A stretch of 59,817 nt of DNA, taken from positions 1-59,817 of the forward strand of contig JBHJOQ010000061.1 of NCBI GenBank assembly GCA_050329555.1, read 5' to 3'. A program made the translations under genes and the position numbers. The DNA is from Acidimicrobiia bacterium (GTDB lineage Bacteria > Actinomycetota > Acidimicrobiia > Spongiisociales > ZC4RG35). The notes beneath the pieces are model-generated. The model saw only the letters and a list, made by a program, of their open reading frames with translations. It did not search any database and was not told the origin of the DNA. Shown piece by piece: positions 1 to 59,817 of the stretch (position 1 is its first letter; every line of letters starts with the position of its first letter).

Positions 1-27
1 CGTAACCATGCTAAGAAGACCATCGGT

Positions 28-60
28 AAGCCGTGTGCGGGCAAACCGCACGCACGGATT
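28..60 (+). mobile_element. Group II intron domain V-like hairpin (3' end of an intron truncated by the window edge?)
   Basis: The 33-nt sequence AAGCCGUGUGCGGGCAAACCGCACGCACGGAUU folds into a two-part helix. It has an AGC triad at the 5' base (29-31), a 2-nt AC bulge on the 3' strand (50-51) and a GCAA(A) GNRA-like loop. Length and layout match my memory of the domain V consensus (GAGCCGUAUGCGAUGAAAGUCGCACGUACGGUUC). A second long GC hairpin (72..106) follows where domain VI would lie. There is no covariance-model check. Confidence 0.4.
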
Positions 61-115
61 GAAAGGAGAACGGGGAAACGTGCCCGCACCGCGGGAAGCG
101 CGCCCCTGACTACCA

Positions 116-1309
116 ATGCCAGACGGCTCTGACGACCTCCAAACCTTGATCGGCCCCGATCGACGGCGATTGAAGCTGCCCGGCTGGCAAGCAATTGCGG
201 TAATTTTGATGATCCTCTTCGTCGGGGTCGGCCTGGTGGTGCTGGTGCCTAAGCAGGCTCCCGACGTCGATCTCACCGCCCTAGGTTTTGCCGACGAGGC
301 GGTCCCGGCAACGGTTGAATCCGTCGCCAATGAGCCGTGCAGTTACTCGGCTGACCTCGTGTGTTATCAGGTGGCTTTCGACCTGGGGGATGGTGGTGGG
401 CCGATAGTTCAGGAATTCTCCGAAGGCGAGGGCCAGCCCGTCTTCGACGTCGGGGACGCAGTGTTCGTCAACGTCACCGAGTTTGATGACGGGTCGGTCT
501 CCTATCAATACGCCGATCGCGACAGACGTGCCCTGGTCGCCGGGGTTGTGTTGCTCTTTGCCCTTGCGGTTGTCGCCCTGGCGCGCACTCGCGGGCTGTT
601 GGCGCTCTTCGGGCTAACCGCCAGTGTCATCGTGCTCTTGCTTTTCATCGTTCCGGCGATCGTCGCCGGCCGCGACGCGGTGTTGGTTGCCCTTGTCGGC
701 GGCGGCGCCATCGCATTGATCTCTCTCTATGTGACCCATGGCCCGAACCCGCTGACACACGTGGCAGCCATTGGAGCGTTCGGAGCATTGGGGATAACTG
801 TGGCTCTCTCCTGGATCGTGCTGTTGCTGGCCCGCTTCTCCGGTTTCGCCGGCGAAGAGTCTTTCTACCTGACGGCCGTGCCGGGGATCGACCTCAGCGG
901 CCTGCTCCTCGCCGGAATCGTCCTGGGGACAATCGGCGCTCTCGACGATGTAACCGTCACTCAGGCGTCAACGGTGTGGGAAGTGCGGTCCGCCAATGAG
1001 CGACTCGGATCTGCGGAATTGTTTGCAGCCGGCCTCAGGGTGGGACGGGACCACATTGCCTCAACGGTGAACACATTGCTCCTTGCGTATGCCGGGGCAG
1101 CGATGCCGTTGCTCATCCTGTTCAGCCTGTCCGGGATGAGACAGGGCTTCGTGGTGAGCTCGGAGGTAGTCGCCGTGGAGATCGTCCGCACCCTCGTCGG
1201 ATCGATCGGCCTGGTGGCAGCCGTTCCACTGACGACCTTCCTCGCGGCGAGGACGGCCATATCGCACCCGGGCCGAGGCCGGGTCAGCGAAGCAGGAATC
1301 CCAGGCTGA
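116..1309 (+). CDS. YibE/F family integral membrane protein
   Basis: 397-aa polytopic membrane ORF. It has an N-terminal TM segment plus an extracytoplasmic domain, then multiple TM helices. The motifs GALDDVTVTQASTVWEV and NTLLLAYAGAAMPLLIL are typical of YibE/F proteins. Confidence 0.6.
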   Translation: MPDGSDDLQTLIGPDRRRLKLPGWQAIAVILMILFVGVGLVVLVPKQAPDVDLTALGFADEAVPATVESVANEPCSYSADLVCYQVAFDLGDGGGPIVQEFSEGEGQPVFDVGDAVFVNVTEFDDGSVSYQYADRDRRALVAGVVLLFALAVVALARTRGLLALFGLTASVIVLLLFIVPAIVAGRDAVLVALVGGGAIALISLYVTHGPNPLTHVAAIGAFGALGITVALSWIVLLLARFSGFAGEESFYLTAVPGIDLSGLLLAGIVLGTIGALDDVTVTQASTVWEVRSANERLGSAELFAAGLRVGRDHIASTVNTLLLAYAGAAMPLLILFSLSGMRQGFVVSSEVVAVEIVRTLVGSIGLVAAVPLTTFLAARTAISHPGRGRVSEAGIPG

Positions 1310-2327
1310 GACTGTCTGCGGGGTCGAACCAGAACTCGGACCTGCCGGTGATGTATGCGGCGCCCTCTATTTCGGGGATCACCGCTTCGATTTCTCCGAT
1401 TCGAGTCAGTTCCGCCAGGGTGCCGGCGAACTCGCTGCCGACGATGCTCTCCACCACCAAGCGGTCTCCGGGCTGCATGTTTCCCCGGGCGGATTCGATG
1501 GCGACATGGCCGGAGACACCGGTGCCCGTGGGTGAGCGGTCGACCTCGCCATCTGCGAAAATGCACACATTTCTCCGATGGTGGGCAGGATCGACGGCAG
1601 GCCCCGTGAAGATCACTCCGTAGAGGAATCCAAGTTCCGCGTGGACAGGGTGGGCAATCGGCCGGCTCGCCACCACCGCTTTCTTGATACGCCGGCCGAG
1701 CTCGACCAATGATCCGCTGTCGTCCGGAGGCCAGCTGATTCCCAATGTCGGGGCATCGACATACGCGTAGAAGGCGCCGCCGAAAGCCAGGTCGTACTTC
1801 ACTTCACCGATTCCGCTGACCTCGACGGTTTCGTCGAGGCGGTCGACGTACGACGCGACGTTGCGGAACCGGACTCGTTGCACCATCCCATCCGCACCGT
1901 GCTCGGCCACGCTGGTCACCTGCCCGGCCGGGGTGTCGATTTTCAAGGTCGACTTCGGGACTGAGCCGCTGACCATACCGGTGTCGAGGGCAACCTTGGT
2001 GATAGCGATGATGCCGTGGCCGCACATCGTCGAAAACCCTTCGTTGTGGGTGAACAGTATGGAGAAGTCGGAGTCGGGCTCCACCGCTTCGCCAATCCAG
2101 CCCCCGTACATATCGCGGTGCCCGCGCGGCTCCCACATCAGGCCCTTTCGCAGGTGGTCTAGGTACTCCGACGCGAACCAGCGACGGTTGAGAACCGTGC
2201 TTCCCGGTATCTCCGGCAATCCGTCGGTAACCACCCGAAACGGTTCCCCAGCTGCGTGTGAGTCGATCACTTTCAAGGACAACCATCCCGGCGGGGCCCG
2301 CCAGGTGTTGGCCGCGGTCGTATCCAT
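1284..2327 (-). CDS. Proline racemase-family enzyme; Cys/Thr active-site pair suggests trans-3-hydroxy-L-proline dehydratase type
   Basis: Family motifs IDSHAAGEP, STMCGHG (first catalytic Cys) and DRSPTGTG (second catalytic position is Thr, codon ACG at 1527..1529). I chose the ATG at 2327 (MDTTAANTW) because the longer 2375 start would overlap the divergent Nif3 gene. Confidence 0.75.
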   Translation of the reverse strand: MDTTAANTWRAPPGWLSLKVIDSHAAGEPFRVVTDGLPEIPGSTVLNRRWFASEYLDHLRKGLMWEPRGHRDMYGGWIGEAVEPDSDFSILFTHNEGFSTMCGHGIIAITKVALDTGMVSGSVPKSTLKIDTPAGQVTSVAEHGADGMVQRVRFRNVASYVDRLDETVEVSGIGEVKYDLAFGGAFYAYVDAPTLGISWPPDDSGSLVELGRRIKKAVVASRPIAHPVHAELGFLYGVIFTGPAVDPAHHRRNVCIFADGEVDRSPTGTGVSGHVAIESARGNMQPGDRLVVESIVGSEFAGTLAELTRIGEIEAVIPEIEGAAYITGRSEFWFDPADSLSLGFLLR

Positions 2328-2368
2328 GGTGTGAGCGTATCCCCTTCTTCTTGGGTTACCCTGCCCCG

Positions 2369-3142
2369 GTGCCAACAGTCAACGAAATTGCGGAACACCT
2401 TGCCGAGAGGACCCGCCCGGAGACCGCCGCTTCCTGGGATCCCGTGGGTTTGCAGCTCGGGGACCGGAAGCACCGGGTGGATCGCCTGGGTGTTTGCCAT
2501 GAGGTCACCGAACAGGTGGTGGCGGCTGTGGAGGCAGACCCGGTCGACCTACTCATCACTTATCACCCGCTTCTCTTTGTGCCGATCAACCGAATTGTTG
2601 ACGGCCGGTCTCCGGCTGCCCGGGTGCTGCGTCTCATTCAGCTCGGGGCTGCGCTTCTAGTCACCCACACCGACTTCGACGCTGCCCCTGGCGGCACTGC
2701 CGAAGCGCTGGCCGCAGTCTTCAAACTCCGTGATATCGAGCCGTTTGGTGCCGACGAGGAACAGCGATTGCCACCAATTGGCCGGGTGGGCACCTTCGAG
2801 GCGAAGCTCGGCGTCCTCGATGCGATGGCCACCGATGCTTTCGGAATTGCCGGGCTGCGGGTCTCCGGAGACCGGGAGAAGTTGTTGGAGAGGGTGGCGG
2901 TGGTTCCCGGCTCTGGTTCGGACCTCATCGAGCAAGCGTCACGTGTGGCGGATGGTCTCGTCACCGGCGATGTCTCCCACCACCGAACGGTCCAGGCCCT
3001 CGACCTGGGCCTGGCGGTGGTCGATCCGGGTCATGTGGCGACCGAACGCCCCGGCATGCCGGGCCTGGTCGCCCTTGCCTCGACCGTTCCCGATGTCGAA
3101 GTCGTCGACTTCACCGAGGTCGACCCCGAGACCTGGGGTTGA
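2369..3142 (+). CDS. Nif3-like dinuclear metal-centre protein (GTP cyclohydrolase I type 2 homologue)
   Basis: N-terminus VNEIAEHLAE...WDPVGLQLGD, plus LITYHPLLF, THTDFDA, and GDVSHH near the C-terminus. Start set to the GTG at 2369. The upstream part of the track ORF overlaps the divergent gene. Confidence 0.8.
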   Translation: MPTVNEIAEHLAERTRPETAASWDPVGLQLGDRKHRVDRLGVCHEVTEQVVAAVEADPVDLLITYHPLLFVPINRIVDGRSPAARVLRLIQLGAALLVTHTDFDAAPGGTAEALAAVFKLRDIEPFGADEEQRLPPIGRVGTFEAKLGVLDAMATDAFGIAGLRVSGDREKLLERVAVVPGSGSDLIEQASRVADGLVTGDVSHHRTVQALDLGLAVVDPGHVATERPGMPGLVALASTVPDVEVVDFTEVDPETWG

Positions 3143-3218
3143 CCGGACTCGCACCCTCGTTCCGGTCCGGGCGCCGACCGGCGGACAGACCTCGTCGGGC
3201 CACTACTCTCCCTTGGGC

Positions 3219-3926
3219 ATGGAACTGACCAGCCTCGCCGACCTCCTCGATGTCCAGGACCTGGACTCACAGATCGACCGCCTGCTCGAGGAACGTCAGA
3301 GTCTCCCGGACCTCGCTGCCTACAAGAACGCTCATGATGAGCTCGAGGTGCTGGGGAAGGAGATCTCCGAGGCAAGCGTGACTCTGCGCACACTCGAGCT
3401 CGACTTCGACAAATCGGAGGGTGAGCTGGAAATCCTCGAATCGAAGCTGAAGGAGCACGAGACGAGGCTCTTCGCCGGAAGCATGAGCGCCCGGGAGACC
3501 GAGCACATGCGTCTCGAGGTGGAGAGTCTGCGAGGCCAGCGTGAGGCGATGGAGAGCCGGGTCTTGAAGCTCCTCGACAATGTCGACCCGGTCCGGGAGG
3601 AAGTCGGCTCCCTGCAGGCCAGGCACGACACACTGGTCGCGGAGAAGGCCAGGCTCGAAGCATCGATCAAGGAGGATTGGAAACGCATCGATGCCGAGAT
3701 CGCCCGCAAGGAAGAGCGCAAGGTCGAGGCGATCAAGCCGGTAGCGCCTGATCTCCTCGAGATGTACGAGACCCTGCGCGCCGCCAAAGAGGGTGTGGCC
3801 GTCGGGCGGTTCGAGAACGGCGTGTGCGGTGGCTGCAACATGGCGCTTTCGCCAGCGGAGCGAGACGAGGCCCTCAGCGCCGATATCCCTCGCTGTGTCC
3901 ACTGCCGGCGTATCCTCGTTGCGTAG
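3219..3926 (+). CDS. Coiled-coil / C4 zinc-ribbon protein (COG1579 family), conserved partner of Nif3
   Basis: MELTSLADLLDVQDLDSQIDRL..., a long coiled-coil, and C-terminal CGGCNM...RCVHCRRIL. Only the last 235 codons of track ORF 2730..3926 are used; the N-terminal extension overlaps Nif3 in another frame. Confidence 0.75.
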   Translation: MELTSLADLLDVQDLDSQIDRLLEERQSLPDLAAYKNAHDELEVLGKEISEASVTLRTLELDFDKSEGELEILESKLKEHETRLFAGSMSARETEHMRLEVESLRGQREAMESRVLKLLDNVDPVREEVGSLQARHDTLVAEKARLEASIKEDWKRIDAEIARKEERKVEAIKPVAPDLLEMYETLRAAKEGVAVGRFENGVCGGCNMALSPAERDEALSADIPRCVHCRRILVA

Positions 3927-3947
3927 AGCGGCCGGCGCGTCCTGCAT

Positions 3948-4478
3948 ATGCTGATCTGGCGTCTCGGGGCAACCCTCTGGCTGTTTCGTTGGATTTTTCG
4001 AGATCCGAAAGTCGACGTCCGATTCCTTTTCCTCGGGGTGTTGATCCCCGACTTGATCGACCTGCCGATCGGCACCTTGCTCCTCGCCGATCGCTACTCG
4101 ACGAGCCAGCTCTGGGCGCACTCGCTCACCGTCGCAAGTGTTTACATGGTGTTCGTGCTGTTGTTGACGAGGCGTGGCAGGCGGAGAAGAGCGTTCATGG
4201 CGGTTGGAGTTGCCTGGCTGTTCCACCTGTTGCTCGACGGGATGTGGGCAGACCCGGAGGTCTTCTTCTGGCCCTTCTTCGGTTTCGAGTTCGCCGCCGG
4301 GCCATCCCCGTTCTGGCCTCTTGCCTGGGAGCGTGCGCTTGCCGACCCGTGGCGGTGGACCCTCGAGGGCGTCGGAATCCTCTATCTGGTGTGGATGTGG
4401 TTCGCGGTGGGTCTCAACCTGCCCGAACGCCGCAATAATCTGTTGAAGACCGGCAGGATCCCCGAACATGTGGTCTAA
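3948..4478 (+). CDS. Small polytopic membrane protein, possibly YdjM/DUF457-like membrane-bound metal-dependent hydrolase
   Basis: 176 aa, 4-5 TM segments, with IPDLIDLPIG, WAHSL and HLLLDG motifs. Weak family assignment. Confidence 0.4.
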   Translation: MLIWRLGATLWLFRWIFRDPKVDVRFLFLGVLIPDLIDLPIGTLLLADRYSTSQLWAHSLTVASVYMVFVLLLTRRGRRRRAFMAVGVAWLFHLLLDGMWADPEVFFWPFFGFEFAAGPSPFWPLAWERALADPWRWTLEGVGILYLVWMWFAVGLNLPERRNNLLKTGRIPEHVV

Positions 4479-5130
4479 GCAACTTGTTGTAGTCGCCGTT
4501 CTCGCAGCTTCAGTTGTTGCCTGCTCGGGCAACGGAGATGCAGAGAACCAAACCGGCGCCGGCGCCGAGACAGCCGAACAAGCCGTCGAAGACCTCTTTT
4601 CGATGCTGGCCGCCGGAGAGTTCGGCTCGGCGTCTGCACTCGCCGTGCCCGAGCAGTCGGCGCTAGCCGCGCTAGCCGAGGGCGCCTCGGTCGAAGACGT
4701 CGCTTCGGGCCTTCGCGACGGCGACGCCGGCATCGCCTCGAACTTCTGGTCTGGCTTTGCCCAAAGCGTCGATTCGCTGCTCAGTGAAGGCGTCGAGGTG
4801 GTCGGGGCATCGGCGACTACCGCCCAGGATGTGGAGTTCACCATCGTCGAGATCGTCACCGGATCGGGCGACATCCACCACATCGCCACCCGGGAGGTAG
4901 ATGGCCATCGGGTCGACCTGTTCGCCACGTTCGGACCTTCACTCGCCAGTCGGCTCTATCCACAGATCGAGCTTCTCTTCGACCAGCCGTCAGAGGACGC
5001 AGCCTTCATTCTGGTCCGAATGAGGGAACAGGTGCCGTCGTTCTATGTGGCGGCGGAGACCCCGAACCTCGCCCCGAATGTCGTTCAGGACCTGCTGCAA
5101 CTCATCGAGTTGATCACCAGACTGTCCTGA
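4468..5130 (+). CDS. Hypothetical secreted lipoprotein
   Basis: Signal peptide with lipobox (LAASVVAC-SGNG). Acidic Ala-rich mature part. Overlaps the upstream gene by 11 nt. Confidence 0.5.
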   Translation: MWSKQLVVVAVLAASVVACSGNGDAENQTGAGAETAEQAVEDLFSMLAAGEFGSASALAVPEQSALAALAEGASVEDVASGLRDGDAGIASNFWSGFAQSVDSLLSEGVEVVGASATTAQDVEFTIVEIVTGSGDIHHIATREVDGHRVDLFATFGPSLASRLYPQIELLFDQPSEDAAFILVRMREQVPSFYVAAETPNLAPNVVQDLLQLIELITRLS

Positions 5131-5136
5131 GCACCG

Positions 5137-6105
5137 CTACCCGCGCAGGGCTGGGAGGACCTCGCTGCCGATCAGCCGTATCAATTCCGGTTGATCGAGA
5201 GACGCCATCTGAAAGGTGACGATGTCGGCTCCGAGCTCGGCCACCAGCGGTTTGTAAGCATCGATGATCTCGGCGGGGCTGTTGACCTGCGTGTAGCGGC
5301 CGAGCACCTCGTCGCGCGGAAGTTCGTCGGCGCGCTCACGCAACGTGGCCGGGTCGACGGCCTCGAGCCTGCCCGGGGCGCGCAACCCCCTCCATGAGTA
5401 GAGCGCCTGCCATGCCTCTTCGTCGTTTGCGGCGAACAGCGACCATCGCGTCGCCAGCACGATCGGGTCTGCGCTGGCCGCAGCCAGCAATGGCTCGATC
5501 ACTTTCTCCCGGGTTTCAGCCGGATCTTTCACCGAGGTCACCACGCCCTGGGCCATTTCTCCGGCCAATTCTGCCGACTTCGGCCCGCCGGCGGCGAGAA
5601 GGATCGGGACCGGCCCGGTGGGAGGGGAGTAGAGCTTGGCCCGGTCTGTCTGGTAATACTCGCCGTCGAACGTGAGCTTCTCACCGTCGAGGAGCCGGCG
5701 CATGATCTCGAGTGCCTCCCGCATTCGTGAGTTGCGTTCCGCGTAGGCGGGGAATTCATAGCCGAGAGGGCCCTCGTTGATATTCTCCCCCGTCCCCACC
5801 CCGAGTGTGAACCGGCCGCCCGACAAGCGGTCGAGGGTGGCAGCAGCCTGCGCGACGACCGCGGGGTGGTAGCGGAAAAGGGGAGTGGTCACGCCGGTGG
5901 CGAACTCGATGGACGATGTGGCAGCCGCCATCGCCCCGATAGTGGAGAAGGCGAATCCAGAAGCGGACTGGTCATCGACCCAGGGATGAAAGTGCTCGGA
6001 GACCACGACCATGTCGAAACCGGCTGCCTCGGCGAGGCGGGCGTGCTCGACCAACACCTCGGGTTGCCACTGTTCATGTCCACAGAAGTATGCGAATCTC
6101 GTCAT
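5137..6105 (-). CDS. LLM-class (luciferase-like) flavin/F420-dependent oxidoreductase
   Basis: 322 aa with FDMVVVSEHFHPW, GRFTLGVGTGE and the overall TIM-barrel LLM pattern. Confidence 0.8.
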   Translation of the reverse strand: MTRFAYFCGHEQWQPEVLVEHARLAEAAGFDMVVVSEHFHPWVDDQSASGFAFSTIGAMAAATSSIEFATGVTTPLFRYHPAVVAQAAATLDRLSGGRFTLGVGTGENINEGPLGYEFPAYAERNSRMREALEIMRRLLDGEKLTFDGEYYQTDRAKLYSPPTGPVPILLAAGGPKSAELAGEMAQGVVTSVKDPAETREKVIEPLLAAASADPIVLATRWSLFAANDEEAWQALYSWRGLRAPGRLEAVDPATLRERADELPRDEVLGRYTQVNSPAEIIDAYKPLVAELGADIVTFQMASLDQPELIRLIGSEVLPALRG

Positions 6106-6114
6106 CGGACAACC

Positions 6115-7788
6115 CTACTGGTAGCTGACGAAAACCGGGACTGGCACCTTGCCCATAGTGTGCTCCGGGCTCGGGGTCGGGGTGTCCTCGTCGAAGAAGT
6201 TCTTCCAGCCCCACCGCCAGTGGTCGTTCTCGGTCCCTGCGGTGAGCACGGCCCAGGTCTCGTCTTTGGTGGCGATCGGGCCCTGTCCGTCCATCTGCAG
6301 CACCATCTGCAGTTCGGGACGCTCCTTGAGCGTTGCGCGGTTTTCGATCATGAACTCGCGGAACTGGTGGACGATGATCATCTTCTGAGGCAGTCCGTTG
6401 TCCCGGACCAGGTCGGCCAGCCAGTCGACCACCAGGTTCACCTCGGAAGCGTCGACCCTACCGATTTGCTCCAGGTGGATCTCGTCGGGTTTCAACCGCC
6501 ACTCCGGGTCGAGGGCGAGTCCGACATGTGGATGGAGCAGTATCTCCTCGTATTCTTGTGCCTGGGTGAGAAAGTCGTCGCGACCGGGTTGGAGATCGAG
6601 GATCACATAGGCGCCTTGCTCTTCGGCGATGTCGACCCAATCGGTGAACGTCGAAATTGGCCATTCGTAGCTGTAGTCACCGTCGGTGATGGCAGCGGCT
6701 GCCACCGTGGCCATCATCTCGAGGGTGGGGATGGCCTGGAACCCGTCTGCCTCGTACTCAGCGACGAGAGGGGCCATGCGATCGAGGGTCTCCTGCGGGC
6801 CCTGCTCCCCGAGGACGCCGAGTGCCGATGTTTCCGGATGCCCGTAGAAGGCGACGTAGCGCTTCGGTTGCTCGTCGCCGAGGATCGAGTATCCGCCGCC
6901 GGGTAGCTGTCTGCCGTTGAGGAGAACTGCCAGCTCCCAGTCACCGCTCTCGGGCGCAGCCCCGACAAATCGCAGCGAGTCTGCGGTCCGACCACCAAGC
7001 GCAGTCCCGACCTCGGGGTATCCGAGGATGTCTCCGGGGTCGATGCCCATCACGCGGGCACCCACGGACTGGCCGGTAGCAGCAGCCAGCAGCGTCCCCA
7101 CCGGATCGGAAGCGGAGACCAACCAGATCGTCGGGGCCTCGGTCGGTACCGCCAGTCCGGCAACGATACCCGCCGCGTCGAACGTCGGTGCGGGTGCTCC
7201 AGTGGTGTCGCCGGGTGAGGTCTGGGGGATCACGACCCTGGTGCGATCTGAGATGGCGTTCACCGTCTCGACGATGGTCGAGGAGTCGGGATTTGCCGGA
7301 AGCCGGAGCTCTTCGACAGCGCCGAGGGCTGTCCTCGCCGCATCCACCGCCTCGCTCATACCGAGATGTGACACCTCTGCACCCGGCGGCAGCATCACTT
7401 CGACATCGCCCAGTATGTAGACGTGTACGGGCTTGAGGCGACCGATCTCGGCAGCAAGCTGCGGATGGGGGAACAGGAGCGGCCCTTCGAGTGCGGCAGC
7501 GAGTTGGGCTCCGGCGGCGACCTGGTTGATGTCAGACTCGCCCACGACCACAACACTGTCAGCGCAGACGAAGATCTCGCCGGATAGAAAAAGTGCGTCA
7601 GTCGCTGCTGCGCCGGTGGAGACGGTTGCGGTGGAGGTCGTCGGGCGGACGCATTGGCGAGGGCCAGGCTCGGTCGAAGTCGGTGCCGGGGATGTGGCAG
7701 TGTCATCGCTCGGAATGGTTGTCGTGTCCGCCGGCGAGCATGCCGCCATGGCCAAGGAAAGCGCTAGGAGGCGCGCGAGGTTTCTCAT
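6115..7788 (-). CDS. Secreted lipoprotein with cell-wall-binding-repeat-like N-terminal modules and a conserved C-terminal domain of unknown function
   Basis: Lipobox LSLAMAAC-SPAD and a Thr/Pro-rich linker. Repeated modules (VVVVGESD...AAGAQLAAALEGPLLF) resemble CWB2 repeats. The C-terminal 300 aa (YVILDLQPGRDDF...ALDPEW) look like a TIM-barrel hydrolase-like domain. Confidence 0.55.
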   Translation of the reverse strand: MRNLARLLALSLAMAACSPADTTTIPSDDTATSPAPTSTEPGPRQCVRPTTSTATVSTGAAATDALFLSGEIFVCADSVVVVGESDINQVAAGAQLAAALEGPLLFPHPQLAAEIGRLKPVHVYILGDVEVMLPPGAEVSHLGMSEAVDAARTALGAVEELRLPANPDSSTIVETVNAISDRTRVVIPQTSPGDTTGAPAPTFDAAGIVAGLAVPTEAPTIWLVSASDPVGTLLAAATGQSVGARVMGIDPGDILGYPEVGTALGGRTADSLRFVGAAPESGDWELAVLLNGRQLPGGGYSILGDEQPKRYVAFYGHPETSALGVLGEQGPQETLDRMAPLVAEYEADGFQAIPTLEMMATVAAAAITDGDYSYEWPISTFTDWVDIAEEQGAYVILDLQPGRDDFLTQAQEYEEILLHPHVGLALDPEWRLKPDEIHLEQIGRVDASEVNLVVDWLADLVRDNGLPQKMIIVHQFREFMIENRATLKERPELQMVLQMDGQGPIATKDETWAVLTAGTENDHWRWGWKNFFDEDTPTPSPEHTMGKVPVPVFVSYQ

Positions 7789-7837
7789 CGAGTTCAGAAC
7801 AGGGCAAGGATAATCGGGCAGCTCCCGATCTCCCGGT

Positions 7838-8521
7838 TTAGAACAGGGTGTCGGGTGCGGCGGGAGCGGTGAGGTCCGGGCCGTTGTTCTTGACGGAGTT
7901 CACCCGTTTCGAGACCTCATGCTCCATGATCTCGTCAGGGTCGACGGTCCGGACCAGGTCGAGTGCCGTCTCCGGGTCGGTCATCTTCCGATCCAGCCAG
8001 GCGTCCCAGACATCGGGTACCAGGGATACCGGCATCCGATGATGAATGTCACGCATCGAACCATCTGCCTCGGTGGTGAGGATGGAACATGTCCTTTCCC
8101 ACTCCTGAGTGTCCTCGTTCATTCGCGACGCCCAGATCCCGGCGAAGACCATCGGGTGGCCGTCGGCGCGGTAGATCCAGTGCGGCGACCGCCCGTGCTC
8201 CGGCGGTTCCCATTCGTAGAATCCGTCGGCGGGGATCAGGCAGCGTTTGCGGGCGAACGAATCGCGGAACATCGACGTGGTGGCAACTGTCTCCACTCTG
8301 GCGTTGATCTGGATCGACTTCCTGTCTTTGGCCCAGTGGGGGACCAGACCCCATTTCATCGATCCCAGCGAGCGTTTGCCGTCGTTCTCGGCAACGACGT
8401 AGACGCGATCGGTTGGCGCCACATTCCAGCTTGGCTCCAACGGGTCGGTCCGGATGTCGTCGACGCCGAAATACTCGGCGTAGAAGTCGAGTTCACCAGT
8501 TATCGAGAAACGTCCGCACAT
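7838..8521 (-). CDS. SOS response-associated peptidase (SRAP/YedK family, abasic-site processing)
   Basis: Begins MCGRF (catalytic Cys2). Also WNVAPT, GLVPHWAK, RCLIPADGFYEW and FAGIW motifs. Confidence 0.85.
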   Translation of the reverse strand: MCGRFSITGELDFYAEYFGVDDIRTDPLEPSWNVAPTDRVYVVAENDGKRSLGSMKWGLVPHWAKDRKSIQINARVETVATTSMFRDSFARKRCLIPADGFYEWEPPEHGRSPHWIYRADGHPMVFAGIWASRMNEDTQEWERTCSILTTEADGSMRDIHHRMPVSLVPDVWDAWLDRKMTDPETALDLVRTVDPDEIMEHEVSKRVNSVKNNGPDLTAPAAPDTLF

Positions 8522-8525
8522 GACG

Positions 8526-8945
8526 TCAGACGGGTTGGTTCCGCAGGTGAAGGGCGGTTTCGTTGAGGCGTTCGGTGAGGAAAGTCGCCAACTGCCCGGG
8601 TAGCTTGCGCCGGGCCATGGCCTCGACCATGCACCTCATCCATTCGGCTGCTTCCTCGTCGCCGATCGAAAACGGGAAATGGCGCATCCGGAGTCTGGGA
8701 TGGCCGCGTTTTTCCTGATAGAGCTGGGGCCCGCCCAGCCACCCGCTCATGAACTCATACAGCTTCAACCGCGAGCCGGTGGTGTTGTGCGGCAGCATCG
8801 CCCGGAGGGAGGGTGACTCTTCTTCGATGATGTCGTAGAACTCTTCGACAAGGAGTCGGACCTCTTCGAGGCCTCCGATCTCGACAAATGGCGTGTCGGC
8901 GTCACCCCAGGGGTGGGTTGTCTCGGATGCTGAAATCGGGTCCAT
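8526..8945 (-). CDS. glbO: Group II truncated haemoglobin (trHbO)
   Basis: 139 aa with FYDII..., LYEFMSGWLGGPQLY, GHPRLRMRHFPFSIG and WMRCM, the classical trHbO pattern. Confidence 0.8.
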   Translation of the reverse strand: MDPISASETTHPWGDADTPFVEIGGLEEVRLLVEEFYDIIEEESPSLRAMLPHNTTGSRLKLYEFMSGWLGGPQLYQEKRGHPRLRMRHFPFSIGDEEAAEWMRCMVEAMARRKLPGQLATFLTERLNETALHLRNQPV

Positions 8946-9063
8946 TGCCCACGATTATCCCCTGTCCGCAGGCTTTCACGAAAGCTTGGGCAGTGTCCAC
9001 CACTAACTTGACTGGAAATGAGAGCCACGGCTTGTCTCCGCGCTACCTGATCGGAGGTGCTCC

Positions 9064-9432
9064 ATGCTCGCTGCACTGAGTATCCAGGCGGTCGTCATGG
9101 GAGTGGCCGCTGGTGGCCTTTCGATCACACTCGTCGGATTCCTCGTAGGAGGTGGCCTGGCCTTGCTCGATGTGACCAACGGCCCGACCATCGGACTTCT
9201 CGTTGGGCTCCTGGTCGGTCTCGTTGTCGGGGGTTGGATTGCGGGGAGAATGGCGCTTCATTCCCACAGGTTCCACGGATCGGTGGCAGGCCTTCTTCTC
9301 GGGGGACTGCTGATCCTGCTCGCCAGTCTCGGTGAGGCATCGGCATCGATCTGGAATGTCCTCCTGCTCGCCTTTGCTTCCATTGTTGGTGGTGGCGTTG
9401 GCGGGCTTATCGGGGGACGTAGAACCAGGTAG
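9064..9432 (+). CDS. Hypothetical small membrane protein (Gly/Leu-rich TM helices)
   Basis: 122 aa with 3-4 TM segments. A GGAGG RBS lies 6-7 nt upstream of the ATG. Confidence 0.45.
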   Translation: MLAALSIQAVVMGVAAGGLSITLVGFLVGGGLALLDVTNGPTIGLLVGLLVGLVVGGWIAGRMALHSHRFHGSVAGLLLGGLLILLASLGEASASIWNVLLLAFASIVGGGVGGLIGGRRTR

Positions 9433-9439
9433 AATTAGG

Positions 9440-9815
9440 GAGCGAGTCGATTGGACGGCCGCGGCTCCGCTTGGCGGAGGCGAGGAAAGTCCGGACTCCA
9501 CAGGGCACGGTGCTGGGTAACTCCCAGGCGGGGCAACCCGACGGAAAGTGCAGCAGAAAACAAACCGCCGAAGGTCTTCGGACACAGGCAAGGGTGAAAA
9601 GGTGGTGTAAGAGACCACCAGTGCCCCGGGCGACCGGGGCAGCTTGTAAACCCCACCGGGAGCAAGGCCAAGCAGGGATCAACGGCCCGTTGAATATCCC
9701 GGGTAGGCCGCTCGAGCGGACTGGAGACAGTTCGCCTAGATGGATGGTCGTCGTGTCGGGCCGGCGTAGCTGGGCTCGACAGTTCACAGAATCCGGCTTA
9801 CAGATCGACTCGCAG
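9440..9815 (+). ncRNA. rnpB: RNase P RNA, bacterial type A
   Basis: P1 pairing GCGAGUCGAU (9442-9451) with AUCGACUCGC (9804-9813). Universally conserved GAGGAAAGUCCGG (about 9482-9494), the AGGGUGAAA...GGUGUAAGAGACC region, and the 3' ACAGAAUCCGGCUUA block (9786-9800). Confidence 0.9.
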
Positions 9816-9818
9816 TGT

Positions 9819-9846
9819 GCAGAGGACCCCGAGAGGGGTCTTCTGC
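9819..9846 (+). terminator. Strong hairpin immediately 3' of rnpB (processing/termination signal)
   Basis: GCAGAGGACCCC-GAGA-GGGGUCUUCUGC: a 12-bp stem (one G-U) with a GNRA-type loop. There is no clear U-tract. Confidence 0.4.
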
Positions 9847-9964
9847 GCGTTCACCGGGGAAATCCGCGCCGCTGGACGACTTCCGACATAGCCTGAGCCT
9901 GTTTGGAAACCTTTCGGTCGGCCGAAGGGTCAGAGGTCTGGCTCGATTAAAGGAGGAGCTTGTC

Positions 9965-10612
9965 TTGGTTATCAACAAATATCTGGCTGAATTCTTGGGG
10001 ACCCTGATCCTCGTTTTCGGAGGCTCGATGGGAATCCTCGCAGTCGGTGGGGCAACAGGGGCGGCGGAGATCATTGCAATCTCATTGGCTTTCGGGCTGG
10101 CGCTGCTGGCCGGGATCTGGGCCGTGGGACATATCTCCGGTGCGCACTTCAATCCTGCGGTGACCCTGGGGATGCTCCTCGACAAGCGGATCTCATTGAG
10201 CGACTCGATCGGGTACTGGGTGGCCCAATTCGCCGGCGCCGCGGTGGGATCACTGATCGTGGCCGGTGCGTCCAGCACCGACGTCGTTGCCGCAACAAGG
10301 ACAGGGTTCGGAGACTTGAGCACGGGCATTCTGATGGAGATCGCGCTTACCGCCATCTTCGTTTGGGTGGTTATGGCAGCGGTCCGCTCCGGTGGCACGG
10401 CTGCCCCGGGGGCGATCGCCCTCACCCTCGTCGGAGTCCACCTCGCCGGAATCCCGTTCTCGGGGGCTTCGGTCAATCCGGCCCGCTCGTTCGGTCCGGC
10501 TGTCGTTTCGGGGGATTTCACCGACCTCTGGGTCTACCTGGTGTTCCCGTTCGTCGGTGCACTTGTCGCCTACGGCTTATATCGGTTGTTCCCGGTAGCA
10601 GAAGAGATCTGA
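9965..10612 (+). CDS. MIP-family channel (aquaporin / aquaglyceroporin)
   Basis: Two NPA boxes (HFNPAVTLG and SVNPARSFG) and six TM segments. Start placed at the TTG at 9965, 6-7 nt after an AAGGAGGA RBS. The 50 upstream codons of the track ORF are non-membrane and overlap the rnpB terminator. Confidence 0.85.
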   Translation: MVINKYLAEFLGTLILVFGGSMGILAVGGATGAAEIIAISLAFGLALLAGIWAVGHISGAHFNPAVTLGMLLDKRISLSDSIGYWVAQFAGAAVGSLIVAGASSTDVVAATRTGFGDLSTGILMEIALTAIFVWVVMAAVRSGGTAAPGAIALTLVGVHLAGIPFSGASVNPARSFGPAVVSGDFTDLWVYLVFPFVGALVAYGLYRLFPVAEEI

Positions 10613-10629
10613 GCCCAGCGGAGGATTGG

Positions 10630-10660
10630 AACCACCCGGTCGCGACCGGGTGGTTTCGTA
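10630..10660. terminator. Bidirectional terminator hairpin between convergent genes
   Basis: AACCACCCGGUCGCGACCGGGUGGUU: a perfect palindrome of about 11 bp per arm, flanked by T-containing tails. It lies between the aquaporin (+) and the GGCT-like gene (-). Confidence 0.5.
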
Positions 10661-10666
10661 TACAAC

Positions 10667-11152
10667 TCAGGTCAGGAGCTGGTCGTCGGCGAGGTCTTCG
10701 AGGCCGACCACCCAACCGGCCGGGAGGTTCCAGTGTCGCGCTCCCCGGATCATCGTCCCCAGGTACTCCGCTGAGGGTTTTTCGGGTTCGGCGCCGGCCG
10801 GGTCGGCGACAAATGTCAGACAGTCGTGTTTGTTTCCGGCGCGATCAACGGCCTTCATCTCCCACTTCGGTGCCCGACCCTCCTCGGCTTCGATATGGAC
10901 GAGGTTGTTCACTTCGGCCCGGGGTACCTCGAAGACACCACCCCACACGGTCGAACCGGGCGACTCGACGAGGGAAGCCACGGGCCCGGCCCCGTTGGCT
11001 ACGAATACAAGCCTGGTATCCGGAAAGTGGGCGCTGAAGAGGAATCTGGCGCCGGGGGCTGTTTCCGCCAGCTGCTGTGGGTCGAGCAGTGAGGCGTATG
11101 CAAAATAGAGCTGGGTATCTGCCACGAAGGCCCAAGTGTAATGTTCTCCCAT
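10667..11152 (-). CDS. Gamma-glutamylcyclotransferase-fold (AIG2/GGACT-like) protein
   Basis: 161 aa with YFAYASLLDPQQL near the N-terminus and the GGVFEV pattern of AIG2-like proteins. Confidence 0.6.
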   Translation of the reverse strand: MGEHYTWAFVADTQLYFAYASLLDPQQLAETAPGARFLFSAHFPDTRLVFVANGAGPVASLVESPGSTVWGGVFEVPRAEVNNLVHIEAEEGRAPKWEMKAVDRAGNKHDCLTFVADPAGAEPEKPSAEYLGTMIRGARHWNLPAGWVVGLEDLADDQLLT

Positions 11153-11201
11153 CCGATCTCATTTATTCCCAGTAAACACCACTCCGTCTACCGTTAGACC
11201 C

Positions 11202-11804
11202 ATGAAAAGGTCGGTTGTCCTCTGTCTTATGGTGCTGATGGCGTCGGCTTGTGGCGGTGATTCTGCGACGACCACGTCGGAGGCCGACCTCGGTGAGACG
11301 ACCGTCGACACCCCTAACGCCACCTCACCTCCCGGGGCCGGTGAGACCACAACCAGCCTGGGGGAGTCGTCAACGACTTCGGACCGTGATCTCGCTCCTG
11401 ACTTCACGCTGGAACTGGGAGACGGCGGCAGTTACACCCTCTCCGATGGAGCACGACCGGTATACCTCGTTTTTTGGGCCGAGTGGTGACCGACCTGTCG
11501 ACGGGAGTTGCCCGTCGTCGACCAACTTGCCGCTGAGTACGCCGACAGGGTCGATTTCGTCGCCCCGGCGTGGAAGTCGAGCTTCGAACTGACCGAGGCG
11601 AGGGCAGAGGAGCTGTTTCTCTCCGGTGAGATCAAGTGGGGCCTCGACGCAGATGAGGAGATATTCGGCCTCTACGGGGTTCCGTACCAGCCGGTGACCG
11701 TGCTGATCGCAGCCGACCGCACAGTTGTGGTTGCTTGGCCCGGGATCAGGGCGGAAGACGAGATCAGAGAGGCGCTGGAGAACCTCATCGCACTGACCGA
11801 ATAG
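11202..11804 (+). CDS. TlpA/ResA-like thioredoxin-fold lipoprotein with an in-frame TGA at the first CxxC position (candidate Sec-containing UxxC redoxin; alternatively a nonsense pseudogene)
   Basis: Track ORFs 11202..11489 and 11508..11804 are in the same frame, interrupted only by the TGA at 11487..11489. The joined product reads lipobox LMASAC-GG ... PVYLVFWAEW[TGA]PTCRRELPVVDQL ... YGVPYQPVTVLI. That is a complete TlpA-like fold with a W-x-P-T-C active site and a cis-Pro loop. Confidence 0.6.
11496..11520 (+). promoter_or_regulatory. SECIS-like stem-loop downstream of the in-frame UGA
   Basis: Perfect 7-bp GC-rich stem CGACGGG (11499-11505) / CCCGUCG (11511-11517) with apical loop AGUUG, which contains G-U. 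Possible extension pairs are G11497-C11519 and U11496-G11520. The stem starts 9 nt after the UGA and the loop lies 17-21 nt downstream. Confidence 0.4.
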
Positions 11805-11904
11805 AACTGTGGCCTGTCGCGTAGATAGTGTGCGCGTGTCGACGAGGGCCGGGGAGCCGCCACAGGTATTCGTGAGACGGGTCACTCTCGCTACGATCGC
11901 TGTC

Positions 11905-12270
11905 ATGCCGATTGAGATCTCCACCGAGGAGTTGCTTCGCGACCTCGAAATGCAGCTTCTGGACCCCGAATTCAGAAGGGATACGTCACGTGTCCTCGAA
12001 TTGCTCGCCGACGAGTTCACCGAGATCGGGACGAGGGGGCGCCAGTACGACCTGGTAGCGATCGTGCGGGAGATGTCACGGGGCCGCTCACAAGAGGTGG
12101 TGGTCAAGGACTGGGAGGTCCGCGAGATCTATCCGACGGTGATGCTCTGCACGTACCGGACCACTGGCCCGACCGGCAGGGAGGTACTCCGCAGCTCGAT
12201 CTGGGTGAAACGGTCGGGTAGGTGGTATATGAGCTTTCATCAGGGGACGCCGATCCCTGATTCATGGTAG
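11905..12270 (+). CDS. NTF2-like / DUF4440-type small protein
   Basis: About 121 aa (MPIEISTEELLRDLE...ADEFTEIG...RSSIWVKRSGRWYMSFHQGT), typical of the SnoaL/DUF4440 fold. A TACGAT -10-like hexamer ends 7 nt before the ATG, so the transcript may be leaderless. Confidence 0.5.
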   Translation: MPIEISTEELLRDLEMQLLDPEFRRDTSRVLELLADEFTEIGTRGRQYDLVAIVREMSRGRSQEVVVKDWEVREIYPTVMLCTYRTTGPTGREVLRSSIWVKRSGRWYMSFHQGTPIPDSW

Positions 12271-12324
12271 ACGTCACGCCGGGCGACAACTGATGGTTGT
12301 CGCTCCGACCGGGCCCATCTCCCT

Positions 12325-13740
12325 GTGAGGCAGTTCGAGCTCCTTCTCCTGTTCACCTGTGTCTTCGCCGTGGCGTGGCCCGCGGTCTTCGGGGTTCGCC
12401 CGAGGCGGGGGATTGCATCCGGCTTGATGTTCGCGACGTTGATCGCACAGCTGCAGATCGGAGGATTCCGCTGGCAACTGATTCCTCTCTATGTGGCAGC
12501 AGTCGGTCTGATCATCGGCGACATCGTCTTTCTCGATCGCAATCTCAAGTGGTCGAGCCGGGTCGCCCGTGGCGTGTTCGGGCTCGCCGGCCTCTTGCTC
12601 GTATCGTCGCCCGCCTGGTTGTTCCCGGTCCCGGAATTGCCTGCTCCATCGGGCCCGGAGACCGTGGGCACGATCACCCTCGAGCTTTCTGTCCCTGAAA
12701 GTGAGGAGGTGTACGGCACGCGGCCGGGGCGGACTCGCGAGCTGGTGGTCCAGGTGTTCTATCCCGCGCTGCCAGATGGGGATAGCTCCCCGGGCATGAT
12801 CCATCCAGATTGGCCAGTCATCGGCCCGGAGCTGGCCCGGTCGGTGGGCCTTCCGTCGTGGTTCCTCAGCCACCTCGCGTATACCGAATCCCACACTCAC
12901 GAGGGCCTGACGGTGGCGCCGGGCACCTACCCTGTGGTGATCTACAGCCACGGTTGGTTGGGGTACCGATCGCTGGCGCTGAACCAGATTGAGAACCTCG
13001 TTTCCAATGGATATGTGGTGATCGCCCCCGATCACACCTACTCGGCGGTCGCCACAGTTTTCGAGGACGCAGATCTGGTCCCGTATTGGCCCGCCGCCCT
13101 ACCGGTCGAGGAGGACGTGAGCGCTGAGGCCTACGACGTGGCAGCTGCACTGCTCATCGAGACTCACACCAACGATCTCGTCGGGATCATCGACGCCCTC
13201 GAGGAGGGCGATGCGGGTCCTTTCGGGCAGGTCACCGGGAGTGTCGACATGACCCGGATCGGCCTTTACGGCCACGGGGTCGGCGGCGGTGCGTCGGTGA
13301 GCGTATGCCTGACTGACGAGCGCTGTGACGCTGTACTCGGCATGGACCCCTGGGTCGAGCACCTTCCCAATCGGACACTTGCAGTATCTGCAACCCGGCC
13401 GGCGATGTTCCTGCGGTCGGCGGAGTGGGATGACCTGCCCAACGACGCGATACTGCGCGGTATCGCAGAGCGAAGCGAGTCAACCACCTACTGGATCGGA
13501 ATCGACGGCTCAGGACACAACGATTTCTTGATGTTCCCACTGTTCTCGCCACTGGCCGATGAGATGGGGCTGCGGGGGCCGATCGGCGCCGGGCGGATGA
13601 TCCCGATCCTCAACCAGTACCTGATCGGGTTCTTCGACGTCTTCCTGCTCGACACCGGCCCCGCTTCGATCGACACGGTCACCTTTGACGAGGTCGCCCT
13701 CGAGGTCTTGCGTCACGACGAGGAACAACCGGAATCGTGA
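12325..13740 (+). CDS. Membrane-anchored alpha/beta-hydrolase, PAF-acetylhydrolase-like, with nucleophile Ser replaced by Gly
   Basis: About 4 N-terminal TM helices. The hydrolase domain has YPVVIYSHGWLGYRS, the nucleophile elbow LYGHGVGGG (expected GHSxGG), GMDPW (Asp) and GSGHNDF (His). Confidence 0.65.
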   Translation: MRQFELLLLFTCVFAVAWPAVFGVRPRRGIASGLMFATLIAQLQIGGFRWQLIPLYVAAVGLIIGDIVFLDRNLKWSSRVARGVFGLAGLLLVSSPAWLFPVPELPAPSGPETVGTITLELSVPESEEVYGTRPGRTRELVVQVFYPALPDGDSSPGMIHPDWPVIGPELARSVGLPSWFLSHLAYTESHTHEGLTVAPGTYPVVIYSHGWLGYRSLALNQIENLVSNGYVVIAPDHTYSAVATVFEDADLVPYWPAALPVEEDVSAEAYDVAAALLIETHTNDLVGIIDALEEGDAGPFGQVTGSVDMTRIGLYGHGVGGGASVSVCLTDERCDAVLGMDPWVEHLPNRTLAVSATRPAMFLRSAEWDDLPNDAILRGIAERSESTTYWIGIDGSGHNDFLMFPLFSPLADEMGLRGPIGAGRMIPILNQYLIGFFDVFLLDTGPASIDTVTFDEVALEVLRHDEEQPES

Positions 13741-13746
13741 TCGGGG

Positions 13747-14346
13747 TTAATCGTCGGGCTGCTGCTGGGTGTCCCCGGTGATCTGCTGGCCGGGCACATT
13801 TCCGGCGAGGATCGTGTCCAGAGTGGCCCCTAGTACGAAGGCGTCCGCCTCGCCGATGATCTTGCCGACGACTGTGCCGGAGTCGTCGATGAAGAAAGTC
13901 TCCGGGATCCCGAATACCCCGTAGGCGATCGCTGCCCTGCTCCCCGGGTCGTGAAGGTAAAGGGTCGAAGCAGACCGCCCAGCCTGGTCGAGATACGCGG
14001 CGGAGGCTCCGGCACTCTCCTGGTAAGAGATCTGCACGAAGCGCACCCCCCGGTCGGCAAAGGCGTCAGCTGTGGCGACGAGGTCGGCGTGCTCGTTCCT
14101 GCATTCGAGACACCACGATGCGAAGAAGTTGACGACGGTGATCGTGCCGTTCAGGTCGGTCGTATCGAAGGTTCCCGAACTATCGAGGAGCGGGAGATCG
14201 AGGGCAGGAGCCGGCTTCCCGAGGAGAGGTGACTCGACAAGTCCGGGATCGATCCCGAACCGGCTGGCGAGGACAACTGAGAGGATCACCGCTGCGCCAG
14301 CTATGGCAAGGCCGGCCCACTTCACTGCGTTGCCTCTCATTGGCAC
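13747..14346 (-). CDS. ccmG: Thiol:disulfide oxidoreductase CcmG/DsbE (TlpA family)
   Basis: N-terminal TM anchor, FFASWCLECRNEH active site, and YGVFGIPETFFID. Last gene of the ccm string. An alternative ATG at 14340 forms an ATGA overlap with the ccmH stop. Confidence 0.75.
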   Translation of the reverse strand: MPMRGNAVKWAGLAIAGAAVILSVVLASRFGIDPGLVESPLLGKPAPALDLPLLDSSGTFDTTDLNGTITVVNFFASWCLECRNEHADLVATADAFADRGVRFVQISYQESAGASAAYLDQAGRSASTLYLHDPGSRAAIAYGVFGIPETFFIDDSGTVVGKIIGEADAFVLGATLDTILAGNVPGQQITGDTQQQPDD

Positions 14347-15347
14347 GGCTCCCCGGCTGAAGCCAGGGCGAGGTCGGACTCGACGAGTGATCGCGTGTCA
14401 CCTTCGAGCTCGCGGTCGCCGAGAACCTGCTCGAAGAGTTCCACAGCCCTTCCGTTCTCGCCGGCCCCGCACCACAGCACCTGGCCTTTCAGATAGAGCG
14501 CCCCCGGCAACCCCGGGCTGATCTGCAAGGCCTCGTCGAGGAGGGTGATTGCAGTGTCCACCTCGCCGTTGCCGTCATATGCCATCCAACCCAGCCGGAC
14601 CAGCGCGGTGGTCGCCTCGTTGTCGGTAGACGACACGTCTTGGGCGACTTGGAGATAGTGGGGGAAAGCAGAGCGGTAGTCGCCCGTTGCGAAGTATCGC
14701 TCGGCGAGGGCCAGCCGCATAGCGTTGATCTGGGGATTGTCCAGGTTCGCTGCGACAACAGCTTCCATGGTCTCGTTGCTGACGTCGTCGAGGTCCTCGA
14801 CGGCGACGTCAGCGGCACCTTCGTTCGGGCCGGCCCGATCCTGGAGGAGCGTGGCGGCAACCAGCACAATCGCGCCGAAGCCGCCGATAAGGATGAGCCC
14901 TCCCACCAGGCGCCTGGTGCGGGTCGCCTGAGGACGATCGTCCGCATGGTTCCGGCCGCCGGGGTGCGACTTCCACCACAGGACCACCGCCACCCCGCCC
15001 ACAAGGGCTGCCCCCGGTGCCAGCCAGAGGAGCAATGTCGCTCCGGAAAGGGGCGGATCGAGGAGTACAGCCCCGCTGAACGAGCCAAGCAACTCGTCGA
15101 TTATCTCTTGATCGGAGGCACCCCCGGCGACCCGTTCTTCGATCAGGTCCATCATGTCCGTAGCCATCTGAGCGGGGGAGTCTCCAATGGCTTTGCCCTG
15201 GCAGACCGGGCATTTGATCGATGCCCCGAGCCGTTCCACCCTGTCGTCGGGCGACTCGTTGGTGACGACAAGGACGACCAGTGCGATCGCCATCGCCAGA
15301 GTCACCCCTGCGATGAGGAAGTTTTTCAATCGCTCAGACATCTGCAA
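14337..15347 (-). CDS. ccmH: Cytochrome c-type biogenesis protein CcmH fused to a TPR (CcmI-like) domain
   Basis: IKCPVCQGKAIGDSPAQMATDM (CcmH CxxC motif), followed by a TM segment and C-terminal TPR-like repeats (YFATGDYRSAFPHYLQV...). Confidence 0.8.
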   Translation of the reverse strand: MQMSERLKNFLIAGVTLAMAIALVVLVVTNESPDDRVERLGASIKCPVCQGKAIGDSPAQMATDMMDLIEERVAGGASDQEIIDELLGSFSGAVLLDPPLSGATLLLWLAPGAALVGGVAVVLWWKSHPGGRNHADDRPQATRTRRLVGGLILIGGFGAIVLVAATLLQDRAGPNEGAADVAVEDLDDVSNETMEAVVAANLDNPQINAMRLALAERYFATGDYRSAFPHYLQVAQDVSSTDNEATTALVRLGWMAYDGNGEVDTAITLLDEALQISPGLPGALYLKGQVLWCGAGENGRAVELFEQVLGDRELEGDTRSLVESDLALASAGEPCQ

Positions 15348-17361
15348 GAGTGCTTTCGGTCACCAGGTTCCGCTCGGAGGCCCGAGCAGCCATCGCCCAG
15401 AAACCGCCCCCGGCGGCGACCAGCCCCCCGAACCAGAGCAACCAGATCAGAGGGGAAGTGTCGAGAGACAACGTGGCGCTGATGTTGTCGAGGTCGCGAA
15501 GAGTCAGGTAGAGGTCACCTCCGGGCCGGGTGAGGACGTCGGGGGTGCTGATCCCGGAAGATTGGGACCCGTAGAAGTTGTTGGTCGGCTCCATGACCGC
15601 CACGAACTGGTTGTCCCTCAGGACGGTGACTCGGGCGCCGCGCACGATCCGCTGCGGCTCTTCGAACTGGAACGGGCCCTCGTAGACGAGCTCGTAACCT
15701 GCGAATTCGACCGACTCACCCGGCTCGAGGACGACCGTCTCGTGTAGCGCCAGATTGGCCGCAAACGCAATTCCCGCCGCCACCAGGACAACCCCGATGT
15801 GGCTCACCTGTCCCGCCCAGAACGCCGTATCACCTCCGATCACTTCGCGGAGGCCGCCGACCAGTGACATCTCGCGTCGCGCGGCGCGTCGCCCGGCATG
15901 TTCGAAGAGAAGCCCGATGATCGTGCCGGTGACGAATGTGGCTAGGACCACTGCCAGCACCACCCACCCGATCCGGCTGACGAAGAGAGCGACCGCGAGA
16001 CCCGCGCCGACTGCGACAACCACCGGCATGCGGCTCCGCCTCCAGATGATGCCGGGCGACGTGTCTCCCCATGGTGTGATCGGGCCGAAGCCCATTACGA
16101 GCAGCAGGGCGAACGTCAGGGGAACTGCAAGCCTGTTGTAGAAGGGTGCTCCCACCCCTACCTGAGTGCCGGTGAACGCCTCGACGAGAAGCGGGTAGGT
16201 CGTGCCGATCAGGACCACGAAGGCGTAGAGGGTGAGCAGGAGGTTGTTGGCGAGGAATGCACCCTCCCGGCTGATGAAGCTGTCGATGCGGGGCGCTGAG
16301 CTGACCAGGTGGGAGCGGCTGGCGAACAAGGTGAATGATCCAATCAGGACGAGGGCGAGGAATCCGAGCAGTGCAGGGCCGATGGCACTCTGGGTGAAGG
16401 AGTGGACCGAGTTGATGGTGCCCGACCGGGTGAGGAAAGTGCCGAGGATTGTCAGTGAGAAAGCGGAGATGACCAACACGAAGTTCCAGGCCTGGAGCAT
16501 GTCGCGCCGTTGTTGGACGACTGCGGAGTGGAGGAAGGCGGTGGCTACCAGCCACGGCATGAATGATGCATTTTCGACCGGATCCCATGCCCAATACCCT
16601 CCCCAGGAGAGCACCTCGTACGCCCACCACCCTCCGAGAACGATGCCGGCGGTGAGAAAGCTCCAGGCCACCAGAGTTGAACGGTGCGACCGCCGGAGCC
16701 AGACCGGCCCCGGAACGCTCAGGGCGAGAGCGCTTATCGCATAAGCGAAAGGAACCGACATCCCCACATACCCGAGGTAGAGCATCGGAGGGTGGATAGC
16801 CATCAGGATGTGATTCTGGAGCAGCGGATTCGGGCCGGCGCCCTCGAGGGGTGCGTCAATCGATGAGAAGGGCCAGGGGCTGGAAACGGCACAAGCCTGC
16901 TCAGCCGCCTGCACGCAGACCTCGAACGGGTTGGAGATGGTGATCATCAACCCGAAGAAGAACACCGAGATCACACCGAGAACCGCCAGAGCCCCCGCGC
17001 CGAGATGATCGGGCCCTTTCCGGTACTGCAGCAGGACGAACCAAGTGAACCCGGCAAGCACCAGGCCCCAGAGCACTATGGAGCCTTCGAGTGCCCCCCA
17101 GGCACTGGCAACGTTGAACGGAAATGGGGTGGTGGAGGCGTGGTGGTTGGCGACAAAGGAGATTGCGAAGTCGTTGGTCACCAGCGCCAGTTCGATGGCG
17201 AGCATCGCGATAACGGAGCCACCGAGAAGGAGCTTGGCGGGAGGCGCCAGGTCGCCGACACCGGTTGCCGACCTGGCGGTCTGCACCCCCCGGTAGGCAA
17301 GCAGGATCGCCCCGAGCAGCCCGGCGAGGATTCCTGCAGTCCCGAGGAGGGAAAGTGCCAT
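15334..17361 (-). CDS. ccmF: Cytochrome c haem lyase subunit CcmF
   Basis: 675 aa, polytopic, with the WWD motif WGGYWAWDPVENAS and conserved His residues. The start shares one nt with the ccmE stop (TGATG). Confidence 0.9.
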   Translation of the reverse strand: MALSLLGTAGILAGLLGAILLAYRGVQTARSATGVGDLAPPAKLLLGGSVIAMLAIELALVTNDFAISFVANHHASTTPFPFNVASAWGALEGSIVLWGLVLAGFTWFVLLQYRKGPDHLGAGALAVLGVISVFFFGLMITISNPFEVCVQAAEQACAVSSPWPFSSIDAPLEGAGPNPLLQNHILMAIHPPMLYLGYVGMSVPFAYAISALALSVPGPVWLRRSHRSTLVAWSFLTAGIVLGGWWAYEVLSWGGYWAWDPVENASFMPWLVATAFLHSAVVQQRRDMLQAWNFVLVISAFSLTILGTFLTRSGTINSVHSFTQSAIGPALLGFLALVLIGSFTLFASRSHLVSSAPRIDSFISREGAFLANNLLLTLYAFVVLIGTTYPLLVEAFTGTQVGVGAPFYNRLAVPLTFALLLVMGFGPITPWGDTSPGIIWRRSRMPVVVAVGAGLAVALFVSRIGWVVLAVVLATFVTGTIIGLLFEHAGRRAARREMSLVGGLREVIGGDTAFWAGQVSHIGVVLVAAGIAFAANLALHETVVLEPGESVEFAGYELVYEGPFQFEEPQRIVRGARVTVLRDNQFVAVMEPTNNFYGSQSSGISTPDVLTRPGGDLYLTLRDLDNISATLSLDTSPLIWLLWFGGLVAAGGGFWAMAARASERNLVTESTLADV

Positions 17362-17768
17362 CAGCTGCCCTCGGCCGGGGTTCCCTCTTCCGGTACGACA
17401 TAGTTCTCGTCGTGGCGGATGAGAGCATTCGTCGCGACATAGGTGTCACCTTCCCAGGCACCATCGAGGAGTACCGGGACCGTGTCGTCGAACAGGGGGG
17501 GAGGAGTGTTGACCAACCTGACCGGAATGATCTGCCCGCCATCGGAGACTTCGAAGACAAGGTCGTCACCTTCCTCGGAGAGGCTTCCCTCCACGACGGC
17601 ACCGGCCAACCTGAAGTTCTCCCCGTCGGCGAACTCGGAGCGCGCTTCGACGGCCTCGGTGGGATAGAGGTAATAAGTGAGGTTGTCTCCCAGACCGACG
17701 AGCGACATGGTGATGATGAGTGCGATGATCCCTCCGATTCCAGAAAGAACCAGAGTGCGGTGCTCCAT
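17361..17768 (-). CDS. ccmE: Haem chaperone CcmE
   Basis: N-terminal TM anchor, OB-fold region FRLAGAVVEGS, and the haem-binding motif RHDENYVVPE. Confidence 0.85.
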   Translation of the reverse strand: MEHRTLVLSGIGGIIALIITMSLVGLGDNLTYYLYPTEAVEARSEFADGENFRLAGAVVEGSLSEEGDDLVFEVSDGGQIIPVRLVNTPPPLFDDTVPVLLDGAWEGDTYVATNALIRHDENYVVPEEGTPAEGS

Positions 17769-17770
17769 GG

Positions 17771-17872
17771 CTACCGGGCCCTCTTCCAGCGCATGTGGAG
17801 ATAGGCGGCGTAACCGAGAGTGGACCCGTAGACCACCGCGTATGTCACGACGACGACGAGGGCGTCAGACAT
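17771..17872 (-). CDS. ccmD: Haem exporter protein CcmD (33-aa single-TM peptide)
   Basis: MSDALVVVVTYAVVYGSTLGYAAYLHMRWKRAR: one TM helix followed by a basic tail. It sits between ccmC and ccmE, and its ATG overlaps the ccmC stop (ATGTCTGA). It is the C-terminal part of track ORF 17771..18025. Confidence 0.45.
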   Translation of the reverse strand: MSDALVVVVTYAVVYGSTLGYAAYLHMRWKRAR

Positions 17873-18575
17873 CTTCGATCTCTTTGAGCCGGGGAGGCGA
17901 GACCGCGTCGCCCGCAGGCGCTGCTTCGGTAACCCGGGCCGCTTCGAGGCGGGCCACGTAGGTGCGCCCCATGAACAATGCCGCGTAGAGGATGGTGAAG
18001 GCGACCACGTTGACCAGCAGGGCAACCAGCATCTCAGGATCCATGGTCGAGCCGTCGGGACGGATCGACTGGGTCTGGTGGAGTGTGCGGAAGAGGTTGA
18101 CCGAGAAGTAGACGAGAGGCACCTGGATGACGGCGATGGTCCCGAGGATGGCCGATCTCCGGGCCCGAATTTCGGGATCGGAGATCGCCTTGCGCAGTGC
18201 GAGGTATCCGATGTAAACGAAGATCATCACCGCGGTGGTCGCCAGGCGGGCATCACCCCAATCCCACGCCTGGCCCCAGACCGCCTGGCCCCAGACCATC
18301 CCGCTGAAAACCCCGACGACGGCAAAGAGGACACCGATCTCTGCAGAAGCTTCCGCAGCGCGATCCCAGCGAGACTTCTTACCGATGAGGTACATGATGG
18401 AGCCGAGGGCGGTGATCCCGAAGGCGAGAAAGGCAAGCCACAGCGTCGGGACGTGGATGTAGAGCATTGCTGTGAACTCACCCTGAAGGGCATCGAGAGG
18501 TGCGGTGAATGCCAGGTAAGCGCCACCAGCCAGGGCCAGCGCGGCAATCAGGAGCGTAATCTGTACACGTCTCAT
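17865..18575 (-). CDS. ccmC: Haem exporter/haem-handling protein CcmC
   Basis: Starts MRRVQITLLIAAL (ATGA overlap with the ccmB stop). Trp-rich motif WGQAWDWGDARL and flanking His. The long N-terminal extension of track ORF 17865..19352 overlaps ccmB and is rejected. Confidence 0.85.
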   Translation of the reverse strand: MRRVQITLLIAALALAGGAYLAFTAPLDALQGEFTAMLYIHVPTLWLAFLAFGITALGSIMYLIGKKSRWDRAAEASAEIGVLFAVVGVFSGMVWGQAVWGQAWDWGDARLATTAVMIFVYIGYLALRKAISDPEIRARRSAILGTIAVIQVPLVYFSVNLFRTLHQTQSIRPDGSTMDPEMLVALLVNVVAFTILYAALFMGRTYVARLEAARVTEAAPAGDAVSPPRLKEIEDV

Positions 18576-19246
18576 CGTGACGCTTCCTCTAGCGGTCTGG
18601 AGAGCCCGACTCCTGCAACCAGCAAGACCAGGTCCGTTGTGATCAGAAGCAGAATCCAGATCAGGATACCGTTGTTCCCGGCAATAGATTCGAGCACCTG
18701 CGAGGCCCCGATGACCAGGGGAACGGCGAGGGGGGCGATCAGCAGGGATGCGAGTGCCGAGCGATTGCGGAGACCCGAGGCAACTTCGCCGGCCAGAGTG
18801 GCGAGCATCGCCAGGCCTCCTGCCGCCAGGAGGATCGCCAGTCCGGTCGGCCAGACCCAACCACCGGGGAGGCCAGGGCTGAAGAGCAGCACCATCGCGA
18901 TGAAGAGGATTCCCATGAAACCCGTGAGGAGCAAGGCCGCAGCCATCGACCTTCCGAGGAACCGGGCTGCCGGGTCGAGCCCGAGCAGCATGGTTATGTC
19001 CTTGCGCTGCTCGGTTTCGCTCACAGAGGTGCGCAAAGCAACCTGCATCCCGTAGAGGATGGCAACCCCCCAGAAGACAGCCGTGCCCACGTCTCCGACG
19101 TCGCTGACACCCGCCGGAATAGCCAGGGAGAAGATCATCAAAGCCACCACGGCAAAGGGGAGGACGATGCGGAAGGTGTCTCCGATGCGCTGCTCCACGA
19201 CCAGGTCGACCCGCATCACTTCCTTGGACTGTTGCCAGAGGCTCAC
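18572..19246 (-). CDS. ccmB: Haem exporter permease CcmB
   Basis: 224 aa with six TM segments. Positioned between ccmA and ccmC with 4-nt overlaps on both sides. Confidence 0.8.
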   Translation of the reverse strand: MSLWQQSKEVMRVDLVVEQRIGDTFRIVLPFAVVALMIFSLAIPAGVSDVGDVGTAVFWGVAILYGMQVALRTSVSETEQRKDITMLLGLDPAARFLGRSMAAALLLTGFMGILFIAMVLLFSPGLPGGWVWPTGLAILLAAGGLAMLATLAGEVASGLRNRSALASLLIAPLAVPLVIGASQVLESIAGNNGILIWILLLITTDLVLLVAGVGLSRPLEEASR

Positions 19247-19887
19247 GAAACCTGCCCCAGCCGTCCGTTTTGCAGCCGGTGCACGGCGACCAGGTCCGGG
19301 CCCAGGCCGCTTTCCTCGTGCGACACTGCAACGACCCCGCCGCCTCGTTCACGGGTGAGCCGGGCGAGTGAGTCGACGAGGCTCCCTGCCTCGGTGTCGA
19401 GACCCGAACGGGCCTCGTCGAGGAGAAGAAGTAGCGGTTTGGCGATGAGGAGCCAGGCGATCTCGGCCCGCCGTTTCATCCCGAAACTGCATCGGGCCAC
19501 GGGCCGGTCAGCAACGTTTTCCAGGCCGACCGCCGAGAGAGCCTTCGGTATCGCCACTTCGCTTCGCCCCGAGACCCGGCAGAAGTGGATGAGGTTCTCC
19601 GAGATCGTCAACTCGTCGAGGAGGGCCGGAGCATGTGTGATCAGGCCAATCGACGTCCGCACCGATCGCTCGACAACCCCGCCCAGATCCGCACCGAGGA
19701 CGGTCCCTGTGCCATGGGCGGGCCGGAGCAGGGTGGCCAGCAGACGGAGGACAGTTGTCTTCCCGCTCCCGTTGGGGCCGACGATGGCGATCGCCTCACC
19801 TGACTCCAATTGAAGGCTGACATCGGTGAGCACAGCCACACCTCCCAGCGACACTCCCACCGAATCCAACCGCATCAGTTCACTCAC
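19243..19887 (-). CDS. ccmA: Haem exporter ATP-binding protein CcmA
   Basis: Walker A GPNGSGKTT, signature-like CSFGMKRR, and Walker B LLLLDEARSGLD. GTG start at 19887 is preceded by GGGAGA 8 nt upstream; an ATG at 19875 is the alternative. Confidence 0.8.
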   Translation of the reverse strand: MSELMRLDSVGVSLGGVAVLTDVSLQLESGEAIAIVGPNGSGKTTVLRLLATLLRPAHGTGTVLGADLGGVVERSVRTSIGLITHAPALLDELTISENLIHFCRVSGRSEVAIPKALSAVGLENVADRPVARCSFGMKRRAEIAWLLIAKPLLLLLDEARSGLDTEAGSLVDSLARLTRERGGGVVAVSHEESGLGPDLVAVHRLQNGRLGQVS

Positions 19888-19918
19888 GTCAGGAGTCTCC
19901 CTGTCGCGGGCAGAACAC

Positions 19919-20581
19919 TCAAGTTCGCTTCCGTTGCCGGGCCGCAGAGAAGGCGGCTGCGGCGAGACCGAGGACAACCCCGGCCGCGTACCACTCCACC
20001 GGCCCGCCGGTGATCGAGAGACGGAACGGCTCGGTGCCCAACCTGATACCCGCGGCGAGGGCCAGAGCTGTCCCCATCCGGACGCCGGCGTGCCTGGGGA
20101 ACCGGCTGACAACCAACGCCCCGAGCGCCATCCCGGTGGCCGCGTAGATCTCGACGGGGTGGCGGGTGATAGAGCTGCCGGCTCCCGACCAGGCCCAGGG
20201 GAGACTTGAGGCAGTGCCGAGACATGCGTCGCGCCATAGGCACCCGAGGTGCCACCCGGCGAGCCCGAGGAGGGCTGCTGGAGCCGCCTTGTCGAGAACG
20301 GTGAGCTTTCTCCCGGTCGTCAGGTAGAGGGTTCCGACCGCGAAGAGGGCGGCGGCCGCAGTGCTGACCCCGCCCCGGACGATGATCATGTCGCCGATAT
20401 GGGTAACCGGGTTCAGCCCCTGAGCTGTCATCGCTACCAGTCGGCCCCCGAGCAAGCCGACACCAGCGGCCAGAAGCAGGTTGTCGAACAGAGAGTCGGG
20501 GTCCCGACCTGCCCAGAGCCGCACTCCGATCCACAATCCGGCGACACCGGTCAGCGCCGCCCAGAGCAGGGTGAACTCCAC
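19919..20581 (-). CDS. Prolipoprotein diacylglyceryl transferase (Lgt)-family membrane protein, short paralog
   Basis: 220 aa, polytopic, with LLGGRLV, GWHLGCLWRDACLGTASSLPWAW and RHPVEIYAA. These resemble the Lgt GR.G, C..G..LPWA and HP.QLY blocks. Confidence 0.5.
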   Translation of the reverse strand: MEFTLLWAALTGVAGLWIGVRLWAGRDPDSLFDNLLLAAGVGLLGGRLVAMTAQGLNPVTHIGDMIIVRGGVSTAAAALFAVGTLYLTTGRKLTVLDKAAPAALLGLAGWHLGCLWRDACLGTASSLPWAWSGAGSSITRHPVEIYAATGMALGALVVSRFPRHAGVRMGTALALAAGIRLGTEPFRLSITGGPVEWYAAGVVLGLAAAAFSAARQRKRT

Positions 20582-20583
20582 GG

Positions 20584-21054
20584 CTATCTATTGACGATCT
20601 CGTCGATGCCGAGCGCAAGTGCCCGTTCATCGATGACCCCGAGATGGGTGTCGACCAGTGCGCCGGTGCTGTCGAAGAAGAAAGTGATCGGGGTCCCGAA
20701 TCCCCCGTAGAAGTCCGGCACCGATCGATCGCGGTCGAAGTAGTGGGTGAAGTCGAGGCCGAATTCTGCGATGAAGTTCTTGGCGTCGGCCTGGTTGTCC
20801 TGGACGTCGACACCGATGAAGTCGATCTCGTCGCCGTAAGCGGCGTGGGCTGCGGTGAGCAGCGGCGCCTCCGACCGACAGGGCCCGCACCATGACGCCC
20901 AGACATTGACCACGGAGGGCTTATCGGATTCGGCGAGGGTGGCAGCCAGTTCCTCTCCGGTGATCGGAGGGAGGTCAGCCAGGTCCTGGCCGGCCAGTTC
21001 GGCGGAGGCACATGCCGAGAGAGCCAGCAGGATTATCGGGAAGAGCCTTCTCAT
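20584..21054 (-). CDS. TlpA-like thioredoxin-fold lipoprotein
   Basis: Start at MRRLFPIILLALSAC (lipobox). Active site VWASWCGPCRSEAP, and GFGTPITFFFD (cis-Pro loop). The track ORF's 65 upstream codons are rejected. Confidence 0.75.
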   Translation of the reverse strand: MRRLFPIILLALSACASAELAGQDLADLPPITGEELAATLAESDKPSVVNVWASWCGPCRSEAPLLTAAHAAYGDEIDFIGVDVQDNQADAKNFIAEFGLDFTHYFDRDRSVPDFYGGFGTPITFFFDSTGALVDTHLGVIDERALALGIDEIVNR

Positions 21055-21076
21055 CAGGCGATTCTCCCACCTGCGG

Positions 21077-22450
21077 TCAATAATGCTTTTGGAGATTCTC
21101 CTGCTCGGCGATGAGCTCCTCGAATCGGGCCATCTGGCGGTCGACAGCCTGGGGCGTGCCTCCGCCGGGTGTGCCCCGTCTGTCGGGGGCAGGATCGAGA
21201 ACAGCGGCAGCCTCAGGGCCAAGGGCGGGGGAATCCCGGACCAGATCATCGAACGACTGGTTTCCGGCCAGCGACTGGCTCACCAGCCCGCCCACGATGG
21301 CATGGGCTTCGCGGAACGGCCTTCCCCGGGCCACCAGCCACTCGGCGAGGTCGGTGGCGTACAGGTAGGGCGACCTGGCACCGGCGGCCATCCGTTCGAG
21401 ATCGAAGGTCAGGGTGGCGATCATCCCGTCGACCGCGGAGAGGAGGAGATGGATGGTGTCGAAGGAATCGAAAAGCGGCTCTTTGTCTTCCTGGAGGTCT
21501 TTGTTGTAGGCGAAGGGGAGGCCTTTGAGGGTGACCAACAGCCCGGTGAGGTTGCCGATCAGCCTGCCCGCCTTGCCTCGGGCCAGTTCGGCGATATCTG
21601 GGTTCGCCTTATGCGGCATCATCGAAGAGCCTGTGGAGTGGGTCTCGCCCATCCTCACGTAACCGAACTCGATGGAAGACCAAACGACCAGTTCCTCGCC
21701 GATCCGGCTCAGGTGCATCCCGAGTAGACAGAGAGCGAAGAGCGTCTCCGCCACGTAGTCGCGGTCGCTGACGGCATCGAGACTGTTCTCGAAGACCGCA
21801 CCGAAGCCGAGCTCGGCTGCTGTCAGCTCGGGATCGATGGGGAGGGTCGATCCGGCGAGCGCCCCTGCACCCAGCGGAGAGACATCGAGGCGCTTCCTGG
21901 CGTCGATGAGGCGGTCGAAGTCGCGGGCGAGCGCCCACCCGTGAGCGAGAAGGTGGTGGGCGAGGGTCACCGGTTGTGCCTGCTGGAGATGGGTGTAACC
22001 GGGGAGAATGGCCTCGCCCGCGTTCGCGGCCCTTGCGAGCAGTGTCTTCTCCAACTGATGGACGAGGGTCAGGGTGGTATCGATGGCCTTTTTGGCCCAG
22101 AGACGGAGGTCGGTCGTCACCTGGTCGTTGCGGCTCCGCCCTGTGTGCAACTTCGCCCCGGCGGGGGTGATCGCACTCACCCCCCGTTCGACGGCGGTAT
22201 GGATGTCCTCGTCGCTCTCTTCGAACTCGAACTCACCACTGGCAATCTTCGCTTCGACCGTGTCGAGGGCGGCGAGGATCTCTTCGGACTCGCCACCGGT
22301 GAGTAGGCCGACCCTGGCCAGCATCCGGGCGTGGGCACGGGACCCGGCGATATCTTCGCGAAATATGCGCACATCGAATGCCAGGCTGTCGTTGAGCGCA
22401 CGGAGATCGTCGGATGGCACGGCATCGAACCGGCCCTGCCACAGGGTCAC
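21077..22450 (-). CDS. argH: Argininosuccinate lyase
   Basis: 457 aa with TGRSRNDQV, GYTHLQQAQP and the GSSMMPHKANPD signature. Confidence 0.95.
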   Translation of the reverse strand: MTLWQGRFDAVPSDDLRALNDSLAFDVRIFREDIAGSRAHARMLARVGLLTGGESEEILAALDTVEAKIASGEFEFEESDEDIHTAVERGVSAITPAGAKLHTGRSRNDQVTTDLRLWAKKAIDTTLTLVHQLEKTLLARAANAGEAILPGYTHLQQAQPVTLAHHLLAHGWALARDFDRLIDARKRLDVSPLGAGALAGSTLPIDPELTAAELGFGAVFENSLDAVSDRDYVAETLFALCLLGMHLSRIGEELVVWSSIEFGYVRMGETHSTGSSMMPHKANPDIAELARGKAGRLIGNLTGLLVTLKGLPFAYNKDLQEDKEPLFDSFDTIHLLLSAVDGMIATLTFDLERMAAGARSPYLYATDLAEWLVARGRPFREAHAIVGGLVSQSLAGNQSFDDLVRDSPALGPEAAAVLDPAPDRRGTPGGGTPQAVDRQMARFEELIAEQENLQKHY

Positions 22451-22453
22451 GTT

Positions 22454-23676
<1,223 letters not shown>

Positions 23677-23680
<4 letters not shown>

Positions 23681-24138
23681 AATCCTGCGATCTCCTTGAA
23701 TCTGGCCGCGAGGGCCTTGCCGTCCGTCCCTTCGTAGGTCACCACGAACATGGTGTCGTCACCGGCGACGGTGCCGAGAACATCGGGCATACCCGCCCGG
23801 TCGATTGCCGAAGCCACGACATGTGCGGAGCCCGGGGGAGTGCGGATCACGACGATGTTCGCCGAAGACTGGATGTCGACAATCCAATTACCGAGAACTC
23901 GTTTCAGCAGATCTTCAGGTACCACACGGTCGGCGGGGTTTTCGGGGATCGCGTACACGGCGTCTCCACCGCCCACCTTCACTTTCACCGCGCCGAGTTC
24001 GTCGAGGTCGCGGGAAACCGTGGCCTGGGTGGCCACCACTCCCTCTTCTTCGAGGAGCTCGACGAGCTGTCCTTGGTTGGTCACTGGCTGGCCCCTGAGC
24101 AAGTCGGTGATCTTGTGCTGGCGCTGGTTCTTGTTCAT
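23677..24138 (-). CDS. argR: Arginine repressor
   Basis: Start at [14 protein letters not shown]. Winged-helix region [15 protein letters not shown] and C-terminal oligomerisation/arginine-binding region GTVAGDDT. Confidence 0.85.
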
Positions 24139-24303
24139 ATCACTAGTGTCCTGTCCGGTAAAAAGTTGTGGCGTCTCTCCGGCCCTCCACGCCCCTGGCG
24201 GCGTCCAAAATGCCCAACGCAGCCCCCGGGTGCGATTGCGTTTTTCTCCTTGCCGGATGACGCTGATGGCTCGGAGACACGCGCACACTATTCGAGCGAC
24301 AGA

Positions 24304-25200
24304 TCACTGGTTCTCCTCGATGAGCCAGGTGAGCAGCCCGCGGGCCGTGTGCATGCGATTTTGGGCCTGCGCCCAGACCCGGCTTTGTGGGCCATCGAGC
24401 ACTTCGTCGGTCACCTCATTGCCCCGTTTGGCAGGGAGGCAGTGGAGGAAGATGGCCTTCTCGCCCGCTGCTGACATCAGATCGGCATCGACCCGAAACT
24501 CCTGGAAGGCATCCATCCGCACCTCGGTCTCGTCTTCTTTGCCCATCGACGCCCAGGTGTCGGTGTAGACGACGTCGGCGTTGGCGACGGCTTCGTATGG
24601 CGAGCGAAAGATCTCGACCTCGGCACCCGAAGCACTGATCTCCGCAAGGTCGCCTGCGGAGAAGGTGTAGCTGGACGGTCCGGCGAGGCGGAATCTCATC
24701 CCGGCCAGGCCTGCTGCCTTGGCCAACGAGAGTGCGACGTTGTTGGCGTCGCCGATGAAGGTGATGGTGCGGTCTTCCAGCACCGAGAGCTCGGTGCGCA
24801 TGGTGAGCAGATCCCCCAGTGCCTGCATCGGGTGCGATTTGTCGGTGAGGAGGTTCACCACCGGGATCACGTCGAGGGCTGCCATCCGCTCCACGGTGGA
24901 ATGGGCGAACACCCTTGCCCCGAGGAGGTCGTGATAGCAGGCGAAGGTTCGGGTGACGTCTTCGACCGTCTCGCGCGCGTCGAGGCCGAGCTCATCGGGC
25001 CGGATGTACATGGGATGGCCTCCCAGCTGCACCACCGCCATCTCCATAGCGTTCCGGGTGCGGGCCGAAGGCTTCTCAAAAAGCAGGGCCATGCCTTTGC
25101 CGGCAAGCGGAGCTGTTGTGGCCGGTTGTGATGACAGGTCGAGCACATGGTCCAGCTCGTCCCTGCTCAGTTCGTCGATATCCAGGAAATGGCGCATCAT
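24304..25200 (-). CDS. argF: Ornithine carbamoyltransferase
   Basis: MMRHFLDIDELS..., FEKPSARTR, SHPMQAL and HCLPAKRG motifs. ATGA overlap with the argD stop. The long N-terminal extension in the track is rejected. Confidence 0.9.
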   Translation of the reverse strand: MMRHFLDIDELSRDELDHVLDLSSQPATTAPLAGKGMALLFEKPSARTRNAMEMAVVQLGGHPMYIRPDELGLDARETVEDVTRTFACYHDLLGARVFAHSTVERMAALDVIPVVNLLTDKSHPMQALGDLLTMRTELSVLEDRTITFIGDANNVALSLAKAAGLAGMRFRLAGPSSYTFSAGDLAEISASGAEVEIFRSPYEAVANADVVYTDTWASMGKEDETEVRMDAFQEFRVDADLMSAAGEKAIFLHCLPAKRGNEVTDEVLDGPQSRVWAQAQNRMHTARGLLTWLIEENQ

Positions 25201-26411
25201 TCCTCCTTGGGTACCGAGGCGATCGCATCGGAGATGATGTCGATTGCCTCGTCTATCTGTTGTTTGGTGACGATGTATGGGGGTGCAAGGCGAAGGGCGG
25301 TCGGGGTGACCCCGTTGACGATCAGCCCCCGGTCGAGACACGAAGTGGCGATGTCCTTGGCAGTGCGGCCGGCGAGCGCCGCGGGGCTCAGTTCGAGCGC
25401 AAGGAGTAGGCCCTGGCCCCTGACCTGGTCGACTCCGACGCAAGCTTCTGCTCGTCTCGCCAGGTCGGCGCCCATCTCCCGGACGAGTGTTGGTGCGTCG
25501 ATTTCGATGTAGGTATCGAGGGCAGCCCGGGCGGCAGCGAGAGCGACCGGCTGGCCGGCGAAGGTCGACCCATGGTCTCCGGGACCGAATGCGGCAGCGA
25601 CGCCATCGGTCGCCCATACCGCTGCTACGGGGAAGCCGTTGCCTAGTGCCTTGGCCATGGTGACGATGTCGGGCTTGATCCCGGCGTGCTGGAACCCGAA
25701 CCACTCGCCGGTACGGCCCATTCCGGTCTGAATCTCGTCGAGGATGAGCAGCACACCCTTCTGGTCACACAGTGCCCGCACTGCTTGGAGGTATCCGGGG
25801 GCGGCAGGGTTGACCCCGCCCTCACCCTGGACCGATTCGAGCAGGACTGCAGCGACGTCGGCACCCATTGCCGACTCGAGCGCGTCGATGTCGTTGAAGG
25901 GGACGTGGCGGAAGCCGTCCGGCATCGGGGCGAAGGGGACGTGCTTGGCGGGTTGGCCGGTGGCGGCAAGGGTGGCCAGGGTCCGTCCGTGGAATGAGCC
26001 GAGTGCTGAGACCACAACATACCGTTCCGGGCCCTGGTGTTTCCGGGCGAGCTTGATTGCGGCTTCGTTGGCCTCAGCCCCCGAGTTCTGGAACAACACC
26101 TGGCCCCGACCACAGTCGACGAGGGAGTTGATCGTCTCGGCCACGGGAGCCTGATGCTCGTTGGCAAACAGATTCGAGGTATGGACCAGAACCCCCGCCT
26201 GCCTGGCAACTGCCCTGGTGATCGCCGGGTGGGAGTGGCCGAGTGCAACCACTGCAAGCCCACCGAGAAAATCGAGATACTGGCGGCCCTCACGGTCCCA
26301 GATATACGGGCCGAGCCCTTTCACGAAAAGCCGGGGTGGCGATCCGTAATTGTCCATCAGGGGGCTGTGCTCGCCGGTGGTGCCCCATGCGGTGGCCTGT
26401 GCGACTGTCAC
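25197..26411 (-). CDS. argD: Acetylornithine aminotransferase
   Basis: Class III aminotransferase with GSFHGRT, LILDEIQTGMGRTG and DIVTMAKALGNG (PLP Lys). GTG start at 26411 forms a GTGA overlap with the argB stop. Confidence 0.9.
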   Translation of the reverse strand: MTVAQATAWGTTGEHSPLMDNYGSPPRLFVKGLGPYIWDREGRQYLDFLGGLAVVALGHSHPAITRAVARQAGVLVHTSNLFANEHQAPVAETINSLVDCGRGQVLFQNSGAEANEAAIKLARKHQGPERYVVVSALGSFHGRTLATLAATGQPAKHVPFAPMPDGFRHVPFNDIDALESAMGADVAAVLLESVQGEGGVNPAAPGYLQAVRALCDQKGVLLILDEIQTGMGRTGEWFGFQHAGIKPDIVTMAKALGNGFPVAAVWATDGVAAAFGPGDHGSTFAGQPVALAAARAALDTYIEIDAPTLVREMGADLARRAEACVGVDQVRGQGLLLALELSPAALAGRTAKDIATSCLDRGLIVNGVTPTALRLAPPYIVTKQQIDEAIDIISDAIASVPKEE

Positions 26412-27283
26412 CGGGGATCGCTCCCGACCATCGTGCCGATTCCGGCGTCTGTGAGCAGTTCGAGAAGGAGGACATGGGGGATGGTGCCGTCGAGCATGTG
26501 GGCCGACGCCGTACCGCCCCTGAGGGCATCTATGCATGCCTGCAACTTCGGGATCATCCCGCTGCTGATCGCCGAAGTCTTCAGCATTTTCTCCACCTCG
26601 TCGACCGAGGTCCTCCGAATCAGCGAATCGGGGTCGGAAGGGTCTTCGAGCAGGCCGGGTACGTCGGTGAGGTAGATGACCTTCTCGGCGTGGAGGGCGG
26701 CCGCCAGGGCGCCGGCAACGGTGTCAGCGTTGATGTTGTAGGCCTGGCCGGCCCGGTCGGAGCCGATTGTGGAGATCACCGGGATCATGTTCTCGGCGAG
26801 GAGCCGCTCGATGATTCCCGGTTGGACTGAGACGATCCGGCCAACGAGCCCCAGGGACTCATCGAAAGGTTCGGCGGTGATCATCCCACCGTCCTCACCA
26901 GACAGTCCGACCGCAAAGGCGCCGTGGACATTGATTGCTCCCACGATGTCGCGCCCGATCTTGCCGACGAGGATCATCCGCACGATGTCGAGCGTTTCGG
27001 AGTCGGTGACCCTGAGCCCGTCCTGGAAACGGGTCTCTTTGCCCAGCTTCTTCAAGTGGTGCCCGATCTGGGGGCCTCCACCGTGGACCACCACCGGTCT
27101 CATCCCTACGGAACGCAAAAGGACGATGTCTTCGGCGAAGGTGGTGGCCAACTCCGGATCGGTCATCGCGCTGCCCCCGTACTTGACCACGATCACCGCG
27201 TCCTGGAATTGTTTGATGTAGGGGAGCGCCTCGACCAGCGCCTCGGCGCGTTGTTCGGGTGCATACGTTCTGGTGCCGATCAT
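26408..27283 (-). CDS. argB: Acetylglutamate kinase
   Basis: VVKYGGSAM, VVVHGGGPQI and NINADT motifs. Confidence 0.95.
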   Translation of the reverse strand: MIGTRTYAPEQRAEALVEALPYIKQFQDAVIVVKYGGSAMTDPELATTFAEDIVLLRSVGMRPVVVHGGGPQIGHHLKKLGKETRFQDGLRVTDSETLDIVRMILVGKIGRDIVGAINVHGAFAVGLSGEDGGMITAEPFDESLGLVGRIVSVQPGIIERLLAENMIPVISTIGSDRAGQAYNINADTVAGALAAALHAEKVIYLTDVPGLLEDPSDPDSLIRRTSVDEVEKMLKTSAISSGMIPKLQACIDALRGGTASAHMLDGTIPHVLLLELLTDAGIGTMVGSDPR

Positions 27284-28512
27284 GTCCTGTACCCGGCGTT
27301 GATCTCGATGTAGCCGTGGGTGAGATCACACGTCCACACGGTCGCCTCATCTCCACCGACACCGACATCGACAGTGATCTCGACTTCGTCGAGGGCGAGG
27401 TGTGCGGCGGCGACCTCCTCCCGATACCCGTCGCGGACCGTGCCCGAGGCTGCCACCTGTTCGGGGCCGATCCAGATTGCGAGCTTGTCCCGGTTTGCGG
27501 GCTGGCCGGCCTTGCCCACTGCCATGACCACCCGGCCCCAGTTGGCATCCCCGGCGGCCAGTGTGGTCTTGACCAGGGGGGAGTCCGCAATCGACCTGGC
27601 GATTGCCACTGCAGATTCCTCACTGGCGGCGCCGGTGACTTTGACCGAGACGAACTTGGTCGCTCCTTCACCGTCGCGGATGATCTGCTGGGCGAGGTCG
27701 AGTGTCACAGCCTCGAGAGCGTCCTGAAACCCCGAAAGCCTCGGATCCTCCTTGTCGGTGATGGGAGCGTCGTCGCCTGCGCCGGTGGCGAAGAGGAGCA
27801 CGGTGTCGTTGGTGGATGTGTCCGAGTCGACAGTGATCCGGTTGAAGCTCATGTCTACCGAGGCCTTCAGCGACTCCTGGAGGATCGCCGGAGCAATACC
27901 GAGGTCGGTGAAGATGAACCCGAGCATGGTCGCCATATCGGGGGCGATCATCCCGCTGCCCTTGGCGATACCGACCAATGAGGAGCCCGTCCCCGGGATC
28001 GGGGCAAAGGAGCCTTTGCTAAAGGTGTCGGTTGTGCGAATTGCGTCGGCAGCCTGCTCCCAGCCCGCGGATTCGGCGGCGCCGAGCCCGGAGAGCAGTG
28101 GGGGGATTGCAGCGGTGATCCTGTCGTCGGGCATCGGCTCGCCGATGATGCCTGTCGAGGCGACCAGTACCGAGTCAGCTGGTATCCCGAGGGCCGTTGC
28201 CACTGTCACGGCGGTGAGCTCGGCGGAGACCTCGCCGGCCTTGCCGGTGAAAGCATTGGCGTTGCCCGAGTTGCACACCAGGGCCCGTGCCGTGCCGCCG
28301 TTTTCGATGATCCTGCGGCACCACTCGACCGGAGCCGCCGGGCACAACGACCGGGTGAATACTCCGGCGACGGTGGTGCGCGGAGCCAGCGCAGCGACGA
28401 GGAGGTCGGTCCGCTGGTTCTTGCGGATGCCGGCCGCGGTCGTAGCCAGTTCGACTCCGGCGATGGACGGGAGCTCGGGGAAGTTCTCCGGAGCGAGAGG
28501 GGAGAGGGTCAT
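27280..28512 (-). CDS. argJ: Bifunctional glutamate N-acetyltransferase / amino-acid acetyltransferase
   Basis: Start MTLSPLAP (ATGA overlap with the argC stop). Autoprocessing site ATMLGFIFTD. The C-terminus ends in GYRT. Confidence 0.9.
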   Translation of the reverse strand: MTLSPLAPENFPELPSIAGVELATTAAGIRKNQRTDLLVAALAPRTTVAGVFTRSLCPAAPVEWCRRIIENGGTARALVCNSGNANAFTGKAGEVSAELTAVTVATALGIPADSVLVASTGIIGEPMPDDRITAAIPPLLSGLGAAESAGWEQAADAIRTTDTFSKGSFAPIPGTGSSLVGIAKGSGMIAPDMATMLGFIFTDLGIAPAILQESLKASVDMSFNRITVDSDTSTNDTVLLFATGAGDDAPITDKEDPRLSGFQDALEAVTLDLAQQIIRDGEGATKFVSVKVTGAASEESAVAIARSIADSPLVKTTLAAGDANWGRVVMAVGKAGQPANRDKLAIWIGPEQVAASGTVRDGYREEVAAAHLALDEVEITVDVGVGGDEATVWTCDLTHGYIEINAGYRT

Positions 28513-29543
28513 GGGTACATCCCCGCAATGGGAAGACCCGAAGTTTCGGGCAATCCGAGGGCAATGTTGGCGCACTGGATCGCCTGGCCGGCCGCCCCCT
28601 TGACCAGATTGTCCAGCGCAGAGATGGCCACGACCCAACCGGTGCGGGGATCGACTCTGGCGGTCAGGTGGACGCTGTTCGAACCGAGGGTCGACTTCGT
28701 GGATGGGGAGGTGTCGCTGACGGTAACAAACGGCTCGCCGGCGTAGAAGTCGCCGAGGCAGGCGAGGGCGTCTTCGGTCGTGAAGGAGCCGACGGGACGC
28801 CCGTAACACGTCGCGAGTATCCCCCGGCTCATGGGGGCGAGGTGGGGGGTGAAGAGAAGCTGCACCTCTTGTCCCGAGTGGCGGCCGACAACCATTTCCA
28901 TTTCCGGGGTGTGGCGGTGGTCGAGAAGGCCGTAAGCGGTGAAGTTCTCGTCGACGGCGGAAAACGTCATCTCTGGTTTGGCGGTGCGGCCGGCCCCGGA
29001 CGTCCCGCTAGCAGCGTCGACGATGATGCCTTTCGGTTCGACCAACCCGGCGCCGACCAGAGGGGCCAGGGCCAGCGAAGCTGCAGTGACATAACATCCG
29101 GATACTGCGATCTGGCCTGCCCCAGACAACTCCGACCGGAACAGCTCGGGCAAACCGGTGACGAACTCCCCGAGCAACTCGGGTTGATGGTGGGTCTCGC
29201 CGTACCACTGTTCGTAGATGCCGGAGTCGAAAAACCTGAAGTCGGCGGAAAGGTCGACGATCCGCTTGGTCGCCGCCCGGAGTTCGAGGATTATCTCCTG
29301 GGATTCCCCGTGGGGGAGAGCGACAAAGGTGACGTCGGTGCCTTCTGCGACTTCAGGTGAATACGCGCTGAACGAAAGATCACCGATGACGCCGGAAAGG
29401 TGCGGATATCTGTGCGCGATCAGAGTGCCTGCGGACGAGGCACCGGTGGCCGCCGACACCTCCAGCTCCTCATGAGCGGCGACGAGCCTGAGGATCTCGG
29501 CGCCCACGTATCCAGATGCGCCCACAATTGCGACCTTGTGCAT
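28509..29543 (-). CDS. argC: N-acetyl-gamma-glutamyl-phosphate reductase
   Basis: VGASGYVGAE at the N-terminus and the catalytic SGCYVTAA motif. First gene of the arg operon. Confidence 0.95.
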   Translation of the reverse strand: MHKVAIVGASGYVGAEILRLVAAHEELEVSAATGASSAGTLIAHRYPHLSGVIGDLSFSAYSPEVAEGTDVTFVALPHGESQEIILELRAATKRIVDLSADFRFFDSGIYEQWYGETHHQPELLGEFVTGLPELFRSELSGAGQIAVSGCYVTAASLALAPLVGAGLVEPKGIIVDAASGTSGAGRTAKPEMTFSAVDENFTAYGLLDHRHTPEMEMVVGRHSGQEVQLLFTPHLAPMSRGILATCYGRPVGSFTTEDALACLGDFYAGEPFVTVSDTSPSTKSTLGSNSVHLTARVDPRTGWVVAISALDNLVKGAAGQAIQCANIALGLPETSGLPIAGMYP

Positions 29544-29560
29544 CAGGGAACATTAACCCG

Positions 29561-29578
29561 AATGCATAAGTATGCAAG
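29561..29578 (-). promoter_or_regulatory. ARG box (ArgR operator) overlapping the putative argC promoter
   Basis: AATGCATAAGTATGCAAG is a near-palindrome close to the actinobacterial ARG-box pattern (A/T)TGCAT-N4/6-ATGCA(A/T). On the minus strand, TTGCAT (29577..29572) and TAATGT (29555..29550) form -35/-10-like hexamers 16 nt apart. The -10 ends 6 nt before the argC ATG. Confidence 0.5.
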
Positions 29579-29604
29579 TTCTTGAATATCACAGCAGGGC
29601 GCGT

Positions 29605-31242
29605 TCAGGCGGCGGCCCGGCCCACCTTGAGGATTCTCACCGGGGTCATGGGAAGGGCGAGCCCACCTTGAGCCGAGACGAGCCGGATGCTGGAGCCTTC
29701 CAACCAGTTCCAGATCAACGCCGATTCCTCGGCAGCTTCGACGGTCGGTGCCGCCTGACGGCTGGCGAGCGAACCAACCGTGGGGGTGCCCAGCAGGGGG
29801 AGGCTCCCGTCCCTCCAGGTGGTGACGAGGATTCCGTGGTCGACCAGGACGTGCTCACCCGATGCCGACACCGCCTCGAACATCCCTGCGGACTCCAGAG
29901 CGGCCCATCGCTGGCGTCGCAGGAGAGATCGGGCGAGGGCGTTGTGCCGGTCCCGGGCCCAGCTCGCCTCCTCGAATCTCTGCTCCATGGAATACTGCTC
30001 CATTCGCTCCCGGAGTGGCTCGAGGAGAACCTCCGCCTGATGGTTGAGCCCGGTGAGGAGATCGTCGATAACCCGGGAATATGCCCCGGGGTCGAGCCTG
30101 CCGTCACAAGGGCAAAGTGCTACCCCCAGCTGGGCCGGGGCGCAGCTACCACCCCTGCTGGCCGGCCTGCCCATGCAGCGCCGTACGGGGATCGCATCCC
30201 AGATCGCCGCCACCACCAGGTCCGCCGCCTTCTTGCTGCGGAACGGCCCGAGGTGGGCCAGTGCGTCTTCTTTGACCGTTCGCACCACCGACAGTCGGGG
30301 AAAACGTTCCCGGGTCACCCGGACGAAGTGCGACGACTTGGGTGGGCGGCTCCGTCGGTTGTATCGGGGTCGGTGGGCGTGGATGAGGCGTAATTCGGTG
30401 ACTTCGGCCTCGAGGACGGTGGGGCACACCTGGTGGTCTATCGACGCCATTTCCCGCATCATGTTTCCGATTGTCTTGCGGGTGTCGCCGTAGAAGTACT
30501 GCCTCACTCGCTGGCGCAGATTGGTCGCCTTGCCCACATATATCACCGCGCCGTTACGGTCCCGGAACATGTACACGCCCGGCGCAGGGGGAAGCTGGTC
30601 GGAGAGGCGGATCTTGGTGTAGTACCGGGCTCCTTTCGCTTGGGGCAAGGCAAGGAGGTCGTCGATGTTGGTGACACCAAGCGACCCGGCGCGTTCAAGC
30701 AGGCCGTGCAGCACGTGGGCGGTGGCTTTGGCATCGTCGAGAGCCCGGTGGTTGGGGACCACGGGGCTCCTGAAGAAGGCGGCGAGGCTGGCGAGTTTCA
30801 GGTTCCGGACCTCGCCCCGGATCAGCCGCCGCCCCAGCGCTGCGGTGTCGACCCGGGCATTGTCGAGTCGGGCGTAGCCGAGACGGTCGGTTGCCGCGTT
30901 GAGGAATGACATATCGAAGCGAACGTTGTGCCCGACGAGCACGGCGTCACCGATGAACTCGAGGAAGGAGGGGAGTGCAGTCTCGATCATCGGGGCGTCG
31001 TAGACCATGGCATGGGTGATCCCGGTGAGCATTGTTATCGAAGCTGGGATGGGTCCCCCCGGATCGACCAGTGTCTGAAATGAACCGACCTCCTCGCCAT
31101 GGCAGTATTTGACCGCCCCGATCTCGGTTATCTCACAGCTTGCAGGCGACCCGCCGGTGGTCTCGAGGTCGAGAATGCAGAAAGTGATGTCGAAAAGCGG
31201 AGTCGACAGGTCGTCGAAGCTGGGCTGGATGGGAAGTGCCAC
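29605..31242 (-). CDS. DEDD 3'-5' exonuclease (DnaQ-like) fused to a GIY-YIG (UvrC N-terminal-like) nuclease domain
   Basis: Exo motifs FCILDLETTG, LVGHNVRFDMSFL and HRALDDA, then GVYMFRDRNGAVIYVGKATNLRQRVRQY (GIY-YIG). GTG start at 31242. Confidence 0.8.
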   Translation of the reverse strand: MALPIQPSFDDLSTPLFDITFCILDLETTGGSPASCEITEIGAVKYCHGEEVGSFQTLVDPGGPIPASITMLTGITHAMVYDAPMIETALPSFLEFIGDAVLVGHNVRFDMSFLNAATDRLGYARLDNARVDTAALGRRLIRGEVRNLKLASLAAFFRSPVVPNHRALDDAKATAHVLHGLLERAGSLGVTNIDDLLALPQAKGARYYTKIRLSDQLPPAPGVYMFRDRNGAVIYVGKATNLRQRVRQYFYGDTRKTIGNMMREMASIDHQVCPTVLEAEVTELRLIHAHRPRYNRRSRPPKSSHFVRVTRERFPRLSVVRTVKEDALAHLGPFRSKKAADLVVAAIWDAIPVRRCMGRPASRGGSCAPAQLGVALCPCDGRLDPGAYSRVIDDLLTGLNHQAEVLLEPLRERMEQYSMEQRFEEASWARDRHNALARSLLRRQRWAALESAGMFEAVSASGEHVLVDHGILVTTWRDGSLPLLGTPTVGSLASRQAAPTVEAAEESALIWNWLEGSSIRLVSAQGGLALPMTPVRILKVGRAAA

Positions 31243-31257
31243 GCCCGGGTTACTTTA

Positions 31258-31273
31258 TCGAACATATGTTCGA
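31258..31273. promoter_or_regulatory. LexA operator (SOS box), perfect palindrome
   Basis: TCGAACATATGTTCGA is an exact match to the actinobacterial/Gram-positive SOS-box consensus TCGAAC-N4-GTTCGA. It lies 16 nt upstream of the exonuclease/GIY-YIG start. On the minus strand it abuts a TAAAGT -10-like hexamer. Confidence 0.7.
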
Positions 31274-31299
31274 CTCTGCAAGTATTAGAGTCTCAGTTC

Positions 31300-31536
31300 A
31301 TGGAACTGGTGCAGATCGGGATGTACAGCTCGTCGTCCGAGGCCAACCTGGTCAAGGCCAAGCTGGCAGCAAGCGGCGTCGATTCGATGATCCAGGCCGA
31401 CTCGGCGTCGGGGGCCGTCCCTCAACTAGAGGCGTATTCCGGGGTCAAGGTGCTGGTCCGCGCCAGTGACACCGAACTCGCCCTCGAGATCCTGGAACGG
31501 ATGCTGCCGCCGGGCACGACAGCGGGTAGGGATTGA
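31300..31536 (+). CDS. DUF2007-like small protein (putative signal-transducing fold)
   Basis: 78 aa MELVQIGMYSSSSEANLVKAKLAASGVDSMI...VLVRASDTELALEIL. Only the C-terminal part of track ORF 31099..31536 is used. TTGA overlap with the downstream trmH-like gene. Confidence 0.5.
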   Translation: MELVQIGMYSSSSEANLVKAKLAASGVDSMIQADSASGAVPQLEAYSGVKVLVRASDTELALEILERMLPPGTTAGRD

Positions 31537-32312
31537 CCGGCTACGACATATCCTCACCGGCGAACGAGCAGGTGAAGCGTCTGGTCCGTCTCCAGCAGAG
31601 GCGCCATCGCGACGAGGAGAGGCTGTTCGTGGTCGAAGAGCCCCGGATCGTCGAGCGAGCGCTCGAACGCGGCCATCTCCCCGTAGGGATCTACATCTGC
31701 CCTGACGATGCCCCGTCGAGTTTCGGGCTGACGCATGTGACCATGAGCCGCGAAGCAATCGACCGGGCATCGTATCGGCGCTCTTCGACAGGAATCATCG
31801 CCGTGTTCCCCTACTGGGACACCGGACTCGACACGCTGAACCCATCACGGGAACCTCTGCTGCTGGTGGCGGAGGGATTGGAGAAGCCAGGGAATCTCGG
31901 GGCCCTGCTCCGGATCGCCGATGGTGCCGGCGCCCACGGGGTCATCTTGGTCGAGCCGGCTGCCGACCCGTTCAACCCGAATACGGTCAGGTCGTCGACC
32001 GGGACCCTTTTCACCGTCCCCGTCGCCATCGCCGAAAGGGCCGACGTCTTCGCGTGGCTGCGCGATCACGGCATTGCCTCGGTCGCAACCTCTCCCGGCG
32101 CGGCGATGGCATATTGGGAGGCATCGTTGGCCGGGCCAGTAGCGATTTGGGTCGGGGCCGAGGCAAGCGGGCTGTCGGAGGAGGCAACCGCCAATGCGGA
32201 CTGGAGCGTATCGATACCGATGCAGGGCGGAGCGGACTCGCTGAACACCGCGGTTTCGGCAGCGCTGGTGGTCTACGAGGCAATCCGTCAGCGGCGTCAG
32301 GGAGCGGTGTAG
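31533..32312 (+). CDS. TrmH/SpoU-family RNA 2'-O-methyltransferase
   Basis: LVAEGLEKPGNLGALLRIADGAG, NPNTVRSSTG and SLNTAVSAALVVYE (SPOUT knot motifs). Confidence 0.8.
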   Translation: MTGYDISSPANEQVKRLVRLQQRRHRDEERLFVVEEPRIVERALERGHLPVGIYICPDDAPSSFGLTHVTMSREAIDRASYRRSSTGIIAVFPYWDTGLDTLNPSREPLLLVAEGLEKPGNLGALLRIADGAGAHGVILVEPAADPFNPNTVRSSTGTLFTVPVAIAERADVFAWLRDHGIASVATSPGAAMAYWEASLAGPVAIWVGAEASGLSEEATANADWSVSIPMQGGADSLNTAVSAALVVYEAIRQRRQGAV

Positions 32313-32896
32313 GTCTCGAAATGGAGGGTCTCCTCGAGAGGGCGCTGGCCCCGGTCGAGGCTTTTTGACCTCCGATCCGGTGCGGGATAGCCCAAGGTGA
32401 TCACCCCGAGCGGTGAGATTTCGCCAGGGATCGCGAGCAGTTTCCTCAGGTCCGGAATCGAATGGACGCCCAGAAATCCCGCAGCGAGCCCCTCGTCGAC
32501 TGCAGCAAGCAACACTGCCATCATCGCCGCACCTGCGTCGACCCACCAGTAGGGGACCGGCCACGGGATCTCCTCCCCGCGATCGTCGACCTTGTCCGGC
32601 TTCCGGTATCGGTCGTGATAGATCTGCTCCGATGTCGAAATCACGATGTGGGCGGGCGCCCGGGAGATCCATGGGTCGAACCCGGCTCCCACGTAGGCGG
32701 CTTCGTCGGCCAGGTTGGCGATTTCCTGGCGTCGCTGCTTGTCGGTGACCACTACGACTGAAACACCCTGGGAGTTGCCGGCGGAGGGGGCGCGGAGGGC
32801 TGCGGCCGCAACTCGGGCCAGGGTTTCGGCGTCGACCGGATCGTCTCTGTAGTTGCGCACCATGCGGCGGCGTTCCAGCACTTCTCTGAATTCCAT
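32297..32896 (-). CDS. Nitroreductase-family protein
   Basis: MEFREVLERRRMVRNY..., RAPSAGNSQG, and the C-terminal GVITLGYP pattern. Confidence 0.75.
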   Translation of the reverse strand: MEFREVLERRRMVRNYRDDPVDAETLARVAAAALRAPSAGNSQGVSVVVVTDKQRRQEIANLADEAAYVGAGFDPWISRAPAHIVISTSEQIYHDRYRKPDKVDDRGEEIPWPVPYWWVDAGAAMMAVLLAAVDEGLAAGFLGVHSIPDLRKLLAIPGEISPLGVITLGYPAPDRRSKSLDRGQRPLEETLHFETYTAP

Positions 32897-32987
32897 AGAG
32901 ACATTGTGTCATACCGCTCTAGGATGATCGGAGGGTTGGGTCTGAATCAGGGCCACCAACCGGCGGCCCGGGCAGCAGCGAAAGGCA

Positions 32988-33890
32988 GTGATGACTTCAC
33001 AATCCCTGGCGGAACAGAATGTCGTGTGGACGCGAGGGAAGGGTTGTCTCGAATTGGCGGAGATCCTGTCCACCGGCGAACCGGACCGGATTCAAGGGGA
33101 CCTGTTCCAGGGGTGTCTCGATAATCGTGCCGATTTTGTGGTCGCCAAGAAGATGCCAGGTTCCTTCGACCTCGCCAACGTCGCAGTGCCGGTCGACTTC
33201 GACCCCGAGCGCATCACCCGGGTTTCGGCGACGGTGGCCGGCGGCCCTCATTCGGAACTGGCAGTGAACACGGCTGCACACATCTCCAAGGTGCTCGGGG
33301 TGCCCCTCGAGATCGTGTCGGCCCACCAGGACGCCGAAGGCCTGGGCAATGCGATGAGGATCGTGGCCCTTTACGGCGAACGGTTCCCCGGGGCTGACAG
33401 AAGGGTGGTCCAAGCCCAGGACATGAACGAACTTGCCGACACCGCCGAAGACGGCTCACTGATGGTGGTGGGTGCTCCGGGAGGATCGTGGTTGCGACGT
33501 TCCCGCTTTGGCTCCGGTGCCCGAATCAGGGGGGCGGCTCGAGCGGGGGCCGTGATGGTCAAATCGGCGCCGGACCGGGTATACCGGTTCATGGGCGAGC
33601 CCGTCTATGTGGCGCCTCTCCTCCAGGCGGCCGACACGCTGAAACTTCACACCGAGAGTGTTCTAGCGGTTGCCGAAAAAGGGGTGCTCGTCGGGGTGGT
33701 GCGACGGGAAGATCTGAAAGGCAAAGGGAACCGGACGGTGGCGAGCGTGATGGACGATCCGGTCTCGACAAGGGTCGACGCGACCATCGAAGAGGCCCGC
33801 CCGCTGGGGGAGACATTCGGGGCCGACCCGATACCGGTCACCGACCACGACGATTATCTGGTTGGCGGTTTGTCCTTGCCAGCGGCTTGA
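32988..33890 (+). CDS. Universal-stress-like domain fused to a CBS pair
   Basis: The N-terminal 190 aa have a USP-like layout (VSATVAGGPHS..., MVVGAPGGSW). The C-terminal part has two CBS-like modules (SVLAVAEKGVLVGVVRREDL; IPVTDHDDYLVGGLS). Confidence 0.55.
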   Translation: MMTSQSLAEQNVVWTRGKGCLELAEILSTGEPDRIQGDLFQGCLDNRADFVVAKKMPGSFDLANVAVPVDFDPERITRVSATVAGGPHSELAVNTAAHISKVLGVPLEIVSAHQDAEGLGNAMRIVALYGERFPGADRRVVQAQDMNELADTAEDGSLMVVGAPGGSWLRRSRFGSGARIRGAARAGAVMVKSAPDRVYRFMGEPVYVAPLLQAADTLKLHTESVLAVAEKGVLVGVVRREDLKGKGNRTVASVMDDPVSTRVDATIEEARPLGETFGADPIPVTDHDDYLVGGLSLPAA

Positions 33891-33910
33891 AATAGGGCAG
33901 AATCAGGCCA

Positions 33911-34822
33911 GTGAACACTAAAACCTTTTTTCGCGGCCTGTTCTGGTCGGTCGTCGCCTTGGCCATTGTCTTCCATGCTGCGGGTGGCTGGTACTTCTCC
34001 GGCGAGCTGATCGACGATGCCTTCGTCATCGACCCGGACCCGATCACCGTAACCGGCGGCGACTACGAGATGGAGTTGGTCGAGTACGAGACCGAGCTCG
34101 GGTTGATGGATGCGTGGTACCTCCCTTCTGACGGAGACACGTGGGTGATTCATGTCCATGGGCTCGGTGGCACGCCGGCCGAGGCGGAGCCCCTCTTCGC
34201 TCCGCTCCAGGACGCCGGCTACCCCCAGTTGGCGATCACTTACAGAAACGACGATGGCCAACCCGAGGACCCATCGGGCTTCTACCAGTACGGGTCCACC
34301 GAACACCGCGACATCAGTGATGCGGTGGACTACGCCCTGGAGAATGGAGCTGAGCGAATCTTCATGAACGCCTACTCCACCGGCGCCGCACACACTCTCG
34401 GTTTTGCGTTCCGCGAGGTTCGGGACCGCGTCATCGGAGCCCATTTCGACTCCCCGAACATCGACTTCGGCGAAACGGTCAATCACAATGCAGCCCAGCG
34501 GGATCTGCCGATCCTGCCGTTCAAGGTCCCCGAGAGCCTGAGCGCGGTCGCCAAGTTCATGACGTCGCTGCGGATCGGCATCAGCTGGAGGACTCTTGAT
34601 TACGTGGACAGCTCCGCGCGGAGCCTCAAGATCCCGGTCCTGGTCCATCACGGCACCGCCGATCTAACGGTCCCGGTCCAGACCAGTATCGAGTTCGCCG
34701 AGAACAACCCCTCACGAGTTCAGTTGGTACAGGTAGAGGGTGCTGACCACATCGAGTCCCTCGATGTGCTCGGCGAGCAGTACACGGCGGCGATCCTGGG
34801 GTTCATCGCCAGCCTCGAGTAA
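33911..34822 (+). CDS. Membrane-anchored alpha/beta-hydrolase
   Basis: N-terminal TM helix, HVHGLGG, nucleophile elbow NAYSTGAA, and C-terminal HHGTADLTVP / GADH. Confidence 0.6.
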   Translation: MNTKTFFRGLFWSVVALAIVFHAAGGWYFSGELIDDAFVIDPDPITVTGGDYEMELVEYETELGLMDAWYLPSDGDTWVIHVHGLGGTPAEAEPLFAPLQDAGYPQLAITYRNDDGQPEDPSGFYQYGSTEHRDISDAVDYALENGAERIFMNAYSTGAAHTLGFAFREVRDRVIGAHFDSPNIDFGETVNHNAAQRDLPILPFKVPESLSAVAKFMTSLRIGISWRTLDYVDSSARSLKIPVLVHHGTADLTVPVQTSIEFAENNPSRVQLVQVEGADHIESLDVLGEQYTAAILGFIASLE

Positions 34823-34868
34823 GCCCTGGCCGACCTTCTAACCTTCACGCCAACCAGGAAGTAGGTGT

Positions 34869-35975
34869 GTGGTCGCCAGCGAAGTCATGATCCGGCTCGA
34901 GAAAGTGTCGAAGCACTACCCGGGAGCGGCCACCCCGGCCGTGGACCGTCTGAGCCTCGACGTCGGCAGGGGAGAGTTCGTGACTCTCGTTGGCCCTTCG
35001 GGATGCGGCAAGACCACGACCCTCAAGATGATCAACCGCATCATCGAGCCGACGGGCGGATCGATCCAGGTCGATGGCGTCGATGCCATGTCGGTGCCGG
35101 CACACGAGCTGCGCAGGTCGATCGGATACGTCATCCAGCAGATCGGCCTTTTTCCCCATCGGACGATCGCGCAGAACATCGCCACCGTCCCGGCGCTGCT
35201 CGGATGGGACAAGTCCCGGACCCGGGCGCGGATCTCGGAATTGATCGACGTAGTCGGGCTGGAAGCAGAGATGCTCGAACGCTACCCGGCTGAGCTATCC
35301 GGCGGGCAGCAACAGAGAGTCGGGGTCGCCCGCGCCCTGGCCGCCGACCCCCCGGTCCTGCTCATGGATGAGCCGTTTGGTGCCGTCGACCCGATTGTCC
35401 GCGGCCACCTGCAACGGGAGTTCCTCGACCTACAGGACAAGCTCGGCAAGACTGTGGTCTTCGTCACCCATGACATCGACGAGGCGATCTTTCTCGGTAC
35501 CAGGATCGCCATCCTCAACACCGGGGGAATCCTCGAACAGTACGACACCCCCGAAATGATTCTCAGCGAGCCGGCCAATCAGTTCGTCGCAGATTTTCTC
35601 GGCGGCGAGCGGGGCCTGAAACGGCTCGGGCTGCTGCCGGTCAGCTCAGCGGACATGGTGCATGGCCCGATGATCGATCGCAACGGATCGCGGGAGGATG
35701 CCGAACGGATCATGTCTGAGAACGGGATCGACTGGATCGGTGTCCTCGACGGGAAGAGGCTCCTCGGCTGGGTGGATCGAACCGACGTGCAGTCACTGGG
35801 GCCGGCAGGGGCAGAGCCCCGGCCCTTCGCCGTATCCCTCGCACCCTCGTCATCCTTGCGAGAGGCGCTGGATGCCGTTGTCACCGGCCATGCCCGGATC
35901 GCGGTTGTCGTGGAGAATGGTGAGTACCGCGGGATGCTCGACCTCGAAGCGATCGCCGAAGAAATCACCGAATGA
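34869..35975 (+). CDS. Glycine betaine/carnitine/choline-type ABC transporter ATP-binding protein with C-terminal CBS pair
   Basis: Walker A GPSGCGKTT, LSGGQQQRVGVARAL and LLMDEPFGAVD, plus a C-terminal CBS domain. GTG start is preceded by GGAAG. Confidence 0.85.
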   Translation: MVASEVMIRLEKVSKHYPGAATPAVDRLSLDVGRGEFVTLVGPSGCGKTTTLKMINRIIEPTGGSIQVDGVDAMSVPAHELRRSIGYVIQQIGLFPHRTIAQNIATVPALLGWDKSRTRARISELIDVVGLEAEMLERYPAELSGGQQQRVGVARALAADPPVLLMDEPFGAVDPIVRGHLQREFLDLQDKLGKTVVFVTHDIDEAIFLGTRIAILNTGGILEQYDTPEMILSEPANQFVADFLGGERGLKRLGLLPVSSADMVHGPMIDRNGSREDAERIMSENGIDWIGVLDGKRLLGWVDRTDVQSLGPAGAEPRPFAVSLAPSSSLREALDAVVTGHARIAVVVENGEYRGMLDLEAIAEEITE

Positions 35976-36640
35976 GCTCTGTCCTGGCGCAGTCCGGCCC
36001 CCTCATCGACTGGACGTGGGTCGAGAGGAACATGGCTCAGATCGTCGAACGGACCTGGGAGCACCTGACACTCACCGGGATCTCGGTAGGCCTCGGGCTG
36101 CTCATCTCCGTCGGCCTGACGATGATCGTGCTCCGCTGGCGGTGGACCTATCCGTCGATCACAGGGTTCACCGGTCTGCTCTACACCATTCCCTCCCTTG
36201 CCCTCTTTGCCCTGTTGGTCCCGTTCACCGGGCTTAGCGACACCACCGCGATCATCGCCCTCACCTCGTACACGCTCTTCATCCTCATCCGGAACATCGT
36301 CGCCGGGATCGATGGTGTGCCTGAGGCCGTCAAGGAGGCTGCTGACGGAATGGGTTACACCGCACGGTCCCGGTTCTGGAAGATGGAGGTTCCCCTCGCC
36401 CTTCCTGTGATCATGGCCGGGCTGCGGATCGCGACCGTCACAACAGTGGGCCTGGTGACCGTGACCGCTGTGATCGGACTGGGCGGGTACGGCTTCTTCA
36501 TCCTTCGTGGCCTGAACACCTTCTTCTGGACCCAGATGATCGCAGGTGTCGTGCTGTCTGTGGTGCTCGCCACCGTCCTCGACCTTGCCTTCATCGCCTT
36601 GCAGCGCCTGTTGAGCCCGTGGGCGAAAGCGAACACCTGA
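35972..36640 (+). CDS. Osmoprotectant ABC transporter permease
   Basis: BPD-type permease with EAADGMGYTARSRFWKMEVPLALPVIMAG (EAA loop). ATGA overlap upstream. Confidence 0.8.
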   Translation: MSSVLAQSGPLIDWTWVERNMAQIVERTWEHLTLTGISVGLGLLISVGLTMIVLRWRWTYPSITGFTGLLYTIPSLALFALLVPFTGLSDTTAIIALTSYTLFILIRNIVAGIDGVPEAVKEAADGMGYTARSRFWKMEVPLALPVIMAGLRIATVTTVGLVTVTAVIGLGGYGFFILRGLNTFFWTQMIAGVVLSVVLATVLDLAFIALQRLLSPWAKANT

Positions 36641-37326
36641 TGGGCATCTGGGACCAGTTCGTCGAATTCGTCACCGATCCGGCGACGTGGTCGGGCACGG
36701 GATCGTTCTGGGTCCGGCTCTTCGACCATCTCTGGGTCTCGGTCGCCGCAACCGTGATCGCCTTTGTGGTGGTCTTCCCGCTTGCCCTCTACCTCGGACA
36801 CATAAGGAAGGGCTCGCAGGCGGCGACGGCTGTGGTCAACATCGGCCGGGCTCTACCGTCGTTCGGGATCCTGGCGATTGCGTTTCTCATTCTCGTCCAG
36901 ATGGGCGCCGGAGTGGGCACGCCCTGGTCGATTCTCGTGGCGCTGATCGCTCTTGCCGCGCCCCCTGTGTTCACCAACACGATCGCGGGGATTCAGGCTG
37001 TCGAGCCGGCGACCATCGAGGCGGCACGCGGGATGGGGCTCACCGAGCGGCAGGTCCTGGTCGGCATCGAGCTTCCCATGGCCATGCCGCTGGTGATGGA
37101 AGGGATTCGCATCGCTTTCGTCCAGGTGATTGCCACAGCAACTCTCGGTGCCCTGGTCGCCTGGGGTGGTCTGGGGCGCTACATCATCGACGGATTTGCG
37201 GTCCGTGACAACGGCGAGATCCTGTTCGGGGCGCTTGCAGTCGGGCTGCTGGCGATTGTCGCGGAAGTGAGTTTCAGCTTTATCCAGCGGGCAGTGACAC
37301 CGAAAGGGCTCACCGTCGCCAGATGA
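36640..37326 (+). CDS. Osmoprotectant ABC transporter permease (second subunit)
   Basis: EAARGMGLTERQVLVGIELPMAMPLVMEG. The ATG at 36640 overlaps the upstream stop (TGATG). Confidence 0.8.
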   Translation: MGIWDQFVEFVTDPATWSGTGSFWVRLFDHLWVSVAATVIAFVVVFPLALYLGHIRKGSQAATAVVNIGRALPSFGILAIAFLILVQMGAGVGTPWSILVALIALAAPPVFTNTIAGIQAVEPATIEAARGMGLTERQVLVGIELPMAMPLVMEGIRIAFVQVIATATLGALVAWGGLGRYIIDGFAVRDNGEILFGALAVGLLAIVAEVSFSFIQRAVTPKGLTVAR

Positions 37327-37437
37327 ATTCGGGAATCCCCCGGACTTGCATAGGGTTGGGACTAGTCGGTGCCCGGTGTCGGTCAGTGTCTGACCGAAGG
37401 AAGCGGGCGCCTAATTGTCTATACAAAGGAGAAACCC

Positions 37438-38343
37438 ATGCGGAAACTTGTCCGCAAACGCGCTGTTGGGGCGATCCTGGCCGTGGCCCTGGTGGCAACG
37501 GCTTGTGGGTCGGGTGACAGCGATGGAGAACCGATTGCAGTTGGTTCCTTCGCATTCAACGAGTCAGTGATCGTCGCCGAGATCTATGCCCAAGCCCTCG
37601 AGGCTGAGGGGTTTGAAGTTGAGCGCAAGCTCAATCTCGGCAACCGCGAAGTGGTGAAGCCTGCACTCGAGTCAGGCGAAATCGACCTGGTCCCCGAGTA
37701 CGTGGGCACCCTTGCCGGGTTCCTCGGCGCCACGCCCACTGCCGATTCGGAGTCGACCTGGAACGACGCCAAGGCCGCCTTCGAGGAGAATGGCGTGACG
37801 CTGCTCCGGTACAGTCCGGCGCAGGACAAGAACGCTTACGTGGTCACCGCAGAAACGGCTGCCGAATACGGTCTGAGCACGGTCTCCGATCTTCAGCCGG
37901 TGGCAGGCGAGCTCGTTTTTGGTGGTCCTCCCGAGTGTCCGGAACGAGAGTTCTGCCTGATCGGCTTGAGTGAGGTGTACGGCCTCGAATTCGCCGAATT
38001 CACCCCGCTGGATGTTGCAGGTCCAATCACCATCGCTGCTCTCGACGGTGGGGAGATCGATGTGGCGCTCCTGTTCACAACCTCGGGAATCATCGCCGAC
38101 CGCGGTTGGGTCTCACTGGAAGATGACATGGGGTTGAACCCGGCAGAGAATCTGGTCCCGGCGATTCGCACCGATGTCGTCGACGCCTACGGGGACGACC
38201 TCACCGACCTGCTCAACCGGATCTCGGAGGCGCTCACCACCGAGGACCTCACCGAGATGAACAAGCGTGCCGACATCGACCAGGAGGATCCGGCGGCGCT
38301 GGCCGCTGAGTGGCTCATCGCCAACGGGTTCATCGACGGCTGA
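37438..38343 (+). CDS. Glycine betaine/osmoprotectant ABC substrate-binding lipoprotein
   Basis: MRKLVRKRAVGAILAVALVATAC-GSG lipobox after an AAAGGAGAAA RBS. Also FNESVIVAEIYAQALEAEGF and LVPEYVGT, typical of OpuCC/OsmX-type binding proteins. Confidence 0.8.
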   Translation: MRKLVRKRAVGAILAVALVATACGSGDSDGEPIAVGSFAFNESVIVAEIYAQALEAEGFEVERKLNLGNREVVKPALESGEIDLVPEYVGTLAGFLGATPTADSESTWNDAKAAFEENGVTLLRYSPAQDKNAYVVTAETAAEYGLSTVSDLQPVAGELVFGGPPECPEREFCLIGLSEVYGLEFAEFTPLDVAGPITIAALDGGEIDVALLFTTSGIIADRGWVSLEDDMGLNPAENLVPAIRTDVVDAYGDDLTDLLNRISEALTTEDLTEMNKRADIDQEDPAALAAEWLIANGFIDG

Positions 38344-38365
38344 TCGTCGCTCCCACCTATGAAAA

Positions 38366-38397
38366 AGAGCCCCCTGACCAGGGGGCTCTTTTCGTTT
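38366..38397 (+). terminator. Rho-independent terminator of the osmoprotectant operon
   Basis: AGAGCCCCC-TGACCA-GGGGGCTCT: a 9-bp perfect stem followed by TTTCGTTT. Confidence 0.7.
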
Positions 38398-38451
38398 CCG
38401 AATTTGTCACAGGACGGAGGTACGTTTTGCGGCGAAAGGGTAGGAGATGAA

Positions 38452-38640
38452 ATGCTGATCGACTGTGACAATTGTGCGATGAAAAACACATCGGCGTGTG
38501 ACGACTGCGTGGTCTCCGTCCTGTTCCAGATCGGGCCGGTCGAACTGAGCGACGATGAGTTGACCGCCCTCGATAATCTCGCCGACACCGGGCTGGTTCC
38601 CAGACTGCGCCTCGTGCCCACCGATCGCAGGGCTTCCTAG
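38452..38640 (+). CDS. Small 4-Cys (CxxC-N7-CxxC) hypothetical protein
   Basis: 62 aa MLIDCDNCAMKNTSACDDCVVSVLFQ... preceded by an AGGAGA RBS. The upstream part of the track ORF spans the terminator and is rejected. Confidence 0.4.
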   Translation: MLIDCDNCAMKNTSACDDCVVSVLFQIGPVELSDDELTALDNLADTGLVPRLRLVPTDRRAS

Positions 38641-38771
38641 GAGTCTGTTGGATAATGCCGTTGCTCGGATTGGCGGCCAGGCGCGCCAAACGCAAGGCCG
38701 AGGTTTCGCCACTCCTCGGTCCGGAATGGCGGGGCCGAGAACGCCGCGAGTGTTGATGCCTGGTCGTCAAG

Positions 38772-39140
38772 ATGGGTGACATGCATTGTTCAACGGGCTC
38801 CTCACTACCTGATTGGGCGGTCCCGCCCGTTATCCTCAGCGGGATGGTCGTGGTCTATGCCTCTTCGCTTGCGGTTGGGTTCGTGGCTCTCCTGGTGATC
38901 GTGATGGGTGGAACGCTCGCGGAGAACCTGGGACGCGCCGATCGCGACCCGGGAATGCGTATCGGCCAGCGGGGGCGTCTTATCGTTGGCAGTGTCCTCG
39001 GATTCGGTATCGGCGGCATGGCCGCCGAATTCTCGCCGCTTGGTTTGAGCTGGCCCGTTGCCCTGGCCGCAGCCCTTGTCGCTGCATTGCTTGCTGTGCT
39101 CTGGGTCAGGTACGCCACCGGGTCGGGCGCCGGCGCCTGA
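38772..39140 (+). CDS. Hypothetical membrane protein
   Basis: 122 aa with 3 TM helices. Its stop overlaps the start of the downstream phosphoesterase (TGATG). Confidence 0.4.
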   Translation: MGDMHCSTGSSLPDWAVPPVILSGMVVVYASSLAVGFVALLVIVMGGTLAENLGRADRDPGMRIGQRGRLIVGSVLGFGIGGMAAEFSPLGLSWPVALAAALVAALLAVLWVRYATGSGAGA

Positions 39141-39916
39141 TGCTCGTCGTCTCCGATGTCCACGGCGCCTTCGATGCCCTTGCCGCAATCGCCTCTGCAG
39201 GCGAAACGTTGCTGATCCTCGGCGATCTGGCCAACCTCACCGACTACCGGACCGGTGAAGGAGCGGTCGCCGCAGCCCTCGGCATCGACTTCGCCCGTGA
39301 CGCCGCGCGGGCCCGGGGCGAGGGCGACTTCGAAAAGATGAGGAAGATGTGGCAGAACCGCCCCGGTGACCCGGACGAGGCGCGCCAGGGCATCGAGAGA
39401 GCCATCGCGGATCAATACGGGCGGCTCTCGGCTGCACTGGAGAATGCGTCAGGCTATGTGATCCATGGGAACGTGGACCGGCCCACCGCCCTTGCTGAAT
39501 CCCTCCCTCCTGGATTCGATTACGTGCACGGAAGAAGGGTGGAAATCGAGGGGGTGAGCTTCGGGTTCGCCGGTGGGGGAGTGGCGACCCCGATGCAGGC
39601 TCCTGGGGAGATCTCTGACGACGAGATGCGGGCGACCCTCGACTCGATCGGAGAAGTCGACGTGCTGTGCACCCATGTCGCGCCGGCCCTTGGCCCGCTG
39701 GAGACAGACGTCATCACCGGGCGCAAGGAGCGCAGTTCCCTACCGATCCTCGATTACATTCGCGCGGTCAAACCCAGATTGCACCTATTCGGCGATGTTC
39801 ACCAGCCCCAGGCATCCCGCTGGCGCATCGGAGCGACGAGGTGTGTCAACGTCGGCTACTTCCGGGCGACCGGCCGGGCCTATCACCTCGACGTCAGTGG
39901 TCTGTCGGTCAAATAG
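39140..39916 (+). CDS. Metallophosphoesterase (calcineurin-like)
   Basis: MLVVSDVHG, ILGDL, HGNVD and GDVH motifs. The N-terminal extension of track ORF 38813..39916 is rejected. Confidence 0.7.
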   Translation: MLVVSDVHGAFDALAAIASAGETLLILGDLANLTDYRTGEGAVAAALGIDFARDAARARGEGDFEKMRKMWQNRPGDPDEARQGIERAIADQYGRLSAALENASGYVIHGNVDRPTALAESLPPGFDYVHGRRVEIEGVSFGFAGGGVATPMQAPGEISDDEMRATLDSIGEVDVLCTHVAPALGPLETDVITGRKERSSLPILDYIRAVKPRLHLFGDVHQPQASRWRIGATRCVNVGYFRATGRAYHLDVSGLSVK

Positions 39917-39999
39917 GGCGAGCGTAGAAACGCCGCCAGTATTTGCGACGGGCCGCAGGTTTCTAGGGCCAATCGGGCGCTATTCTCACCTGGGACGAC

Positions 40000-40440
40000 A
40001 TGAGTGAAGGCACCTTTCAAACGCTGGAAATAGACGCACCTGCGACCGACCTGTACGACACCGTCGCCGACATCGCCGGTTACCCCGAGTGGGCAACCGG
40101 GATCAAGGAGGTCGAGGTCCTGGAAACCGATAACGAGGGGAACGTGACCCGTGCCCGATTCGTCATCGACGGCTTCATCAAGGAGATCGAGTACGTCTTG
40201 CGCTACAGACACGCCCGGCCGCATTCGCTGAGCTGGACTGCCGAAGAGAGCGGAGACGTGAAAATGCTCGAGGGTTCGTACACATTCAACGACACCGAAC
40301 ATGGCGTCGAAGTCGTCTATGCGCTGAGCGTCGAGCCCAACTTCAAGATCCCCGGGTTCATTCGCAGCCAGGCCGAGCGCCAGATCGTGACAACGGCCCT
40401 CAAAGGCCTGCGCAAGAGGGTCTCCGAGCGGGCTGAATGA
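40000..40440 (+). CDS. SRPBCC (START/polyketide cyclase-dehydrase-like) protein
   Basis: 146 aa with DLYDTVADIAGYPEW and a typical SRPBCC beta-grip pattern. Confidence 0.7.
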   Translation: MSEGTFQTLEIDAPATDLYDTVADIAGYPEWATGIKEVEVLETDNEGNVTRARFVIDGFIKEIEYVLRYRHARPHSLSWTAEESGDVKMLEGSYTFNDTEHGVEVVYALSVEPNFKIPGFIRSQAERQIVTTALKGLRKRVSERAE

Positions 40441-41612
40441 GGATCGTCCTCGTCACCGGAAAGGGGGGCGTGGGCAAGACAACTGTGGCTGCGGCCACCG
40501 CCCTGGCCGCTGCTGACGCCGGCTATCGGACCATGGTCACCTCCACCGATCCCGCGCACTCCCTCTCCGACGCCCTCACGATGAGCCTGGGAAGCGAGCC
40601 GACCGATATCGCCCCCGATCTCCAGGGCCAGCAGATCGATACCCAGCGTCAGCTCGACAAGTACTGGGGATCGATCAGACGCCAGCTCATGGATGTGCTC
40701 GACTGGGGCGGTGCGGGCGGGATCGAGTCCGAGGAGTTCCTGATCTTCCCCGGGATGGACGAGCTGTTTGCCCTGATCGAGGTCAACGAGCACGCCCGCT
40801 CCGGGGCGTACGACGTGGTTGTGGTCGACTGCGCCCCCACCGCCGAGACTCTCCGTCTCCTCTCTCTTCCGGAAGTCCTCTCCTGGTACTTCGAAAAGGT
40901 GATGCCGACCGAGCGGAAGCTGATGAAGGCCGCCCGCCCGCTTCTCTCCAGGATGACCAATCTGCCGCTGCCCCGCGACGAGGTCTTTGGCGCAGCCCAA
41001 TCGGTCTTCGACTCGATCGAGGGAGTCAAGGAGCTGCTGAGCTCGCCCGAGATCACCTCGGCGCGCCTGGTGGTCAATCCGGAGAAAATGGTGATCGATG
41101 AGGCCCGGCGCACCTATAGCTACCTGGGTCTCTTCGGTTACGGAGTGGACGGTGTCGTCGTGAACCGGGTGCTCCCCGACGACGTCACCGACCCCTATTT
41201 CGATCGCTGGAGATCTATCCAGAAGGGCCATCTCGATGTGGTCGACGAGGCGTTCGCCGATGTGCCCCGACTCCGGGTGCGGTTGTTCGACGACGAGATG
41301 ATCGGTCTGGACCGTCTCCGGCGGCTGGCGCAAGAGCTCTACGGCGAAACCGATCCGATAGCCGATTTCCATGCCACCAGTCCCTTCCGCATTGTCGAAG
41401 GCACGGGCGGCGTGACCATGGAGCTGGACGTTCCCTTCGCCGAGAAAGCGGACCTCGACGTCTACCGCAAGGGAAACGAGCTTTTCGTGCAGCTCGGGCC
41501 CTACCGGCGCTCGTTTGTGCTGCCCGACGCACTGCATCGGCGTGAGGTGACGCGAGCCAAGTTGGACAACGGCGTTCTCGCGGTCTCCTTCAACGAACCG
41601 GACGGGGCTTGA
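40437..41612 (+). CDS. ArsA/Get3-family ATPase with C-terminal HSP20-like domain
   Basis: P-loop TGKGGVGKTTVAAA, STDPAHSL, and VVVDCAPTAETLRLL. The C-terminal beta-sandwich (MELDVPFAEKADLDVYRKGNELFV...AKLDNGVLAV) resembles the ArsA HSP20-like domain. Confidence 0.8.
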   Translation: MRIVLVTGKGGVGKTTVAAATALAAADAGYRTMVTSTDPAHSLSDALTMSLGSEPTDIAPDLQGQQIDTQRQLDKYWGSIRRQLMDVLDWGGAGGIESEEFLIFPGMDELFALIEVNEHARSGAYDVVVVDCAPTAETLRLLSLPEVLSWYFEKVMPTERKLMKAARPLLSRMTNLPLPRDEVFGAAQSVFDSIEGVKELLSSPEITSARLVVNPEKMVIDEARRTYSYLGLFGYGVDGVVVNRVLPDDVTDPYFDRWRSIQKGHLDVVDEAFADVPRLRVRLFDDEMIGLDRLRRLAQELYGETDPIADFHATSPFRIVEGTGGVTMELDVPFAEKADLDVYRKGNELFVQLGPYRRSFVLPDALHRREVTRAKLDNGVLAVSFNEPDGA

Positions 41613-41800
41613 TGCCTGAACGTGACGAGGTGCTCGCCACTCTGGGCCGCGCCGGCAAGCGAGCATTGATCCATATGATTCAGGCTGCAATCGAAGGGGT
41701 AAAGGCGGTCGAGGCTGTGATAGACGAACTGGGGAAAATGGGTGACAATGAGAACGGAGAGCATTCAGCAAATGGGACCGAACGGATAATAGTCGAATGA
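41609..41800 (+). CDS. Small hypothetical protein, translationally coupled to the ArsA-like gene
   Basis: 63 aa with 4-nt overlaps on both sides. No recognised motif. Confidence 0.35.
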   Translation: MMPERDEVLATLGRAGKRALIHMIQAAIEGVKAVEAVIDELGKMGDNENGEHSANGTERIIVE

Positions 41801-42228
41801 CCTACAACAATCAGGAGCGGGTCCGCCCCGACGAAGTCGTACCGCCTGGAGGAAATGCCGTGCAGGGCCGAAAACTGATTCAGGACACCATCCTGATCGT
41901 GCCCAACATCGTCAAGCTGGTGGGAAGGCTGCTCTCCGACCCGAGGGTGCCGCGTCGCTCGAAAATTGCCCTTGGTGCTGCCGCGGCCTACGTCGCAAGC
42001 CCGATCGACCTGATCCCGGACATAGTCCCTGTGGTCGGATGGGCCGATGACATCCTGTTTATGCTGCTTGCAATCGACGGGCTGATCACCCGTTCCGGAC
42101 CAGAGATCGTCGAGGAGCACTGGGACGGTCCGGTCGACCTGCTCAAGCTGATAGAGGACGTCCTATCACTGGCAAGAGGACTCGTCCCCGGCAAGATCAG
42201 GGGCATCTTCGACCGGCTCAATGGGTGA
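41797..42228 (+). CDS. DUF1232 (YkvA-like) membrane protein
   Basis: The YVASPIDLIPDIVPVVGWADD signature of DUF1232. Confidence 0.7.
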   Translation: MTYNNQERVRPDEVVPPGGNAVQGRKLIQDTILIVPNIVKLVGRLLSDPRVPRRSKIALGAAAAYVASPIDLIPDIVPVVGWADDILFMLLAIDGLITRSGPEIVEEHWDGPVDLLKLIEDVLSLARGLVPGKIRGIFDRLNG

Positions 42229-42267
42229 CCCGGGTTTTACCTGCCCCGGGACTAAATTGAGTGGTCA

Positions 42268-43440
42268 ATGGATTTCAGACGAATCGGATCGCTGCCCCCC
42301 TATGCGTTTGCGGAGGTAAACCGTCGCAAGCTGGAGGTCAGGGAGTCCGGCGTTGACGTAATCGACCTGGGATTCGGCAATCCCGATATCGCTTCACCTG
42401 AGATTGCGGTGGAAACCCTCCGTGCGGAGGCCTTGAATCCCGGAAACCACCGCTACTCGGCATCGCGTGGAATCGACGACCTCCGGAGTGCCCTGGCGGC
42501 GCGCTATCAGCGTCGATTCGGAGTCTCCCTCGATCCCGAGACCGAGGTGATCGCCACTATCGGCGCCAAGGAAGGGCTCTCTCATCTCATGTGGACACTT
42601 CTCCAACCCGGAGATGCGGCCATCGTCCCGGACCCGTCGTATCCGATCCACATCTTCGCCCCTGTGATCGCCGGGGCGGAGGTCAGGGTCGCTCCGATCG
42701 GCTCGGAGGAGGACTACTTCGAGGTAGTCGACCGGATGTTCAAGAACTCATGGCCCCGGCCTCGGGTCATCATCGTCAGCTTTCCCCACAACCCGACGAC
42801 CAAAACCGTGGACATCGGGTTCTTCGAGCGCCTCGTGGCTTTCGCCAGGGAGCAGGAGGTTGTAGTTGTCCATGACTTCGCTTACGCCGACATCGCCTTT
42901 GGTGGATACACCGCGCCATCCCTGCTCGAAGTCGACGGGGCGATTGAGGTGGGCGTCGAGCTCTATTCGATGACCAAAAGCCATTCGATGGCTGGTTGGC
43001 GAGTTGGATTCATGTCGGGTAACCCTGAGATTGTGGCCGCCCTGGCCAAGCTGAAGAGCTACCTCGATTACGGGACCTTCCAGCCGATCCAGATCGCAGC
43101 GGCGGCGGCACTCAACGAGGGAGACGGGTTCGTCGACAAGGTCAACGAGATCTACCAGCAGCGACGGGACGCCCTGATCGCCGGACTCGGTGGAATCGGC
43201 TGGGCCGTTTCCCCACCCGAGGCGACGATGTTCGTCTGGGCGCGGATTCCGGAGGCGTACACAGATATGGGGTCGCTCGACTTCTCCATCCACCTGCTGG
43301 AGAAAGCCGGAGTGGCGGTCAGCCCCGGGTTGGGCTTCGGCATCGCAGGCGAAGGCCATGTCCGGTTTGCCCTCGTCGAGGCCGCGGACCGCATCACCGA
43401 AGCGGCGCAGCGGATCGGGAAGGCACTCGGCCGCCTGTGA
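42268..43440 (+). CDS. PLP-dependent class I/II aminotransferase (AlaA/AspC-like)
   Basis: GNPD, HRYSASRG, FPHNPTT and YSMTKSHSMAGWRVGF (PLP Lys). Confidence 0.85.
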   Translation: MDFRRIGSLPPYAFAEVNRRKLEVRESGVDVIDLGFGNPDIASPEIAVETLRAEALNPGNHRYSASRGIDDLRSALAARYQRRFGVSLDPETEVIATIGAKEGLSHLMWTLLQPGDAAIVPDPSYPIHIFAPVIAGAEVRVAPIGSEEDYFEVVDRMFKNSWPRPRVIIVSFPHNPTTKTVDIGFFERLVAFAREQEVVVVHDFAYADIAFGGYTAPSLLEVDGAIEVGVELYSMTKSHSMAGWRVGFMSGNPEIVAALAKLKSYLDYGTFQPIQIAAAAALNEGDGFVDKVNEIYQQRRDALIAGLGGIGWAVSPPEATMFVWARIPEAYTDMGSLDFSIHLLEKAGVAVSPGLGFGIAGEGHVRFALVEAADRITEAAQRIGKALGRL

Positions 43441-43484
43441 TACCGCCCCGTTTTGGGAACTAGGCGAGGCACTACCCTCATCAA

Positions 43485-44510
43485 ATGGCTTTCAGCGATG
43501 GCAGCGCCGACTTCAGATCCGACACGGTAACCCGGCCGACGCCGGCAATGATCGAGGCTATGGCGTATGCCCCGGTGGGTGACGACGTCTATCACGACGA
43601 TCCGACGGTGAATCTGCTCGAAGAGGAATCGGCAGAGGTCACAGGTAAGGAAGCTGGTATCTACGTCCCAACCGGCACAATGGGCAATCAGCTGGCGATC
43701 ATGTTCCACACCAACCCCGGAGAGGAGGTGCTGGCGAACGAGGCCAGCCATGTGAGGAGCATCGAGGGCGGCGCCCCCCAGGCTCTATCCGGCGTCGGTT
43801 TCCGGACCGTCTCCAACTCGAATGGTCAGATAATGCCCGAAGACGTTGAGCGGGCGATGGACGCAGTTGGGTACTTCCCCAGAATCGGCCTCATGGTCTG
43901 GGAGAACACTCACAATCTCTCCGGCGGCCGGGTGATCCCATATGAGGTCTTCGAAAAGACATCGGCAACCGCGGCTGCGAGAGGTCTCAAGATCCACATC
44001 GATGGGGCCCGCATCTTCAATGCGGTCACCGCCACCGGGATCGACGCCTCGACCTGGTCGAAACACGCTGACACTATCCAGTTCTGCTTCTCCAAAGGAC
44101 TGGGGGCACCGGTCGGCTCCATCGTCTGCGGACCGCGCGATTCGATAGCCGAGATCCGATACCTGCGGAAGAGGCTCGGCGGGGGCATGCGCCAGGCCGG
44201 GGTCATCGCGGCTGCCGCCCGGGTTGCACTTGCCGAGAGGGGGCGGCTGGCAGAAGACCATGATCTCGCCGCTTACCTTGCCGCCGGCCTCGCAGAGCGC
44301 TTTCCCGGTTCGGTGGACGTGGCGGATGTGGAGACCAACATGGTCCTTGTCGAGATCGAGGCAATCGGGATCCCGTGGGCAGAGATCAAAGACAGATTGG
44401 ACAATTCGGGGGTGCGGGCGAACCCGCCCCGGCTCGGTGGCTGGAGGCTGGTCGCCCATCGCGACGTCGACCGGGACGATGTCGATCGGCTGCTGACCGC
44501 TCTTTCGTAA
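43485..44510 (+). CDS. ltaE: Low-specificity L-threonine aldolase
   Basis: DFRSDTVTRPT, VGDDVYHDDPT, GTMGNQLA and FCFSKGLGAPVGS (PLP Lys). Confidence 0.8.
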   Translation: MAFSDGSADFRSDTVTRPTPAMIEAMAYAPVGDDVYHDDPTVNLLEEESAEVTGKEAGIYVPTGTMGNQLAIMFHTNPGEEVLANEASHVRSIEGGAPQALSGVGFRTVSNSNGQIMPEDVERAMDAVGYFPRIGLMVWENTHNLSGGRVIPYEVFEKTSATAAARGLKIHIDGARIFNAVTATGIDASTWSKHADTIQFCFSKGLGAPVGSIVCGPRDSIAEIRYLRKRLGGGMRQAGVIAAAARVALAERGRLAEDHDLAAYLAAGLAERFPGSVDVADVETNMVLVEIEAIGIPWAEIKDRLDNSGVRANPPRLGGWRLVAHRDVDRDDVDRLLTALS

Positions 44511-44541
44511 CCGATAACCGGCCGGCAGGGTCGAAACCACA

Positions 44542-45483
44542 GTGAGTTACGCGATACTCTTTCCCGGCCAGGGCAGCCAGGCAGTCGGCATGGGGGCCGA
44601 TAGTTTCGAAGCCCACCCGGTGCTCCTTGGCGAGATCGCCGATTCGATCCTCGGTTGGTCCTTGCGCAGGTTGTGTCTCGACGGCCCTGCCGAAGAGCCG
44701 ACCCGCACCGAACATGCCCAACCCGCCCTCTTTGCCGTCTCCTACACCCTGTGGCTCTCATTTCGGGAAGCTGTGGGCAAATCCCCCGTTGCGGCCGCCG
44801 GACACTCTCTGGGCGAATATACCGCCCTCACCGCTGCCGGAGCGCTCAGCTTCGAGCAGGGCCTGAAGTTGGTTGCCGGCAGGGGGAAGCACATGGCAAA
44901 AGCTGCTGACCTCGAGCCCTCGGGCATGGCAGCGCTGATCGGCGCTGACGAAAAGCTCGCGGAAAAGGTCGTCAACGAAAACCAGAGCGGCGGTGGCAGG
45001 CTGCAGCTCGCCAACCTGAACGCTCCCGGCCAGGTGGTTGTTGCAGGCAGCGCTGCCGATCTGGAGTGGCTGGGGGAACATGGGCAGGACCTCGGGGTGA
45101 GGCGGGTCATCCCTCTCCACGTTGCCGGGGCGTTCCACTCCTCGTTCATGTCTCAGGCTGCCGAGCAACTCGCCAATATGACCGCCGACGTCGGCTTCGC
45201 CGTGCCGGAGTTCGATGTGATCTCCAACGTGACGGGCCGGCCACATGAGGCAAACTCGGTCGGGGCGAAACTCGTCGAGCAGGTGACCTCACCGGTCCGT
45301 TTCGAGGAGTCACTCCGGAACATGGCGGCATCCGGCATCGGCACATTCGTCCACATCGGGCCCGGCGACGTGACAGCAGGGCTGGCGAAACGGACGATTC
45401 CTGATGCAAATGTGTTTACCGTGTCATCGCTGGATGACATCGACTCAGCGGTTGAGTCACTGAGTACGATCGTCAATAGCTGA
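44542..45483 (+). CDS. fabD: Malonyl-CoA:ACP transacylase
   Basis: FPGQGSQ, GHSLGEY (active Ser) and VAGAFHS motifs. Confidence 0.9.
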   Translation: MSYAILFPGQGSQAVGMGADSFEAHPVLLGEIADSILGWSLRRLCLDGPAEEPTRTEHAQPALFAVSYTLWLSFREAVGKSPVAAAGHSLGEYTALTAAGALSFEQGLKLVAGRGKHMAKAADLEPSGMAALIGADEKLAEKVVNENQSGGGRLQLANLNAPGQVVVAGSAADLEWLGEHGQDLGVRRVIPLHVAGAFHSSFMSQAAEQLANMTADVGFAVPEFDVISNVTGRPHEANSVGAKLVEQVTSPVRFEESLRNMAASGIGTFVHIGPGDVTAGLAKRTIPDANVFTVSSLDDIDSAVESLSTIVNS

Positions 45484-45488
45484 GGTGA

Positions 45489-46574
45489 ATGATGAATGCT
45501 GAGATAACCGGCTGGGGCAAGTGTATGCCCCCCAATGTCCTTTCCAACCACGACCTGGAACAGATTGTCGACACATCCGACGACTGGATCACCACGCGCA
45601 CCGGCATCAAAGAGCGACGGATCTCCCATGTCGAGGCATCCGACCTGGCAGCTGTTGCCTGCTTGCGCGCCCTGGCCGCCGCCGGCAAATCGGTTGAGGA
45701 CGTCGATCTCCTGCTCGTCGCCACCTGCTCGGGAGACTCGATCATCCCTTCGACGGCCTCCCGGGTCCAGGAGAAGATCGGTGCCGTCAACGCCGCAGCC
45801 ATGGACCTCAATGCAGCATGCTCCGGCTTCGTCTACGGGCTGGTAACCGGGGCCAACATGATTCGGGGCGGGACCAACAAGACCGTCCTGTTGGTGGGCA
45901 CCGAGAAGCTGCACCATTTGATGAATTTCACCGACCGCACCACCTGTGTCCTCTTCGGAGACGGCGCCGGTGCCGTCGTTCTGGAGTCCTGCGAGGACGG
46001 TGTCGGCGTGCTCGGCTCAGAGTTGGGCATCGATGGATCGGCGGGCAAGTTCCTCGAAGTGCCGACGGACGGAACCCAGGGCGACTGGTCACCACGACCC
46101 TCGGAACAGTGCGCAATCCAGATGGATGGCCAGGAGGTATTCAGGAGGGCGGTCACCAAGATGGCGGAGAGCTCCCTGCAGGCCCTGGAAAAGTCGGGCC
46201 TCGGCCTGGAGGATGTCGACCTCCTCATCCCGCACCAGGCAAATGTCAGGATCATCGACGCAACCGCGCGCCGACTGGGTGTCGACAGCGCCAAGGTCTT
46301 TGTCAACATCCACTCCTACGGCAACACTTCGGCGGCGACCATTCCGGTTGCACTCACCGAGGCACTCGAGCAGGGACAGATCGCGCCGGGTTCCATCGTT
46401 GCCTTCACCGCGTTTGGCGGCGGACTCACCTGGGGCTCGGCAATCGTCCGTTGGGGTGCCCGGGTTGAGCCATTGCAGGAAAGCGACGCCGAGCTGCCTC
46501 CGGTCGATCGCAGCACACTCGAGATACTCCAGTCGAACTTCGACTTCTTCGGGGTCCCGGAGAAGTTGGCTTGA
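45489..46574 (+). CDS. fabH: 3-oxoacyl-ACP synthase III
   Basis: [20 protein letters not shown] (active Cys), HQAN and GNTSAAT. Confidence 0.9.
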
Positions 46575-47317
46575 CCGGCGGCGATGCCCGGGTCGCACTG
46601 GTAACGGGTGGCTCGAGGGGGATAGGCCGGGCGATCGCGCTTCGACTTGCCGCAGACGGCCACGTAGTGGTGGTCAACTACTCGGCGAATACGTTTGCCG
46701 CCGCCGGTGTAGTTGCACAGATCGAGTCGGCGGGAGGCCGGGCGATGTCCGCTCAGGCCGATGTTTCTGATCCTGACCAGGTCGACGCCCTCTTCGACCT
46801 GGTCGCGACCGACCTCGGCACGGTCGATGTCCTCGTCAACAACGCCGGGATCACCAGGGACAATCTCTTACTCAGGATGAGCCACGAAGACTTCGACTCG
46901 GTGATGCAGACCAATCTCCGCTCGGCATTCCTCTGCACCAAGGCTTCTCTCCGGGGAATGCTCAAGGCAAGATGGGGCCGGATCATCTCGATAGCATCGG
47001 TCGCGGGGATCTCAGGCAATGCCGGCCAGGCGAACTACGCTGCTTCCAAGGGGGGGATGATTGCTTTCGCCAAGTCGATCGCCAAGGAAGTCGGGTCCCG
47101 GGGGATCACATCGAATGTCGTTGCTCCCGGATACATCGAGACCGACCTGACCGACGCACTTGGCGACGGCGTAAAGGAATCGGCATCCGCCGCCGTTGCG
47201 CTGGGTCGCTTCGGCCAACCCGAGGAGGTCGCAGAAGCAGTCGGATTTCTTGCATCTGATGCAAGCAGCTACATAACAGGCCAGGTTTTGGCGGTAGACG
47301 GCGGGATCACCCTGTAA
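46571..47317 (+). CDS. fabG: 3-oxoacyl-ACP reductase
   Basis: [20 protein letters not shown] and [14 protein letters not shown] start overlaps the fabH stop. Confidence 0.9.
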
Positions 47318-47361
47318 GTTCTTCCCCAACTCATAGAACTCATAGATAGGAGAAACGAGAA

Positions 47362-47607
47362 ATGGAAAGAAACGAAGTATCGGAGAAGTTGACCGGGGTC
47401 CTCGTGTCCGAGTTAGGGCTCGACGCCGAGAAGATCAACGACGATGCCCACTTCGAAGAGGACCTCGATGTCGACAGCCTCGGGGTGGTCGAACTGCTGA
47501 TGGCACTCGAAGACGAGTTCGGGGTGAAGATCCCCGATGAAGAAGCCGAGTCGATCATGACTGTCGGCCAGGCCGTCGACCTGGTCCACACCAAGCTCAA
47601 CGCCTAA
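47362..47607 (+). CDS. acpP: Acyl carrier protein
   Basis: 81 aa with the phosphopantetheine site DLDVDSLGVVEL. AGGAGA RBS. Confidence 0.9.
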   Translation: MERNEVSEKLTGVLVSELGLDAEKINDDAHFEEDLDVDSLGVVELLMALEDEFGVKIPDEEAESIMTVGQAVDLVHTKLNA

Positions 47608-47622
47608 GCAGACCCAGAACCT

Positions 47623-47907
47623 CTACACCTCACAACCCGGGCCGGGAGGATCCTCGTTCCTGGCCCGAGCCTCCTGCCATTCGCCGAGGCTGCGGTAGAT
47701 TAGCACCAGCACCAATGCCATCCCCGCCGTGACCACGATGAATGCCCCTGCCGCTATCGCCGCCGACCAGCCGTGACAGTGCGTCACCGCTCCGACCGGG
47801 TCGGAAGTCGTGCAGCTCAAATCCGTCACGAACCAACCCAAAAGCCCTGCGAGCACGCCGACCGTCAGCGATGGGATGGCGATCCACGGGTTCGGGGTTC
47901 GTCTCAA
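47623..47907 (-). CDS. Hypothetical two-TM membrane protein
   Basis: 94 aa. ATGA-type overlap with the upstream membrane gene supports co-translation. Confidence 0.4.
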   Translation of the reverse strand: MRRTPNPWIAIPSLTVGVLAGLLGWFVTDLSCTTSDPVGAVTHCHGWSAAIAAGAFIVVTAGMALVLVLIYRSLGEWQEARARNEDPPGPGCEV

Positions 47908-48644
47908 AGAGCCTGGCCCTTCTCGTCGATGCCGGCGCGGTCGAGGATCTCCTTCGGCGCGAGTTCAGGTGGAATGGCGTAACTGGTGCCTTTCTCGATG
48001 AGCGGCCGGAAGGCTACGGCGACATCGGACGACCAGGCCGTTGCGGTAATCGCTGCAGACGCCAGCAGTGCAACGATGGCATGCGGTAGAGGCATGAAGG
48101 CGGCAAAGGCGATCGTCGCTGCGATCAGCCCAAAGCGCAAGGCGGCGAGTCCGCCGGGGACGGTACGGCTGTAGAGAAGCGCGGCCAGGGGCCCACATGC
48201 CGCCATGGCGATCACCCACGAGTTGGCGTCGGCAGGAATCAGGCCGAGGGCGAGGGGCAGTCCCAGCGCGGCGAGGGTGACGATCACCGATCGGGCGGGC
48301 GGGCCGCCCGCCGAGGGGAGCTTTCTGACGAGTCGGTGCTGACGGGGTGACAGCAGGAGGATGAGGCTCAGCGCGGTAGCTCCCAGACCCGCCATGCTCC
48401 AGGTGGAGAGGGGAATTACGGTGCCGACCCAGAGGGTCGTCCCCAGCACCACGATGAGTGTGCGCAGGGCCCAGCGCCCGCCCACGAGCACCAGGCCAAC
48501 GGTGGCAACGGTGGACAGGACAAGCCAGCCGAGACCCGTGATGAGCACAGAGTTCGGGTGGTAGGGCCCGGGGGCGAGCATGACCGCGGCCAGCCAGATC
48601 AGAATCGCCGCCATCGGCGTCGCAGCGATCAGGATCGGTTTCAC
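47904..48644 (-). CDS. Hypothetical polytopic membrane protein
   Basis: 246 aa with about 7 TM helices. No recognised motif. Confidence 0.45.
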   Translation of the reverse strand: MKPILIAATPMAAILIWLAAVMLAPGPYHPNSVLITGLGWLVLSTVATVGLVLVGGRWALRTLIVVLGTTLWVGTVIPLSTWSMAGLGATALSLILLLSPRQHRLVRKLPSAGGPPARSVIVTLAALGLPLALGLIPADANSWVIAMAACGPLAALLYSRTVPGGLAALRFGLIAATIAFAAFMPLPHAIVALLASAAITATAWSSDVAVAFRPLIEKGTSYAIPPELAPKEILDRAGIDEKGQAL

Positions 48645-48669
48645 GGCTCCATTGTCGCAGCCGGTGCCT

Positions 48670-49344
48670 TCAAGCCGAAGTTGGCCCGTCGGGCGTGTCG
48701 TCGGAGGCCACGGCCCTTAGATCGGCGTGCTCGCCGAATCCCGGAGTGTCTCCGGGGCTCCACATAGTCTGTTCGACCCACGTGGTCCCGGGACGCAGGG
48801 TGACGACTGCGCCGTGAGCCGGCTTGTCTTCCTGGAGATTCGAGAGCGGTGAGCCGATGAGGCGGAGCCGGGCTGCCTGTATCGGATCCTGATGGGAGAC
48901 GATCACCACGTCGCCGTGGGGATGTTCCAGGTCGAGCCTGCGGGCAACCTCGGCCATTCTCTCAGCGAGGTCGCCAAGCGTCTCATCGGCGAAGTGCAAA
49001 GACTCCGGGTGTTCCAGGTAGGCCTCGAGCTCCCCTGGGAACTTCGACGGGATTTCCTGCCACGAATGGCCCTTCCAGCGATCGATTGCGTTCCACTCGG
49101 TCAGGTCGGCGTCCACCCGCACCGGAACCCCCGATCGGGCGGCGATCTCTTCTGCTGTCCGCAGAGAGCGCTCCAGTGGCGACGACCAGATCGCCACCAC
49201 CGCCCGGGGCCCGAGGTAACGGCCCACTTTTCGCGCTTGCTCGATGCCCAGGGTCGAGAGCCCGAAGTTGGGCAGAGAGCCGTAGACGATGTTGCCCGGG
49301 TTGGAGACCTCTCCGTGCCGTACGAGGTGAACGAATGCTGACAT
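48670..49344 (-). CDS. Histidine phosphatase family protein (phosphoglycerate mutase-like)
   Basis: VHLVRHGEV (RHG motif), SSPLERSLRTA and IVSHQD. Confidence 0.75.
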   Translation of the reverse strand: MSAFVHLVRHGEVSNPGNIVYGSLPNFGLSTLGIEQARKVGRYLGPRAVVAIWSSPLERSLRTAEEIAARSGVPVRVDADLTEWNAIDRWKGHSWQEIPSKFPGELEAYLEHPESLHFADETLGDLAERMAEVARRLDLEHPHGDVVIVSHQDPIQAARLRLIGSPLSNLQEDKPAHGAVVTLRPGTTWVEQTMWSPGDTPGFGEHADLRAVASDDTPDGPTSA

Positions 49345-49397
49345 TGGCCGGTAGTTTGGCCCGTCCTGCCTGCTACGTCAGGTATCTTCGCTGGTAC

Positions 49398-50570
49398 ATG
49401 TGGTCCGAACCCATCCTGCACGTCGATATGGACTCGTTCTTCGTCGAAGTCGAGCGACTGTCCAGGGAGGACCTCCGCGACAGGCCGGTAGCCGTGGGAG
49501 GGACCGGCAGCCGCGGCGTCATTGCCAGTGCCTCCTATGAGGCGAGGCGAGCGGGAGTCAGGTCGGCGCAACCGACGAGCGTTGCCCGGCGCCTCTGCCC
49601 CGAACTCATCGTCGTCTCGCCCTCGCACGGCAAGTACGGCGAGCTGTCCGGCCGGGTGTTCGAAGTGTTCAACTCGTTCACTCCGCGGGTGGAGGGCCTC
49701 AGCCTCGATGAGGCGTTTCTCGACATCAGCGGGCTCCGCCACCATTACGAGTCACCGGTGGAGGTTGGCCAGGCGATAAGGTCCAAGCTCCGATCCGATA
49801 TCGGGCTTCCCTCGTCGGTTGGTGTGGCCTCGACCAAATTCGTGGCCAAGCTCGCGTCGAAGGCCGCCAAACCCGACGGTCTCCGACATATTGACTCAGC
49901 CTGGCAACAGGAGTTTCTTCATGCGCTGCCGGTCGACGAGCTCTGGGGGGTGGGCCCGGCCACTCTGGCCGGTCTGCGGAGACTGGGCATTGGAACGGTC
50001 GGGGATCTGGCCGCTCTTCCCGAATCGACCGTATCTGCGGCCCTGGGACCATCCCAGGGTGCCCATCTCCATTGCCTCGCCAACGGAATCGACCCCCGCA
50101 GCGTGGAGCCGGCTGCTGAGACGAAACAGATATCTGTCGAGGAGACGTACAACCACGACCTGGATGGGAGGCATCTCGTCGAGTCGGCGCTCCTGGCCCA
50201 TGCCCAGCGTCTTGCGATGAGGCTGCGGCAGGCATCCGTCCGGCCCCGCACCATCTCCCTGAAAGTGCGGTACGACGACTTCACCACCGTGACCAGGTCA
50301 CGGACTCGATCCGAGGGGATCGACGGTTCCCGGGACATTTTCAAGATCGCCAAAGAGCTGTTGTCCGATGTGCCTGCGGTGCGCCCGGTTCGCCTGCTCG
50401 GCCTGGCCGGGTCATCTTTCGAGACTGTCACAGGAGGCGCCCAGCTCCTGCTCGACGACGACGACTCGTGGAGTCGGGTGTCCAGGGTTGTCGGTGATGT
50501 CGAGGACCGGTTCGGGCCTGCATCGATCGAGCCGGCCCGTCTCCTCGACTGGCAGGAAAGGTCCGACTGA
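49398..50570 (+). CDS. dinB: DNA polymerase IV (Y-family)
   Basis: Start MWSEPILHVDMDSFFVEVE, plus SLDEAFLD, SVGVASTKFVAKLAS and LWGVGPAT. The upstream 104 codons of the track ORF are rejected. Confidence 0.9.
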   Translation: MWSEPILHVDMDSFFVEVERLSREDLRDRPVAVGGTGSRGVIASASYEARRAGVRSAQPTSVARRLCPELIVVSPSHGKYGELSGRVFEVFNSFTPRVEGLSLDEAFLDISGLRHHYESPVEVGQAIRSKLRSDIGLPSSVGVASTKFVAKLASKAAKPDGLRHIDSAWQQEFLHALPVDELWGVGPATLAGLRRLGIGTVGDLAALPESTVSAALGPSQGAHLHCLANGIDPRSVEPAAETKQISVEETYNHDLDGRHLVESALLAHAQRLAMRLRQASVRPRTISLKVRYDDFTTVTRSRTRSEGIDGSRDIFKIAKELLSDVPAVRPVRLLGLAGSSFETVTGGAQLLLDDDDSWSRVSRVVGDVEDRFGPASIEPARLLDWQERSD

Positions 50571-50637
50571 ACTATGGACTACTGACTCCAGACCCGGTGT
50601 AAAGTTGGACGAGACAGGGAAGACGAAAGCCCGCCCA

Positions 50638-50943
50638 ATGCCATTAGACGATCGGGAACAAAAGATCCTCGCCGAGATAGAACGTCAGTTCTACGAGGAA
50701 GATCCAGAGCTGGCACGCGCCGTCGAGAACATCGACCGGACCCCGATGGTGAAGGTGCGCGTGGCAATTGCCGGAGCGGTGATCGGACTTGCAGTGATCT
50801 TGTTCTTCTTTGCACAAAACATCGTCTTTGCGCTGGTCGGTTTTGCTGTGCTGATCGCCTCGGTGAGCGTTCTCGTGCCCGTTCTTCGCGAGCGACTGGT
50901 CTCAACCGGGGCCGGAGAGAACGACACCGATCAAGCCGTCTGA
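50638..50943 (+). CDS. DUF3040 membrane protein
   Basis: MPLDDREQKILAEIERQFYEEDPELA followed by two TM helices, the characteristic DUF3040 architecture. Confidence 0.6.
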   Translation: MPLDDREQKILAEIERQFYEEDPELARAVENIDRTPMVKVRVAIAGAVIGLAVILFFFAQNIVFALVGFAVLIASVSVLVPVLRERLVSTGAGENDTDQAV

Positions 50944-51014
50944 CGGCGAATTTCGCGATCCTTCCTCCCTTTGCCGAACCGGCTAAGGTTGCGTCCCTAT
51001 GGCGTTCCTCCGGG

Positions 51015-51584
51015 GTGGAGTCAATCGCCGAAGGTATAGATTTTGAAACCTGGCTCAATGCGCCAGGTCGACGTTTTAGGAAGGGAAGAGTGGAGCAGGC
51101 ATTCACGGCCGAACAGGCTTGTCGGCTGACCAATTGCACACACCACCAGTTGCGTTATTGGGACCGGGTCGGCTTGGTAAAGCCCTCGGTTCAGAAGAGC
51201 GGAGGCCGACCGGGTGTTCGCCGCCTCTATTCGTTCAGAGACCTTGTTGCCTTGAAGGTTGTCCGCAGCCTCCTCGACAACGGCATGTCTCTACAGCGAG
51301 TGCGCCGGGCATGGGACTACCTCCGCCGGGAGGGTGGTATGGAAAACCATCTCTCGGAGGTGAAACTCGTGACTGATGGGCAGACCATCTTCAGGGTGAG
51401 TTCTGACGAGGGCGAGATACTCGACGCACTTCGGGAGGGCCAGCTCTCCTTTTTTGTCGCGATCGATCAGATCGCACGTGAAGTAGAAGAGGATGTCACC
51501 CGTTTCGAACTCGACAAGGAGCGATTCCTCACGATGTTGCGGCGGGTCGAGGACGACATCGCAGAAGAGCGACGCTCCGGCTGA
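51015..51584 (+). CDS. MerR-family transcriptional regulator
   Basis: HTH FTAEQACRLTNCTHHQLRYWDRVGLVKPS ... YSFRDLVALKVVRSLLDNGMSLQRVR. Start codon uncertain (GTG at 51015). Confidence 0.7.
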   Translation: MESIAEGIDFETWLNAPGRRFRKGRVEQAFTAEQACRLTNCTHHQLRYWDRVGLVKPSVQKSGGRPGVRRLYSFRDLVALKVVRSLLDNGMSLQRVRRAWDYLRREGGMENHLSEVKLVTDGQTIFRVSSDEGEILDALREGQLSFFVAIDQIAREVEEDVTRFELDKERFLTMLRRVEDDIAEERRSG

Positions 51585-51596
51585 CCCTCGAGGGCG

Positions 51597-53927
51597 CTAC
51601 TGCCTGCGGCGCTGGAGAAGCGATGAAGGGTTGAACCGGGCGCGCATGCGCCTTCCGCCTTCGTATCTGAGCTTGATCCAGTGCTCGACGGCAAGGAAGT
51701 CGTCGACTTTTCCCTCGTTGGCGCGCCGGCCGTAGATGGCAGCGCCATAGGCCCGGGCCACCGGTACCAGAGATCGGTCCGTGGCGAGGGCGAACTCAAT
51801 CGGGGTGTTGTGTTCGGGTATCCGCTCTCCGAGATCGGAGAGCTGGTCGACTATCTCGTCCCAGGCAGCGGTGATGTCCCCGGTCCGGATCGTCGCCATC
51901 CTCCGCCGACGCCGCAGCCCCTTGAGCAACGGGATGGCAAACGCCATCAAAATCAGCAACGGCACCGAGAGCACCCAGGTGGGGAGAGTGCCGGACGAAT
52001 CGCCGCCCTGTGCTCCACCGAGGTCGGTGTCGTCGAGTCCGAGCAGTGGGCTATCGTCGTCGAAGCCGGGCTGGTCAATCGTGGTGGGCTGGTTGATGGG
52101 GTCTGCCACGTAGAGGGACGGGTCGAACTCCGCGGTGAAGCTCTGGGGCAGGGCGCCGTCCGAGCGCGGGGTCGGGTCGAACTTCACCCAACCGAACCCG
52201 TCCATCCACATCTCCACCCAGGCGTGGGCGTTGTTGTCACGGACCACGATGGCGGTCGTCCCGTCGCTCTGGGTGATCTCATCGCCCGGGGTGAACCCCC
52301 AGACAACGCGACTGGGCACATTCAGCGCCCTCCCAAGCACCGCCATCGAGGCGGCAAATTGCTCGCAATAGCCGGTCCGGTAGTCCTGGCTCGTCTCCTC
52401 TGTCAGCCAGTCGGCAAGCTGCAGGTCGGTGTGACCAGCAGTAACGTCTGTCGAATAGATGAACGTGCCGCTGTCCCGGAACCAATGCTGGAGCAGTGTG
52501 GCCCTCTCGAAGTCGGAACGTGCACCACGGGTCACCTCCCGTGCCAGAGCAGGAATTGCCGACGAGACCCCGTTAGGGAGCTCGAGATATCGGTCGATGT
52601 CGGTCGGGCGATCCAGCTCGCCCGAATGCATCGCCGGCTCAACCGCAAAAGCCCCGATCCTTCCTGCTTCGGCGAAAAGTGGGGTGAGCTCCCCATCGGG
52701 ACCGGTGGCCAGTGCGTTGAGGTCGGCGCGTTCGATCGGGTAGTCGGCTTCGACCTGATACGTCATGCCTTCGTCGAGTTGGGACTGGTTGATCAAAGAG
52801 CCGTCCGGAGCCACCTGGAACTGGTTGATATTTTCGGTGTCGCTCTGCAGAGCCCGGGCGATACCAGCAGTTGGCACCAACGGGCCTCGCAACGCCTCGA
52901 TCCGGATCCGCTGGGTGAAGGTCACGGTCGTTCCCTGATAGGCATGGTCGGGGTCTCCACCTGCGGTCGCCGGGGAGTACCGCTCGAGTTGGTCGTCGTC
53001 GGGCAACCAGCTCTGGCCGTCGTAACGGCTCAGCGTCTCCATCCGGTAGTAGATCTGTGTGGCTTCAGGTGCGTTTTCGTCGAAGGTGACCCGGAACAGC
53101 TCAGCGTTCGATCGTGAGATCACCCGTTTCTGCAACCCGACCAGCCTGTTGAACGAAATCCCACCGAAACCTTCCCCGTACCCACCACCACTGCGCCAGT
53201 TGATGTTTCCAGACTCGCTGACGATCTGCGACGCCGAGGTGGCTAGAGCGACTGAGGAGACCGCAACTAACCCGGCCATGGCCAGTGCCAGGCTGCCTCC
53301 ATGGCGGGGTATGGGTCGTCCACTCGAATCCCGGACGCGGCCAGCCGCACTCTTCCGGTCGTTGGCGATTGCCGCCACCGAAAGAGCGAATATTGCGGCC
53401 GCCATGCCCATCCAACCCCGCCCGGCCGGAGCGCGGTCAATCACCGCGAATTGGAGATACATCGCAATCGAGGGAAGCGACATTGCCGCTACCGGACCGT
53501 GGGAGGCACCCCAGGCGAACAAGGCCCCTATCACCCACATCACAACGGCAAGTATGGCGATGAGCCCGGCACCCGGGTATACCGGTGAGACCCCGAAACG
53601 CATGATGTCGAACGACTCTCCCATCTCTGCCATCAGGGCCAGCAGCGTGTCCGGGCCCGGGAAGAACCCGACGAGCAGGGTCTGAGCCACGGAAATCCTC
53701 AGGAAGAGGAGGATCCCAGTCACGCCGAACAGACCGAGCGCGCCACGTCGGGAAGACATGGTCTCGGAGAGCAGCCACCACACAACCCCGCCCAAGAAAG
53801 CAGCGGCGCCGAGGATCAGATGCCACGAGGGAGCTCCACCGCCCGCCTCGAAGAGGCGCCCAAGGCGGGCGACCATCAGCGCGAAAGCGGCGAGTCCCGC
53901 TAGACGGCTCAGCGTGTTGCTGACCAT
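51597..53927 (-). CDS. Transglutaminase-domain membrane protein (TgpA-like; DUF3488 + transglutaminase core)
   Basis: N-terminal multi-TM region. Catalytic Cys motif GYCEQFAASMAVLGR, HAWVE, and a C-terminal TM plus DUF4129-like tail. Confidence 0.8.
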   Translation of the reverse strand: MVSNTLSRLAGLAAFALMVARLGRLFEAGGGAPSWHLILGAAAFLGGVVWWLLSETMSSRRGALGLFGVTGILLFLRISVAQTLLVGFFPGPDTLLALMAEMGESFDIMRFGVSPVYPGAGLIAILAVVMWVIGALFAWGASHGPVAAMSLPSIAMYLQFAVIDRAPAGRGWMGMAAAIFALSVAAIANDRKSAAGRVRDSSGRPIPRHGGSLALAMAGLVAVSSVALATSASQIVSESGNINWRSGGGYGEGFGGISFNRLVGLQKRVISRSNAELFRVTFDENAPEATQIYYRMETLSRYDGQSWLPDDDQLERYSPATAGGDPDHAYQGTTVTFTQRIRIEALRGPLVPTAGIARALQSDTENINQFQVAPDGSLINQSQLDEGMTYQVEADYPIERADLNALATGPDGELTPLFAEAGRIGAFAVEPAMHSGELDRPTDIDRYLELPNGVSSAIPALAREVTRGARSDFERATLLQHWFRDSGTFIYSTDVTAGHTDLQLADWLTEETSQDYRTGYCEQFAASMAVLGRALNVPSRVVWGFTPGDEITQSDGTTAIVVRDNNAHAWVEMWMDGFGWVKFDPTPRSDGALPQSFTAEFDPSLYVADPINQPTTIDQPGFDDDSPLLGLDDTDLGGAQGGDSSGTLPTWVLSVPLLILMAFAIPLLKGLRRRRRMATIRTGDITAAWDEIVDQLSDLGERIPEHNTPIEFALATDRSLVPVARAYGAAIYGRRANEGKVDDFLAVEHWIKLRYEGGRRMRARFNPSSLLQRRRQ

Positions 53928-55078
53928 GTGTCTATCCCTAAGACCCAGGCCGGTGCCCAGGGTTCGTCGGGTTTCGCCGAAATCGTGGTGACGCCGAGCC
54001 TGTGGAAGCCGACCAGGGTTTGTGATGTGGTGGTCGAAGCCGACATGAGAACAGTTGTGGGGTAGTCGCGGGACAGAAGTTGCTGCACCGAAAGCAGTGG
54101 CCGGTCGGCAACCCCGGTGACCATCACCAGGGCGCCGCCACCGCCCTTTTGCCGGATCCGGGTTGCGACCGCCTCGATATCGATGGCTGGATCGGGCTGG
54201 ACGAGGGCAAGGCGTTCCATCACCGACGCATAGCGGGACGCATCGATGGGGTCGGCGTCACCCGCCCAGAGGTCGGCGTCGAAACCTGATGTCACCAGGT
54301 GGGTGACGACGGTCGCCGCCCCGGACACGGCCTTCTCGAACGCTGCACCCGACTCATAGCTGTCAGACCTGACGTCGAGGAGGACCAAGGCCCGCGACTG
54401 CCAGGGGGTCTCCAGCTGGCGAATCATCAGCTCGTCGGTACGCGCCGACGACGGCCAGTGCACCCGTCTCAGGTCGTCCCCCCTCTGGTATTCCCGGAGG
54501 GTGTAGAAGTCCTCGCCCCCACGTCGTGCGTGCTCGGGCCTGGACGCTTGCATTGCCGGGTCCTGGCCCCGGACTATCGGGAACCCGGTCAGGGGCTCAA
54601 CGGCCGGGTACACGACGATTCGGTCCACCGGGCCGGTGCCGACGTTGGTCCGGGCCAGACCGAAGGGATCGCCGCGGTGCACCTTCGTCGGGCCCACGCG
54701 GTAGACGCCACGGGGGCGACATGTGACGCGGTACGTCGCCGTGGCCTGGTCGCCGCCGGAGATCCGAGCACACTCGAAGCTGGCGGTGCCCAGGTTGTCG
54801 ATGTTGTCGTCGATGGTGAGGTTGGCAGCAGCGCTTTTGCCCTCATTGGTGACCAGCAGGCTGATCGTGGTGGTGTCTCCGTCGTGGACAGTCGCCGACC
54901 CGAGGCGGCGCCCGATCGAGAGCTTCGGTTGGCGGGTCCGGACATACGTGAGGGCCACGAACTGGAGCAGCAGCACGAAGATCGCAGCCAGCAGTAGCTC
55001 GAGGTCACCGAATGCGTACCAGAGGATGAGCAGGGCAACACCGCTACCGGTCAGCGCCCAGCCGCGGACCGTCGGCAT
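53909..55078 (-). CDS. DUF58 (vWA-like) protein
   Basis: Two N-terminal TM helices and YTLREYQRGDDLRRVHW (DUF58 signature). Located between moxR and the transglutaminase gene. Confidence 0.75.
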   Translation of the reverse strand: MPTVRGWALTGSGVALLILWYAFGDLELLLAAIFVLLLQFVALTYVRTRQPKLSIGRRLGSATVHDGDTTTISLLVTNEGKSAAANLTIDDNIDNLGTASFECARISGGDQATATYRVTCRPRGVYRVGPTKVHRGDPFGLARTNVGTGPVDRIVVYPAVEPLTGFPIVRGQDPAMQASRPEHARRGGEDFYTLREYQRGDDLRRVHWPSSARTDELMIRQLETPWQSRALVLLDVRSDSYESGAAFEKAVSGAATVVTHLVTSGFDADLWAGDADPIDASRYASVMERLALVQPDPAIDIEAVATRIRQKGGGGALVMVTGVADRPLLSVQQLLSRDYPTTVLMSASTTTSQTLVGFHRLGVTTISAKPDEPWAPAWVLGIDTWSATR

Positions 55079-56058
55079 CAGGTGGCGAGTCGGGAGGCTG
55101 TGCCTGGAACCCGCAGGCGGGTCATCACCTCGTCGATGGTCTCATCGATGGTTTCGCCCCTCATCTGGGCTTCCGGTCGAAGCGACATTCGATGGACAAG
55201 GACCGGGCTCGCCAGAGCCTTGACATCGTCAGGTGTCACATACTCCCGGCCCTCGGCTGCAGCGCGAGCCCGGGAGAGTCTCTGGAGGAAAAGCGCTGAT
55301 CGCGGTGATGCCCCGAGCAGGATGTCGGAGTGGTTCCGGGTGCCTTCGACGAGGTCGACGATATAGGTCTTGACCGACTGGGAGACGGTTACGCCCCGGG
55401 CAATCGAGATCATCTCGCCAACTTCGTCCGTTGTCACGACAGCCTCGAGGTCGAGGAAGGTCGAGCGGACTCCGTGGGTGTCCATCATCTCCAATTCTTT
55501 CTGACGGCTCGGGTACCCGATCACCACCCGCATCATGAACCGGTCGAGCTGGGCTTCAGGCAGGGGATAGGTGCCTTCGTGCTCGAGGGGGTTCTGTGTG
55601 GCCACCACCATGAATGGAAGCCCCAATTCCCTGGTCATCCCGTCGGAAGTGACCTGGCGCTCCTCCATCGCCTCGAGAAGGGCAGACTGGGTCTTCGGGC
55701 TCGCTCGGTTGATCTCGTCGCCCACCACGATGTTGGCGAATATAGGGCCGGGCTTGAACTCGAATTCGCTGCGGTTCCGGTCCCATACCGAGACCCCGGT
55801 CACATCGGAGGGGAGCAGGTCGGGGGTGAACTGGATCCGATTGAAGGCCCCGTCGATGCTGCGGGCGATCGATTTGGCCAGCTGGGTCTTGCCCACTCCG
55901 GGGACGTCTTCGACCAGGACATGCCCCTCTGCGACGAGGGCCATAACGACCAGTTCGATCACCTCGCGCTTGCCCTGGATCACTGTTTCCACGTTGCTCG
56001 CGATCCGATGGAACCGCTCGCCGAAGAGCTCTATTTGCTGTGGGCTGGCTTCGATCAA
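55078..56058 (-). CDS. MoxR-family AAA+ ATPase
   Basis: HVLVEDVPGVGKT (Walker A), IVVGDEINRASPKTQSALLEAMEE (Walker B/sensor) and VVATQNP. I place the start at the TTG at 56058, 5 nt after GGGAGA, giving a typical 326 aa. The 406-aa track ORF would run over a GC3-rich + strand gene. Confidence 0.85.
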   Translation of the reverse strand: MIEASPQQIELFGERFHRIASNVETVIQGKREVIELVVMALVAEGHVLVEDVPGVGKTQLAKSIARSIDGAFNRIQFTPDLLPSDVTGVSVWDRNRSEFEFKPGPIFANIVVGDEINRASPKTQSALLEAMEERQVTSDGMTRELGLPFMVVATQNPLEHEGTYPLPEAQLDRFMMRVVIGYPSRQKELEMMDTHGVRSTFLDLEAVVTTDEVGEMISIARGVTVSQSVKTYIVDLVEGTRNHSDILLGASPRSALFLQRLSRARAAAEGREYVTPDDVKALASPVLVHRMSLRPEAQMRGETIDETIDEVMTRLRVPGTASRLAT

Positions 56059-56112
56059 CGAAATCTCCCGGGTCTTGCGAATTCCATTGGACTTTACTGA
56101 CACTTCTGTGCT

Positions 56113-56388
56113 GTGGGATGTAGACTGGCCTCGGGGAATGGCTATCGAATCATGAGCTGGAATACGGGTGTGGGAAGAACCGTGGGAGCTTTGGCCTTCA
56201 GACCTGCCGTTTGGTGGGAGGCTTTGAGGTTTCTCTTCGCCGTGCGTGTCCATCGCGGGCTGCGTCCTTCCGCCGATTATCTCCACTGGAGAGTTCATAC
56301 CGCCTACGGCAATGACATGTCGGTGACAACGCCGGACGATGTCGTCAAGTTCCTGGACTGGCGCCGGAAGATGAGGGCCGCATCGTGA
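56113..56388 (+). CDS. Hypothetical protein (start ambiguous: 56113 or ATG at 56152)
   Basis: High third-position GC in this frame. GTGA overlap with the next ORF. No recognised family. Confidence 0.4.
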   Translation: MGCRLASGNGYRIMSWNTGVGRTVGALAFRPAVWWEALRFLFAVRVHRGLRPSADYLHWRVHTAYGNDMSVTTPDDVVKFLDWRRKMRAAS

Positions 56389-56960
56389 CGCCCGGACTGA
56401 TTACCCGCATTCAGGACATCGTCGGGGTCGAAGCTGTCGCCGTCGACCTGGCGTCAGACGCCGGCGGCCTCAACCTGCGCCTCTCTCCTGAAGCCGACGA
56501 AGTGCAAGTCCTCAAAGAAGTGCACGAGCTTCTGGTGGCGTACGGGGTGAGAGGCCTGGTCCGGCCCCGGGTAACCCTGGGCCAGAAACGGATGGTTGAT
56601 CCCGATCCCGGGGTCGACGTGCAGATAACGCCTACCGGGTCCGGCGCGCGGATTCAGGTTGCTGTTGGTGAGGTGCAGTCCTCACGACCCGTTGCGGCAA
56701 CACCCGAAGCGATCGCACAGGGCCTTGCAGATGCATGGTGCCAGGTACTCGGGCGGGCGCCTCAGGAAGTCCGATCGGTCACTCTGAGCAGTGCAGGTGG
56801 TTTGACGGTTGTTGTCTCCGACGGGACCAACGAGCACAGGGGCATCGCCGACACCAACCAGGGCTGGGCGAAAGCCCTGGTCCGTTCGGTTGGCTCCGCA
56901 CTCGGCTTCCTGACTCCTGATGGAGCCAAACAATCCGATATGGCCCGCTCTGCTTGGTAA
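56385..56960 (+). CDS. Hypothetical protein
   Basis: 191 aa, soluble-looking, translationally coupled to the upstream ORF. No recognised family. Confidence 0.45.
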   Translation: MTPGLITRIQDIVGVEAVAVDLASDAGGLNLRLSPEADEVQVLKEVHELLVAYGVRGLVRPRVTLGQKRMVDPDPGVDVQITPTGSGARIQVAVGEVQSSRPVAATPEAIAQGLADAWCQVLGRAPQEVRSVTLSSAGGLTVVVSDGTNEHRGIADTNQGWAKALVRSVGSALGFLTPDGAKQSDMARSAW

Positions 56961-56987
56961 CGTCCTCTCTGACAAGAAGACGAAACC

Positions 56988-57491
56988 ATGCCACGAGTAC
57001 TCGTACTGAACGCAAGCTATGAGCCGCTTTCCGTAGTCAGCGCCCGGAGGGGGGTGGTGCTCGTGCTTCGGGAGAAGGCGATCGTGGTTGCCGGCCGCGA
57101 GGAGGTCTGGGCATCCGCAGAGACCAGATTCGATGTCCCCTCCGTGGTGCGTCTCTTGCGCTATGTCAACGTTCCCTACCGTCGCTCGGTCCCCGTATCA
57201 CGACGCGCGGTCTTCGGCCGCGATGGCCATCGATGCCAGTACTGCGGTGGGCCGGCCGAGTCGATCGATCATGTTCTTCCCCGCTCGAAAGGGGGCGACC
57301 ACTCGTGGGAGAACGTGGTCGCCTGTTGTCGGAGTTGCAACGTGAGGAAAGCCGACCGCACCCCACTCGAGGCGGGTCTCCAGCTTGCGGAGAGCCCTGC
57401 CCCACCTCGCCGCTTCGGATGGATCTACGCATCCACGGGATATCAGCTCGATCCCGCCTGGCAGCCGTACCTCCTCCAGGAGTCCGCCTGA
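56988..57491 (+). CDS. HNH endonuclease
   Basis: RDGHRCQYCGGPAESIDHVLPRSKGGDHSWENVVACCRSCNVRKADR (HNH with two CxxC pairs). Confidence 0.8.
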   Translation: MPRVLVLNASYEPLSVVSARRGVVLVLREKAIVVAGREEVWASAETRFDVPSVVRLLRYVNVPYRRSVPVSRRAVFGRDGHRCQYCGGPAESIDHVLPRSKGGDHSWENVVACCRSCNVRKADRTPLEAGLQLAESPAPPRRFGWIYASTGYQLDPAWQPYLLQESA

Positions 57492-57714
57492 CCGGAGCTT
57501 GACGCCGGACAGCGACCTGACCCTGGTACGATGGGTTTATCGCACCGGGTGGAGGCCAGCGTTAACACGCTTCCTCGGTGATCAACGACTTCCAGTTCTC
57601 TAACGGTTGGACTGCCTCTTCGGCCGCCTACGTCGACTCATGATGTGGTGACACCACGTCTTCGGGGCGACATCTACAACCAACTAAGTCTCCTCACGGG
57701 GACAGGAGAAAATC

Positions 57715-59259
57715 ATGGAAAACACTTTTGCATCTATTGGCGTGCCTGATCAGGTTTCGCGCGTCCTGGAGAAGAAGGGCATCGTCTCGCCCTTCCCGGT
57801 CCAGATGGCCACGATCCCCGACGGCCTCGACGGCCGGGACGTCGCCGGTAAGGCACCGACTGGTTCGGGCAAGACACTCGCCTTCGGGATCCCGATGGTC
57901 GCCCGCGTGGGTAATGCGACCAAACGCCACCCCCGTGGCCTGATACTCGCCCCCACCCGTGAGCTCGCTGAGCAGATCAAAGATGAGATCGCTCCGCTGG
58001 CCCGGGCGATGGGCCGGGACATCTTCGCCGTTTACGGGGGAGTTCCCTATGGCCAGCAGCGCACGGCGATGAACCGCGGCGTTGACATCCTTGTAGCAAC
58101 ACCGGGACGGCTCGAGGACCTGATCGACCAGGGACTGGTGAGTCTTGCCGATGTCGACATGGTCGTGGTCGACGAGGCCGACCGGATGGCCGACATGGGC
58201 TTTCTCCCTGCGGTCAAGAGGATCCTCGATCAGACGGCACCAAAGAAACAGACACTCCTCTTCTCGGCAACCCTCGATGGAGATGTTGCGGTCCTGGTCA
58301 GGGACTATCAGAACAACCCGGTCCGGCATGAGACGGGCACTGTCGAGTCAGTAGCCGACGATGCACGGCATCACTTCTGGAACGTGGAGCACAATGATCG
58401 GATCCAGCACACTGCCGATGTGATCGCACATTCGGGAAGGTCGATCGTCTTCACCCGGACCCGACACGGCGCGGACCGTCTCTCCAAGCAACTGGCATCC
58501 GCGGGCGTCAAAGCCGTCGCAATGCATGGCGGTCGCTCCCAGAATCAAAGACAGCGGGCGTTGAAGGACTTCTCCAACGGTAGGGTCCAGGCTCTGATCG
58601 CCACCGATGTCGCTGCCAGAGGTATCCACATCGAAGCGGTCGAAACGGTGATTCACTACGACCCGGCCGCCGACCACAAGGACTACTTGCATCGCTCCGG
58701 GCGGACAGCCCGTGCAGGCGCCTCGGGTGCGGTCGTGAGCCTCGTCACGAGAGACAAGAAAAGCTCCGTACAGAAGCTGCAGCGCCAGCTCGACATCAAT
58801 GTCCCCTTCGGCGACCCCCGTTTGAGCGACCTCAAAGGTGGTGGCCACCACATGGGTGCTGCACCGCGCGGTGAGAGAATGAGTCGCGATGAGAAATCGA
58901 CCCGCGACGAGGGCAAGCCCCGACGCGGCGCACCGTCCTCTCGTCCCGCTGCCGCCAAGCGTGGCGCCCGGAACCGGGAATCGGTGAGACAGGATGATCG
59001 GGAGCCGAGCGTGTTCGTAGGGAACCTTCCCTGGACCGCTACCGATTCCGACATCCACACCCTTTTCGCCCGTCACGGCAAAGTGCACAGCGCAACGGTG
59101 ATCACCGACCGCCGCAACGGCAGGTCGAAGGGCTTCGGTTTCGTCGAGATGTCCCAGGGCGAAGCCAGGGGAGCGATCGACGCCCTCAAGGGGTCCACAA
59201 TGGGCGGCAGGTCGCTCAACGTCCGCTTCGCCGAGCCAAGAGGATCCAGCCGATCCTGA
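57715..59259 (+). CDS. DEAD-box ATP-dependent RNA helicase with C-terminal RNP-type RRM
   Basis: Q-motif/GKAPTGSGKT, PTRELA, VVDEADRM (DEAD), SAT and HRSGRTARAG. After a basic linker come RNP2 VFVGNL and RNP1 KGFGFVEM. AGGAGAAAA RBS. Confidence 0.9.
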   Translation: MENTFASIGVPDQVSRVLEKKGIVSPFPVQMATIPDGLDGRDVAGKAPTGSGKTLAFGIPMVARVGNATKRHPRGLILAPTRELAEQIKDEIAPLARAMGRDIFAVYGGVPYGQQRTAMNRGVDILVATPGRLEDLIDQGLVSLADVDMVVVDEADRMADMGFLPAVKRILDQTAPKKQTLLFSATLDGDVAVLVRDYQNNPVRHETGTVESVADDARHHFWNVEHNDRIQHTADVIAHSGRSIVFTRTRHGADRLSKQLASAGVKAVAMHGGRSQNQRQRALKDFSNGRVQALIATDVAARGIHIEAVETVIHYDPAADHKDYLHRSGRTARAGASGAVVSLVTRDKKSSVQKLQRQLDINVPFGDPRLSDLKGGGHHMGAAPRGERMSRDEKSTRDEGKPRRGAPSSRPAAAKRGARNRESVRQDDREPSVFVGNLPWTATDSDIHTLFARHGKVHSATVITDRRNGRSKGFGFVEMSQGEARGAIDALKGSTMGGRSLNVRFAEPRGSSRS

Positions 59260-59343
59260 ACTGACCGGACCCGCGCCCGGCCGGTTCGAGCAGCCTTCTC
59301 TCCTGCGTCATGCCCGTGTCGCAGTGGCTTACTGGGAAGGAAG

Positions 59344-59472
59344 ATGCACAGAGCAAGGATCGGGGTCATCGTCGCGTTGGTCGTGTTGGGTGTCGGCCTC
59401 GCTGCTGTGGTGTTGCTTTCCGACCCTCCCATCGAGGTACCCGAAGCGGTAGCCGAAGAGGGCGCCGATTAA
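59344..59472 (+). CDS. Possible 42-aa single-TM peptide (not in the ORF track)
   Basis: MHRARIGVIVALVVLGVGLAAVVLLSDPPIEVPEAVAEEGAD, preceded by GGAAGGAAG. The same frame stays open with high GC3 after the TAA, up to 59619. Confidence 0.25.
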   Translation: MHRARIGVIVALVVLGVGLAAVVLLSDPPIEVPEAVAEEGAD

Positions 59473-59704
59473 CCCTTGGATCCCGGACCCGAGCAGCAAT
59501 CTGACGCAGAGTCAGATGACGTCGTGACGGATGAGGTCGTGGCAGGGCAGGATTGCGCTCCAACGGACACCGACTACTTCGCGGCCCTCGGGTGGTTCTC
59601 GACCTCCCCGCCCTCCTGAATCTCTCTCCCACCGCCCGGAGGGTGGGGGGAGGGGGGCTGGCTCCCGCCAACGGTGCTTGGGGCGCGTCTGCTGTCAACT
59701 CGTT

Positions 59705-59817
59705 GAGTCTCAGTCCCCCTTACTTCCGCCCTCCTACGTCGGGCGCAGGGACCGTTCCCCCGTTCGGCTCCGCCTCCGGGGGAACAGCGAGAGTCTCAGT
59801 CCCCCTTACCTCCCGGC
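59705..59817. repeat. Direct repeat (19/19 nt, 86-nt period) flanking a 9-bp inverted repeat; truncated by the window end
   Basis: GAGTCTCAGTCCCCCTTAC occurs at 59705..59723 and 59791..59809. Between them, GTTCCCCCG (59754-59762) pairs with CGGGGGAAC (59777-59785). Confidence 0.35.

Follow-up and report, generated by a model that had tools for sequence, protein, structure and literature searches.

An in-frame UGA at the catalytic position of an Acidimicrobiia ResA/TlpA-type redoxin is very probably a selenocysteine codon

What is a stop codon doing at the very place where a redoxin keeps its attacking cysteine? The question is raised by a gene in a stretch of 59,817 nucleotides, here called the window (positions 1 to 59,817 of contig JBHJOQ010000061.1, assembly GCA_050329555.1, an Acidimicrobiia bacterium), where gene calling splits 11202..11804 into two open reading frames, 11202..11489 and 11508..11804, that lie in the same frame. 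An initial annotation, made from the letters of this DNA, had noticed that they are parted by nothing but the TGA at 11487..11489 and six sense codons, had aligned that TGA with the leading Cys of WCxxC in two paralogues of the window, had taken the joined halves for a TlpA/ResA-type redoxin and had proposed a UxxC selenoprotein. Translation bears out the first of these points: 11202..11804 on the forward strand is a single reading frame with one internal stop, reading MKRSVVLCLMVLMASACGG...PVYLVFWAEW*PTCRRELPVVD...LIALTE* (asterisks standing for stops), and the six sense codons are 11490..11507, between the TGA and the TTG at 11508 where the second listed ORF starts. Reassignment of UGA is not the answer; TGA is the normal stop in the window, ending 45 of its 66 long coding-like ORFs, and the genetic code is therefore standard. 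The answer to which the comparison of sequences points, with a probability that we put at about 0.93, is that this is a true selenoprotein gene and that its in-frame TGA is the codon for selenocysteine (Sec). The candidate of the initial annotation is in this respect strongly supported, by the pairing of TGA and Cys forms, by a hairpin linked to TGA and by purifying selection, each of which is taken up below. The features of the gene, as we read them, are these.

11202..11804, forward strand: the complete gene proposed to encode a selenoprotein, 200 codons, with Sec as codon 96 and a TAG stop at 11802..11804
11202..11252, forward strand: probable lipoprotein signal peptide MKRSVVLCLMVLMASAC, read from the sequence
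11250..11252, forward strand: putative lipidation site Cys17, in a lipobox-like ..ASAC
11487..11489, forward strand: the UGA, proposed Sec codon (U96), position 1 of the U-P-T-C active site, matched in paralogues, in Cys-form orthologues and in homologues from the PDB by the first Cys of WCxxC
11496..11498, forward strand: C99 (TGT), the presumptive resolving cysteine of UxxC, invariant across all TGA and Cys forms
11499..11517, forward strand: candidate bacterial SECIS hairpin, overlapping codons R100-V105
11691..11693, forward strand: conserved proline P164 in GVPYQPVTVLI, presumed to be the cis-Pro facing the active site, an invariant column in 51 homologues

To what family would the joined product belong? 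With Cys written at the stop, the 200 residues match Pfam Redoxin (PF08534, 47.2 bits against a gathering cut-off of 26.6) and AhpC-TSA (PF00578, 46.4 bits against 26), so that the reading of the two halves as one TlpA/ResA-type redoxin holds. The position given to the TGA is likewise upheld by alignment, its column coinciding with the first Cys of WCxxC both in ccmG (13747..14346, reverse strand, FFASWCLECR) and in the paralogue at 20584..21249 (reverse strand, VWASWCGPCR), and also with the active-site Cys of a Cys-form orthologue, P0003, and of PDB homologues; what would be a CxxC dithiol motif is U-P-T-C here (UxxC). P164, whose cis conformation is presumed from sequence, falls in the PDB alignments on the loop Pro of Etrx1 and of DsbE, and it also coincides with that of both window paralogues. 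By sequence the closest solved structures are S. pneumoniae Etrx1 (E 4e-11), Chlorobium DsbE, M. tuberculosis DsbF/DsbE and B. subtilis ResA, at E values of 4e-11 to 3e-9 and identities of 26-29%. The AlphaFold model of P0003, which is 74% identical in the domain, has a domain pLDDT above 95 and superposes on B. subtilis ResA (1st9) with a TM score of 0.91 normalised to the target and an rmsd of 1.3 A; it also matches M. tuberculosis DsbF/DsbE and Etrx1/2, the target-normalised TM scores, ResA included, ranging over 0.82-0.91. In that model, a thioredoxin fold that includes the ResA-type insertion, helix 1 (87-103) begins just past the active-site C86 and has the active site at its N-terminus.

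Ahead of the domain, the signal peptide is followed by a low-complexity linker rich in Thr, Ser and Pro that extends to about residue 60 and has low pLDDT in the orthologue model. Hydrophobic N-termini ending ..[LVA][AS][AG]C, a loose pattern, are found in 108 of 119 homologues, and from this N-terminal pattern the protein is probably extracytoplasmic and lipid-anchored. The best explanation of the 200-residue product is one protein, an extracytoplasmic thiol-disulfide oxidoreductase of the ResA/TlpA/DsbE type. Most likely it functions as an extracytoplasmic reductase, in which Sec would bring faster thiol-disulfide exchange and more resistance to over-oxidation. Two more specific identities were tried and rejected. 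One is CcmG/DsbE proper, for which the scores are far too low (TIGR00385, 24.7 bits against a cut-off of 123; PRK15412, 25.9 against 359) and which is also countered by the separate ccmG at 13747..14346 that heads the adjacent ccmG/H/F run on the opposite strand. The other is the NCBIfam family NF041054 of 'WAxxUGC_long' ResA-like selenoproteins, whose model of 354 positions gave 20.4 bits where 300 are required and in place of whose WAxxUGC motif WAEWUPTC is read here.

Does the stop recur at this codon elsewhere? A scan of one genome per bacterial species (GTDB species representatives) gave 62 orthologous loci with the site, 50 with TGA and 12 with TGC/TGT, essentially all of them labelled as Acidimicrobiia/Actinomycetota MAGs from soil, sediment and saline-lake metagenomes. 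Adding the window and two metagenome contigs brings the TGA forms to 53, and two further Cys-form contigs bring the Cys forms to 14. Sequences with the TGA form include OZ244166.1, OZ244163.1, CAVVSY01 and JBGTCK01, and OY970200.1 is among those with the Cys form. The initial annotation had proposed to see whether relatives carry TGC/TGT, or TGA with a conserved hairpin; they carry the one or the other, in these numbers, and the hairpin is conserved in the TGA forms only. In the alignment the TGA column holds a stop in 52 other loci, C in 12-15 loci, and no other residue. A protein search tells of the same duality: it returned 71 full-length homologues with W-C-x-x-C and 48 diverse called proteins, every one of which ends exactly at ...PVYLVFWAEW and hence at the codon in question. 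No full-length entry containing U was among its best matches, and no curated NCBIfam family matched the gene. Gene callers give two ORFs at every TGA-form locus and one undivided ORF in the Cys-form orthologues, the neighbourhood common to both forms being a MIP channel, a GGACT/AIG2-like gene, the redoxin gene, DUF4440 and a PAF-AH-like hydrolase, and then ccmG-H-F-E-D-C-B-A on the opposite strand. One MAG, JAPUJM01 (isolate KW1-S11_42), has two TGA copies on different contigs (L016 1851 and L017 9074), which may be paralogues or come from co-binned strains.

Is the sequence past the stop translated, and from where? In each of the 53 TGA forms the TGA is followed by an intact frame of 102-106 codons; read in its two other frames, the downstream segment has on average 2.4 and 2.9 stops. 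Pairwise Nei-Gojobori comparison of 104 downstream codons gives a median dN of 0.22, dS of 1.43 and dN/dS of 0.156; for 33 upstream codons of the domain dN/dS is 0.097. In the P-T-C codons directly past the TGA the third positions vary and the first and second are fixed. Because of the intact frames, the low dN/dS and this third-position variation, the post-stop sequence must be taken as translated in frame from the stop itself, and therefore a pseudogene or sequencing error is excluded and a gene split at the TTG strongly disfavoured. That both halves are family-typical had been held against long-standing pseudogenisation, and the downstream dN/dS of 0.16 and the intact frames bear this out. 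Degraded copies in relatives, named by the initial annotation as something that would refute its reading, were not found, there being no further stop and no frameshift in the copy of any relative among the 53 TGA forms.

What might let a ribosome pass this one UGA? Directly downstream lies the hairpin CGACGGG-AGUUG-CCCGUCG (11499..11517), with a conserved core of 6 bp (11500..11505 paired with 11511..11516) and the apical loop AGUUG (11506..11510). Counted from the U of the UGA, the core is +13..+18 with +24..+29 in the consensus of the 53 TGA forms, and the spacing from UGA to loop is 16 nt. In the window its MFE is -11.6 kcal/mol for the 19-nt hairpin and -13.9 for 27 nt (11496..11522). Taken alone, the window hairpin is unexceptional for GC-rich coding sequence (the single-sequence fold of the 62 nt 11484..11545 has z = 0 against shuffles), and therefore the structure was judged by comparison. 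All six core pairs are present in 51 of the 53 TGA forms versus 0 of the 14 Cys forms, where the mean is 3.3 pairs; the loop AGUUG is present in 52 of 53 versus 2 of 14; and the mean MFE of the 27-nt segment is -11.7 kcal/mol (TGA) versus -6.4 (Cys). Compensatory double changes, for which L001, L027 and L034 give examples, are seen at two pairs, one passing from G-C to A-U (four sequences) or U-A (one) and the second to A-U (three sequences), and one stem pair alternates between A-U and G-U in 13 sequences; the covariation score and the number of double-change cells were reached by 0 of 500 shuffles. Within the TGA forms four synonymous sites (+17, +20, +23, +26) are frozen, as is base 1 of the Leu codon (+21), all at 92-100%; in the Cys forms this stretch is likewise R-[RK]-E-L-P, and its codons vary. 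Of the 49 occurrences of the 11-mer GGGAGTTGCCC in the 1.1 Mb of DNA fetched, 48 are at the UGA-hairpin site. No argument in the case is stronger than this link between hairpin and TGA.

Does such a small hairpin qualify as a bacterial SECIS element? The published bSECIS model has a loop of 3-9 nt and an upper stem of 4-16 bp, a G at loop position 1 or 2 with G or U after it, a distance of 16-37 nt from the UGA and an MFE of at most -7.5 kcal/mol (PMC13188914), and the hairpin satisfies all of these constraints with its 5-nt loop AGUUG, stem of 6-7 bp, distance of 16 nt and MFE of -11.6 to -13.9. Of the model check that had been suggested for this segment, the part concerning published constraints came out positive; the part concerning covariance models came out negative, with no match to a SECIS family of Rfam at gathering or permissive thresholds, as is to be expected since bacterial SECIS elements are poorly represented there. 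The claim of conservation is for the 6-bp core only. The outer pairs U+9/G+33 and G+10/C+32 were rejected, being unpaired in 14 and 18 of 52 sequences, as was C+12/G+30, which is poorly conserved. A sub-threshold Rfam match to 'hya RNA' on the opposite strand (E 4.9) was put down to chance.

And where is the machinery for Sec? None had been seen in the window, and that stands: neither the window nor any of the 69 fetched loci gives a tRNA gene by ARAGORN or a tblastn match to the SelA, SelB or SelD of E. coli, and Rfam at the gathering threshold found only RNase P RNA in the window. The search covered the 60-kb window and about 1.1 Mb of flanks, that is ~20 kb per genome, about 10 kb to each side. 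In another order of Acidimicrobiia, Actinomarinales, selA, selB, selC and selD are present in all complete genomes (bioRxiv 10.64898/2026.04.03.716425). A crude screen of window and flanks for a second selenoprotein gene with an in-frame TGA gave no convincing candidate; recurrent stop columns elsewhere proved to be ordinary stops of adjacent in-frame genes, e.g. argG/argH at 22456.

Could the UGA then be recoded without Sec, the hairpin stimulating a near-cognate or suppressor tRNA to insert Trp, Cys or some other residue in genomes that have no Sec pathway? Such a proposal sits well with the lack of Sec machinery in the window and in the ~20 kb of each fetched locus, and the base after the UGA (11490 in the window) also suits it, being C in 47 of the 53 forms, A in 5 and G in 1, as UGA-C is regarded as a weak terminator in E. 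coli; that it is mostly C follows from the Pro codon coming next. However, the codon alternates with TGC/TGT and with nothing else, at the position of the catalytic nucleophile where Trp would inactivate the enzyme, every bSECIS constraint is satisfied, including the spacing and the early G-U of the loop, selABCD are present in other Acidimicrobiia, and we know of no comparable SelB-independent, hairpin-driven decoding of UGA in bacteria. Non-Sec recoding must on this balance be called most unlikely, and we give equally little credence to its fullest form, in which the TGA-form genomes would be devoid of selA, selB, selC and selD and the 17-nt hairpin would itself drive SelB-independent recoding at the catalytic Cys position. 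Were that true, it would be a new bacterial recoding mechanism. A selenoprotein that is ancient, exported as a lipoprotein and spread over the whole clade, with a minimal SECIS served by a divergent Acidimicrobiia SelB, is more likely than SelB-independent recoding.

Two simpler ways of doing without recoding are to be weighed with it. The gene might be 'really' split, into a 95-residue lipoprotein stub ending at W95 and a C-terminal fragment begun at TTG 11508 or nearby, the two reassembling or acting independently, and two ORFs are indeed predicted at every TGA-form locus and a TTG does stand at 11508 in the window. But the six codons from TGA to TTG are conserved as P-T-C-R-R-E, with the Cys invariant and the third positions of P, T and C free, which would not be expected of an untranslated spacer, the second fragment would be without a signal peptide and without the attacking nucleophile, and the Cys-form orthologues, in the same synteny, are undivided; a split gene is scarcely credible. 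As for a nonsense mutation or a miscalled base in what would be a CxxC redoxin gene, TGA is one base from TGC or TGT and the two intact window paralogues could cover the loss. Yet 53 independent assemblies, from metagenomes of soil, sediment and saline lakes, have this same TGA, secondary stops and frameshifts are absent, the downstream dN/dS is 0.16 at saturated dS and the hairpin is co-conserved, so that the chance left to a pseudogene or sequencing error is close to nil; in practice the comparative sequence data already refute it.

Returning to the selenoprotein, how would it be made and what would it do? A ribosome would arrive at the UGA at 11487..11489, and the hairpin 16 nt downstream (core 11500..11516, loop AGUUG) would, by analogy with known elements, bind SelB carrying Sec-tRNA(Sec). 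Delivery of Sec by SelB would compete with release factor 2, and where it succeeds translation would run on to the TAG at 11802. The signal peptide would direct export and Cys17 would be lipidated, with the linker rich in Thr, Ser and Pro keeping the redoxin domain outside the membrane. There U96 would attack substrate disulfides (or sulfenates) to form a selenenylsulfide, to be resolved by C99, and re-reduction would presumably come from a membrane electron shuttle of the CcdA/DsbD type. These steps, from SelB-dependent decoding through export and lipidation to the direction of electron flow and the kind of substrate, we infer from the standard bacterial Sec pathway and thioredoxin-fold chemistry.

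How far is this a known kind of protein? That a thioredoxin-fold selenoprotein may have UxxC is already a textbook case, and no concept is changed by another one. Kryukov and Gladyshev reportedly predicted families of UxxC thiol-disulfide oxidoreductase selenoproteins in 2004. Geobacter and Syntrophus supplied the prototypes of the UxxC selenoproteins termed 'Prx-like thiol:disulfide oxidoreductase' and 'thiol:disulfide interchange protein', and high-confidence predictions of UxxC thioredoxin-fold selenoproteins go back to 2004, most of them from Deltaproteobacteria and Clostridia (PMC13188914, PMC1794560). The window protein shares with them a thioredoxin-fold AhpC-TSA/Redoxin domain, Sec in place of the first Cys of CxxC, a candidate SECIS in the coding region just past the UGA and the common occurrence of Cys-form homologues; of what marks the Prx-like family, a PF00578 domain, a UxxC (or UxxU) motif and orthology to the Geobacter prototype WP_010940744.1, the domain and the motif are seen in this candidate. 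It differs from those of Deltaproteobacteria and Clostridia in belonging to Acidimicrobiia (Actinomycetota), and also in its lipoprotein-type N-terminus and Thr/Ser-rich tether.

With ResA, DsbE (MPT53), DsbF and Etrx1/Etrx2 it has in common a site of the W-C-x-x-C type at the start of helix 1, the conserved Pro loop and a membrane-anchored or lipoprotein topology, in its own case predicted, but all of these use Cys at both positions and their identity to it is only 26-29%. Their partners, apocytochrome c for ResA and MsrAB2 for Etrx, need not be its own. Like the NF041054 family it would be a ResA/TlpA-like selenoprotein with Sec after a WAxx context; unlike that family, where the motif is U-G-C, it has U-x-x-C. 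The hairpin, for its part, resembles the E. coli fdhF-type SECIS and the bSECISearch consensus in being a coding stem-loop directly past the UGA with a small apical loop carrying G-U at 16 nt, and departs from the fdhF type in being very compact (conserved stem 6 bp, loop 5 nt, and the shortest spacing that the model allows) with no evident bulged U.

Which came first, Sec or Cys? In an approximate neighbour-joining tree of the domain (138 aa) three distant Cys forms are outermost, the deep TGA lineages L001, L057, L060 and L053 come next, one Cys clade of nine members is nested among TGA lineages, and two isolated Cys forms, L070 and L071, lie deep within TGA clades. The simplest reading, its direction depending on that approximate tree, is that Sec is old in the clade and was replaced by Cys at least three times. 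L070, which reads TGT CCG ACC TGT CGA CGG GAG TTG CCA ATC, retains an intact 5' arm and loop beside a broken 3' arm, as if Sec had recently given way to Cys and the SECIS were decaying. Remnants of this sort, with the 5' arm and/or AGUUG kept and the pairing broken, are seen in L070 (10256..10291), L071 (10139..10174) and L039 (2023..2058), and to judge from their sequences all three are natural examples of SECIS decay after replacement of Sec by Cys.

Why should one more selenoprotein matter? A widespread gene of Acidimicrobiia is systematically mis-annotated, as two short ORFs or as a truncated protein, and its recognition would add an extracytoplasmic, probably lipid-anchored selenoprotein to a class where the use of selenium has only just been reported. 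Apparently new are the Acidimicrobiia lineage, the predicted lipoprotein architecture, the compact SECIS and the very gene, missed as it was by public annotation. The protein might be one of those that keep the Sec trait alive in Acidimicrobiia of soil and sediment. Its orthologues offer a natural series of Sec forms, Cys forms and what look like recent converts from Sec to Cys with a decaying SECIS, and those who study the specificity of SelB could make use of so compact an element, 6 bp and AGUUG at 16 nt from the UGA.

The surroundings of the gene also merit a few words. The MIP-channel gene (9815..10612) is immediately preceded by an RNase P RNA of bacterial class A, at 9443..9816 on the forward strand of the window (309 bits, full length). 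A System I cytochrome c maturation cluster (13747..19352, reverse strand) adjoins the redoxin gene in all loci examined, and in the window it consists of the following.

13747..14346, reverse strand: ccmG
14337..15347, reverse strand: ccmH-TPR
15334..17361, reverse strand: ccmF
17865..19352, reverse strand: ccmC-like ORF

The third thioredoxin-fold CxxC protein, that of 20584..21249 on the reverse strand (VWASWCGPCR), is directly upstream of an Lgt-like ORF at 19919..20581, of the prolipoprotein diacylglyceryl transferase family, and argH and argG come next at 21077..23680. Not every pair of adjoining ORFs among the fetched loci calls for recoding: at 136..1175 (reverse strand) of L002 a gene of the proline racemase family appears as two ORFs (283 and 62 aa, overlapping by 1 nt), and at 31..1167 (reverse strand) of L071 the gene of this family is one ORF of 378 aa, so that the split in L002 is probably a frameshift or assembly error.
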